43,944 nt of DNA from an uncultured Nitrososphaeria archaeon (GCA_964555135.1 CAZKRR010000002.1:1-43944); one strand, 5' to 3'; shown: positions 1 to 43,944, numbered from the stretch's first letter. Made by a program: numbers and translations. Notes: a model not told the origin generated them from the letters alone.

Positions 1-92
1 CTTTCCTCATTGATTCTTCTCTTCGATATATCATGATAATATTCAGCGCTCAAGATCCCGATCATCCCGTCAAGGTCAGCCTGGTCAGACAC
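1..92 (-). CDS. possible 5' end of a gene running off the left edge (hypothetical)
   Basis: Hand translation of the minus strand from GTG at 92..90 gives VSDQADLDGMIGILSAEYYHDISKRRINEE, open to position 1, with an in-frame stop just upstream. It is divergent from the 205..588 gene. Too short to identify. Confidence 0.2.
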   Translation of the reverse strand, partial: MSDQADLDGMIGILSAEYYHDISKRRINEE

Positions 93-204
93 ATCATCTA
101 AATTTTTCTATTCTTCTCCATTATTAAGATTTTCTTGTAGACAGGCTTATTATATTCTATTAAAGATTTTTATCATCTTTCCCCTACGTTTTTGTGAATA
201 GTAT

Positions 205-588
205 ATGAAGATTAAGATTGAAGCTGAGGTTTATCCAACTGAGAGTAGGGAAAAAGTCATGCAAGCAGTTAAAAACCTATTTCCAAGTACTGATCTCCAC
301 GTTCAAGCTCAAGGGAATATTGAGGTTGTAGTTGGTGAGGGAGCTGGCTTAGAATTTCTAGAGAACTTGAAGAGTATGCTCAGAAGTAGGAAGATTAGAG
401 CTGCAGCGAGAAGCATTCTAAGACAATCCAAGCTCAATGGGAAGCTAGTATTTTATATGAATAAGCAGGCTGCCTACGCAAAGCAGGCATCTTTTACTGA
501 GCCTTTCACTGAGTCACCTCTACCACCCATAAGAGTAGAGATAGAAAGTGACGATGTAGATAAAGTAATTGAGTGGTTAACGGAGTAG
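205..588 (+). CDS. UPF0201/COG1931-type small predicted RNA-binding protein
   Basis: 127-aa ORF. The N-terminus MKIKIEAEVYPTESREKV and overall size resemble the archaeal UPF0201 family as I recall it. No search was run. Confidence 0.55.
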   Translation: MKIKIEAEVYPTESREKVMQAVKNLFPSTDLHVQAQGNIEVVVGEGAGLEFLENLKSMLRSRKIRAAARSILRQSKLNGKLVFYMNKQAAYAKQASFTEPFTESPLPPIRVEIESDDVDKVIEWLTE

Positions 589-611
589 AATAACAAGCTT
601 ATTCTAGCAGG

Positions 612-1532
612 TTAATCAGTATATGGGACTTCATATGTATGAAAGTCTTCTGCAAGATATGTTTCAGGAAATATCTTTACAGCTTCAAGAAGTAGCTTCT
701 CTGAATTATTCTCATACCTGGGGCTTATATGGAATAGGTATAGCCTCTTTACTCTTGCTTTTCTAGCAATCTCAGCTGCTTGCCTCGATGTTGAGTGCCC
801 TTGTTCTGCAGCTTCTACTTCATAGCTTGAATCAAACGTTGAGTCATGAATCAATACATCTGCATTTCTTGCAAACTCAGTAATTCTATCATCTGGCGTG
901 GTATCTCCCGTATAGATAATCTTCCTACCGGGACGCGGTGGTCCAACAGCATCCTCAGGTCTTATTATTCTACCACCCCATTCTACTGATTCTCCTCTTT
1001 GAAGTCTCCCCCATAAAGGTCCTCTAGGTAAACCTATACGTTCCAAAAACTCTACATTCATCTTTCCAGCCCTTTTCTTCTCTCTAAACATATAGCAGAA
1101 AGATTGAATGGTGTGGCAAGATCTAATAGCTTCAACCTCATATTCTCTAGATTGATGGATTAATCCTTCCTTTGTTCTTCTAACTTCTACTTCAAAATGG
1201 ATCTTTCCGTATCTTGTTTTCTGAAACATTTCTATAAAATCTTCTACCCCTGTAGGTCCATAGATTACGATAGGCTCTTTTCTATCTAGCATTGAGAGGG
1301 TGTAGAGTAGCCCAGGCAGTCCTAGTACGTGGTCTCCGTGGAGATGTGTGAGGAATATAGTAAACTTAGCTTTGAATCCTACGCCTGCTTTCATCATCTG
1401 TCTCTGAGTCGATTCTCCACAATCAAACAATAGTAGTTCTCCACTGAAGTTTACTGCGATGGATGGGAGTCCTCTATTAATGCTTGGGGTGCCTCCGCCT
1501 GTACCGAGGAAGGTTAGCCTTAACGTACTCAT
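612..1532 (-). CDS. rnz: ribonuclease Z (tRNA 3' endonuclease, metallo-beta-lactamase fold)
   Basis: 306 aa. N-terminus LTFLGTGGGTPS, HxHxDH motif HLHGDH, C-terminal HIS motif. Overlaps the upstream trm11 gene by 4 nt. Confidence 0.9.
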   Translation of the reverse strand: MSTLRLTFLGTGGGTPSINRGLPSIAVNFSGELLLFDCGESTQRQMMKAGVGFKAKFTIFLTHLHGDHVLGLPGLLYTLSMLDRKEPIVIYGPTGVEDFIEMFQKTRYGKIHFEVEVRRTKEGLIHQSREYEVEAIRSCHTIQSFCYMFREKKRAGKMNVEFLERIGLPRGPLWGRLQRGESVEWGGRIIRPEDAVGPPRPGRKIIYTGDTTPDDRITEFARNADVLIHDSTFDSSYEVEAAEQGHSTSRQAAEIARKARVKRLYLFHISPRYENNSEKLLLEAVKIFPETYLAEDFHTYEVPYTD

Positions 1533-2560
1533 CTAAACACCATGATCTTTCTTATAAGACTCCTATGTATTCTTACCTTATATGATTCCTGTAGAGTATA
1601 GCCCATGTCTGATGCGATATCCTCAATATTTATTTCTTGAGGTGTAACTAAGGTTACTGTGCCATCATCTCCTAGACACTCCCGTGACTCGGAGAAGAAT
1701 GTTTCAAGTAGATTGAATAGAGAATAATCGGGGATCGTAGTTGACCTACCATAAGGAGGGTCTGTAACTATACTATCGAAGCATTTTCTAAACATTAGTT
1801 TCCTAGCATCTCCTACGACTATATTCTCCAAACTTGGAGTGTAATATCTTAGATTCCTTAAAGAGCCCATAGCTATCCATTTCTTCAATTCTATACCATA
1901 AACTTCGTAGCCTAGGAGTGCTGCTTCAATCATTATGCCTCCTGTTCCCGCAAAAGGATCTAATATTCTCCCTCCAATCTTCGTTCTACTTAAATTGACG
2001 AGGCATCTAGATAGATCAGGCTGCATAGCAGAGGGTAGAGTAAATGGTCTTCGCCCAGCAACTCTATAATAGAAGTATCTCCTAGGTTTAGTCTTCTCGA
2101 GGATTCCGATATACGTTTTTTCTGGAGAAGATATGAAGGTTATTGTATAATCTGGTTTTCTCAAATTGACTTTTAAGCTAGGTAAATTATCAATGATTAA
2201 GCTTCCGATCTTTCTTTCGAGATTTGTTTTTCTAATGCTTGCTCCATTAATCGTTAGCCCTCTCACTACTGTTGTGGAATTAGGCGGTATTAGGTCTCTG
2301 ATAACTGAGGGGTCGATTGAAGATAGTATATCTCTCTCATCAGTCATTGTCTCAAACAATAATCGAGCCGACAACTTAGCGTATGCAGCTCTCTCTACAA
2401 CTTCTTCCGCAACATTGCTTAACGTTTCTACAATTAATACTCTACCTTCCCTCTTAATTACTCTATGACTGGGATGAAGGAGGGAGAGAACTGCTTTTAC
2501 TTCACCGAATGATAGTTCTACATCAAGTCCTGATAATAAGAAGAGGTGTCTTTCATCCAT
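1529..2560 (-). CDS. trm11: tRNA (guanine10-N2)-methyltransferase, Trm11/Trm-G10 type (THUMP + Rossmann methyltransferase)
   Basis: 343 aa. SAM motif I DPFAGTGG and motif IV DPPYG follow an N-terminal region of about 170 aa of THUMP size. Overlaps prs by 8 nt and rnz by 4 nt. Confidence 0.75.
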   Translation of the reverse strand: MDERHLFLLSGLDVELSFGEVKAVLSLLHPSHRVIKREGRVLIVETLSNVAEEVVERAAYAKLSARLLFETMTDERDILSSIDPSVIRDLIPPNSTTVVRGLTINGASIRKTNLERKIGSLIIDNLPSLKVNLRKPDYTITFISSPEKTYIGILEKTKPRRYFYYRVAGRRPFTLPSAMQPDLSRCLVNLSRTKIGGRILDPFAGTGGIMIEAALLGYEVYGIELKKWIAMGSLRNLRYYTPSLENIVVGDARKLMFRKCFDSIVTDPPYGRSTTIPDYSLFNLLETFFSESRECLGDDGTVTLVTPQEINIEDIASDMGYTLQESYKVRIHRSLIRKIMVFR

Positions 2561-3428
2561 ATTTTTTCTTTAATGCTTCTGAGATTATTCCTGCGACACT
2601 ATATTCAGCGAACTTGTTCGGGATAGTATCTGACGCTATTATCCTATCTGCACCTGCGTTAAAGATTTTCTCAACAGCATCTCCAACTAGTAGAGCATGG
2701 ATACATGTTACGTAGATCTTCTGGAAACCACGTTTCTTTAAAAGTTTAATTAATTCAACCATCGTGCCACCCGTACTTATTATATCGTCCACTATTATTG
2801 CTTCCATCCCTGGAATACCGTCAAGTTCTACTCTTACAGTACCTGTAACCTTATCCCTCTCAGATTGAGCTGCCGTATATGTTACTCCTAAGTTTTCTGC
2901 AAGCATTTTGGCCATATCAAGACCTTTCTTCCCAACGGAGACTACGATTGGGTTGCTGAAGTTATATCTCCGGATATGGGCTGCTAGGGGTTCCTCTCCT
3001 CTTAAGTCTATGATAGGGACTGGAGATTCTGGAATAAGCCAGGGACAATGTATATTGACGGTGTATGTTTTTCTTAATCCCAGGTTCTTGAGGATCTTTA
3101 ATAATGTCATGAAGCTTATAGCTTCACCGTCTAGGAATCTTTTATCCTGTCTAGTATATGCTAGGTAAGGTGAGACTAATTCAACCGAGTTTGCACCCAA
3201 ATCTATTAATGTATCAATGAGTAGAAATGTCTGGATTGCATGGGTGTCTTGAGGCGGATGCATACCCTGAATGATGGCTATATCTTCTCCTTTCACATCT
3301 TGTTTTACTCTAATATAGTTTTCACTGTCGGGGAAGAATCTATGCTCAACTTCTATTAGATCAGCTTTCATAATCCTTGATATCTTGTAAGCAATCTCAA
3401 TAGATGCTGGACCTGCTAATAGCTTCAT
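2553..3428 (-). CDS. prs: ribose-phosphate pyrophosphokinase (PRPP synthetase)
   Basis: 291 aa. PRPP-binding loop IIVDDIISTGGT and typical Prs length and layout. Confidence 0.9.
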   Translation of the reverse strand: MKLLAGPASIEIAYKISRIMKADLIEVEHRFFPDSENYIRVKQDVKGEDIAIIQGMHPPQDTHAIQTFLLIDTLIDLGANSVELVSPYLAYTRQDKRFLDGEAISFMTLLKILKNLGLRKTYTVNIHCPWLIPESPVPIIDLRGEEPLAAHIRRYNFSNPIVVSVGKKGLDMAKMLAENLGVTYTAAQSERDKVTGTVRVELDGIPGMEAIIVDDIISTGGTMVELIKLLKKRGFQKIYVTCIHALLVGDAVEKIFNAGADRIIASDTIPNKFAEYSVAGIISEALKKKYG

Positions 3429-3447
3429 GCACTATCTCTCCATAGAT

Positions 3448-4167
3448 TTAGAGCAAGACTATTTCCAATCTCTTATTGAATCTTCCCTTATTGACAGTCT
3501 TTACAATCTTTATTTTTCCAACCTCTTTAGTATTCGATACGTGTGTTCCACCATCTAGTTGGGCATCGAAACCCTCTATCTCAACTATCCTCAAAGAGGG
3601 GAGATTGGGTATTAGTTCAGGTTTTATACGAATTAGCTCTGGATTGTTTACTAGTTCTTCTCTAGGTATGAATCTTATCTTAACATTTTTACCTTCATCT
3701 ACAATCCTATTAGCTTCGTACTCTATTCTCTCAACTTTATCCTTACTTAAATCTTCTAGAGTAAAGTCTATCCTAGCTTTATCTTCACTAATCTGGCTTC
3801 CCGTAATAGTAGAGTTGTATAAATGGTACACGACCCCTGCAAGTATATGTAGTGCCGTATGATAACGCATATGTCTATACCTTTTCCCCCAATCTATGAT
3901 TCCCTTCACTACAGCGCCTCTACTTGGCAACTCCCCGCTTAATACATGGTGTACTTCTTCACCTTTCTTTATGACATGAATTACATTTGATCTATATTGT
4001 TCCCACTCTATCCAGCCTGTATCACTTGGCTGACCACCACCTTCGGGGTAGAAGGCCGTCCTATCGAGTATGACGCTCTCCTCTTTTATATCTGTTACTA
4101 TTGCTTCAAATTCACTGATATAACAATCTCTTAAATAAAGAAGCTCAGTCATTCCAATAATAAACAT
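3448..4167 (-). CDS. alaX: alanyl-tRNA editing protein AlaX (AlaX-M size class)
   Basis: 239 aa. HxxxH motif HTALH. The second metal motif reads DGGTH where CxxxH is expected. The true start may be the M at residue 6 (MTELLYLRD). Confidence 0.8.
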   Translation of the reverse strand: MFIIGMTELLYLRDCYISEFEAIVTDIKEESVILDRTAFYPEGGGQPSDTGWIEWEQYRSNVIHVIKKGEEVHHVLSGELPSRGAVVKGIIDWGKRYRHMRYHTALHILAGVVYHLYNSTITGSQISEDKARIDFTLEDLSKDKVERIEYEANRIVDEGKNVKIRFIPREELVNNPELIRIKPELIPNLPSLRIVEIEGFDAQLDGGTHVSNTKEVGKIKIVKTVNKGRFNKRLEIVLL

Positions 4168-4261
4168 TAAAAGCTAAATGAAAAATATTTCCCGCACATA
4201 TTCATTCATAATCAGATAGGAGTAATAACTGTATTTTAATAACAGGTTACTAGGAATATAT

Positions 4262-4765
4262 TTGATGAGCTTGGGAGGAGAGATATATAGAAAGATTAGG
4301 TCAATCTTTCAAGATACACCACACCGATTTGGTTGGATAGATGAATATGTTGCAGGCTCTGGTAGACCTACAAGCTTCGAGCAGGTTAAATGGGTGAAAG
4401 AGAGAGGAATTTCGATGATAGTATCCCTAACCGAGTCACCTTTACCCAATGAATGGGTGGAAGAGCTCAACATCAAGTATTTGCATTTTCCAATCAAAGA
4501 CCACTCAGCACCAAGCGTTGAAGTAGTAGAAAAAATCGTTAAAGAGATAATGAAAGAAGTTAAAGCGGGAGGGAGGGTACTTGTGCATTGTGGTGCTGGG
4601 CTAGGTAGGACAGGAGTCATATTGGCTTCCTACATTATAGCTAAGAAAAGCATTATACCCGAAGATTCAATAAGGATCATTAGAAAGATGAGACCAGGCT
4701 CAATAGAGCTGAATCAGGAAAAATCTATATATGAATTTTATAGAAGACTGAGCCAGTCGCAGTAA
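4262..4765 (+). CDS. dual-specificity / tyrosine protein phosphatase (CX5R)
   Basis: 167 aa with the active-site signature VHCGAGLGRTG. A TTG at 4262 is immediately followed by an ATG at 4265, which is probably the real start. Confidence 0.8.
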   Translation: MMSLGGEIYRKIRSIFQDTPHRFGWIDEYVAGSGRPTSFEQVKWVKERGISMIVSLTESPLPNEWVEELNIKYLHFPIKDHSAPSVEVVEKIVKEIMKEVKAGGRVLVHCGAGLGRTGVILASYIIAKKSIIPEDSIRIIRKMRPGSIELNQEKSIYEFYRRLSQSQ

Positions 4766-4778
4766 TCTTCCTTCCTAC

Positions 4779-6995
4779 CTAGACTTGTTCTAGGATCTTC
4801 TCTGCCGTCTTTCTACCTATCCCCAGGATTCTTGCCAGGTCGTCAATCGTGGCAGTTCTCAGCTTCTCGATAGATGTATATCCAGCTCGATGGAGAGCTC
4901 TTGCCCTCACTCTTCCTATACCCTTTAATCTAGTGAGGGGTATAAGTTCTTCTCTAACACCATACTTTATTCTTTCCATTAGCCTTTCATACGGTATGAC
5001 GAACCTACTATTTCCAGAAACCTTAGCTATCTGTGAAGCAGAGTAAGCAATCCATTCAGCAGCCTCTCTAAGAGCCGCCATGTCTCCAGGCTGTACCCCA
5101 AATCTGTCATACAGCTCAGCTTCAGGTAATTCCTCAATCCATCCTTCAAGGACCATGGCCAATCTTACAGCATCTAAGTATTCATCGTAACCTGGATCGC
5201 CAGGATCTGGTGCTGGCGCGATAATCCAATCTCTGTTCTTTTCTAGATATTCTTCGAGCAGTGAGATGCTTAGCTTCTTCATAGGTATTCTAGGTACTTC
5301 AGGGGTTAAAGCGATTAAGTGTAGCATGCCGAAAGTATTTAGAGTGGGAGGGGCTTTTTCAAAGTTTTCCAATAGTATCTTAGCTGTTAGAGGATCTATG
5401 TATAATTGAGAGACTCTTATTCCAAGTCTTGTAGCCTTCAGGAATTGACCATTAACCTCGATGAATCTATACGATTTTAAGAATTGTATGGTTGACTCAA
5501 TTCTGCTTCTTACACTCTTTGAACCATAAAGGTGACCGAGATATGTTTCTTCAAAAAATTTTAATAAACTAGGAATACTGTCAACCTCAGCTGAAGATAT
5601 TATTGATAAGACATGAGTCCTTAAATGTTTCTCTGAGGATAGTCTAGAAACAATCTTTTCTAATTCTCCGTTAATATATTCTTCGATGATGTATTCTTTT
5701 TCTTCTTTTGTACGAGAAACCGTTAAAGCATAACCGATTTCATCATATAAAGGTCTACCAGCTCTACCACAGAATTGCTTATACTCTATTACAGGAATCT
5801 TCTGGTAACCGTATCCTGGGATGTACCTTCTTACTTCAGTTATTAATACCATTCTCGCAGGTAGATTTACTCCTGCTGCTAGGGTTGGAGTAGCTACTAC
5901 AGCTTTTAAGAATCTTTTTCTGAAGGCTTCTTCAATTATCCTTCTATGATGGGAAGATAATCCAGCATGATGGAATGCTGCCCCTGCTTCTACAAGTTTA
6001 GCTAGATTCTCTGTAAAGCTACTCCTCTCTTCTATTAACAGTTCTGTTGCGTATTCTCTTAGTTTATCTCTTTCCTCCCAGGATATTGCATCAAGCCTCT
6101 CAGTGAACGCTTGAGCTATCTTAAACGCATAATCTTCAGCCTTCTTCCTAGTAGAAGAAAAGACTAAAGCTTGACCTCCTTCTTCAACTATATTTGACAC
6201 AGCATTAACTACAATATTTTTGTGTAGAATCTTTAATTCTCTGACTTCTCCATCCTTAAATTCTATCACAGAGTCTGTTAATACACCTTCTTTTAACGGA
6301 ACAGGCCTCCAATCTAGCTGAATTATCTTTGCATCCAACCATTTACCGAGATCCTCAGCATTACTTATAGTTGCACTTAATCCTATAAATTGAGCTCTCT
6401 GCAGGATTCTCTTAAGCCTAGTGATCACCATCTCAAGTGTTGGACCACGTTCACTATCACTTATCAAGTGGAGTTCATCAAGGATTACCAGTGATATGTC
6501 TTTAACCCATTGAGCGCCGTGTCTTAGAAGACTATCAGCTTTCTCATTTGTTGATACAATAATATCGAATGCTTGAAGCCACGGATCTGAAGAATCATAA
6601 TCGCCAGTTGAGATAGCTGCTTTAAAGCTTGAGCCAGCACATAAGATCTCATTGATCTCCACTATCTTCTCTGAGGCTAAAGCTCTTAGAGGTACGAGAT
6701 ATAGGACTTTCCCCCCTCGGGTGAGGTGGATAGAAGCTGTAAGTAGAGCAGCCAAAGTCTTACCTGAAGCTGTAGGAGTAGAAAGTATGATATTCTCTCC
6801 TTCTAGTATGCCTGCTTTGATGGCTTCAATCTGAGGTGGATAAAGCTCGCTAATATTCTTCTTAATTAGATTGTCTATGACATACTGGGGTATAGGTAAA
6901 TCTTTAATATTCAAAGGCGCTTCCCTAACCATAAGAGCATACATGAATAGATAAATTATCCTTGTCTTCTTTTCCCCTCTATAAAAACATTGCAA
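4779..6995 (-). CDS. hel308: Ski2-like DNA helicase Hel308/Hjm
   Basis: Walker A TPTASGKT, Walker B DELH, motif III SAT (LSATISN), C-terminal helix-hairpin-helix-like GIGRVRARAL...GIGRKTAEKI. The likely true start is the internal M at 6932 (MVREAPLNIKDLPIP). Confidence 0.85.
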   Translation of the reverse strand: MQCFYRGEKKTRIIYLFMYALMVREAPLNIKDLPIPQYVIDNLIKKNISELYPPQIEAIKAGILEGENIILSTPTASGKTLAALLTASIHLTRGGKVLYLVPLRALASEKIVEINEILCAGSSFKAAISTGDYDSSDPWLQAFDIIVSTNEKADSLLRHGAQWVKDISLVILDELHLISDSERGPTLEMVITRLKRILQRAQFIGLSATISNAEDLGKWLDAKIIQLDWRPVPLKEGVLTDSVIEFKDGEVRELKILHKNIVVNAVSNIVEEGGQALVFSSTRKKAEDYAFKIAQAFTERLDAISWEERDKLREYATELLIEERSSFTENLAKLVEAGAAFHHAGLSSHHRRIIEEAFRKRFLKAVVATPTLAAGVNLPARMVLITEVRRYIPGYGYQKIPVIEYKQFCGRAGRPLYDEIGYALTVSRTKEEKEYIIEEYINGELEKIVSRLSSEKHLRTHVLSIISSAEVDSIPSLLKFFEETYLGHLYGSKSVRSRIESTIQFLKSYRFIEVNGQFLKATRLGIRVSQLYIDPLTAKILLENFEKAPPTLNTFGMLHLIALTPEVPRIPMKKLSISLLEEYLEKNRDWIIAPAPDPGDPGYDEYLDAVRLAMVLEGWIEELPEAELYDRFGVQPGDMAALREAAEWIAYSASQIAKVSGNSRFVIPYERLMERIKYGVREELIPLTRLKGIGRVRARALHRAGYTSIEKLRTATIDDLARILGIGRKTAEKILEQV

Positions 6996-7032
6996 TACAT
7001 CTGTAAGTCTTCATCGTAATAACGTGTATACT

Positions 7033-10000
7033 CTAAGTTAGCCTATATATTCCAGGTTTAGGGGTGAATAATTTTCCATCGCTTAGCAATCTATTCAGGA
7101 TCGTCTTAATTTCCTGGTCTTCTATTCCATACTCTCTTAAAGCTTCTCTAAGTTCAGCATCTTCAACATATCCTTTCTTATTCTGTATTTCTCCTATAAT
7201 TTTTAGAACAATGCTAAACTTATCTCTTATGCTTTTCGGTTTTCCAGTCATTATAACATCTATGTCCGGTTTTCCCGTCTCAACATCTATACCGACTTCT
7301 GATAGACTCCTCTTCATTAAATCAATAACATCCATTACATCTTCTTCTGTAACATAATCTCTTAAGGCTGCTCTAGCTCTAGCTTCAGCCAAACGGATCA
7401 AAGATTCTAATTGGCGAGCCGTAATAGCTATAGTTGATGTCTGCTGATATATACTTCTCATTTGGAGATAAAAGTTCTCTATGAGTTTTGCTGCACGTGG
7501 AGTCAGCTCAGGCTGAATCCTCTTAGCATATGCGATGTATTTTCTCAGTGTCTCAGGTTTTATCACAGGCTCAGAAGGGGGCATAGACCTACTCTGTAAG
7601 CTGAGAATATGTGTAGCGATCTTCTGGTCATGCTCTGGGATGGGCTCATCTCTAAGAACAAATATCAAGTCAAACCTAGACAAGATCGTAATAGGAAGAT
7701 TAACATTAACCGTAAACGATTCATATGGGTTATATCTTCCAAGTTCAGGGTTCGCTGCTGCGAGTATCGACGTTCTAGCATTAAGAGTAGCGACAATTCC
7801 ACCCTTGGCTATACTAACAGTCTGCTGGGCCATCGATTCATGAATTGCAACTCTATCTTCAGGTCTCATCTTTTCTATCTCATCAATACAGCAGACACCC
7901 ATGTCTGCAAGAACTAGTGCACCGGCTTCCAATATCATGTTTCCTCCTTTATCGCGGACTACAGCTGCGGTGTTATGGACGATGAAGCCATTAGCAACGA
8001 ATGCGTGAGAATCATTTACTGTGATATCGTAGGCTTTCTCTAGTTTAATTTTTTTCAGATCTCTTACCTTGACTAAAATTACCTCATTACCAATACGTTT
8101 ATAATTATTATGTGATCCTCTCTTACATCTAACTAATTGTTGTAAAAGTTTTCTCTTATAGGGGTTACTAAACCCTATATTCTTTGAAAAAGCTATTATT
8201 GAGTGTTTATCAGTGATTGATAGCTCATATATTTCGCCACTTATAACTGCTTTATCTCTTACATTGGATACATGCGGTTTGCGTCTTACAAGAGCACACA
8301 CTATACCGAATCTCCGTAGTAACATGTCAACCTGTTCCGCTAACACTTTACTAGCAGTCGGAAAAGTAATGCATTTACCTTTAACTATACCACCATCATT
8401 TGTGAACAATTGTCTTAAGAAACATGCAATTAGACGGTTCGGTATTATAGATATTGTTGGATGAATCTGTAAGCCATCATATTTATCACCAACTGGTATT
8501 CCAAAGGCAGTTAGAAGTCTAGCCACTACATGGTTAGTGAAACGTACAGTGTAGCAGTTTTCTCTCCTATCTTTCTCAATCTTAGTTTTTATGCCGAATA
8601 ACTTTTTTACTCTTTTGACATATTTGAGCGCGTCAATATACGAACTCGTAGAATAATGTATTGTATAAGACTTGACTCTTCTGGCATGTTTAATTAAATA
8701 ACCACCAGAATAAATGTCCCCTATAAATTCTAGGAACAACTCATTTGGATAGGGAGGTAAGCGGATCTTTTCGATCCCCTTATAGCTTTTATACCCGACG
8801 AATCTAATGTGTGGGATGATTTGTTCTAAGCTCATCCCTAACTCGTTCAACATTTTCCTCAAGACTTGAAGTCTCGGATATTTAAGCCCTCTCCTCCATT
8901 GATAGTAGACGTAGTCTTCATTAACCTGAAGTATTTTTGCCACATTCCTTAGAGTCCCGTATTTTCTGGAAAGTCTAGAGAGTAGTTCTTTTAATTTGCT
9001 GGTATCTATCCCTACGAATACGTCATCTATATACTCGTAGAGGCATCTTCGCCAGTCTCCAATTATTTCTGGTAGCTTAAGGGCTTGTGCAACGTATTCT
9101 CCAACCTTAATCTCAGATGCCTTCTTCCATTTTACATTTTTTCCATCCTCTGAACATAAGAGCTGGGTTTCAGGTGTTACGGCAATTTTTTTCCCGAGAA
9201 ATGTAGACACTTCGATGGCTTCTTCCGCCTTCAGCCTATAATATTGGTTGATCTTGTGTTTCTCAATTTTTCCTAGATCCCTTGAGGGGGCGATTATATC
9301 AATGACCTCGGGATTTTCAGCGATCTCTTCGATGTGGCTTAACCTTACTAGACCGTTCTTTAGGTTTTCCTCGGTTAATCTGCCTATCGGCAGGATGCCC
9401 TTACTCGTATAGATCAAGGTATCCCCAGATACACATAATCCTGCGGCTGTAGAGCCTCTCCCAGAGGTGTAGAGTCCTCGTGGCGCGATCTGTGCAGCAT
9501 ATCTTAGTAGCTGGCTTTTCCCTGTTCCCGGGTCTCCGACCAGTAAGACATGTATGTCTCCTCTTACTCTAACACCGTCTGGGAATTGCTTTGTTCTCCC
9601 TCCGAAGAGTAGTAACATTATTGCTTTCTTGATATGTTCGAGACCATAGATTGATGGTGCGATACTCTCTACGAGTTTCTGATGTATATCTGGAGCACGG
9701 GCCATCTCTTTAAAAATCTTCTCTTCTTCAGGTGTTATCTGGAGTGATTCAGGCTCCTTACTCGCTGTTTCTATGCTTACTGCTTCAAGATACATTTTAG
9801 AAGTCTTTAATGGTGCCTCAGCTGTCCTCTCTTGAATTGCGTATAGTATTCCTGTTACTATAACTCTATCACCTGGTCTAGCTTTATCTACTAAGTCTCC
9901 TCTCAACCCTACGTCTATGCTTCTAGGTAGCTGCCCAGGCGGTAGGTCTTCAGGCTTCTCCTGAACCCCGACCATCTGGTAGTCATAGTACTCACTCTTC

Positions 10001-10518
10001 TCTTCTATTAAGTCGAATTTCTGCCTCCTCCCTCTGCATTTAATGCTATTACATGATTCAGGTAGGACTAGTCTTTGCCCATCTTGCGGGGTAGTCTGTT
10101 CTGCACCGCATACTCTACATCTAAAGACAGCAGTCTTTATTATTGGTTTGACTGAACTAGCTCTTACAACCAATCCATCAATAGCAATAAGTTTCCTAAG
10201 ATGGGATGCTCTAATATCTCTGATCAGGATTACCTCGGGGAGGTTGTAGATTCTTACCTTGAATTCTTTCACCTTTACCGCATACTCTGGGTCTTCTATT
10301 CTTAATTGATTCCATGCTGCTTTCTCAAGTAATGGTAGGTACTTTAAAGGCTCATTTACGATGAGATGGCTTAGTTCTTCATCAAAGATTATTAGGTCAT
10401 TGAAATCTAAAGCTATGCTTATTGCTCTTTGAGCTGCAGATCTCGCTATTATAGAACGGTACTTCTCTTGTTTAAAGAATTCTACAATCTTATCTTCAAT
10501 ATTTGTAATGCTGCTCAT
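7033..10518 (-). CDS. mcm: MCM replicative helicase, interrupted by one in-frame intein
   Basis: 1161 aa. C4 Zn motif CRVCG...CNSIKC, Walker A GDPGTGKS, Walker B CCIDEIEKM, SRFDLIF arginine-finger region. Removing residues 362-849 leaves a 673-aa extein of normal MCM length. Confidence 0.95.
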   Translation of the reverse strand: MSSITNIEDKIVEFFKQEKYRSIIARSAAQRAISIALDFNDLIIFDEELSHLIVNEPLKYLPLLEKAAWNQLRIEDPEYAVKVKEFKVRIYNLPEVILIRDIRASHLRKLIAIDGLVVRASSVKPIIKTAVFRCRVCGAEQTTPQDGQRLVLPESCNSIKCRGRRQKFDLIEEKSEYYDYQMVGVQEKPEDLPPGQLPRSIDVGLRGDLVDKARPGDRVIVTGILYAIQERTAEAPLKTSKMYLEAVSIETASKEPESLQITPEEEKIFKEMARAPDIHQKLVESIAPSIYGLEHIKKAIMLLLFGGRTKQFPDGVRVRGDIHVLLVGDPGTGKSQLLRYAAQIAPRGLYTSGRGSTAAGLCVSGDTLIYTSKGILPIGRLTEENLKNGLVRLSHIEEIAENPEVIDIIAPSRDLGKIEKHKINQYYRLKAEEAIEVSTFLGKKIAVTPETQLLCSEDGKNVKWKKASEIKVGEYVAQALKLPEIIGDWRRCLYEYIDDVFVGIDTSKLKELLSRLSRKYGTLRNVAKILQVNEDYVYYQWRRGLKYPRLQVLRKMLNELGMSLEQIIPHIRFVGYKSYKGIEKIRLPPYPNELFLEFIGDIYSGGYLIKHARRVKSYTIHYSTSSYIDALKYVKRVKKLFGIKTKIEKDRRENCYTVRFTNHVVARLLTAFGIPVGDKYDGLQIHPTISIIPNRLIACFLRQLFTNDGGIVKGKCITFPTASKVLAEQVDMLLRRFGIVCALVRRKPHVSNVRDKAVISGEIYELSITDKHSIIAFSKNIGFSNPYKRKLLQQLVRCKRGSHNNYKRIGNEVILVKVRDLKKIKLEKAYDITVNDSHAFVANGFIVHNTAAVVRDKGGNMILEAGALVLADMGVCCIDEIEKMRPEDRVAIHESMAQQTVSIAKGGIVATLNARTSILAAANPELGRYNPYESFTVNVNLPITILSRFDLIFVLRDEPIPEHDQKIATHILSLQSRSMPPSEPVIKPETLRKYIAYAKRIQPELTPRAAKLIENFYLQMRSIYQQTSTIAITARQLESLIRLAEARARAALRDYVTEEDVMDVIDLMKRSLSEVGIDVETGKPDIDVIMTGKPKSIRDKFSIVLKIIGEIQNKKGYVEDAELREALREYGIEDQEIKTILNRLLSDGKLFTPKPGIYRLT
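7972..9435 (-). mobile_element. 488-aa LAGLIDADG-type intein in the MCM AAA+ core
   Basis: The intein starts with Cys (TGT, rc of 9433..9435) in AAGL|CVSGDTLIY. It ends FIVHN (Asn codon is rc of 7972..7974) followed by +1 Thr (TAAVV). The internal endonuclease motifs are LFLEFIGDIYSGGY and FLRQLFTNDGG. I checked the boundary codons by hand. Confidence 0.9.
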
Positions 10519-10520
10519 CT

Positions 10521-11054
10521 CTATCTAGCCCCTCCTATTGGTGAGACAGACTTCAACCATTCATCAATAAGACTTCTAATTGTTTCATAGAGAAGTGCCT
10601 CTTCCCTTGTAAGATTCTCTACTAAGCTTGCATCGATTCTTTTAGAAGCAAACCCGAGTATCTTGTTGAGTCTTAGTGAGATTATGTCTACAATGATATT
10701 CTTTATATTCTGGTCGAGTTTATCCACGTCTTCTCTTATCATTAAATAGAAGTATCTTGGTAGTTCTTGTAACTCCCCTGGATTATTCTTTTCCTTCCAT
10801 TCTAGTTGTATCAAATTTTTTAAATCTATCACTTTATCTCCATACTCAACTATACCTGCTTCATAGAGTTTAGCTGCTGCCCACTTACTAATCATTAACG
10901 TCATCCCTCTCCTTAAATTTTCAAAGACCTGACCTGGGAGAACAAGCTTCTGAACATCTTTTAGTAAGATAACCTTCTTCTCAGAATTATCATACTCTAA
11001 CTTAATAAGCTCGAGCAACTTCCTAAACTCTTCTATTAAGACTTCGACCCCCAT
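10521..11054 (-). CDS. gins23: GINS subunit, Gins23-type (B-domain then A-domain)
   Basis: 177 aa, ending 2 nt before the MCM start codon, the arrangement known in Sulfolobus. The C-terminal half has the GINS A-domain-like pattern LPRYFY...RLNKI...LTREE. No search was run. Confidence 0.6.
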   Translation of the reverse strand: MGVEVLIEEFRKLLELIKLEYDNSEKKVILLKDVQKLVLPGQVFENLRRGMTLMISKWAAAKLYEAGIVEYGDKVIDLKNLIQLEWKEKNNPGELQELPRYFYLMIREDVDKLDQNIKNIIVDIISLRLNKILGFASKRIDASLVENLTREEALLYETIRSLIDEWLKSVSPIGGAR

Positions 11055-11219
11055 CTTCTCTGGAGGATAGATATAATTGGTTGAATTTATCTACAGAGAG
11101 ACCTGGCTGAAAATGGAGCAGACGAGGAAAATCTTCTGTTAAATACTTTGAAATGACTTGGAAATCTAGCGAAAATTTAAAGTTAAGCAAAAATACAACC
11201 TAAGTGACAGTAATAGATG

Positions 11220-11316
<97 letters not shown>

Positions 11317-11393
11317 TATAGCGTATCTAACGATAGCTGAAACTTAGATTATATGCTGGTTTACCTATTTCTACTCATAGAAAGAAGTATCTT

Positions 11394-11988
11394 CTAATCT
11401 CTGACATACATATAGTATAGGCCTTCTCTACTTCTATCCATCCCGTCGACTATTCTGATCTTCTTTATTACTATACCTGCATTAAATCCAAAACAATCTC
11501 TACTAAGATTAATCAGACTTCACTGTATATGATTCCATGTCGTTTTGAATAATCATAGACTGCTGGGACTGCACAATATAGTTTATCAGCCGTCTCTATA
11601 TCAATTACGTATAACTTTCTGTTCTTTGGAACTGTCGGGAAACTTATAAAACTAGTATTAGATGTCCAACTTAATTTTTCAACTTGTTTAATAGTTTAAC
11701 TAGCCTGGTAAAAACAGATAATTCTACATCATCACCCTTAATGAGAGCTATCTGGAAAAGACTTCATCTATTATTTCAAGCATATGTTTTAATGGAATAC
11801 CGTATCCAGATGGACCGACTGTAACATCCATAGGTTCTGTATCCAGAGGTAGCTGCACCAGTTTCTCGGGACCTTTACAAAGCTCTTTAGTCTGTATAGA
11901 TTCATATAGGAAAATCTTCTCATCGTCAAGCCCAAATACATCAAAACTCTTAATCTCGGGGGCCGGTCCCAACAACTCTTGTGACCAT
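11394..11988 (-). pseudogene. frameshifted and 3'-truncated gene remnant, possibly ASKHA-fold DUF1464/COG2441-like
   Basis: Successive minus-strand fragments in different frames. 1: MVTRVVGTGPRD*. 2: the 75-aa ORF GPAPEIKSFDVFGLDDEKIF...SGYGIPL. 3: ALIKGDDVELSVFTRLVKLLNKLKN*. 4: FISFPTVPKNRKLYVIDIETADKLYCAVPAVYDYSKRHGIIYSEV*. 5: SLINLSRDCFGFNAGIVIKKIRIVDGMDRSREGLYYMYVRD*. The first shift is at the CCGGCCCCCGAG tract. The family call comes from memory of VxGIDPGTxSFD-type N-termini. Confidence 0.45.
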
Positions 11989-12176
11989 TTTAAGACGTGG
12001 TAAACATCTTTACTTAAATTATTTTTAGATTAAACAGAATGTCCTAATTAATTTAATTATATTTCGTTAAAAATCTTCAGCGAATCTAAAGATATGGGAA
12101 GAAATTTATGTTAGAGTATTCTGCCACCGCTTCTCTCCTTCACAGCATATGGTTTGCAAAAATTAGAAAGATTTAA

Positions 12177-12608
12177 TTGAAGCCAAAACTAAACCTTAGA
12201 TTTGTGGATAGAATGTTTGCAGATTCTTCTATAAGAGATTTCGCAAAAATAGGTGTATTCTTGATTGGCATAGCATTAGTTATTCTAGCTTCTATTGTAC
12301 TCCATTTCTATATTACTTATATGAGTAAAACTTTCTTTTCTCACTCCATAGATAGACCTTTCAATGCGTATTGTACATTTAATAAAGTAGTCATAGTAAG
12401 TGCTTTAAAAGATCTTGAAAGAGTAAAGATTTTAGATAATAGGTCAAATACAATATGCTTATTTGATAGGATGAAAAGTGGCTCGGAAGAACTATGTATT
12501 GTTAATGAATATGGCGTCTACATTGTTCAGCATGATGATTTTAAAGATGTAGTAGAATGTTTCTCTCCAGCTGCCGTTAGAATGGAGTCTCCCACATTGA
12601 CTGATTAA
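12177..12608 (+). CDS. hypothetical membrane-anchored protein (one N-terminal TM helix)
   Basis: 143-aa ORF with a TTG start (an in-frame ATG lies 12 codons later, at MFADSS). Hydrophobic segment IGVFLIGIALVILASIVLHFYI. No recognisable family. Confidence 0.45.
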   Translation: MKPKLNLRFVDRMFADSSIRDFAKIGVFLIGIALVILASIVLHFYITYMSKTFFSHSIDRPFNAYCTFNKVVIVSALKDLERVKILDNRSNTICLFDRMKSGSEELCIVNEYGVYIVQHDDFKDVVECFSPAAVRMESPTLTD

Positions 12609-12685
12609 TCTGCTCTCTTAATTCTAAATTTTCTGAAAACCCAAAATCTTGAAGAAGAGATAAGGTTAAAATATGTTGATGATGA

Positions 12686-12699
12686 TATCGAAATCGATA
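12686..12699. promoter_or_regulatory. short palindrome TATCGA-AA-TCGATA between a TATA-like box (TTAAAATA, 12667..12674) and the padR start
   Basis: Read directly from the sequence. It sits where an autoregulatory operator would be expected, but 6-bp arms are weak evidence. Confidence 0.2.
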
Positions 12700-12704
12700 A
12701 CCGA

Positions 12705-13259
12705 ATGTGGCCCATGTTAAGACATTGGATGAGGCATATGGCTGTAGCTCCTAAGGGGCTACTAAGAAATTACGTGCTAGAGTTATTGTCTAAAGAACCT
12801 AGGTCGGGTTCCGAAATAATGGATTTGGTTGAAGAGCATAGTGGAGGTTTATGGAGACCTAGCCCCGGCTCGATCTACCCACTACTTGAATGGTTAAAAA
12901 GTAGAGGATACATAAAAGAAACTAAAAGCGATGAAATTAGTACAAAGAAATATACTCTAACAGAGAAAGGTAGAAAACTCCTTGAAGAACAGAGAAAGGT
13001 TAAGACATTTATGATTAAGTCTTGGAGGCTGTTTGCACCCTACTTTTTAGACTTAGCTATCTATGAAAGTTGTAGTGATGAAAGACGTGAGCTAATCAAT
13101 GCATTGAAAAACTTTATGCAGGCATTCTTTAGTCTGGAAGCTAAATTACGTGAGAAAGATGGCAGAGAATATGTTGAATCAGCTATAAAGGTCTTGAAAG
13201 ACGCAACATCTAGACTTGGAGAATTAGAGAAGGAAATAGAGGGGAGAACGGATGACTGA
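12705..13259 (+). CDS. PadR-family transcriptional regulator
   Basis: 184 aa. Winged-helix signature LRNYVLELLSKEPRSGSEIMDLV...WRPSPGSIYPLLEWLKSRGYI, followed by a coiled C-terminal domain. Overlaps the ABC ATPase gene by 8 nt. Confidence 0.85.
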   Translation: MWPMLRHWMRHMAVAPKGLLRNYVLELLSKEPRSGSEIMDLVEEHSGGLWRPSPGSIYPLLEWLKSRGYIKETKSDEISTKKYTLTEKGRKLLEEQRKVKTFMIKSWRLFAPYFLDLAIYESCSDERRELINALKNFMQAFFSLEAKLREKDGREYVESAIKVLKDATSRLGELEKEIEGRTDD

Positions 13260-14256
13260 AGATGTTATAGTAGTTGAAAACTTAACAAAGATTTTTAATG
13301 GGAACTTGGTTGCCGTGGATCATATTTCCTTCAACGTTAAGAGAGGTGAGATATTCGGTTTACTTGGTCCTAATGGTGCAGGTAAAACAACGACTATTAA
13401 TATACTGACAACTATCCTAAAACCTACTGAAGGTAGAGCATTTATACTAGGAAATGATGTCGTCAGACATGCAAGCATAGTTAGGAGGTTAATAGGAATA
13501 GTTCCTCAAGAATATACAGCTGATGAAGACCTAACAGGATACGAAAATATAATTTTATGCGGGGATTTATATGGGATACCTAGAGATATCTCGAAGAAAC
13601 GTGCGATTGAGCTTCTAGAACTCATGGAGTTGATGAGATTCAAAGATAAGAAGGTTGAAACATATTCTGGTGGGATGAGGAGGAGATTAGAGCTTGCATG
13701 TGGCCTCATCAATAGACCCAAAGTATTGTTCTTAGATGAACCTACTCTAGGTTTAGACGTTCAGACTAGGTCAGCTATATGGAGCTACATTAAGAGATTG
13801 AAGGAAGAATACAGTATGACTATACTTATGACAACGCATTACATGGAAGAAGCAGATAATCTATGTGATAGAATAGCGATAATCGATTATGGGAAGATAG
13901 TGATCACAGGGACACCTCAAGTATTAAAGAATTCGATAGGTAGCGATATCATGGAGGTCATAATTAAGGAGGGAGATGATGTTACAAGCATACTCAAGGG
14001 CGTAGATTATGTTAAAGAAGTTAGAAGGAGAAAGGATGGATCATATATGGTAAGATTAGAGAATGGAGAAATAGCTGCTCCTATCATTATTGACCATCTC
14101 AGACAGAAAGGATACCATGTCATAAAACTCTCAATCAGTAAACCGACATTAGATGAAGTCTTCTTAACATACACTGGTAGAGCTATGAGAGATTCAGAGG
14201 AGGCCAGGGAAACAGTAATGTCACAGAGAATTACATTGAGGAGAGCGAGGAGATGA
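13252..14256 (+). CDS. ABC transporter ATP-binding protein (ABC-2/DrrA-like exporter)
   Basis: Walker A GPNGAGKTT, signature YSGGMRRRL, Walker B VLFLDEPT, H-loop TTHYM. Confidence 0.9.
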   Translation: MTEDVIVVENLTKIFNGNLVAVDHISFNVKRGEIFGLLGPNGAGKTTTINILTTILKPTEGRAFILGNDVVRHASIVRRLIGIVPQEYTADEDLTGYENIILCGDLYGIPRDISKKRAIELLELMELMRFKDKKVETYSGGMRRRLELACGLINRPKVLFLDEPTLGLDVQTRSAIWSYIKRLKEEYSMTILMTTHYMEEADNLCDRIAIIDYGKIVITGTPQVLKNSIGSDIMEVIIKEGDDVTSILKGVDYVKEVRRRKDGSYMVRLENGEIAAPIIIDHLRQKGYHVIKLSISKPTLDEVFLTYTGRAMRDSEEARETVMSQRITLRRARR

Positions 14257-15218
14257 TGTTAGAGTCATATGAAGGAGGTAAGCTTAAGGCGATGCTTCAG
14301 GGATTCTGGGGTTTAACTAGTAGAGAACTTAAGAAATGGATGAAAGAACCGATAATCCTATTGATGGCTATAGTACAGCCAATTATGTGGATGGTCTTAT
14401 TCGGTAAATCAATGAATATTGTGGGAATCTTCTCACCTGCCATATTAGATGAGATAAATATTCCAGACATAAGAATCCCCGGTAGCTTATTGGATCCATC
14501 AATAGATGGTGTAGTAACTATACCTAGCTACGTAATCTTGGAGAATCTTAGAAGTACCATCTTGATGATTAGCTTGAAAGCCATGGAGTCGGTCTTTGGC
14601 GTCTCCGACTACTTCAGCTATCTAGCCATAGGAATGATCTCCATGATAACGATATTTACTTCAACATTCTCTGGGATGTCTATCGTATGGGATAGAAGGC
14701 TTGGATTTCTATATAAGGTGTTAAGTACACCTGTTCCGAGGTCAGCTATAATATTGTCTAAAGTATTTAATGCAGCTGTACGGTCCATCTTCCAGTCAAC
14801 GATAATTCTCGGTTTAGCTATATTCTTAGGAATAAGATTTAGTTCAACATTTAGCTTACTAAATCTACTAGCAGTTTATTTAGCTATCTTCCTCTTCTCG
14901 ACTGGTTTATCATCTCTCTTCCTAGCTTTTGCTCTACGATCTACTAGGCATGAAACACAAATGGCAATAGTAAACTTATTCACTATGCCATTAATGTTTA
15001 CGAGTAATGCGTTCTTTCCAACTAAGATAATGCCTGATTGGCTTCAAGTTATCGCATCCATAAATCCTGTAAGCTATATAACCGATGCTCTCCGCCAACT
15101 CACAATATACCAGACAAACTATGCAACCCTACTATTAGATTTCACATACCTAACCGTCTTCGCTGTACTTCTAATAACAATAGGCATAATCTTGTCATGG
15201 AAGTATCTAACCAAGTAG
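14253..15218 (+). CDS. ABC-2 type transporter permease
   Basis: 321 aa with multiple TM segments. ATGA overlap with the ATPase gene. Typical ABC-2 size and topology. Confidence 0.85.
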   Translation: MMLESYEGGKLKAMLQGFWGLTSRELKKWMKEPIILLMAIVQPIMWMVLFGKSMNIVGIFSPAILDEINIPDIRIPGSLLDPSIDGVVTIPSYVILENLRSTILMISLKAMESVFGVSDYFSYLAIGMISMITIFTSTFSGMSIVWDRRLGFLYKVLSTPVPRSAIILSKVFNAAVRSIFQSTIILGLAIFLGIRFSSTFSLLNLLAVYLAIFLFSTGLSSLFLAFALRSTRHETQMAIVNLFTMPLMFTSNAFFPTKIMPDWLQVIASINPVSYITDALRQLTIYQTNYATLLLDFTYLTVFAVLLITIGIILSWKYLTK

Positions 15219-15365
15219 AGGCTTTAAAAGATGTGAGCTGGTACCTTCATGATAATATCTTATAAGGGAGATGAACTATGCACCTAGTCTTTAGTTTCTG
15301 GGCTGGAACAAAAATTTTTACGGTAAAATAAACTAGATAAACAGGAGGCATGGATGAAATATTAG

Positions 15366-15752
15366 ATGAAAGTTTTACTTGATACAAGTCTTTTAATGCT
15401 GATCGTAGAGCAGGGAAGAGATCTAATTAGAGCTGCAGAAGATATACTTGGCGAAGTAATCGAACCTTACATACTTGAAGACACAGTGGATGAGTTAGAA
15501 AAAATTGCTAAAAGAAGAGGAGGGAAGGCAGAACTAGCTAACCTAGCTTTAAAGCTAACTGAAAAAATGGTCAAGATAAAATATGTTAAGGAATTACCAG
15601 TAGATCTTAAATTGATTGAAGCCGCACAAGAACATAGGATGGTCTTAGCAGCTGTAGATCAAAAAATGATTAAAGAAGCAAGAAAAAAGAAGATCCCCCT
15701 CATAATATTTCATAAAGATTTAAGAGTAACATTTGAAGGTTGGACGCTATAA
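15366..15752 (+). CDS. PIN-domain protein, Fcf1/Utp24-like (COG1412-type) rather than a VapC toxin
   Basis: 128 aa. N-terminal VLLDTSLLM acidic motif. The layout ...VIEPYILEDTVDELEKIAKRRG... and the late AAVDQ motif match archaeal Fcf1 homologues as I recall them. There is no antitoxin ORF upstream. Confidence 0.6.
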   Translation: MKVLLDTSLLMLIVEQGRDLIRAAEDILGEVIEPYILEDTVDELEKIAKRRGGKAELANLALKLTEKMVKIKYVKELPVDLKLIEAAQEHRMVLAAVDQKMIKEARKKKIPLIIFHKDLRVTFEGWTL

Positions 15753-15809
15753 ATATTTCATCACTAAGATTTTTAGATAGGGATACCAAGTAATTTTGAG
15801 TAAAGATAG

Positions 15810-18101
15810 ATGAATATTAGACAGAGTCTCCTTCTAGTAACTATTGTATCAATCGCAATGATAGCATCATCCCTAAATGGGGTGGCAGATTCTCAGGAAG
15901 AAAATACTTTACAAATAATTTTCTACATGGATACAGGTTTAGGCGAACCTATAATCATTAATAGTTGTAGTGGTTTAGCCAGAATAGGAGAAAACGTAAG
16001 CTGCACAGCTGAACTTGAGATCACATACGACAACGATACGAAAATAGTCTTCAAAGGCTGGTACAGGAATGTCATAGATGAAGACTTAGAACTAGTTACT
16101 GAAGAAAAAACCATGACAGTCACAGTTAGAGAAGAACAGACTCAACAAGAATATACTGCAAAGTATCAAGTCTACTATCTAATAGATCTTGACATCGGTT
16201 ACCAAAGAATTAGTGAGTGGAGACCTAGGTACAGCTCATACACGATAACGGTGCAGGAAAGCTGGAAACCAGAAGAAGGTATAAGAAAAGTCTTCTTGAA
16301 GTGGGTTGGAGACATGACTGGAAGTAATCCGAGCATTTACGTGGACAAGATTACTAGACCGTTAAAAGCAAAAGCAATCTGGCAAACACAATATTATGTA
16401 GATATAATCTCTGAATATCCATTATCAGTTGAGAGCGGATGGTTTAATGAAACCCAAAAAATCTATGTTGAGCCTCTAGACCCTGTAATATATGAGAATA
16501 GCGGAGAAACAAAGATCTTGCTTGAAAAATATCTTGTAGATTATTGGTGGGGGGAGAGAGAAGATTTCGAAGTTGGTAAAGACTCTTTCGAGTTAGTAGT
16601 AGATTTACCTTTAACGATAAAGGCCTTCTGGAATAAACTTCACCACGTAGTTCTAGAATCAGATTATGTAAGACAGGTGCTCTTCGATGAATGGATAAGA
16701 GAAAACGATAAGTTAATCTTCAATCAACTAGAAAGAGAGGTTATCTGGGTTAACGGTACTAGAATAGTCTTCGATAAATGGATAAATGATATATCTTCAC
16801 CTAATAAAGACATAGAAGTCGTCGTAACCAGCCCCATAAGAGCTCGTGCTACGTGGAGGATCTACTATCTAGTCTCCGTTGAATCGTCAGAACCCGGTAT
16901 CAGTATAAAAGCTAGTAGGTTAGGCTGGGTCGAGAAGGGGAGTAACGTAGTTATCAATGCAACCCCCATTGAGAGAGAGCTAGAAAAAGGAGTCAAAGCA
17001 TTATTTAGAGAATGGAGCGGAAATGTTATAAGCTTAGACCCAATAATAGAGATCTCAAACCTAAGCTATCCAATAATAGTTAAAGCATTATGGATTAAGA
17101 AGTATCTTATAACTATCGACGCACCAGATAAGGCCGGCATAGAGAAAGAAAGATGGATACTAGAAGATGAAAGATACGATATCGTAGCTCCCATACAAAT
17201 CTCAATAAATAATTTAACAAGGATGGTTTTCAATAACTGGAATGGATGCATTGTCGTCAAAGATAATGTATGCAGTCTAAGCAATGTTAAGCAACCTCTA
17301 ACAATTAAAGCAAACTATTTCATAGAGAAGAGAATAAGAATAGAAGCAGTATCACTGAATAATGAAGTCATAGAAGACGTACATTTCATTGTTAAGCATG
17401 AATCGGATGAGATAAAGCAGCTGTCTTCGAGAAATATCGTATGGATGAAGACAGGAAGCTGGATAATCCAGAATGCTACGTGGAGAGAATATGATGTAAC
17501 TTCAACAAGAGAATTTAAGATAACTGAAGACTCAGACGAACTCTTAAGAATATCGGTGAGAATATTTAGATTATCATTCAAGATTAATGATTACCTAGGT
17601 TTCCCAGTTAAAGATGCAGAGATAATCATTAAAACAATTGATGGGAGAACAATATATGAAGGTAAAACAGATGAAAACGGGTTATTGGATAACGTTGGTC
17701 CTCTACCTCCATTAGACATGGTCGCATACGTTACTTATATGGACTATCAAATAATGAAAAATGTAAGTATAAAGACTTCAAGCCCAATCTACATAACTAT
17801 ACCTTTCTCTCAGACATTAGTCCAACTAATCATGATCACAATTATAGCTGGAGCCTCTCTAACTACTTTAGCTATTATTAGGAGGCTTCGAAAACCAAGA
17901 GAAATACTTACTGAAATACCTATACCGCAAGAGCAACCTCCGCCTACAATAAGCTTAGATGAAACTATTAAAGAAATAGGAATTAGGAAAGCCTCTGCAG
18001 TAACTCTTGAAGACGTAATTGAAAAACTGAAAGAGAGCGGTGAAAAACCTGAAGAAATCTTAGGGGAGCTGGCTGAAAAAGTAGGAAAGAAGAAAAAGTA
18101 A
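15810..18101 (+). CDS. large secreted, C-terminally membrane-anchored repeat protein (surface or S-layer-associated candidate)
   Basis: 763 aa. N-terminal signal-like helix LLLVTIVSIAMIASSL, six degenerate repeats, a CarboxypepD_reg-like segment GFPVKDAEIIIKTIDGRTIYEGKTDENGLL, a TM helix around residues 669-690, and a charged cytoplasmic tail ending KKKK. Many N-x-S/T sequons. Confidence 0.8.
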   Translation: MNIRQSLLLVTIVSIAMIASSLNGVADSQEENTLQIIFYMDTGLGEPIIINSCSGLARIGENVSCTAELEITYDNDTKIVFKGWYRNVIDEDLELVTEEKTMTVTVREEQTQQEYTAKYQVYYLIDLDIGYQRISEWRPRYSSYTITVQESWKPEEGIRKVFLKWVGDMTGSNPSIYVDKITRPLKAKAIWQTQYYVDIISEYPLSVESGWFNETQKIYVEPLDPVIYENSGETKILLEKYLVDYWWGEREDFEVGKDSFELVVDLPLTIKAFWNKLHHVVLESDYVRQVLFDEWIRENDKLIFNQLEREVIWVNGTRIVFDKWINDISSPNKDIEVVVTSPIRARATWRIYYLVSVESSEPGISIKASRLGWVEKGSNVVINATPIERELEKGVKALFREWSGNVISLDPIIEISNLSYPIIVKALWIKKYLITIDAPDKAGIEKERWILEDERYDIVAPIQISINNLTRMVFNNWNGCIVVKDNVCSLSNVKQPLTIKANYFIEKRIRIEAVSLNNEVIEDVHFIVKHESDEIKQLSSRNIVWMKTGSWIIQNATWREYDVTSTREFKITEDSDELLRISVRIFRLSFKINDYLGFPVKDAEIIIKTIDGRTIYEGKTDENGLLDNVGPLPPLDMVAYVTYMDYQIMKNVSIKTSSPIYITIPFSQTLVQLIMITIIAGASLTTLAIIRRLRKPREILTEIPIPQEQPPPTISLDETIKEIGIRKASAVTLEDVIEKLKESGEKPEEILGELAEKVGKKKK
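15942..17339 (+). repeat. six tandem degenerate coding repeats of about 75-82 aa inside the surface protein
   Basis: The repeat anchor is (hydrophobic)F.(K/E/N)W..., seen as VFKGW (W84), VFLKW (W165), LVDYWW (W246), VFDKW (W324), LFREW (W402) and VFNNW (W477). Each is followed about 30 residues later by (A/L)(K/R)A.W/Y...Y(Y/L)(V/I). The pattern resembles InlB B-repeat-like modules. Confidence 0.7.
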
Positions 18102-18106
18102 GGATG

Positions 18107-19000
18107 CTAGCTTCGATTAGAGTATTTTAAGACTAGGTCGTTAATATCGACATTCAATCTCTCCGCTATTGGGCTACATTTAGCGATTAATAGGAAGAAT
18201 ATGTTCTTCCTATCTTCTAACACCTCGTAATTAGCCATGCCCTTTGAGATAATAAATTCATGTTGCTTGATTAAATTATTTAATTCTTCATCATAAGGAT
18301 GAATACCCGTATCTTCTTCACCGTTTGATGAAGGAATTATCGAAGCATTAGGCAAACTGTCTAAACCTGCTAACACTAGGTCATCTATAGTAGCATCGTT
18401 TACAATTGCTCCACCTTTTACTATAATCGTTATACGCTCAAATTCTCTACCTCTGAAATCAAGTAATGTTTCTAAGAGCAATCTATCAGTGTAAATTTCT
18501 CCAGCATTATCTAAGAAATAAAGTAGATTCTTAGAAGAACTCGCTTTCTGTCTTAATCTATGATAGTCATTTATTGCTAAGCCTTTTCTGAACGCAGTGA
18601 TCAATGTCTTCTCAAAATCAGAGAAATCAACCGTAACTATATCTATTGCATTCCCTGCGACAGACAGCTTAACGGCTGTCTCCAGCTTATCTTGACTAAT
18701 ATCAACTAGTTTCTTCATCATGGGATAAAGATTTGATGCAACTTGATTACTGATCTTCTTTATCTCCTTAAATGGGTCATTTACCCCAGTAACCCGTCTA
18801 ATCATCTTGAATAGTTCAAATGATACTTCAATAGGAGTCTTATCCCAATTAGAGATAATCATTGAGAAAGCATTTAATAGTATTTCTTTTCTAGATTGCT
18901 CATCTTCCCTAGCTAGTTTAGATGCTAAGTTTACAGTTTTCAGCATGCATGGAACACAATCGATCGTTAGCTTCATAATAAGTCCACTACCTAGAAACAT
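18107..19000 (-). CDS. DUF89 / ARMT1-like damage-control phosphatase family protein
   Basis: 297 aa. The N-terminal LTIDCVPCMLKTV motif and the DNAGE segment (FLDNAGEIYTD) are typical of DUF89. The likely start is the internal MKLTIDC. Confidence 0.7.
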   Translation of the reverse strand: MFLGSGLIMKLTIDCVPCMLKTVNLASKLAREDEQSRKEILLNAFSMIISNWDKTPIEVSFELFKMIRRVTGVNDPFKEIKKISNQVASNLYPMMKKLVDISQDKLETAVKLSVAGNAIDIVTVDFSDFEKTLITAFRKGLAINDYHRLRQKASSSKNLLYFLDNAGEIYTDRLLLETLLDFRGREFERITIIVKGGAIVNDATIDDLVLAGLDSLPNASIIPSSNGEEDTGIHPYDEELNNLIKQHEFIISKGMANYEVLEDRKNIFFLLIAKCSPIAERLNVDINDLVLKYSNRS

Positions 19001-19005
19001 CTAAG

Positions 19006-19272
19006 TTATGTGATGTCGCCGGTCTCAGATATTTTCTTATCTTCGTATGGTGCAACATGCCTTCTATAGAATTCTTGAATTACACAAGAAAGCACACCAA
19101 TAGCTCTATTATAATTAAAGTATCTAGGAGGATATAGGTGGAGAAGGAGTCTAAAGATAACATAGTTAACTTGTCCATCAAGATCTTCAACTGGAGTCTT
19201 CCTAAGCTCATCTATTAAAGCATCAATCTTAGGGTCCAGTTTCTCTCTATATTCTTTCTTAATGTAAGGCAT
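19006..19272 (-). CDS. small conserved hypothetical protein
   Basis: 88-aa ORF packed between moeA and the DUF89 gene on the same strand. It has an ordinary, coding-like amino-acid composition. The C-terminal EFYRRHVAPYEDKKISETGD looks familiar from uncharacterised phage and prokaryote proteins, but I cannot name the family. Confidence 0.55.
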   Translation of the reverse strand: MPYIKKEYREKLDPKIDALIDELRKTPVEDLDGQVNYVIFRLLLHLYPPRYFNYNRAIGVLSCVIQEFYRRHVAPYEDKKISETGDIT

Positions 19273-19309
19273 AGTTTATAATCTATCTTACTACTATATT
19301 TGTCTTTAT

Positions 19310-20611
19310 TCAAGATTGATCTTTCTGCTCATTATACTTTGAAAATAGATAGAGTAGTTCTGACCAAGATAATAGATATACGTCCAATTTACTTCCCTTA
19401 CTGATCTTCTCTACCTTCTCAGGGATCTTTATGAAGCCATTAGATGCTATTAGTGGCTTAATCATAGATGAATCTCCAAGGATAGGTTTAGCGATAAATC
19501 CATCTCCATCATCAACAAGCTTAACAAAACGTATTCTTGTAAATGAAACGTATTCTCTAATAGTTAAGTCTTCACCTATTTCTGCACGTACTCTTGGGAA
19601 TAAATCTTTAATCGGTAAACCCTGCATATAAGATATTAGTGGAACCAGTATGTTTATTGTTCCAGAGATGGTAGATTGAATATGTCCTGGAAGCATTATT
19701 ACCGGTTTACCATCTATTAGAACTATACTGGTTGCTCGGCCTGGCTGCACTCTTAACCCTCTAGCTATAGGTATACTCTCAGGTAGCTTAGATAATGTCA
19801 TCCAGCATAGATCTCTAGCTCCGAGTGAGACACCTCCAATAGTTACACATATATCGTTTTCTCTAAGAGAGTTCTTAACAGCCTTAATTATCTGATTAGG
19901 TGAATCTGGAACTGCCTCAAATCTTGTTGGAATCCCACCAAATTCCTTAACATAGTGAGAGATCATTATCGAGGATGTTTCAAGCTTCTTCCCATTAGCT
20001 TCCTCAATGTTCGAAGTTAATTCATCTCCAACACCTATTAATGCGACTCTAGGTTTATCGTAAACTTTAACTCTATATCTCCCAGTATCTAGTAGATACC
20101 TTATGGTTTGAGGTCTGACAATATCTCCTTTCTTCTGAATAATCTCTCCACAATCTATATCTGCTCCTCTAAATGTTACATGTTCTCCTCTCTTAGTAGA
20201 TTCTAGGATCTCTATATATTCTCCACGTAGCCTAACTCTCTCAACTGGTATTACAGCATCAGCACTCATTGGTATTTTAGCTCCTGTTACAACATAAACG
20301 GCCTCCCCATCATTAATGTCTAGATTATGCTCCCTGATAGAATCTATTCTTCCTATAACTTTTAATCTTAATGGATTGATTGTAGATGCTTTCAATGTGT
20401 CGGAGCTTTTGACAGCGTATCCATCAAAATGCGCAATATTGTCTATTGGTATAGGGATGAGCGAAATAATATCTTCAGCTAGAACATAGCCCAATGATTC
20501 ATGAACACTAGCATCAATAACCCTAGGAGATAACCTTGAATTCTTCAGAATTCTTTCTAATACTTCATCTGGTGAAGTATATTTAAAATACTTTTCAATC
20601 TGTTCATCCAT
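19310..20611 (-). CDS. moeA: molybdopterin molybdenumtransferase MoeA
   Basis: 433 aa. MoeA-type layout with the central MoCF-binding motif TIGGVSLGARD. Confidence 0.9.
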   Translation of the reverse strand: MDEQIEKYFKYTSPDEVLERILKNSRLSPRVIDASVHESLGYVLAEDIISLIPIPIDNIAHFDGYAVKSSDTLKASTINPLRLKVIGRIDSIREHNLDINDGEAVYVVTGAKIPMSADAVIPVERVRLRGEYIEILESTKRGEHVTFRGADIDCGEIIQKKGDIVRPQTIRYLLDTGRYRVKVYDKPRVALIGVGDELTSNIEEANGKKLETSSIMISHYVKEFGGIPTRFEAVPDSPNQIIKAVKNSLRENDICVTIGGVSLGARDLCWMTLSKLPESIPIARGLRVQPGRATSIVLIDGKPVIMLPGHIQSTISGTINILVPLISYMQGLPIKDLFPRVRAEIGEDLTIREYVSFTRIRFVKLVDDGDGFIAKPILGDSSMIKPLIASNGFIKIPEKVEKISKGSKLDVYLLSWSELLYLFSKYNEQKDQS

Positions 20612-20931
20612 GCTGTAATTATATTCCTAGCCTATCGATATTTAATGATTCTGTAATTTAATGGATATGTTCGCTAAGCTGGATAAAAAGAAAATGCCAT
20701 CGAGAGTCACTCTGACAAACAGCTTCATTAGAAAATATAAAGGGAGGTTAATAGTTGTTAACAGGTCCATCGATTAAATGGTGCAGGCAGAGAAATCACC
20801 CCAGCCCCAGCGAGCCTCGTCTGTTTCCTTGCTTCCATCACCATTCTTGGGATTCTTCTCGCATCCTTGAACGTTGGTGGACTTTATCTATCATTCTTCC
20901 ATAAGATTGTACTTGTAACCATTACTAGGTA

Positions 20932-21174
20932 TCACTGAACTTTATGGTTATACTTCTTATTCCTCCTGTCATCCCTACCTATAGCATTATATAATCTAAG
21001 ATAGCTGATAGTCTTAACATATGATGTGGGCTTGTCGTATACTAGCATTCCAGCTAATCCTGTTAACCCATTAATACCATCTCTATCCAATCCTAGACTA
21101 TCAACTATATAAATAAACCTTGGAATGATATTGACGACTTTATCAACGATCTCCCTCCTAGAACACTCAACCAT
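20932..21174 (-). CDS. orphan 80-aa ORF, doubtful
   Basis: The only ORF of 60 aa or more in an 835-bp gap. The frame stays open a further 18 codons upstream without an ATG (..SIVSVDIGSNVEVLEE). No motif recognised. Confidence 0.2.
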   Translation of the reverse strand: MVECSRREIVDKVVNIIPRFIYIVDSLGLDRDGINGLTGLAGMLVYDKPTSYVKTISYLRLYNAIGRDDRRNKKYNHKVQ

Positions 21175-21446
21175 CTCCTCTAATACCTCGACGTTGCTTC
21201 CAATATCAACACTGACTATACTAGCATTTTATACTCTTTGAAGATTCCTATGGAGCAGTCCAGTACAGAGTCTCGAGAACCTGCCTAAGAGCTTCATGGA
21301 GGTGAGTATCGTAGCTTGAAGGGTAGGGAAGATACGCTCTACATCGACTCTCAGCAAACTATTGGAGATGTCTTCATGACGTCTTAGATTATTCGAGTAG
21401 AATATGTAACGGTTAATAAGGAAGCCCCGATAGTATTCTACCTAGT

Positions 21447-21932
21447 ATGGGAGACCCAAAGAGACCTAGGAAACAATATGAAACACCTGGTCATCCATGG
21501 AAGTCGGATAGATTATCAATGGAGCTCCAGCTTCTTGGAGAATATGGTTTAAGGAATAAGAGAGAACTTTGGAGAGCGGAAACTATTCTTAGAAAGATTA
21601 GAGCGCAAGCTAGGTCTCTATTCGTTCTCACAGGTGAGAAGAGGGTTCAAGAAGAGAGTAGGCTTATACAAAGATTGTATAAGATGGGGCTCGTAGATGA
21701 GAATGCCACCGCAGACGATATATTGAAATTAAACGTTAGAGATATCTTAGAAAGAAGACTTCAGACAATAGTGTTCAAGCTTGGATATGCTAAAAGTATA
21801 CATCAAGCAAGGCAGCTAATAGCTCACGGTCATGTCTATATTAAAGATAATAAGGTTAAATCTCCAAGCTATCATGTAATGAGGGGAGAAGAATCATTAA
21901 TAAGAGTTGCAATAACTTTAGAAGCAAAATAA
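21447..21932 (+). CDS. rps4: 30S ribosomal protein uS4 (archaeal S4P)
   Basis: N-terminus MGDPKRPRKQYETPGHPW and S4 RNA-binding domain RRLQTIVFKLGYAKSIHQARQLIAHGHVYI. Confidence 0.9.
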   Translation: MGDPKRPRKQYETPGHPWKSDRLSMELQLLGEYGLRNKRELWRAETILRKIRAQARSLFVLTGEKRVQEESRLIQRLYKMGLVDENATADDILKLNVRDILERRLQTIVFKLGYAKSIHQARQLIAHGHVYIKDNKVKSPSYHVMRGEESLIRVAITLEAK

Positions 21933-22004
21933 CATACTCTAATTTAGTCTCGTAGTCGGTAGATGCGCATCATAGTTTAAAACTATAAAATCGGCAGTTG
22001 TACT

Positions 22005-22538
22005 TCATGTTTTTGCTAAATATACGAAATGAGGGAGCTCGTCGAGGAATATCTTTAATGCAAGCTCTACCCCACTAGGAGATCCTGGAAGACATATTAC
22101 AACTCTCCCAGCATAAACGCCTGCTATTGCTCTTGTCAAAGCTGCCGCTGCACCTATCTCTTTATAACTCTCAAGTCTAAATATTTCTCCGAAACCTTCA
22201 GCTTCTTTTTCAAGTAGCGGCTTAACTGCTTCAATAGTTACATCTCTTCTAGCTAGCCCTGTTCCTCCCATAAAAACTATTACATCTACATCTACCTTAG
22301 CAACATTTTTAAGAATTTCCCTAATCATATCAATATCATCATCTATAACGTCGGTTTCAATTATTTCATGGTTTTTCTTATTAATCAGTTTAATAGCTAT
22401 ATCCATTGTCTCATCTGTGAAGGGTCTTCCTTTAATCTTTAATCTATATCTCGAAGAACTAACAGTAAACAGCATGAATCTAAGTTTCGGGGGGCTTTTA
22501 TGTCTATGTTCTTCATAGGGTTTAACTGGCTGCATCAT
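22005..22538 (-). CDS. moaB: molybdenum cofactor biosynthesis protein MoaB/Mog family
   Basis: 177 aa. FMGGTGLARRDVT motif (GGTGxxxRD). Overlaps moaC by 17 nt. Confidence 0.85.
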   Translation of the reverse strand: MMQPVKPYEEHRHKSPPKLRFMLFTVSSSRYRLKIKGRPFTDETMDIAIKLINKKNHEIIETDVIDDDIDMIREILKNVAKVDVDVIVFMGGTGLARRDVTIEAVKPLLEKEAEGFGEIFRLESYKEIGAAAALTRAIAGVYAGRVVICLPGSPSGVELALKIFLDELPHFVYLAKT

Positions 22539-22983
22539 CCTTCACTTTCCTAATGACTCTTATATTAGTGATTACAGTATCTGGATACTGTCCATCGACC
22601 GTCTTCTCATACATTTTCACCGCATCCCATACATTAAGTAGTGCTATGCTTACTGCAGTTAATGCTTCCATCTCTACCCCAGTCCTCTCTGTAGCTTCAA
22701 CTAAAACCTCAACTTCTATGCCTTCATCATTAATCTTCGGATTTACTTCTACATAGTCAAGCCTTAATGGATGGCATAAAGGAAGAAGTAGAGATGTAAG
22801 TTTAGCAGAATTTATTCCCGCTACTCTTGCAAGCTGTAAGGGGTCCCCCTTCTCGACGCTCCCAGACTTTATTCTCTCTACGGTTTCTCGGCGGAGTTTT
22901 ATGAACCCTCTAGCGATAGCAGTTCTCCTAACTAGAGGTTTACCGGAAACATCTACTTGCCTTATTTCGGAAGGCATAAACAT
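22522..22983 (-). CDS. moaC: cyclic pyranopterin monophosphate synthase MoaC
   Basis: 153 aa. KGDPLQLARVAGINSAKLTSLLLPLCHPL and TGVEMEALTAVSIALLNVWD are classic MoaC blocks. Confidence 0.9.
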   Translation of the reverse strand: MFMPSEIRQVDVSGKPLVRRTAIARGFIKLRRETVERIKSGSVEKGDPLQLARVAGINSAKLTSLLLPLCHPLRLDYVEVNPKINDEGIEVEVLVEATERTGVEMEALTAVSIALLNVWDAVKMYEKTVDGQYPDTVITNIRVIRKVKDDAAS

Positions 22984-23075
22984 ACTATCTGAAGACTATT
23001 CTTAAAGATATTCCTAGCTGAGATTAAGCTTTGAAGAAAAAGATTTAACTAACTTATGAAAGAGTTATAAGGGTT

Positions 23076-23567
23076 ATGAAGATTCTATGGGCACCTTGGA
23101 GGATGAAATATATTAGAAGATTTGAGGATAAAGAAGATAATGGATGCATCTTCTGTAAAGGAGTCCAGCAGAATAAGGATAGAGAAAATCTTATCTTGTA
23201 TAGAGGTAAGAACTGCTTCATTATCTTGAATAAGTATCCATACAACACTGGGCATTTGATGATTGCACCATATAGACATACTGGAGAGCTAGAGAGGTTG
23301 AGTGAGGAAGAATTAAATGAGTTGATGAGATTAACTGTTTTAAGTGTTAAGATACTTAAAAGAGAGTATAGACCGAGTGGATTAAATATCGGAGCAAATA
23401 TAGGTAGAGCTGCAGGGGCTGGCATAGAAGACCATGTACATCTCCATATAGTTCCTAGGTGGGTTGGAGATACAAACTTTATGCCCATAATATCTCAGAC
23501 AAAAATAATGCCAGAACTACCTCATGAAACGTATGAGAGATTGAAAAAATACTTTAGACAAGAATAG
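23076..23567 (+). CDS. HIT-family nucleotide hydrolase/transferase
   Basis: 163 aa. Histidine triad HVHLHIVPR. N-terminal LWAPWRMKYI is typical of the Ap4A-phosphorylase-like HIT subgroup. Confidence 0.85.
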   Translation: MKILWAPWRMKYIRRFEDKEDNGCIFCKGVQQNKDRENLILYRGKNCFIILNKYPYNTGHLMIAPYRHTGELERLSEEELNELMRLTVLSVKILKREYRPSGLNIGANIGRAAGAGIEDHVHLHIVPRWVGDTNFMPIISQTKIMPELPHETYERLKKYFRQE

Positions 23568-24579
23568 GATAGTTTCTTCCAGCTATTCTATCAGAATCTA
23601 GTGAATAGTATGATGAAGATTCATCGGCTAATAATGATACACGGCTCACCATATCATAGGAGATGACTCTGTAATTTATTAACGTGGATAGTTTTCTAGA
23701 GAAGTCTACTATATCGTTCATGCTTGGCATAGCCTCTCTTGGAAGCCTCTTCTGGCTCTCTCCTACGTGCATGTATGCTTTACATTCTACATAATCTGGT
23801 CTCGCAATTCTTATGAGTTCAGCATACTTCTCGGCATCCTTCATATTGTATCCCTTAACAAGGGTCAGCCTTATTACTTTCCTAGACTTATCAAAGCTAG
23901 GCATCAGCCTTATACTCTCATTAAGTCTAGTCCAGCTATCGCATATGAGAGGTCTACATATTCTAATATGTGTTTCAAGGTCTGGACCATACAAACTAAT
24001 GTAGAGATTTGTTGGTTGAGCATCTTCCTCGATTAGTTTTTCTAATCTTTTAGGCATTGTTGCATTAGTTACTAGGAAGATTGTCATACCACGATTATGG
24101 GCGAGCTTGATTAAACCAGCTAAGTATGGATACAGTGTGGGTTCCCCGTCTAAGGAGATAGCAATATTGTTGGGTTCTAAAGCCTCCTTGAATAGTTTTT
24201 TATCAACAGCTGGATTTCCCTTAAATCCTGAAAGAAGCTGCCTCTGCTCTAAGATAAGTTTATCAAATATTTCTTCTGGATGATCCCATTCTCCCTCGTA
24301 TGTAGCAATTCTATTAATAGTGTGGAATCTCCAACAAAATATACACATCATGTTACAGTACTGTAGACTTGGGGTCATCTGGAGACATCTATGGCTCTCT
24401 ACTCCATACCAGCTCTTATAGCAGTGTTTTCCACCTCTAAGAACATTCTTGGTCCAATGGCATATCTTAACAGCAGAATGTCGACCAACTATTCGGTAAC
24501 CACTTTTCCTCAATCTATCTACATCATCAATATAAGTTCTAACCGTAACCATCAATACACCTGAGATTATCAGTACCAT
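23554..24579 (-). CDS. taw1: tRNA 4-demethylwyosine synthase Taw1/TYW1 (radical SAM)
   Basis: 341 aa. Radical-SAM cluster CNMMCIFC plus upstream Cys residues (ICHW...HCYK...HRC) for the second cluster. The 3' end overlaps the convergent HIT gene by 14 nt. Confidence 0.85.
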   Translation of the reverse strand: MVLIISGVLMVTVRTYIDDVDRLRKSGYRIVGRHSAVKICHWTKNVLRGGKHCYKSWYGVESHRCLQMTPSLQYCNMMCIFCWRFHTINRIATYEGEWDHPEEIFDKLILEQRQLLSGFKGNPAVDKKLFKEALEPNNIAISLDGEPTLYPYLAGLIKLAHNRGMTIFLVTNATMPKRLEKLIEEDAQPTNLYISLYGPDLETHIRICRPLICDSWTRLNESIRLMPSFDKSRKVIRLTLVKGYNMKDAEKYAELIRIARPDYVECKAYMHVGESQKRLPREAMPSMNDIVDFSRKLSTLINYRVISYDMVSRVSLLADESSSYYSLDSDRIAGRNYPILV

Positions 24580-24594
24580 ACGAAGTAATTAAGT

Positions 24595-25410
24595 TTAGGG
24601 ATCCATTCTGAGATTTAGTATCTCGCATGCTAATTCTTCATTAGGTGCTGCTATAACTCCAAAGTCTCTACCAGCTGAAAGATCTACTTCATCAGCTACC
24701 CCATCTACGGTAAGTATCTTATATGCTCCTCCTGCTAGCTTCAATAGGAATATAGGTGCGAGGAAATCAAATGGTCTTAGGTATGGTCCTAGGCAGACGT
24801 ATCCATCTACCCGACCTGCTATAATGTAGCATATCTCTAAAGCTGTTGATGCTAGGAAAGATGAGAAACTAGAACTACATATTATCTTCTCAGTCCACTT
24901 CCTGTATCTTTCATCTCTAATAGACCACATACTAACAATTAAGTAGGAGTCTTTCAGTGAACGCACTTTTGTGAGTTTTGGCTCCCCACTAGGTGCTACT
25001 ATGGAGCCGTCTCTTTCACCTACGTATATATCTCCACTCGCATGATCTACTACGCCTCCCACAATTATGTCTTTAGAATTCATGCTCTTAGAAATAACTA
25101 ATGTAGTTGAGTAGATAGGTATACCTCTGGAAGCATTTCTACTCCCGTCAACTGGGTCTATTAAGACATAGTAGTCAGGATTACCGGAGCCTGTTACCCC
25201 TAGTTCTTCTGAGATTATTGCTACATTTTTTAGTTTATCTGTAATTATGTTTATTATCGTTCTCTCTGCTACCAAATCGAATGCATAAGACCTATCTCCA
25301 TATGCTCCTATACTTTTAGGCTTAAGCCCCCAACCACACTTTATAGATTCTTGAACTACATCTCTTACAGTAGTAAGAGCTTCCTCAGCTAGTTTCAGCA
25401 GGTCTACCAT
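24595..25410 (-). CDS. suhB: inositol monophosphatase / fructose-1,6-bisphosphatase family protein
   Basis: 271 aa. Metal-binding motifs ISEE and IDPVDGS, and the later GRVDGY region. Confidence 0.85.
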   Translation of the reverse strand: MVDLLKLAEEALTTVRDVVQESIKCGWGLKPKSIGAYGDRSYAFDLVAERTIINIITDKLKNVAIISEELGVTGSGNPDYYVLIDPVDGSRNASRGIPIYSTTLVISKSMNSKDIIVGGVVDHASGDIYVGERDGSIVAPSGEPKLTKVRSLKDSYLIVSMWSIRDERYRKWTEKIICSSSFSSFLASTALEICYIIAGRVDGYVCLGPYLRPFDFLAPIFLLKLAGGAYKILTVDGVADEVDLSAGRDFGVIAAPNEELACEILNLRMDP

Positions 25411-25411
25411 C

Positions 25412-26419
25412 CTACATCATTCTAACAGAATGTAGTGGTCTTATTTTAACCACTTCCCGATTATAGAGGTTCTCAGGTTCTTCGCCTTTAAAAACCTTGA
25501 TTATTCCTTCAGCAGCATACTCTGCCATTCTATTTCTCGTATCATATGATGCACTACCTATATGTGGTGTGAGAACAACATTTGGTAGATTTATTAATGG
25601 GCTATCAGCTGGGAGAGGTTCAAGCTCGAAGACATCCAATCCTGCTCCTGCGATCCATCCTTCTTTCAACGCTTTCACTAAAGCTTTTTCATCAACCACA
25701 GGTCCACGTGAAGTGTTAATTAAGATAGCTGTCGGCTTCATCATTCTAAGTTCTTTCTCGCCAATTAAGTGCTTAGTCTCAGGTGTTAGTGGGACGTGGA
25801 TTGAGATAAAGTCTGATTCTTTTAAGAGTTGAGGCAGCTCCATGTATTCTACTCCAAGCTCATTCTCCAATTCTCTTCTACGTACAATATCGTAGTAGTA
25901 GATCTTCATACTGAAGCCCTTAGCTCTCTTAGCAACAGCTGCTCCTATCCTTCCCAGACCTATTATCCCAAGCTTCTTATCATGTACATCGTATCCAAGC
26001 ATCATGGTAGGAGCCCAAGCCAGCTTCCATCTACCTTCTCTAATCATCCTATCGCCTTCAACAACTCTTCTAGCAGTTGCTAAGATTAAAGCAAAAGCTA
26101 GATCAGCTGTTGTCTCTGTGAGAACCCCAGGTGTGTATACTATATATATACCCAGGCTTGTTGCATATTCTACATCTATATGGTCTACACCTACACTCAT
26201 AGTTCCAATGACTTTTAGTCTAGGTGAGGCATCTAAGACTTCTTTATCCATCCTTTCATTAAGTGTACAATAAATCGCATCAACATTCTCTACATTTCTT
26301 AATATCTCCTCTCTCCTTGGTGGTGAAATCTCATCTCGATAGATTACTTCACAATACTGTCTAAGTAAAGCTAAAGCTACTTCAGGAATAGTCCTAGTAA
26401 CATAAACTACAGGCTTCAT
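25412..26419 (-). CDS. gyaR: glyoxylate reductase / D-2-hydroxyacid dehydrogenase
   Basis: 335 aa. NAD fold GIIGLGRIG, catalytic-region motifs NTSRG and TPHIGSA. Confidence 0.85.
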   Translation of the reverse strand: MKPVVYVTRTIPEVALALLRQYCEVIYRDEISPPRREEILRNVENVDAIYCTLNERMDKEVLDASPRLKVIGTMSVGVDHIDVEYATSLGIYIVYTPGVLTETTADLAFALILATARRVVEGDRMIREGRWKLAWAPTMMLGYDVHDKKLGIIGLGRIGAAVAKRAKGFSMKIYYYDIVRRRELENELGVEYMELPQLLKESDFISIHVPLTPETKHLIGEKELRMMKPTAILINTSRGPVVDEKALVKALKEGWIAGAGLDVFELEPLPADSPLINLPNVVLTPHIGSASYDTRNRMAEYAAEGIIKVFKGEEPENLYNREVVKIRPLHSVRMM

Positions 26420-26421
26420 AT

Positions 26422-26742
26422 TTACTTCCCACCTCTCTTCAAACCAAGAGACTTCCTAGCTCTAACATATAACTGTGGCCACCTAGATGCAATCTCCCTC
26501 TCAATAATCTTTGCAAGTAAGTCACTCATACTAAATCTTGGAATAATATTCTTCCAGTAATTTAAAACAGCACTTGCAATAGGAGAATAAAAAGCTAATC
26601 TAGGCTGCCTCCTTGCACTCTCAATAGCAAGCCTCCAAAACTTCTCGTCTATTCTCTTTGAAACCGGCGAACTCTTCTTTATCGATTTACTCTTCTTCAC
26701 AATGCTCTCACTATTTCTCGTTCTTTTATTCTCATTAGTCAT
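26422..26742 (-). CDS. hypothetical basic protein
   Basis: 106 aa. Lys/Ser/Arg-rich N-terminus followed by a helical-looking domain. Ends 2 nt before gyaR, so it is probably the first gene of that operon. Confidence 0.5.
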   Translation of the reverse strand: MTNENKRTRNSESIVKKSKSIKKSSPVSKRIDEKFWRLAIESARRQPRLAFYSPIASAVLNYWKNIIPRFSMSDLLAKIIEREIASRWPQLYVRARKSLGLKRGGK

Positions 26743-27017
26743 GGGTATAAGGTAAAACTTCTAAGATTAAACTTTTACCCTGCCAAGCCAGGAAAACCGA
26801 CAATTCATTAAAAAATGGATTATGACTACTCGAACTAATCCGCTACGTATAGGATTAAACAATATAAAACTATTCATTGATATTTCAAATATATAAGATA
26901 TGTTAAAGAAAAAGCAGAAAACACTAGCAACACATCCTTCCTGAAAACAAATCGTGTGGGTATCGTACACTTGGAACTCCAGTTCATTATATATTGAATT
27001 AGGAATGTTTGTGAGTT

Positions 27018-27082
27018 TGTGAAGAAGAAAGAGTAGATGGTTTACGGTTTACCTTTTACAGTATACATCATTCTTCTTCACA
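27018..27082. repeat. 12-bp perfect inverted repeat TGTGAAGAAGAA / TTCTTCTTCACA with a 41-nt spacer containing tandem GGTTTAC GGTTTAC
   Basis: Read directly. Arms at 27018..27029 and 27071..27082; heptamer repeat at 27039..27052. It lies upstream of a TATA-like TATTTATTA (about 27103) and the mrp ATG at 27140. Confidence 0.6.
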
Positions 27083-27139
27083 GTTTTGTTGTTAGGTAAT
27101 GTATTTATTAGAGTGTAGAGATTGTGTTAATGGTGTACA

Positions 27140-28225
27140 ATGGTTTCTGAGAGAGATGTTTTGGAAGCATTGAAGAATGTTGTAGACCCGGAGCTTGGAA
27201 AGGATATCGTTAGCTTAGGTATGGTTAGAGATTTGAAGATTGAGGCAGATGGAGTTGTATCTTTTATTCTTGAGCTTACAACTCCTGCATGTCCTCTTAG
27301 GAGTGTCTTGGAGAAGAATGCTAGGGAAGTTGTTAAGAAGTTAAGTGGTGTTAAAGAAGTCAAGATAAAGGTTTCTTCTAGAGTTCTTCCTTATCCAGGT
27401 CAAAAGAGTATATTGGGTGTGAAGAACATAATTGCGATTGCTAGTGGTAAGGGTGGTGTAGGGAAATCGACAGTAGCTGTGAATTTAGCTCTAGCATTAG
27501 CATTGAAAAAAGCTAATGTAGGATTACTCGATGCAGATGTCTATGGACCAACTATACCTAAGATGCTTGATATAATACGTCCACCCTTCTACGTAGGTGG
27601 AGATAGAGTCGAGCCGGCATTATCCTATATGGGTATTAAAGTTATGTCTATCGGGCTTCTCGCATCAGAGGATACACCAATAATATGGAGAGGACCACTA
27701 GTAGGGAAGGCGGTAGAAGAAATGCTGAATCAAGTAGATTGGGCTGATATAGACTACTTAATCGTTGACCTCCCACCAGGTACTGGAGATGCTTCACTTA
27801 GCCTTGCTCAAGCAATTCCTCTTACAGGAGTAGTTATCGTTACTACTCCTCAGGATGCAGCTTTAAGAATTGCATTGAAAGCTTTAAGAATGTTCCAGAA
27901 GCTTAACGTTGAAGTAGTAGGTATAGTGGAGAATATGAGTTACTTTGTCTGCCCAAAATGTGGTTCTAGAATAGAGATTTTCGGGTCTGGGAACGTGTAT
28001 AAAATATGCCAGGAACTTGGAATCCCATATCTTGGTGAGGTACCCTTATGCCCAGAGGTTAGAGAGAGTGGTGACCTAGGTAGACCGGTAATTATTAGAG
28101 ACCCAGATTCTCCAGCTAGTAGAGCATTCATAGAGATCGCTGAGAAGATTGCAGGAAGAATCAGTATTCTAGTCAGGAGTAGGATAGAACAATCTGAAGC
28201 ATCTGAAAAAGAAGATTCTTCATAG
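27140..28225 (+). CDS. apbC: Mrp/NBP35/ApbC-type Fe-S cluster carrier ATPase with N-terminal DUF59/MIP18 domain
   Basis: 361 aa. N-terminal VLEALKNVVDPELGKDIVSLGMV, deviant Walker A SGKGGVGKST, cluster-ligand motif CPKCG. Confidence 0.9.
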   Translation: MVSERDVLEALKNVVDPELGKDIVSLGMVRDLKIEADGVVSFILELTTPACPLRSVLEKNAREVVKKLSGVKEVKIKVSSRVLPYPGQKSILGVKNIIAIASGKGGVGKSTVAVNLALALALKKANVGLLDADVYGPTIPKMLDIIRPPFYVGGDRVEPALSYMGIKVMSIGLLASEDTPIIWRGPLVGKAVEEMLNQVDWADIDYLIVDLPPGTGDASLSLAQAIPLTGVVIVTTPQDAALRIALKALRMFQKLNVEVVGIVENMSYFVCPKCGSRIEIFGSGNVYKICQELGIPYLGEVPLCPEVRESGDLGRPVIIRDPDSPASRAFIEIAEKIAGRISILVRSRIEQSEASEKEDSS

Positions 28226-28228
28226 AAT

Positions 28229-28891
28229 TTATATAATGGGCTCCAGACCCGGGATCTTTATCCTATTGTACAGTATATCTAGAGCTTTTAACATAGAGTA
28301 TATCCATATGAAGTAGGTTATAGTTATGAAAGCATAGGTTTCAAGAGGTCTAAAAGTTTGAGCTGTAATAGATATCCCTGTATTCAGGAACTCTCTAACA
28401 CCTATAACTATTAGAGCTGTAGTACTTTTACCCATCGATGCAAGCTCATTAGACCATGCAGGTATAACAATCCTTAATGCTTGTGGAATAACAACGTACA
28501 GGAAGATCTTCCACATAGGTAGTCCAAGTGATAGAGCCGCCATTAGCTGATCCTTGAAGACTGCTTCCATAGCACCTTTCAAGTATCCTTTCTGGTAAGC
28601 TCCACTATTCAATGCTAAAGTCAATATAGCTGTAACCATAACATCCATACTAATACCAGTTATCATTGGGATGGTGAAGTAAAATATGAAGAGTTGAACA
28701 ATCAAAGGTGAACCTCTAAAGAATTCAACATAAATATTCACGATTATCTTAACGATCCTACCTCCGAAAATATCTCCTAATGCTGCTAGGATACCTAGTA
28801 TTAATCCTAGTCCAACTCCTATGAGAGTTACCTCCACTGTTATTAGGAAACCAGTTATTATGAAGGTTGAATAATCGAGCAGGAATAACAT
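28229..28891 (-). CDS. amino-acid ABC transporter permease (HisM/GlnP type)
   Basis: 220 aa, multi-TM, with an EAA-like loop (KGAMEAVFKDQLMAALSLGL). Last gene of the transporter operon. Confidence 0.85.
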   Translation of the reverse strand: MLFLLDYSTFIITGFLITVEVTLIGVGLGLILGILAALGDIFGGRIVKIIVNIYVEFFRGSPLIVQLFIFYFTIPMITGISMDVMVTAILTLALNSGAYQKGYLKGAMEAVFKDQLMAALSLGLPMWKIFLYVVIPQALRIVIPAWSNELASMGKSTTALIVIGVREFLNTGISITAQTFRPLETYAFITITYFIWIYSMLKALDILYNRIKIPGLEPII

Positions 28892-28902
28892 CTATTAATG
28901 CA

Positions 28903-29637
28903 TCACCCCAATATCTTCGCCATGAATTTCTTGGCTCTCTCAGTATTTGGAGATGTGAAGAAGTGATCTGGAGAACCAACTTCTATTATCTGACCCTGGT
29001 CCATGAATATCATTTCATCTGCGACTTCCCTTGCGAAGCGGAGCTCATGGGTTGCTACAAGCATTGTTGTACCTCTATCTGCAAGATCCCTCATTACAGC
29101 TATGACCTCCCATTTCAACTCAACATCTAGAGCAGCCGTAGGCTCATCAAAAAGTACTACTTCTGGATCCATGGAAATTGCTCTAGCGATCCCAACTCTC
29201 TGTTGCTGACCTCCAGAAAGCTGGGATGGATAATAGTTAGCCCAATCTTCCATTTTGACGAGCTTCAATGCTTCATGAGCTTTCCTTCTCGCTTCAGCGT
29301 CTGACAAACCTAGTACATGTTTTAAGCCTAGCATTACATTTCCCAGAGCTGTTAAATGCCGAAAGAGTGAAGGGTCTTGGAAGACGAAACCTATCCTAGC
29401 TCTAAGTTTATTTAAGTCCTGCTTAGAAGCATACACGTCCACCCCGTTAAAGTATATTGAGCCTCTCGTAGGCTTCTCAAGTAAACCGAGACACCTCAAT
29501 AATGTTGATTTCCCAGAACCACTTGGACCAAAAATTACTTTTGTCTCACCTCTACCTATTCCTATAGAAACATTATTTACTGCTATAACTTTTCCATAAA
29601 CTTTCGTTAAGTCTTGGCATTCTAGTATGCTTGTCAT
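28903..29637 (-). CDS. amino-acid ABC transporter ATP-binding protein (GlnQ type)
   Basis: Walker A GPSGSGKST, signature LSGGQQQRV, Walker B VVLFDEPT, H-loop ATHEL. Confidence 0.9.
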   Translation of the reverse strand: MTSILECQDLTKVYGKVIAVNNVSIGIGRGETKVIFGPSGSGKSTLLRCLGLLEKPTRGSIYFNGVDVYASKQDLNKLRARIGFVFQDPSLFRHLTALGNVMLGLKHVLGLSDAEARRKAHEALKLVKMEDWANYYPSQLSGGQQQRVGIARAISMDPEVVLFDEPTAALDVELKWEVIAVMRDLADRGTTMLVATHELRFAREVADEMIFMDQGQIIEVGSPDHFFTSPNTERAKKFMAKILG

Positions 29638-30284
29638 AGCCCCAGCTCCCTCTTCTTACGGCTGCCCCATTTATCTAGGTAAGTAGCGGCTGGGAAAGTC
29701 ATGACTACGTATATTATTGCAGAGGCGATGTAAGGAAGGATTAACGATCTTTGTGATGCTCTGAGAATATCTGTGTGCTTCATTAACTCTATCACTCCGA
29801 TGATGAATGAGTATGCTGAATCTTTTATTAGTAGTGCAATTTCACTACCTAAGCCTGGTACGGCTAGAAACAATGCTTGTGGTAGAATAACATACCTCAT
29901 TGCTTTTAATTGTGTTAAACCAATAGATATGGCTGCAAGCATTTGTGTTCTACCTACACTGCCGATAGCACTTCTAAAGATCTGGGATTGGTTTGCTCCA
30001 CTCACTATTCCTAAGGAGATTACAGAAGTGAAGAATGGGTCTTTGAAGACCGGGACTAACGGCCCAATACCAAAATACAAAAGTAGCATTACCGCGAGCA
30101 CTGGAACAGACCTAAAAAACTTTTCATAACTATCTGAAAAATATCTTAGAGGAGCTACACCGTATATTCTCATGAATGCCAGAGACACTCCTAAGCCTAG
30201 GCCGAGTAAAAAAGATAGGAAGGATATTGCTAGGGTTACTGGGACTGCTTTCAGCAGGAATGTTATTTGTTCAAGTGGCGTCAT
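29634..30284 (-). CDS. amino-acid ABC transporter permease
   Basis: 216 aa, multi-TM, with an EAA-like loop (RSAIGSVGRTQMLAAISIGL). 4-nt overlap with the ATPase gene. Confidence 0.85.
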   Translation of the reverse strand: MTPLEQITFLLKAVPVTLAISFLSFLLGLGLGVSLAFMRIYGVAPLRYFSDSYEKFFRSVPVLAVMLLLYFGIGPLVPVFKDPFFTSVISLGIVSGANQSQIFRSAIGSVGRTQMLAAISIGLTQLKAMRYVILPQALFLAVPGLGSEIALLIKDSAYSFIIGVIELMKHTDILRASQRSLILPYIASAIIYVVMTFPAATYLDKWGSRKKRELGL

Positions 30285-30301
30285 GGTTATTTACAGGTTA
30301 T

Positions 30302-31267
30302 CTAGCTTGGAGGTGCGGTCCACTTCTCGTATAGTTCAGCAACTTTACCTTCAACTATTAATTCAGAAAGTACTCCATTTATTTTCGATACAAGCTCATC
30401 AGAATCTTTATGAGCTATAAATGCGACTGGCCAGTATGGTTTACTGAAGACAACGAGTAAAGGTGTTTCTTCAGTCATTATCCACCAAGTGGTTACAGGT
30501 GTCTCTGCATAGAGTGCATCAATCCTACCCAACTTTAGGTCTTCTAGAGCTACACCAAAATCATCATAAGACCTGGCAGCCTCCGAAGAAATCACGCCCC
30601 TCTTAACTAGATCCATTAACTCTGCTTCTTGAGTCGTTCCAGACCCGGTGCCTACAACTAGCTTGTAATCTGCAACCTGCTCTAGTTTCTCAAGCCTAGT
30701 TATTCCAAGCTTCTCAGCTTTATCTTTCAGCATTATTAACTGTGATTCAGTTATAGTGTGATATAGAGTGTACTGAACTACTTCTAGTCTTTCAGGGGTT
30801 ACAGAGAAACCGCTAACCCCTAAGTCGATATCTTTATGCTCAACTGCTACTATAATCGTAGCGAAATCCATCGTTCTCCAATCTACTTTTAACCCGAGTC
30901 TCTCAGCAATCAATTCCATCAATTCTACTTCAAAACCTGTTAATTTTCCTGTTTTAGGATCTAAGAACTCGAATGGAGGCCAGTCTGGAGATGTCCCAAC
31001 GATTATTGCCCCCCTCTTTTGAATATTCTCCCAAACAACATCTCTGGCGGCTCCCGTTACTGTTTTTTCAATAGTAACAGTCTGAGTTATAGTTTGAGCT
31101 GCCCCCACAGTCGTAGTGTAGGTGCTAGTAACTGTGATTTCTCTGGCAGGAATTAAGAATGGCTCAACAGCTGCTACGGCGGCAAGTATTACGATTATTG
31201 CGGCAAGGAGAGCGACTACTCTAGAGATGCCTTTAATACTTTTTCGAGAATACATACTCCTACGCAC
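30302..31267 (-). CDS. amino-acid ABC transporter substrate-binding protein (family 3), membrane-anchored
   Basis: 321 aa. N-terminal TM anchor VVALLAAIIVILAAVAAV, a Thr-rich linker TSTYTTTVGAAQTITQTVTIEKTVT, then a periplasmic-binding-protein-like domain (IIVGTSPDWPPFEF...GFEVEL). Confidence 0.8.
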   Translation of the reverse strand: MRRSMYSRKSIKGISRVVALLAAIIVILAAVAAVEPFLIPAREITVTSTYTTTVGAAQTITQTVTIEKTVTGAARDVVWENIQKRGAIIVGTSPDWPPFEFLDPKTGKLTGFEVELMELIAERLGLKVDWRTMDFATIIVAVEHKDIDLGVSGFSVTPERLEVVQYTLYHTITESQLIMLKDKAEKLGITRLEKLEQVADYKLVVGTGSGTTQEAELMDLVKRGVISSEAARSYDDFGVALEDLKLGRIDALYAETPVTTWWIMTEETPLLVVFSKPYWPVAFIAHKDSDELVSKINGVLSELIVEGKVAELYEKWTAPPS

Positions 31268-31322
31268 GTAGTATTATTGATTACAATGATTATTAAAAGT
31301 TTTCTAGAATATTTATCCTACT

Positions 31323-33530
31323 TTATTCTTCTTCTACGAAATCCGATATCTTCGGTATACTTAATGGAAGTCCCTTTCTCTTTCTTATCTCTTCTATGAC
31401 TTTATCTCTTATTGATGAGGGCACAGGCTTCCAAGCATAGAACTCTGTCGCCCAGAATGCTTTACCCATTGTTGCTCCACGCATAACCTCGCTCAAGTCG
31501 AAGGTCTCAGCCGCAGGGATCTCTCCTGAGACAACTGTTATATATTCTTGTTGAGCAATCTGTAGTATTCTACCTCTCTTAGATGTCATGACGCTTGTCA
31601 CCGCGCCCATTAAGTCTGGTGGGACTTTGGCTTCAATCTTCAAAACTGGTTCAAGTAGTATTGGGTTTGCACTTAATATGCTTGCATACATGCTTCTCCA
31701 GGTTGCTGGAGCTATCTGAGCATATCCTCTATGAACTGGATCTTCATGTAGTTCAACATTTACCAATATCGCTTTTATACCACGCATATTCTCTCCAGCT
31801 AGCGGGCCTTCTTGTACAACTCTCTGGAATCCTCCAATAATCATCATTTTACTTTCTTGAAGGTATTGTGCACCCTTAGTCATGTCAACAAGGATGTTTC
31901 CTCTAGGGTCGATCGACCAGACACCTCTAGCCATATCTGCATCCCATCCATGGTCTCTAAGTATCTTAGCTATCTGCTTTCTATCCATTTCATCAAATAA
32001 CTCTCCTCTTCTAATAAGCTCTATGATCTCTTCTTCAAGTGGTTCGACTTGAATATAGATTCTATTATGCCTATTGGGGGATTTCCCTTCAAATACTCTT
32101 CCCGCCTGGGTAATGGTTTCTCTGTAGAGGATTATTGGTTTACTGGCTACTACTTCAAGGCCAGCCTTAGCTATCCATGTTAAAGCAATCTCTAGATGAA
32201 GTGTACCCATACCGCTTATCAGGTACTCGCCTGTTTCAGGTCTCACGGTAGTTACAAGGGTGGGGTCCTCGATGCTAAGCTTATTCAAGAAGTCTACTAG
32301 CTTCGGGAGGTCTCTACTATGCTTAGGTTCAACAGATATTGTAACAACCGGTTCAGATACATACTTTAAAGATTCAAAGGGTATAGTCTCAGCAGTGGCT
32401 AAAGTATCTCCTGCTCTAGCTTCTTCTATTCCAAGGAGTGCGGGAATATTCCCTGCGGGTAGGGTCCCAACAATCTCTCTATTTGGACCCATGTAAACTG
32501 TAACCTGCTGGATCCTCTTCCTAATGTTTCTTCCAACTATTAGTATATAGTCTCCCTCATTTACAGTTCCACTGAATAGTCTTCCTGTAGCCACTACTCC
32601 AGCTTGTGGATCAACTTTAACATCTGTAACAACCATTACTACTGGTCCTTTCTCATCACAGTTCAACATTGCTTCTCCTACTTCATCTTCTATATTTCCT
32701 TTCCAGATCTTTGGTATCCTATACTTCTGAGCAATATGCGGTGGAGGGTGATGCGTTATAACCATCTCGAGTATAGCTTCATGGAGAGGCGTGTTCTCCC
32801 TAAGCCATTCTATATCATTGTTTGTGAAGGCTTTCAGAACATCTGAGAATTTTATTCCCTTCTTTTGAGCTTGCTGGAGCGTGAACCCCCATCTATCTTT
32901 CGCACTACCAATAGCTACATTGCCCGCTTGAAAGCTTACCTTCCACTTTTCTCTATACTCTGGCTCAGCATACATCTCTATCAGCCTATTAACTTCTAGG
33001 ACTATCCTCCCCAGTGTTTCCTGTATCTTCTCAGGAGTAAGCCTAAGTTCTTTAATTAATCTATCAATCTTATTAATGTATAGTACTGGCTTTACTCTTT
33101 CTTGGACAGCTTGCCTAATAACGGTCTCAGTCTGCGTCATTACTCCTTCAACAGCATCTACGACAACCACCGCTCCATCTATAGCTCTCAACGCTCTAGT
33201 TACTCTACCACTAAAATCTACGTGACCTGGAGTATCTATCAAGTTTATTACGTATGGTTTACTGTCCATCTCATAGTAGAGAGATATATTGGCAGCCTTG
33301 ATCGTCATCTGCCTCTGCTGCTCTTCTTCTAGGTAGTCTAGTGCTAGTGCTTTTCCAGCTAATGTTGGAGACAGTAAACCCGCAGCTGCGAGTAAGCTAT
33401 CAGTCGTAGTAGTCTTACCGTGGTCTACATGGGCAATTATACCTATATTTCGGATCTGGTCCTTCTGGTGGAGTATATCTAAGATTTCTGAGATCTTCTT
33501 AACTCTAGGCATCTCCTCTCTTCTCCCCAA
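31323..33530 (-). CDS. fusA: translation elongation factor aEF-2
   Basis: G motifs AHVDHGKTT, DTPGHVDF and NKIDR; diphthamide-loop HEDPVHRG. The start is either the TTG at 33530 (MGRREEM...) or the ATG at 33512 (MPRVKK...). Both resemble archaeal EF-2 N-termini I recall. Confidence 0.95.
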   Translation of the reverse strand: MGRREEMPRVKKISEILDILHQKDQIRNIGIIAHVDHGKTTTTDSLLAAAGLLSPTLAGKALALDYLEEEQQRQMTIKAANISLYYEMDSKPYVINLIDTPGHVDFSGRVTRALRAIDGAVVVVDAVEGVMTQTETVIRQAVQERVKPVLYINKIDRLIKELRLTPEKIQETLGRIVLEVNRLIEMYAEPEYREKWKVSFQAGNVAIGSAKDRWGFTLQQAQKKGIKFSDVLKAFTNNDIEWLRENTPLHEAILEMVITHHPPPHIAQKYRIPKIWKGNIEDEVGEAMLNCDEKGPVVMVVTDVKVDPQAGVVATGRLFSGTVNEGDYILIVGRNIRKRIQQVTVYMGPNREIVGTLPAGNIPALLGIEEARAGDTLATAETIPFESLKYVSEPVVTISVEPKHSRDLPKLVDFLNKLSIEDPTLVTTVRPETGEYLISGMGTLHLEIALTWIAKAGLEVVASKPIILYRETITQAGRVFEGKSPNRHNRIYIQVEPLEEEIIELIRRGELFDEMDRKQIAKILRDHGWDADMARGVWSIDPRGNILVDMTKGAQYLQESKMMIIGGFQRVVQEGPLAGENMRGIKAILVNVELHEDPVHRGYAQIAPATWRSMYASILSANPILLEPVLKIEAKVPPDLMGAVTSVMTSKRGRILQIAQQEYITVVSGEIPAAETFDLSEVMRGATMGKAFWATEFYAWKPVPSSIRDKVIEEIRKRKGLPLSIPKISDFVEEE

Positions 33531-33941
33531 TTACCAGCTTCTCCCATCTATTTAACGCTACTGATCCAAAAGGGTTGGACTCTCTAGAGATCTAAGCATA
33601 TACTATAATCCGTATAGAGACTAGAATGGATTATATACTTCATCGAGATCGATCTGTGCTTCTCGACAATCAGAATCAAGTTAGAGCTTTATCACTAATG
33701 ACTAGTTAAGCCGTCGATTCAGTTAAATAAAGTAAAGGATTAAAATCATCTAGACACCCATTTACTTAACTTGGCAATCCTTATTTTAGCTCATTTAAGA
33801 TGCCTACTAACCTACTACCTTAGTATTGAGATGATGGGAATATCACAGTCAGCTGCATTAGTGTAGCGGAGCCCTAATTCTCATTAATAGGTCATCCTAG
33901 ATCTGATACTTAAGGTCTATTCTTTCAATGATTGGTATGAG

Positions 33942-34292
33942 TTAGGCTTCTATGTCTGGCTTCCGTGCTAGGTTAATATAGTCTGTTCGGGGTGGTACAA
34001 ACACGTCTATTACTAGTACTTCTTCGATGGCGTAGAATCCATGTTCCTCATTGGCTGAGATAGAATATGAGTCGCCTTCTGAGACCTCTATATTGTCTTT
34101 TCTGGTTGTAAAGTATCCTCTTCCTTTGATAATTAGCCCATACTGGGATTGTGGATGACTATGTAAAGGCACCTCCGCACCAGCTTTAATGTTAAACATC
34201 ATTAAGAGACAATTGTCATCGTAGCTTAACGGCATCGTTGAAACCCCCTCTCTAATACTTATCCAGGATGCTTTCCTCCAGACTTTAACCAT
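33942..34292 (-). CDS. cupin-domain protein
   Basis: 116 aa. Cupin motif 1-like PLHSHPQSQYGLIIKG and motif 2-like GDSYSISANEEHGF. Confidence 0.7.
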   Translation of the reverse strand: MVKVWRKASWISIREGVSTMPLSYDDNCLLMMFNIKAGAEVPLHSHPQSQYGLIIKGRGYFTTRKDNIEVSEGDSYSISANEEHGFYAIEEVLVIDVFVPPRTDYINLARKPDIEA

Positions 34293-34391
34293 GAGATCAC
34301 TGAGGAAGTCTTCAATTAATTAGTGTTTCCCATTTTCAGTGGAGTCTCCAAGAAATATATCTTAGTAAATTGACTAATTTTACGGAGTAAC

Positions 34392-34904
34392 TTGGACAAG
34401 CCTGTTTCCGACATAAAGCTTTCATGTAGGTTCTATCAAGAACCAGGAGGATGGGAAAGAGTATCGTTAAATCTATCTTCAAATGGGTGGATAAAAATAG
34501 ATAGAAGAGTAGTAAAAGATGAGTTAGAGATAGAATATACTGTAGAGAGTATTGATGGATTGGAGATTCTATTATCATTAAAAAGCAGGGTTGGCTTCCC
34601 GAACCTGGAGACGTTCAAGAAGCTTCTTGAATGCTTACTAACCGATTGCTGGTACATTGATATTTATTACTGTTTTAGGAATATCAATGTAGAGAGTGTA
34701 GCTAAAGAGCTGGGTTTACATTTCAACTCCAATGAAGTAAAGAGATTGAAGCTTGGAGGTTCTGAAATTCTAGTTGAGACATATCCCGCTGCAGGTAGGA
34801 TTATTGTAAGCCATAGAGTTGGTTTAAGAGATATTGACTGCATTGAAAAAATCTACTCGAAGCTTTTTAGGAAAATCTTAATCAATGAGGTGAGCCAACA
34901 TTGA
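34392..34904 (+). CDS. hypothetical protein, first gene of the crenactin operon (occupies the arcadin-1 position; homology unverified)
   Basis: 170-aa ORF with no internal Met. TTG at 34392 is the only ATG/GTG/TTG codon in the open frame, and an in-frame TGA lies at 34371. TATA-like AAATATAT at 34353..34360. Its stop overlaps the crenactin TTG (TTGA). Confidence 0.6.
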   Translation: MDKPVSDIKLSCRFYQEPGGWERVSLNLSSNGWIKIDRRVVKDELEIEYTVESIDGLEILLSLKSRVGFPNLETFKKLLECLLTDCWYIDIYYCFRNINVESVAKELGLHFNSNEVKRLKLGGSEILVETYPAAGRIIVSHRVGLRDIDCIEKIYSKLFRKILINEVSQH

Positions 34905-36169
34905 GTGAAGAATACAAACGTTCACATGTTTTTGGGATAGATTATGGTACAAGCGATTTTAAGTACGGTCCTATAACGATCGGTGAGATACCCGAAGTAA
35001 CAGAGAATAGAGGATACTTTACCGAGAAGAACTCTATTATGTCTAAAGTGATGGGTGTAGGTAAAGATATCGTAGTCGGGAAAGAACTCCCACTATTCCT
35101 TGAATCAAGAGAAGACGTTGCAGAAAGGCTAGTCTACCCTATGAGGAATGGTATAGTTGAGAGAAATGATGTGAAAGCTTGGCAAGTAACGAGAGAATTA
35201 ACCAGTTATGCTCTTGAAAACTTTGCTCCAAGCGACCCAGATTTTAGGGGATTCTATGTTGTCGCAAGCCTAGCGGTTGTAGCTCCTAGATACATGTATG
35301 AGCAATTATTCGATATATTTGGAGAACTAAATACTGAAAGAACGCTTGTTAGAGCTGCTACGATAATTCCTCAACCTCTAGCGGTTGCTATTGCTCATAA
35401 AATCCCGACATGTGTAGTTGTTGAGAGCGGTCATGGAAATACCCAGGTATGCCCAATCTCAATGTATCCGATAAGAAATGCGGTTCTAGCTCTCAATAGG
35501 GGTGGAGGCGCAGCAAATGTTTTAACCTCGGAGATCCTCAAAGATACTGGTTATGGAGACTTAGCTAAAGAAGAAAAACTAGTTAGAAGAGTTAAAGAGC
35601 AGATAGGTCTCCTACCGAGACGGCTTGAAGAAGCCGTAGATTTTGCTAGGAGGAATCCGGACAAAGTAAAGAGGGAGATAAGGATAGAGGGTACGAGGAT
35701 TAAGATAGATCTAGGAGATGAAAGTTGGACAAGATTCTTGATCGGCGAATATGTCTTCAATCCTGGGCATGAGGTCTTTCAAAGCTACTTCAAAAGAGGG
35801 ATGCCTAGACCAAGCGACGTCAAGATAGGAGATACATACTTCTATGGAATGACAGATATGGCTGAAGCTATAATTCAAGCAGTTGAGAAATGCTCCATTG
35901 AACTTCAACCTCATTTATTCTCCAAGATTATCTTGTCGGGCGGAAACTTTAACTGGAATACACCCAGGGGGTTAGAAGGGGTCGCCGTCTCTTCAGATGA
36001 GAAGATAAAGATTATGTTGAAAGAGAAGGGGATAGAGAATATCCAAGCAACAGTTGCTAGAGAGCCAACATACTCTGTTTGGAGAGGATGTATAGTCTAT
36101 GGATATGCTGTTCCCTACGATTTTAAGTGGAGATGGGAAAGGATGGAGGGATGGTTAAACTATGCGTAG
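34901..36169 (+). CDS. cren-1: crenactin (archaeal actin homologue)
   Basis: 422 aa. Actin-fold motifs: phosphate-1 FGIDYGTSDFKYG, phosphate-2 VVVESGHGNTQV, adenosine IILSGGNFNW. Long collinear similarity to Pyrobaculum crenactin as I remember it (IIPQPLAVAIA, ALNRGG, ILKD.GY.D.A.EE, LPRRL.EA, W.RFLIGE..F.P.HE, EP.YSVWRG..IYGYA.P). TTG start with Shine-Dalgarno GAGGTGA at 34887..34893. Confidence 0.9.
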   Translation: MSEEYKRSHVFGIDYGTSDFKYGPITIGEIPEVTENRGYFTEKNSIMSKVMGVGKDIVVGKELPLFLESREDVAERLVYPMRNGIVERNDVKAWQVTRELTSYALENFAPSDPDFRGFYVVASLAVVAPRYMYEQLFDIFGELNTERTLVRAATIIPQPLAVAIAHKIPTCVVVESGHGNTQVCPISMYPIRNAVLALNRGGGAANVLTSEILKDTGYGDLAKEEKLVRRVKEQIGLLPRRLEEAVDFARRNPDKVKREIRIEGTRIKIDLGDESWTRFLIGEYVFNPGHEVFQSYFKRGMPRPSDVKIGDTYFYGMTDMAEAIIQAVEKCSIELQPHLFSKIILSGGNFNWNTPRGLEGVAVSSDEKIKIMLKEKGIENIQATVAREPTYSVWRGCIVYGYAVPYDFKWRWERMEGWLNYA

Positions 36170-36842
36170 AAGACCGACAATAGAAGATATAATATCTAGT
36201 CTACTGGTAGATGAAGGGTTCTACGAGGTATCGAGAAAAAGTGGATCGATGGAGGTGGATAGTCAACTAATCCTATCTGATGGTAAAGTAGAGATAGCCG
36301 TGAATATTCTAAGTGAAGATTCATGTAATTCAAGATCTATGGTACATGAGATGTTAATTGAGACCCTGAAACTTCAAAGTAAATACGATGGTGTAATTCT
36401 TGCAGTACCGAGAAGATACTCAAAGATTATTGATGAAAGCGTCTTGATTAAGTATGGGGTAGGTTTAATAATCTATGACATGATGGGCGCAGATGAAATT
36501 ATACCTCCTAGACTAAACAATAATAGAAAAGAAAAAGCAGAAGATATTCGAAAAAATAACCAGAATCTTCCTATTAACGAGATTGCTCTCATAAGGTCTG
36601 AGATCTCTAGGATTACTAGGATACTTGAGGAAATGGAGGCTAGACTGGATAGATTAGAGAGAGAGCAGAGAATACTAGCAAGTAGGATTAGTGAGCTAGA
36701 AAAGGCAAAGCCCTCTATAATCCGTGAAGAAAGAATAAGCCAGCAGATAAAGAGTAAATCTCCAGACCATAATAATGAAGAAGCCCTCCCCTCCTATCTT
36801 AGAGATAATCCTTGGATCGATATACTCTCTAAGAGGACGTGA
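36162..36842 (+). CDS. arcadin-2-like candidate (globular N-domain, coiled coil, short C-terminal tail)
   Basis: 226 aa. Starts with an ATG inside the last 8 nt of crenactin. Heptad-rich segment IRSEISRITRILEEMEARLDRLEREQRILASRISELEKAK. Tail ALPSYLRDNPWIDILSKRT. The assignment rests on position and architecture only. Confidence 0.5.
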   Translation: MRRRPTIEDIISSLLVDEGFYEVSRKSGSMEVDSQLILSDGKVEIAVNILSEDSCNSRSMVHEMLIETLKLQSKYDGVILAVPRRYSKIIDESVLIKYGVGLIIYDMMGADEIIPPRLNNNRKEKAEDIRKNNQNLPINEIALIRSEISRITRILEEMEARLDRLEREQRILASRISELEKAKPSIIREERISQQIKSKSPDHNNEEALPSYLRDNPWIDILSKRT

Positions 36843-37630
36843 ATACTCTGAAGATAATAGTTCTAGGGTCAGGATCAATAATTCCAACAAAAAATAGATT
36901 CTCAACATCATTTCTCATAGAGTATCCTATGGGTAGGATGCTCTTAGATATTGGACCAGGAACTATAGAGAAATTAAGGAGGATGCATATCCACCCCAAT
37001 TCTATCGATAGATTATTCATAACTCATTTCCACTTAGACCATACACTGGATCTTCCAGCATTGATAAAGATTAGGATGTTTAACGAGCTTGGTGGTCCTC
37101 TCCAAAACCCTCAGATTCTTAACATCTATGGTCCTACTGGTTTATCAAGCTTTATAGATAAATTCTGTTCTCATGGAGGCGTATATGAGTATCTTTCAGA
37201 GATGATGGGTAATCTAGATTTTCTTAGAATCCATGAGGTGGGAGAAGGTCTCGTAGAAGAATCAGGCAATCTTAGAGTTTATGCCGTATCTGTTGAGCAT
37301 TATAATGGTTTAGCGTATAGGGTGGAGGTAGATAATGTAAGCATAGCTTATTCTGGAGACTCTATCTACGATGAGAAGATGGTAAAGCTTGCAGAAGGCG
37401 TAGACATCCTCATACATGAATGTTCATTCCCAAAAGAATTACTCCTGGGAAAACATACTTCTGATGAAGAATTAATAGAGATTGGGAGAAGAACGAAGCC
37501 TAAGCTGCTCCTCGTAAATCATCTATACCCAGCTTGGGAAGGGAGAGAAAGAGAGCTTGAGGATAAACTTAGAAAAAATACTGGATGTAAAGTCTACGTT
37601 GTAAAAGATATGGATATTATATATGTATAA
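36839..37630 (+). CDS. metallo-beta-lactamase-fold hydrolase, RNase Z/ElaC-like paralogue
   Basis: 263 aa. LGSGS N-terminus, HxHxDH motif HFHLDH. GTG start overlapping the preceding stop (GTGA). Confidence 0.85.
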   Translation: MNTLKIIVLGSGSIIPTKNRFSTSFLIEYPMGRMLLDIGPGTIEKLRRMHIHPNSIDRLFITHFHLDHTLDLPALIKIRMFNELGGPLQNPQILNIYGPTGLSSFIDKFCSHGGVYEYLSEMMGNLDFLRIHEVGEGLVEESGNLRVYAVSVEHYNGLAYRVEVDNVSIAYSGDSIYDEKMVKLAEGVDILIHECSFPKELLLGKHTSDEELIEIGRRTKPKLLLVNHLYPAWEGRERELEDKLRKNTGCKVYVVKDMDIIYV

Positions 37631-37714
37631 CGGAGATACTCCGCCCAGTTGATCAAATATCTGTGATAAACTATAGTTTTAAAGAGAAGTTAGTCTGCGT
37701 AATATCGGGGAAAC

Positions 37715-38236
37715 TTGATCTTAAGTGATTTCGACCTCTGGGCATACATTAAGGGTGGACGTCTAATTATAGAGCCTTTTGATGAATCCATAGTTAGAGA
37801 GAATGGCGTAGACCTTAGAATAGGTAGGATGGTCGCTAGAATGAAGAAAATCGATAAGCCCCTGGACACTAGGAATACAGAGAAGATCGAGGAATTCTAT
37901 ACTATCGAGGAAGGAGAAGACTTCATAATATGGCCTCATGAACACCTCCTACTCCATACTCTTGAGTACATCAAGCTTCCAGTAGACTTGATGGGTTTCG
38001 TAAACCTGAGGAGTAGCTATGCAAGAGTCGGATTAATCATCCCGCCAACAATCATTGATGCAAATTTTGAAGGAGAACTAACTATAGAGCTTGTAGGCGG
38101 AGACTTCCCAGTAAAGCTTTACAGTGGGGATAGATTCCTACATGTCGTCTTCGCTAAGCTTTCATCTGCTGTAGAGAAACCATACCAAGGGAGATATCAG
38201 GGGCAGAGAGGAGTTAGGCTGCCATCATTTAGGTAA
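37715..38236 (+). CDS. dcd: dCTP deaminase / dUTPase family protein
   Basis: 173 aa. The TTG start gives the family-typical N-terminus MILSD. Also ENGVDLRIG and the GxxxxVELVG-type C-terminal beta region. Confidence 0.85.
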   Translation: MILSDFDLWAYIKGGRLIIEPFDESIVRENGVDLRIGRMVARMKKIDKPLDTRNTEKIEEFYTIEEGEDFIIWPHEHLLLHTLEYIKLPVDLMGFVNLRSSYARVGLIIPPTIIDANFEGELTIELVGGDFPVKLYSGDRFLHVVFAKLSSAVEKPYQGRYQGQRGVRLPSFR

Positions 38237-38618
38237 CATCTTCAATATACATTAATGGATAGCCTAACTCATCAATCCACCTCAGTCTTGCTTTAACTCT
38301 TACATCACCATACTCTACTATGACTTTAACATCAAGAGATTCCGGGGTGATTACACCATAATTGTATGGCTTAATTAATCCTCTTGTAATCTTCTCAACA
38401 TTAATCTTTATCCTTGTTTTTACTCTAAAAGGCTGAGTACAGAAGGCATTACTTAGAGCTCTTTCAAGTTCTTCCTTCTTTTCTAAGTTTACAGGCATAC
38501 CTACAAGTTGATGGAAAATTGCTCCAAGAGATACCCCAGCCTCGAATATTGCATGCTCTCTATCAGTCAGTTTTGAAAAATATTTAAGAGCAGATGGGTT
38601 ATGTCTTCTAGAAACCAT
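38229..38618 (-). CDS. mptD: archaeal dihydroneopterin aldolase MptD-like (DUF381/COG2098) protein
   Basis: 129 aa. LTDREHAIFEAGVSLGAIFHQLVGMPV matches the remembered MptD signature ER..FE.GIKLGAL.HQF.G.PV. No search was run. Confidence 0.55.
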   Translation of the reverse strand: MVSRRHNPSALKYFSKLTDREHAIFEAGVSLGAIFHQLVGMPVNLEKKEELERALSNAFCTQPFRVKTRIKINVEKITRGLIKPYNYGVITPESLDVKVIVEYGDVRVKARLRWIDELGYPLMYIEDVT

Positions 38619-38711
38619 ACATGCTTACATACTCAACTATTAGAAAAATCTTATTTGAAAAGACCTTAGATAGAAGCTGACGGCGTAATATAGAAATATT
38701 TAACAACCTCC

Positions 38712-39896
38712 TTGGAAAGAAGTATACTTGGGGACTGCTGGAAGTTGAGTATAGTATTGTATAGGCCTGACGCAGTACTGGTATGGCGTATTGATGAAGT
38801 CGTAAAAAGACTAAGATGGTATAGGTCAGTTATGTTGAATAAGACTCCAGCGAAGTTTATGATATTAAAGTCTATCCCTATAGATGTCAGGCTTAATGAT
38901 GCTTCAGATGAAGAATTGTGGAAACATAATGATGAACTGCATAGAGAGGCCTTAGAGTTATTCGATGAATATTTTGGGGAAGGTGCTGATCTAGATAAGT
39001 TGAAGATTGTAGAACCTTCTCTCTTAGACTTAAAGATTAATCTTGCATACCGTATATTGAAGAGATGTCATTTCTGTGAGTGGAGATGCGGTGTCAATAG
39101 ATTGGAGGGGCGGATAGGCGTATGTAAACTTGATCATAGAGGATACGTATCAAGCTTCTTCCATCATTATGGTGAAGAAGCACCTCTCATAGGCATAGAA
39201 GGTAAGGGTGGCTCGGGTACAATCTTCTTCACATCATGCACATTTCACTGTGTATTCTGTCAAAACTGGGATATCTCACAGCCTAGTGGAAGTATTGCGG
39301 ATGCTGGTGTAGAATCTGATGCAAGGAGGCTTGCATCTATAGCTAAAAGGCTTAGAATAGATGGAGCTGCGAATATAAATTATGTTGGAGGCGAGCCCAC
39401 GCCTAATCTCCACATAATCCTTGAATCTCTTAAGTATCTAGATGTGAATGTCCCAATACTCTGGAATAGTAACATGTACATGAGTGAAGAAGCAATGAAA
39501 CTGCTAGTAGATATCGTTGATATATGGTTACCGGACTTCAAGTATTGGAGTGATGAATGTGCTAAGAGGCTTTCGAAAGTCGGCTCAAAGAAAGGTTACA
39601 GAGAAGTAGTAACTAGAAACCATCTAGTTGCATCAGAGAATGGCGATATGATTATTAGGCATCTTGTACTCCCAAACCATCTTGAATGTGATACTAAGCC
39701 GATACTTAAATGGATAGCAGACAACATCAAAGATAAGGTTTTAGTGAATATTATGGAGCAGTATAGACCTGAACATAAAGTCATCTTAAAGCCTGAACTC
39801 TACAAAGACATTGCTAGAAGACCATACAGGGAAGAAATATTAGAAGCATACAATTACGCAAAGCAACTAGGAATAATCTATGAACCAGTATCCTAA
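38712..39896 (+). CDS. radical SAM protein, PflX/COG1313-type (pyruvate formate-lyase activase-like)
   Basis: Radical-SAM motif CTFHCVFCQNWDIS and an upstream Cys cluster CHFCEWRCGVNR...GVC. The start is uncertain: TTG at 38712 or a later ATG around 38832. Confidence 0.8.
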   Translation: MERSILGDCWKLSIVLYRPDAVLVWRIDEVVKRLRWYRSVMLNKTPAKFMILKSIPIDVRLNDASDEELWKHNDELHREALELFDEYFGEGADLDKLKIVEPSLLDLKINLAYRILKRCHFCEWRCGVNRLEGRIGVCKLDHRGYVSSFFHHYGEEAPLIGIEGKGGSGTIFFTSCTFHCVFCQNWDISQPSGSIADAGVESDARRLASIAKRLRIDGAANINYVGGEPTPNLHIILESLKYLDVNVPILWNSNMYMSEEAMKLLVDIVDIWLPDFKYWSDECAKRLSKVGSKKGYREVVTRNHLVASENGDMIIRHLVLPNHLECDTKPILKWIADNIKDKVLVNIMEQYRPEHKVILKPELYKDIARRPYREEILEAYNYAKQLGIIYEPVS

Positions 39897-39964
39897 TCTA
39901 CGCTCTACTCTGAGGATTTTCAAGAAAGAATGATTTATTACCGGGTAGCTGGATAAAGTTATCT

Positions 39965-41149
39965 ATGGATTTTGAAAGATTAAGATCGGACTTCCCCCTC
40001 CTCTCCCGGTACACATATCTAGATACTGCATCCAGCGGAGTAATGTCGAAGCAAGTTCACAGAGCTATAGTTGAGTTTATTGATAAATGGTTGTATGAAG
40101 GCGAGGATTGGGATAAGGTTATAAAAGATGTAATTGAGGCTCGCAGATTATTTTCTTCGATGGTTGGAGTTAAAGAAGATGAAGTAGCACTCATACCAAA
40201 TACATCTACAGGATTAATTGCTGCTGCCTCCTCAATAAAATGGAGGAGAGAATCAAACATAGTAATTGCTGAACATAATTTCCCAACGAATTTCAACGTT
40301 TTCTCCTCTCTCTTAAGGAATAAGATAATTAGGGAAATTAAAGTTGCAAGATATATTGATGGAAGAATCCCCATAGAACAATACGAAAAACTGATAGATG
40401 AACATACTCAACTAGTATCAGTAGACTTGGTTGGATGGCTTACAGGATACGTTGAAGACTTGAGAACAATCTCCAGAATAGCTCATGAAAAAGGAGCTCT
40501 AGTCTTAAGCGACATATTCCATGCTGCTGGAGTATTCCCAATCGACCTAAGAGGTCTAGATATCGATATAGCTGTATGTGGATCATACAAGTGGCTACTA
40601 GCACCTAGTGGAGCAGCATTCTTATGCATTAAAAAAGAACTACTAGATAATGTCTTAACAAATTGTTGGACAGGCTGGCTAGGCGTAGAAGACTCTGTAA
40701 TTGAGAGAATGGCTAAGGGAGAGACTAGATTGTTTGAGAGACCTCTACCCTTACTAGACTCTCAACCAGCTTGTAGCGCTTCTAGATATGAATGGGGTAG
40801 CTGGGCTGGGCCAACCGTAGTAGGGTTAGCAGAATCTCTTAGATTCTTTCAGAAAATCAATATAGAATCCAGCTGGAGAAGAATACAGAATCTTACATCA
40901 ACTCTCATAAATGAATTAGTTGAGAAGAATTTCAAAATCTTCTCTCCAATTGAGAAAGATAGAATGAGTGGGATAGTGAGTCTCTCAACAAGAAATTCCT
41001 ATGATGTTGCTGAAAAATTATTAAGAGATAGAGTTGTAGTCTCTGCTAGACCAGGAATCCTAAGAATATCTGTAGACTTCTATAATAATGAAGAAGATAT
41101 TGAAAAGATTACGTATAAGCTTGCAGAGATGAGGGAGGATATAATCTAA
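39965..41149 (+). CDS. class V aminotransferase (cysteine desulfurase / selenocysteine lyase-like, PLP-dependent)
   Basis: 394 aa. Putative PLP-lysine motif GSYKWLLAP, the earlier DIFHAAG, and fold-type I length. Confidence 0.8.
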   Translation: MDFERLRSDFPLLSRYTYLDTASSGVMSKQVHRAIVEFIDKWLYEGEDWDKVIKDVIEARRLFSSMVGVKEDEVALIPNTSTGLIAAASSIKWRRESNIVIAEHNFPTNFNVFSSLLRNKIIREIKVARYIDGRIPIEQYEKLIDEHTQLVSVDLVGWLTGYVEDLRTISRIAHEKGALVLSDIFHAAGVFPIDLRGLDIDIAVCGSYKWLLAPSGAAFLCIKKELLDNVLTNCWTGWLGVEDSVIERMAKGETRLFERPLPLLDSQPACSASRYEWGSWAGPTVVGLAESLRFFQKINIESSWRRIQNLTSTLINELVEKNFKIFSPIEKDRMSGIVSLSTRNSYDVAEKLLRDRVVVSARPGILRISVDFYNNEEDIEKITYKLAEMREDII

Positions 41150-41583
41150 GTAGATTTAATGATCTTTACAGGGTCTTTCGAGATATCAATTACTCCTGGG
41201 GATATTTCTTCTAGTAGGAAACCATAGTGACCCTCCAGCTCCTCCATCTCCCTACTTAGAATCTTGTATTCATCATCGATGTATAATTCTTTTTCACGAT
41301 TTCTACATGTATGTACGATTTTCTCTCCAGATTTCACATAGTATGCTTCTACATTCTTAGCTTGCTTGCATATTAGGATCATCCATCTTCCATCATCTCT
41401 AGGTTCTGGTAGAAGACCATCAGTTGGGGATATATAGCCTGGAGACCTGTACCCAGCTCTTACTTTGCCACATCTTTTACACTTCCAATATTCAAAGACT
41501 TTAAGCAGCTTCTTTCCATCGAAAATGTTTACCAGCCCACCATAAACATATTCATGGCTACACTCCCTCATACTCTTACTCAC
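41146..41583 (-). CDS. hypothetical Zn-ribbon-like protein
   Basis: 145 aa. ECSHE...(26 aa)...CKRCGK plus later ICK and HTC residues. 4-nt overlap with the upstream MBL gene. No family recognised. Confidence 0.55.
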   Translation of the reverse strand: MSKSMRECSHEYVYGGLVNIFDGKKLLKVFEYWKCKRCGKVRAGYRSPGYISPTDGLLPEPRDDGRWMILICKQAKNVEAYYVKSGEKIVHTCRNREKELYIDDEYKILSREMEELEGHYGFLLEEISPGVIDISKDPVKIIKST

Positions 41584-42290
41584 TCTTTCTCAAGTACTAC
41601 TACTTCTACTTTTGCCTTCTTCTTAAATTCTTCAACATCCCTACTACTTCCAACTATCGCTCCATAATGCATAGGTATAGCAATCTTAGGCTTAAATTCA
41701 TTTACTGCTTGAGCTGCTTCATCCGCAGTCATCACGAATGTTCCACTAACAGGTATTAATGCGACATCTACCTTCAAGTCCTTCATCTCAGGAATGAAAT
41801 CTGTATCTCCAGCATGGTATATTTTAACTCCACCTACTTCAACTATGTATCCAACTCCGCCAGCCATCTTAGGATGATACACAAGGCCAGGCTCTCTAAA
41901 CTTATCAACATTATACGCAGGGATAACCTTTACGCCTACTCCTGAAACCTCTAACTCGTCTCCAGGCTTAACAAACTTTAACAAGCCTGTTTTCAGAGAG
42001 CTAATCTGTTTCCTACATGGTTCTGCAGCTACAATCTCTGTATCCGCTGTAGCTATTTTTCTTAAGTCATCTAGGCTGAGATGATCGAAATGGTCATGAG
42101 ATATAAATATGTGAGTTGCTTTTTCTTTCGGCTTTATCTTGTATGGGTCGAAGTATATCCTCTTATCAGAGTGCCTGACATAAAAAGAATCATGCCCAAG
42201 CCAGCTAATCTCAACTCCTTGATACACGTATGGCATACAATAATGATCACACACTCTCTTAAAAAATTTCCCGATCAACCAATATAGCAC
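41580..42290 (-). CDS. metallo-beta-lactamase-fold hydrolase (UPF0173-like)
   Basis: 236 aa. HxHxDH variant SHDHFDH, later HAGDT and IPMHYG motifs. Confidence 0.85.
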   Translation of the reverse strand: MLYWLIGKFFKRVCDHYCMPYVYQGVEISWLGHDSFYVRHSDKRIYFDPYKIKPKEKATHIFISHDHFDHLSLDDLRKIATADTEIVAAEPCRKQISSLKTGLLKFVKPGDELEVSGVGVKVIPAYNVDKFREPGLVYHPKMAGGVGYIVEVGGVKIYHAGDTDFIPEMKDLKVDVALIPVSGTFVMTADEAAQAVNEFKPKIAIPMHYGAIVGSSRDVEEFKKKAKVEVVVLEKE

Positions 42291-42391
42291 ACACGCCTAA
42301 GACGTAATTAATTGGTTAACTTCTAGTTAAGGGATGTGGAGAATAAAATACTAAGATATTTGAATTGGTAAACCAATGAGACTATACAGAA

Positions 42392-43138
42392 ATGATGATT
42401 GATGTTCACTGTCATCTCACAGATAGTGTTTTCCAAGATAGACTTATCCAGATAATTAATGAAGCAAAGAATGTTGGAGTTCAAGCATTTATTAGTTCAA
42501 GCCTCGGATTTAAAGATTCCATAAAGCTTCTTGAATTAAGCGATTACAAAACTATCTATCCCTCAATTGGCCTCATGCCATACGAATTGGAAGATTATGA
42601 AAAGATGGTAGAATTAATTGAAAAGAACTCAGATAGGATAACTGCAATTGGTGAAGTTGGGTTGGACTACCATCCTTCAATAAACGTTGATAAGAACTTA
42701 CAAGAGAAAATCTTTATAGAGTTTATCGAGCTTGCCAGAAGACTCAGCCGACCATTAATAGTACATTCTAGATCTGCTGGGAAATACGCTCTACAAATAC
42801 TGTTTAAGCATAATGCTGAGAGAATAATAATGCATGCTTTTGATGGTTCAGCATCCTATGCTGAAGAAGGAGTAAAGAAAGGATATTACTTTAGCATCCC
42901 ACCCTCAATAGCTAGAAGCCAGCAGAAGCAAAAAATAGTGAAGAGAGTACCAATCGAGAATCTCCTACTAGAATCTGATGCACCTGCTCTATCGCCTATT
43001 CCAGGAGAAATCAATAAGCCATCAAACATTAAAATTTCAGCAGAATGGATAAGCAGGTTAAAATCTATTCCTATCGATAAAGTTGAAGAAGAAACGACGA
43101 GAAACGCGCAATCTATATTCAAGATAAGAATAATCTAG
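42392..43138 (+). CDS. tatD: TatD-family metal-dependent hydrolase
   Basis: 248 aa. N-terminal IDVHCHL, AIGEVGLDY, VHSR, ESDAP motifs. Confidence 0.9.
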   Translation: MMIDVHCHLTDSVFQDRLIQIINEAKNVGVQAFISSSLGFKDSIKLLELSDYKTIYPSIGLMPYELEDYEKMVELIEKNSDRITAIGEVGLDYHPSINVDKNLQEKIFIEFIELARRLSRPLIVHSRSAGKYALQILFKHNAERIIMHAFDGSASYAEEGVKKGYYFSIPPSIARSQQKQKIVKRVPIENLLLESDAPALSPIPGEINKPSNIKISAEWISRLKSIPIDKVEEETTRNAQSIFKIRII

Positions 43139-43362
43139 CATGTTTGATGATGACCGGACTTGGCCACAACATTTTTCACACCATTATCAAGAATTGATAT
43201 GATAGAGATCTCCTTGTAAAGATGATTAGGTAAATCTAAATGATTTGAAAGATCGAAGGTCGATCGAATGTATGATTCCTCACTCTCTAAATGAAGTTGA
43301 TGATTTAAGAGATAGAATAACATATTCGTATCAAAATCTGTCTTCTTTAAAATAGATTTCAA
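43135..43362 (-). CDS. doubtful 75-aa ORF
   Basis: Only ORF evidence. The 4-nt 3' overlap with tatD looks gene-like, but no motifs are present and the composition is only weakly coding-like. Confidence 0.2.
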   Translation of the reverse strand: MKSILKKTDFDTNMLFYLLNHQLHLESEESYIRSTFDLSNHLDLPNHLYKEISIISILDNGVKNVVAKSGHHQTC

Positions 43363-43921
43363 TATGTATGTCTAACTCTACCATCTAATCATCAATTCTT
43401 AATGACATCATCCACCTCATCGTATTATAATTACTCCTTCAAATAGAAAGGAAAGACTGATAGGTCTTTTTTGTGATAGATTTTTATCTGGAGTTTTACG
43501 ACCTTAGCGATAGTACATCCAAGACATAGAGTTTTGAGGTGAGCTCAGATAAAAATGTGTATATACTGAACTGTGAAGTTATCATCAACAAAGAATACGT
43601 ATCTCGAGTTATCCTTTCTTACCTCTCTTCTAATTCATAGAGTTTGCGCCCCCCCACTCTTACCTCCATGTTGGAGAAACCGAGCGGAGCTCGCAAGTGA
43701 ATAGACGCCTTTTATTCGTTTCAGCTGTAGTAATTGATAATCTTGATCTTGTCGGTCAGGTAATACTCTTTGTGTATTATTTTGAAGAGATGATTTCTCC
43801 CATATGTTATCCAAAGATCCAAAATCTATAAAAATAAGAAAACTTAGTAAAGAATGAAAGATCATAATCCTCTACTAAAAACTTTTAATTTGGAATAAGA
43901 TTAAAGTCTCAGGTGAATTAA

Positions 43922-43944
43922 ATGAGTCTAGAAACGATTACAAC
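43922..43944 (+). CDS. possible start of a gene running off the right edge
   Basis: ATG at 43922 (MSLETIT...) preceded by Shine-Dalgarno-like GGTGA 5 nt upstream. Only 7 codons are visible. Confidence 0.2.

Follow-up and report, generated by a model that had tools for sequence, protein, structure and literature searches.

The four-gene locus at positions 34,392–37,630 of the 43,944-nt stretch of DNA analysed here (‘the window’) very probably represents the crenactin cytoskeleton module of Candidatus Geocrenenecus and is a reduced variant of the Pyrobaculum-type arcade cluster. We base this reading on sequence homology and synteny, on conserved motifs and on predicted folds. We assign the host, a hot-spring archaeon, to Ca. 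Geocrenenecus in the family Wolframiiraptoraceae of the order Caldarchaeales (formerly ‘Aigarchaeota’): the window crenactin is 96% identical to that of Ca. Geocrenenecus arthurdayi, 90%, 87% and 79% identical to those of three further Geocrenenecus species, and 70–73% identical to those of Wolframiiraptor. The genes surrounding the locus are chromosomal and housekeeping (EF-2, MCM, GINS and ribosomal protein S4), and the GC content of the contig is 39% (range 0.35–0.41), making the genome moderately AT-rich rather than ‘very AT-rich’ as it was described in the initial annotation. A crenactin operon is expected in Caldarchaeales, having already been noted for this lineage, and as a reduced variant of a known arcade the cluster is of modest interest; what it retains is arcadin-2, a known actin regulator, accompanied in the arcadin-1 slot by an unnamed conserved partner gene, g1.

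The 422-aa protein encoded at 34,901–36,169 (+ strand) is a crenactin, just as initially proposed. A search of the PDB matched its residues 2–418 to crenactin (4cj7) with an E-value of 6.9e-116, with actins scoring no better than 3e-7, and the crenactin model NF053560 was by far the top NCBIfam match (566.5 bits). The protein is collinear with Pyrobaculum calidifontis crenactin and 45% identical to it over the full length. Nearly all of the 120 matches listed are homologs of ~422 aa with ~100% query coverage and, among the matches listed, every close homolog with a functional name is called ‘crenactin’. While there is a weak secondary NCBIfam match to MamK (48.7 bits, cut-off 400), it is virtually inconceivable that the protein is an MreB-, ParM- or Hsp70-type actin-fold ATPase: none of these is among the 60 PDB matches listed, where the other named proteins are eukaryotic actin/Arp at E-values of 1e-7 or weaker. 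We rejected this identity on the PDB search, the NCBIfam scores and the full-length identity to the P. calidifontis protein. The 566.5 bits fall below the equivalog cut-off of 630, which P. calidifontis crenactin passes with 712.6 bits, and the window crenactin therefore represents a divergent non-Thermoproteales branch rather than a strict NCBI equivalog. The phosphate-1 loop GIDYGTS occupies residues 12–18, the catalytic water-activating glutamine is Q158 (aligned to P. calidifontis Q164), and the polymerisation-interface pair is I333/E334 (aligned to V339/E340; residues named in PMC5173319); D14–S18, Q158 and E334 are invariant across 15 diverse crenactin homologs. [quoted passage not shown] The next methionine is indeed residue 47, and the GIDYGTS loop precedes it. 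The Shine-Dalgarno sequence GAGGTGA reported earlier is present at 34,887–34,893 (+ strand), with a spacing to the TTG, as read from the sequence, of 7 nt and not 8 nt.

Coordinates and sequence agree with the earlier description of four same-strand ORFs overlapping by 4, 8 and 4 nt. The 170-aa g1 (34,392–34,904, + strand) shares TTGA with crenactin (TTG 34,901–34,903, TGA 34,902–34,904); crenactin shares the 8-nt ATGCGTAG (ATG 36,162–36,164, TAG 36,167–36,169) with the gene for a 226-aa arcadin-2 homolog (36,162–36,842, + strand); and the latter shares GTGA (GTG 36,839–36,841, TGA 36,840–36,842) with the last gene of the unit, g4 (36,839–37,630, + strand), encoding a 263-aa metallo-beta-lactamase (MBL)-fold hydrolase. 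Since the three Geocrenenecus genomes nearest to the window (loci L001–L003) show the same −4/−8/−4 pattern, the overlaps are conserved rather than accidental. A TATA-like box, AAATATAT (34,353–34,360, + strand), lies ~32 nt upstream of the g1 start, in a block without variation between the window and these three loci, and probably serves as the archaeal promoter of all four genes. Similarly invariant in the window and L001–L003 is the TTTTAAAG box (a T-run plus a TATA-like element; 37,677–37,684, + strand), ~30 nt upstream of the dCTP deaminase start at 37,715, which would mark the 3′ boundary of the unit. The picture of a tight four-gene unit is thus upheld, with a TATA-like box of its own and a putatively separately promoted gene downstream, and the four genes are likely to be expressed as a single transcript.

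The initial annotation saw different accessory genes in this operon. For the gene 3′ of crenactin this was mistaken: by homology, it encodes an arcadin-2 homolog with a predicted crenactin-binding C-terminal motif. The ORF matches the NCBIfam model Rkd2 (NF053561) end to end with an E-value of 7.9e-6, scoring 25.7 bits against a cut-off of 290, as compared to 300.3 bits for P. calidifontis arcadin-2 (203 aa); by the NCBI criterion it is, accordingly, a distant homolog and no equivalog. Rkd2 is the only specific match, reached by 19 of the 29 family members, and the N-terminal domain alone gives a collinear Rkd2 match in four cases out of five. Alignment with genuine P. calidifontis arcadin-2 by hhalign (95.2%, E 2.8e-8) spans the N-terminal domain, and jackhmmer seeded with the same protein retrieves the window ORF (E 2.5e-49), which together with 75 loci makes up 76 non-Pyrobaculum sources with an arcadin-2 family gene. 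The family adjoins crenactin in 75/80 loci, as well as in L081, the P. calidifontis arcade cluster of our locus set, and the marine Culexarchaeia that have it beside crenactin (L037, L070 and L073) were independently scored for arCOG05584 arcadin-2.

AF2 predicts an alpha/beta domain (residues 1–115) with a XisH/restriction-endonuclease-like fold, a coiled coil (137–182), a disordered linker (186–204) that is variable in the family alignment, and a C-terminal helix, and this combination of a conserved core, a non-conserved linker and a small conserved C-terminal helix is that of the published arcadin-2 description (PMC5173319). The C-terminal motif LPSYLRDNPWIDILSKRT (36,786–36,839, + strand) aligns to the P. 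calidifontis peptide 187–203, RGGIGENEWVKILRSKR; the window protein ends in DNPWIDILSKRT, and both this end and the motif DNPWIDILSKR compare with P. calidifontis ENEWVKILRSKR. [DEN]NxW is found in 92/94 family members, and P210, N216, W218 and L222 are invariant. By analogy to the Pyrobaculum arcadin-2 peptide, which binds crenactin (PMC5173319), the window helix is predicted to bind the hydrophobic groove of crenactin. Outside Pyrobaculum, the motif includes an additional conserved LPS[FY] element, absent from the Pyrobaculum protein, and may therefore bind in a more extended fashion.

Could the main task of the module be chromosome segregation or cytokinesis in a ParM/ParR-like manner, with arcadin-2 and/or g1 serving as a DNA-linked adaptor, rather than the maintenance of cell shape? 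We consider this unlikely, if worth keeping in mind. Pyrobaculum arcadin-2 sits between segregated nucleoids (PMC9723716, PMC5840170), ParR too binds the hydrophobic groove of ParM (PMC5173319), the predicted fold of the arcadin-2 N-terminal domain is restriction-endonuclease-like, and a ribbon-helix-helix-like extension is present at the C-terminus of the g1 homologs in some genomes of Bathyarchaeia and Culexmicrobium. However, the family alignment of the arcadin-2 N-terminal domain contains no invariant catalytic or DNA-binding residues, the ribbon-helix-helix matches are weak, with E-values of 3e-4 to 1e-2, the window g1 has no such extension, while Pyrobaculum crenactin forms cell-long helical structures (PMC5840170).

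Upstream of crenactin, the claim of a different accessory gene stands: g1 is unrelated in sequence to arcadin-1, has no Pfam or NCBIfam domain match, and belongs to a small family with only 14 representative clusters among 1.84 billion proteins, all of 165–179 aa. The gene is located directly 5′ of crenactin in 41/80 loci, and the upstream proteins of the Bathyarchaeia/Culexmicrobium type are homologous to it (hhalign 96.3%). When synteny was inspected in reverse, three out of three independently chosen g1 homologs were found beside crenactin in a different genomic context. While most likely g1 is another crenactin-associated factor, any role of the protein is one that we infer. Its AF2 model (pLDDT 78) has two alpha/beta units with weak matches to ACT-like folds, the best Foldseek hits being ACT-like tandems with a TM of 0.25–0.3.

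It is very improbable that g1 is an extremely diverged true homolog of arcadin-1 and not a non-homologous replacement. While g1 has the position and strand of P. calidifontis arcadin-1, adjoining crenactin directly on its 5′ side and in many cases overlapping the crenactin start, and while arcadin-1 is listed for Caldarchaeales (PMC9723716), hhalign against arcadin-1 gives 0.1% for both g1 sub-families, g1 profile searches of the PDB (5LY5 included) return no arcadin-1 and nothing at E-values up to 10, and 5LY5 is outside the best 50 Foldseek matches to the g1 model. Furthermore, arcadin-1 is ~113 aa long as compared to 165–179 aa for g1, an exhaustive search of the g1 family yielded zero members of arcadin-1 size, and jackhmmer with an arcadin-1 seed reached Pyrobaculum loci only, with no arcadin-1 homolog detected in the window or up to 6 kb from crenactin in the 80 loci. 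Arcadin-1 (arCOG05582), listed for Caldarchaeales but not found near crenactin, would, if present, be encoded elsewhere in the genome.

The last gene, g4, is classed by its sequence as an MBL-fold hydrolase and RNase Z/ELAC-like paralog. It has the Pfam domains Lactamase_B_2 and Lactamase_B, matches the NCBIfam RNase_Z model (TIGR02651) in two stretches with 127 bits, short of the cut-off of 293, and has RNase Z 1y44 as its nearest PDB entry (E 6e-21, residues 5–174 only). A second RNase Z-like gene of the window, located at 612–1,532, encodes a 306-aa protein with a tRNase Z domain. We regard g4 as a probable lineage-specific passenger that is unlikely to be a component of the cytoskeleton. 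It is found 3′ of arcadin-2 only in ~20 Wolframiiraptoraceae loci, and is missing from 54/80 loci, from g1-crenactin-arcadin-2 triads in other genomic contexts, including those of the Brockarchaeota type, and the Pyrobaculum cluster has no MBL gene. These absences speak against one four-gene machine in which g4 hydrolyses a nucleotide or second messenger, or processes RNA, that controls filament dynamics, a reading that we regard as improbable. It would draw on the GTGA overlap, kept in L001–L003, which links g4 to arcadin-2, on g4 following arcadin-2 in all of the ~20 Wolframiiraptoraceae loci, on the occurrence, in some other lineages (L041, L054 and L070), of g4-like MBL genes no more than three genes from crenactin, and on a weak, full-length match of g4 to a cyclic-nucleotide phosphodiesterase model. 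However, since the unrelated EF-2, cupin and dCTP deaminase genes are equally syntenic in Wolframiiraptoraceae, the adjacency of g4 may reflect nothing but shared ancestry.

We propose that one promoter upstream of g1, combined with the start-stop overlaps of 4, 8 and 4 nt, would ensure coupled translation and fixed protein ratios. [quoted passage not shown] In many non-Thermoproteales lineages g1 takes the place that arcadin-1 has in Pyrobaculum, and in Wolframiiraptoraceae g4 would be co-transcribed. As crenactin and arcadin-2 have diverged, both scoring below the NCBIfam equivalog cut-offs, their biochemistry may differ from that of the Pyrobaculum proteins.

The distribution given initially, Thermoproteales and Korarchaeota, is the picture of 2011. 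Crenactin has been reported in Ca. Caldiarchaeum subterraneum of the Aigarchaeota (PMC4571572), Caldarchaeales were noted as encoding crenactin, arcadin-1 and arcadin-2 (PMC9723716), and we find crenactin relatives in at least 209 GTDB species. Identical four-gene clusters, raised earlier as a possibility for close relatives, are present in all of the ~20 Wolframiiraptoraceae genomes sampled, where the genes are annotated not as an arcade but only as ‘hypothetical protein’ or ‘crenactin’. The arCOG surveys of Caldarchaeales, Culexarchaeia and Methanomethylicia (PMC4571572, PMC9723716) cover the same lineage and gene families and had already recorded crenactin and arcadin-2 (arCOG05584) outside Thermoproteales; these are presence/absence tables without operon structure, the C-terminal motif or the g1 family.

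With the P. calidifontis cluster, the window module shares the collinear crenactin followed immediately by arcadin-2 on the same strand, the three-part arcadin-2 architecture with its C-terminal N-x-W-[VI]-x-IL motif, and a small gene directly 5′ of crenactin. The P. calidifontis arcade reportedly consists of arcadin-1, crenactin, arcadin-2, arcadin-3 and arcadin-4, in work attributed to Ettema et al. 2011 and Izore et al. 2016. Unlike in that cluster, the upstream gene of the window (170 aa) is very probably non-homologous to arcadin-1 (113–119 aa), an additional RNase Z-like MBL gene follows at the 3′ end, neighbouring genes overlap by 4–8 nt instead of being separated by gaps of 16–26 nt, and the 44-kb window contains neither arcadin-3 (56 aa) nor the SMC/Rad50-like arcadin-4 (NCBIfam NF053563 Rkd4; 795 aa). 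The absence of an SMC-like arcadin-4 had been noted correctly, the long ORFs of the window being an intein-containing MCM, a Hel308-type helicase and a surface protein; arcadin-4 jackhmmer matches are, except for L063, ABC ATPases. Arcadin-3, described in the same breath as SMC-like, measures only 56 aa and is not SMC-like; it is found in Pyrobaculum loci only. The hosts differ too: Caldarchaeales reportedly possess FtsZ and CdvBC in addition, both of which Thermoproteales lack (PMC9723716), so that the cellular role proposed here for crenactin is tentative. Finally, while arcadin-2 has no sequence relationship to ParR, WH2 or thymosin-beta4, and while the window context is chromosomal and housekeeping, unlike that of plasmid ParM/ParR, the predicted binding of a short helix in the groove between subdomains IA and IIA likens the crenactin–arcadin-2 pair both to ParM/ParR and to eukaryotic actin with its WH2 and thymosin-beta4 sequesterers (PMC5173319).

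All four open reading frames of the initial annotation are present on the + strand: an upstream gene, here g1 (34392–34904, 170 aa, TTG start), the crenactin gene (34901–36169, 422 aa, TTG start), a putative arcadin-2 gene, g3 (36162–36842, 226 aa, ATG start), and a fourth gene, g4 (36839–37630, 263 aa, GTG start). The proposed overlaps TTGA, ATGCGTAG and GTGA are seen in the sequence itself, and the −4/−8/−4 spacing is kept in the three nearest genomes. A conserved TATA-like AAATATAT box is located at 34353–34360, approximately 32 nt before the g1 start, and a conserved TTTTAAAG box at 37677–37684, approximately 30 nt before the dCTP deaminase start; from these boundary elements we infer a four-gene transcription unit running from g1 to g4. 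While the genome had been described as very AT-rich, at 35–41% GC it is only moderately so.

The TTG start of crenactin is backed by comparison with relatives. In the window protein the first in-frame Met after the TTG is residue 47, with the GIDYGTS loop at residues 12–18, as annotated; the Shine-Dalgarno sequence GAGGTGA is also present (34887–34893), although it is separated from the TTG by 7 nt rather than 8 nt. Crenactin starts at the equivalent codon in 41 orthologous loci, with a conserved MSEEYKR N-terminus and a GGTG motif 6–9 nt upstream; the codon itself varies: most Wolframiiraptor loci use ATG, two loci use GTG, and Geocrenenecus uses TTG. TTG is likewise the start codon of every sampled crenactin gene of the Brockarchaeota type (L022–L032, L040 and L044 in our set of non-Pyrobaculum loci), where a motif resembling GGAGAGTGT stands before it. 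Among the 120 matches listed, nearly all crenactin homologues are approximately 422 aa long and cover the whole query.

Crenactin is among the closest prokaryotic relatives of eukaryotic actin and, to our knowledge, all experimental work on it comes from one genus, Pyrobaculum. In the PDB search, residues 2–418 of the 422-aa protein match the crystal and cryo-EM chains of P. calidifontis crenactin at E 6.9e-116, the next-best solved structures being eukaryotic actins (E 3e-7), and the window and P. calidifontis proteins are 45% identical over their full length, which bears out the proposed identity of the gene. The NCBIfam crenactin model scores the window protein at 566.5 bits, under the equivalog cut-off of 630 that the Pyrobaculum protein passes (712.6). 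Residue Q158 aligns with the water-activating Q164 of Pyrobaculum crenactin, and I333/E334 with the polymerisation residues V339/E340, all singled out by Izore et al. (PMC5173319). Given the structure match, the identity, the sub-equivalog score and the retention of these residues, we assign the product to a non-Thermoproteales branch of crenactin.

The best matches to the window crenactin are from Candidatus Geocrenenecus arthurdayi (96%), G. sp. JGI-0000106-J15 (90%), G. huangii (87%) and G. dongiae (79%), on the basis of which we assign the window to Geocrenenecus (Wolframiiraptoraceae, Caldarchaeales, formerly ‘Aigarchaeota’; PMC9246946). Wolframiiraptor crenactins follow at 70–73%, and those of Brockarchaeota, Bathyarchaeia, Culexmicrobium, Methanomethylicota, Terraquivivens, Caldarchaeum, Pelearchaeum and Calditenuaceae at 59–66%. 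The initial annotation considered the host unusual, placing crenactin in Thermoproteales plus Korarchaeota; this is the state of knowledge of 2011, and both later reports and our census of one genome per GTDB species, which yields crenactin relatives in at least 209 species, go beyond it. Presence in the lineage is already on record: Ca. Caldiarchaeum subterraneum was reported to have crenactin, the origin of which was placed at the base of TACK (PMC4571572), and the genes recorded for Caldarchaeales are those of crenactin, arcadin-1 and arcadin-2, with crenactin and arcadins-1, -2 and -4 recorded for marine Culexarchaeia (PMC9723716). In recent reviews the system is still presented as belonging essentially to Thermoproteales (PMC10936438, PMC7617429). 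The four-gene cluster of the window also occurs in Wolframiiraptor gerlachensis, a species grown in laboratory culture (PMC9246946). For the Wolframiiraptoraceae/Caldarchaeales lineage, the main texts of the papers yielded no usable evidence on cell morphology.

As a reference for the accessory genes we used L081, a metagenomic contig with a crenactin identical to that of P. calidifontis and the canonical cluster of arcadin-1 (a 119-aa ORF of the same family as PDB 5LY5, E 1e-58), crenactin, arcadin-2 (203 aa, 300 bits to the NCBIfam arcadin-2 model Rkd2), arcadin-3 (56 aa) and arcadin-4 (795 aa, 1035 bits to the arcadin-4 model Rkd4). The accessory genes of the window had been described as different. 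This holds for g1, but not for g3, given its profile, jackhmmer and C-terminal motif matches to Pyrobaculum arcadin-2. The 226-aa protein matches Rkd2 weakly but end-to-end (E 7.9e-6), and 19 of 29 family members hit this model; since the N-terminal domain alone matches collinearly in four of five cases, this is not a coiled-coil artefact. Fragments of 35 residues from the C-terminus, too short for the filters, gave no NCBIfam hits. A g3-family profile aligns with the genuine L081 arcadin-2 over the N-terminal domain (hhalign 95.2%, E 2.8e-8), and jackhmmer seeded with Pyrobaculum arcadin-2 finds a g3-family gene in 76 non-Pyrobaculum sources (75 loci and the window), recovering the window ORF at E 2.5e-49. 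Searched against PDB sequences, the same profile returned coiled-coil noise only: the sole crystallised part of arcadin-2 is a 17-residue C-terminal peptide (PMC5173319), which falls below the 20-residue minimum of the library.

In the family alignment the N-terminal domain is conserved, the coiled-coil linker varies, and the C-terminus, LPSFLKDNPWxEILSxRG, is strongly conserved. The published crenactin-binding peptide of Pyrobaculum (residues 187–203) reads RGGIGENEWVKILRSKR and the window C-terminus ALPSYLRDNPWIDILSKRT; the pattern [DEN]-N-x-W-[VIL]-x-[IVL]-L is common to 92 of 94 family members. In Pyrobaculum, this helix binds the hydrophobic groove of crenactin with a Kd of 31 nM, has a Trp as a key contact, competes with the D-loop and depolymerises filaments (Izore et al., PMC5173319). 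The AF2 model of the window protein comprises an alpha/beta domain (1–115), a long helix (137–182), a disordered linker (186–204) and a C-terminal helix, matching the published arcadin-2 architecture. Judged by sequence and model, the gene downstream of crenactin is an arcadin-2 homologue.

Homologues of g3 adjoin crenactin in 75 of the 80 loci, usually 3′ and overlapping. In the Terraquivivens/Caldarchaeum/Pelearchaeum group (L042, L058–L062, L065–L067, L069, L071) arcadin-2 lies upstream instead, and in the Calditenuaceae loci (L068, L075–L079) none is found within 6 kb of crenactin, whose neighbours there look like housekeeping genes. Residues 1–115 of the window arcadin-2 (36162–36506) have a predicted restriction-endonuclease-like fold (pLDDT ~77–91 over residues 1–120), the closest folds being the XisH-family structures 2inb and 2okf and SPO1766 (3dnx), with target-normalised TM scores of 0.50–0.56; AF2093 is a weaker match (target TM ~0.3). 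The family alignment of this domain contains no invariant acidic or Lys catalytic residues.

No homologues of arcadin-1, arcadin-3 or arcadin-4 were detected in the window, in line with the earlier remark that an SMC-like arcadin-4 is missing nearby; arcadin-3 had also been counted as SMC-like, but is a 56-aa protein. Two long window ORFs were rejected as SMC-like arcadin-4, the 763-aa one being a probable surface protein and the 1161-aa one an intein-containing MCM. Among the 80 non-Pyrobaculum loci, a true arcadin-4 lies beside the cluster only in L063 (Thermoprotei MAG B3_G16; 2840–5350, jackhmmer E 1e-266), just 3′ of crenactin and arcadin-2, and this locus may be an intermediate between full and reduced clusters. 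With arcadin-1 and -3 absent from the 80 loci and arcadin-4 from all but this one, these three appear to be lineage-specific additions. A small Cys-rich gene, c5 (~92–114 aa, four invariant Cys, motif VTCPED..PVLVTECGRCPKFIRR...C), lies directly 3′ of arcadin-2 in approximately 18 loci from Bathyarchaeia, Methanomethylicota and others (L046 7855–8166, L033 2807–3085, L041 7929–8273, L057 7708–7986 and ~14 more), and is absent from the window. It was rejected as arcadin-1 or arcadin-3: it matches nothing in PDB or NCBIfam, and jackhmmer from arcadin-3 does not reach it.

The upstream protein g1 has no match in Pfam or NCBIfam, its database relatives are all annotated ‘hypothetical’, and an exhaustive HMM search of 1.84 billion representatives returned 14 clusters only, all of 165–179 aa. 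It lies directly 5′ of crenactin in 20 Wolframiiraptoraceae loci, where the two genes often overlap by 4 nt, and in 12 Brockarchaeota-type loci, where 110–150 nt separate them; across L022–L032, L040 and L044 the spacing is 107–156 nt, without overlap. Bathyarchaeia and one Culexmicrobium locus (L037) have longer proteins in this upstream position that share homology with g1 over the whole core (hhalign 96.3%, E 1.6e-9), which brings the family to 41 of the 80 loci. In the reverse test, three g1 homologues picked without reference to crenactin were each found immediately 5′ of a 412–422-aa actin-domain gene followed by an unannotated 217–234-aa gene, in surroundings that differ from those of the window. 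These observations make g1 a putative crenactin-associated factor. Identity with arcadin-1 was rejected: hhalign gives 0.1%, PDB profile searches miss 5LY5 even though it is in the library, and jackhmmer seeded with arcadin-1 reaches Pyrobaculum loci only. The AF2 model of g1 (pLDDT 78, pTM 0.75) has two alpha/beta units, for which Foldseek finds only low-TM likeness to tandem ACT or ferredoxin-like domains. Given the negative arcadin-1 comparisons and nothing beyond this low-TM resemblance, g1 is read as filling the arcadin-1 slot without being homologous to arcadin-1.

The long g1-family proteins (232–256 aa; L033 181–951, L037 5310–6008, L046 5276–6004, L050 5279–6004), encoded upstream of crenactin in some Bathyarchaeia and Culexmicrobium genomes, carry a C-terminal extension of ~45 residues with weak ribbon-helix-helix matches to the cell-cycle regulator aCcr1 (E 0.004), RelB/DinJ (0.014) and ORF56/CopG-like proteins (3e-4); a DNA-binding domain of this kind fused to a crenactin-linked protein recalls ParR. 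A tentative and rather doubtful extension of the slot-occupant reading is that the family constitutes an unrecognised ‘fifth arcadin’, a dedicated crenactin partner whose ribbon-helix-helix-fused versions would couple filaments or operon expression to DNA in a ParR-like manner; it may then replace arcadin-1 in Wolframiiraptoraceae, Brockarchaeota, some Bathyarchaeia and one Culexmicrobium locus. If true, then together with the restriction-endonuclease-like domain of arcadin-2 this would make the ancestral TACK actin module a DNA-associated machine, with a role beyond shape determination. Wolframiiraptor-type g1 proteins (L009, L012, L015, L018) end in a short basic Trp tail (LLRWRR, IMGWMK, LMGWVK, LLGWIR) that could be a membrane-targeting or groove-binding peptide; the Brockarchaeota-type tail is basic and Trp-less, and g1 of Geocrenenecus, including the window, has no such tail.

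The fourth protein, g4, has a metallo-beta-lactamase fold nearest to RNase Z/ELAC, well under the family cut-offs and matching RNase Z over residues 5–174 only. A second RNase Z-like metallo-beta-lactamase gene (612–1532, − strand, 306 aa) encodes a tRNase Z endonuclease domain (Lactamase_B_4) and is more likely the genuine RNase Z, which would leave g4 as a paralogue with another role. The position of g4 directly 3′ of arcadin-2 could reflect a functional link to the crenactin system; however, it holds that position in Wolframiiraptoraceae alone, a family in which synteny extends just as well to EF-2, cupin and dCTP deaminase, and g4 is absent from the g1–crenactin–arcadin-2 triads of the three reverse-test loci. 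We regard g4 as a probable passenger, presumably co-transcribed.

The remainder of the window is ordinary chromosome, with genes for EF-2, an intein-containing MCM, GINS, a Hel308-type helicase, ribosomal protein S4 and molybdopterin functions; a tRNA scan of the window found no tRNA genes. The MCM helicase gene (7033–10518, − strand, 1161 aa) contains an intein with a LAGLIDADG homing-endonuclease domain (Pfam Intein_splicing, LAGLIDADG_3), and a GINS subunit gene lies directly upstream (10521–11054, − strand). The ORF at 15810–18101 (+ strand, 763 aa) begins with a signal-peptide-like segment and carries a transmembrane helix at the C-terminus and a tail rich in Lys and Glu; neither Pfam nor NCBIfam matches it, and it probably encodes an S-layer-like or adhesin-type surface protein.

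In the literature we found neither the conserved operon nor the pan-TACK C-terminal motif nor the g1 family described. Modestly new are the apparent conservation of a crenactin and arcadin-2 core across TACK, including the Trp-containing predicted groove-binding helix, the replacement of arcadin-1 by an unnamed family in the upstream slot of about half of the sampled lineages, and the predicted restriction-endonuclease/XisH-like fold of the arcadin-2 N-terminal domain. The outcome is a concrete and testable three-protein minimal actin–regulator system, with g1 as a candidate new actin-associated protein. Since FtsZ and ESCRT, which Thermoproteales lack, are also present in the g1-bearing lineages, the relative roles of the three cytoskeletal and division systems could be separated there. 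Set against the canonical Pyrobaculum cluster, the four-gene locus is a crenactin operon, a reduced variant of a known system already recorded in this lineage.
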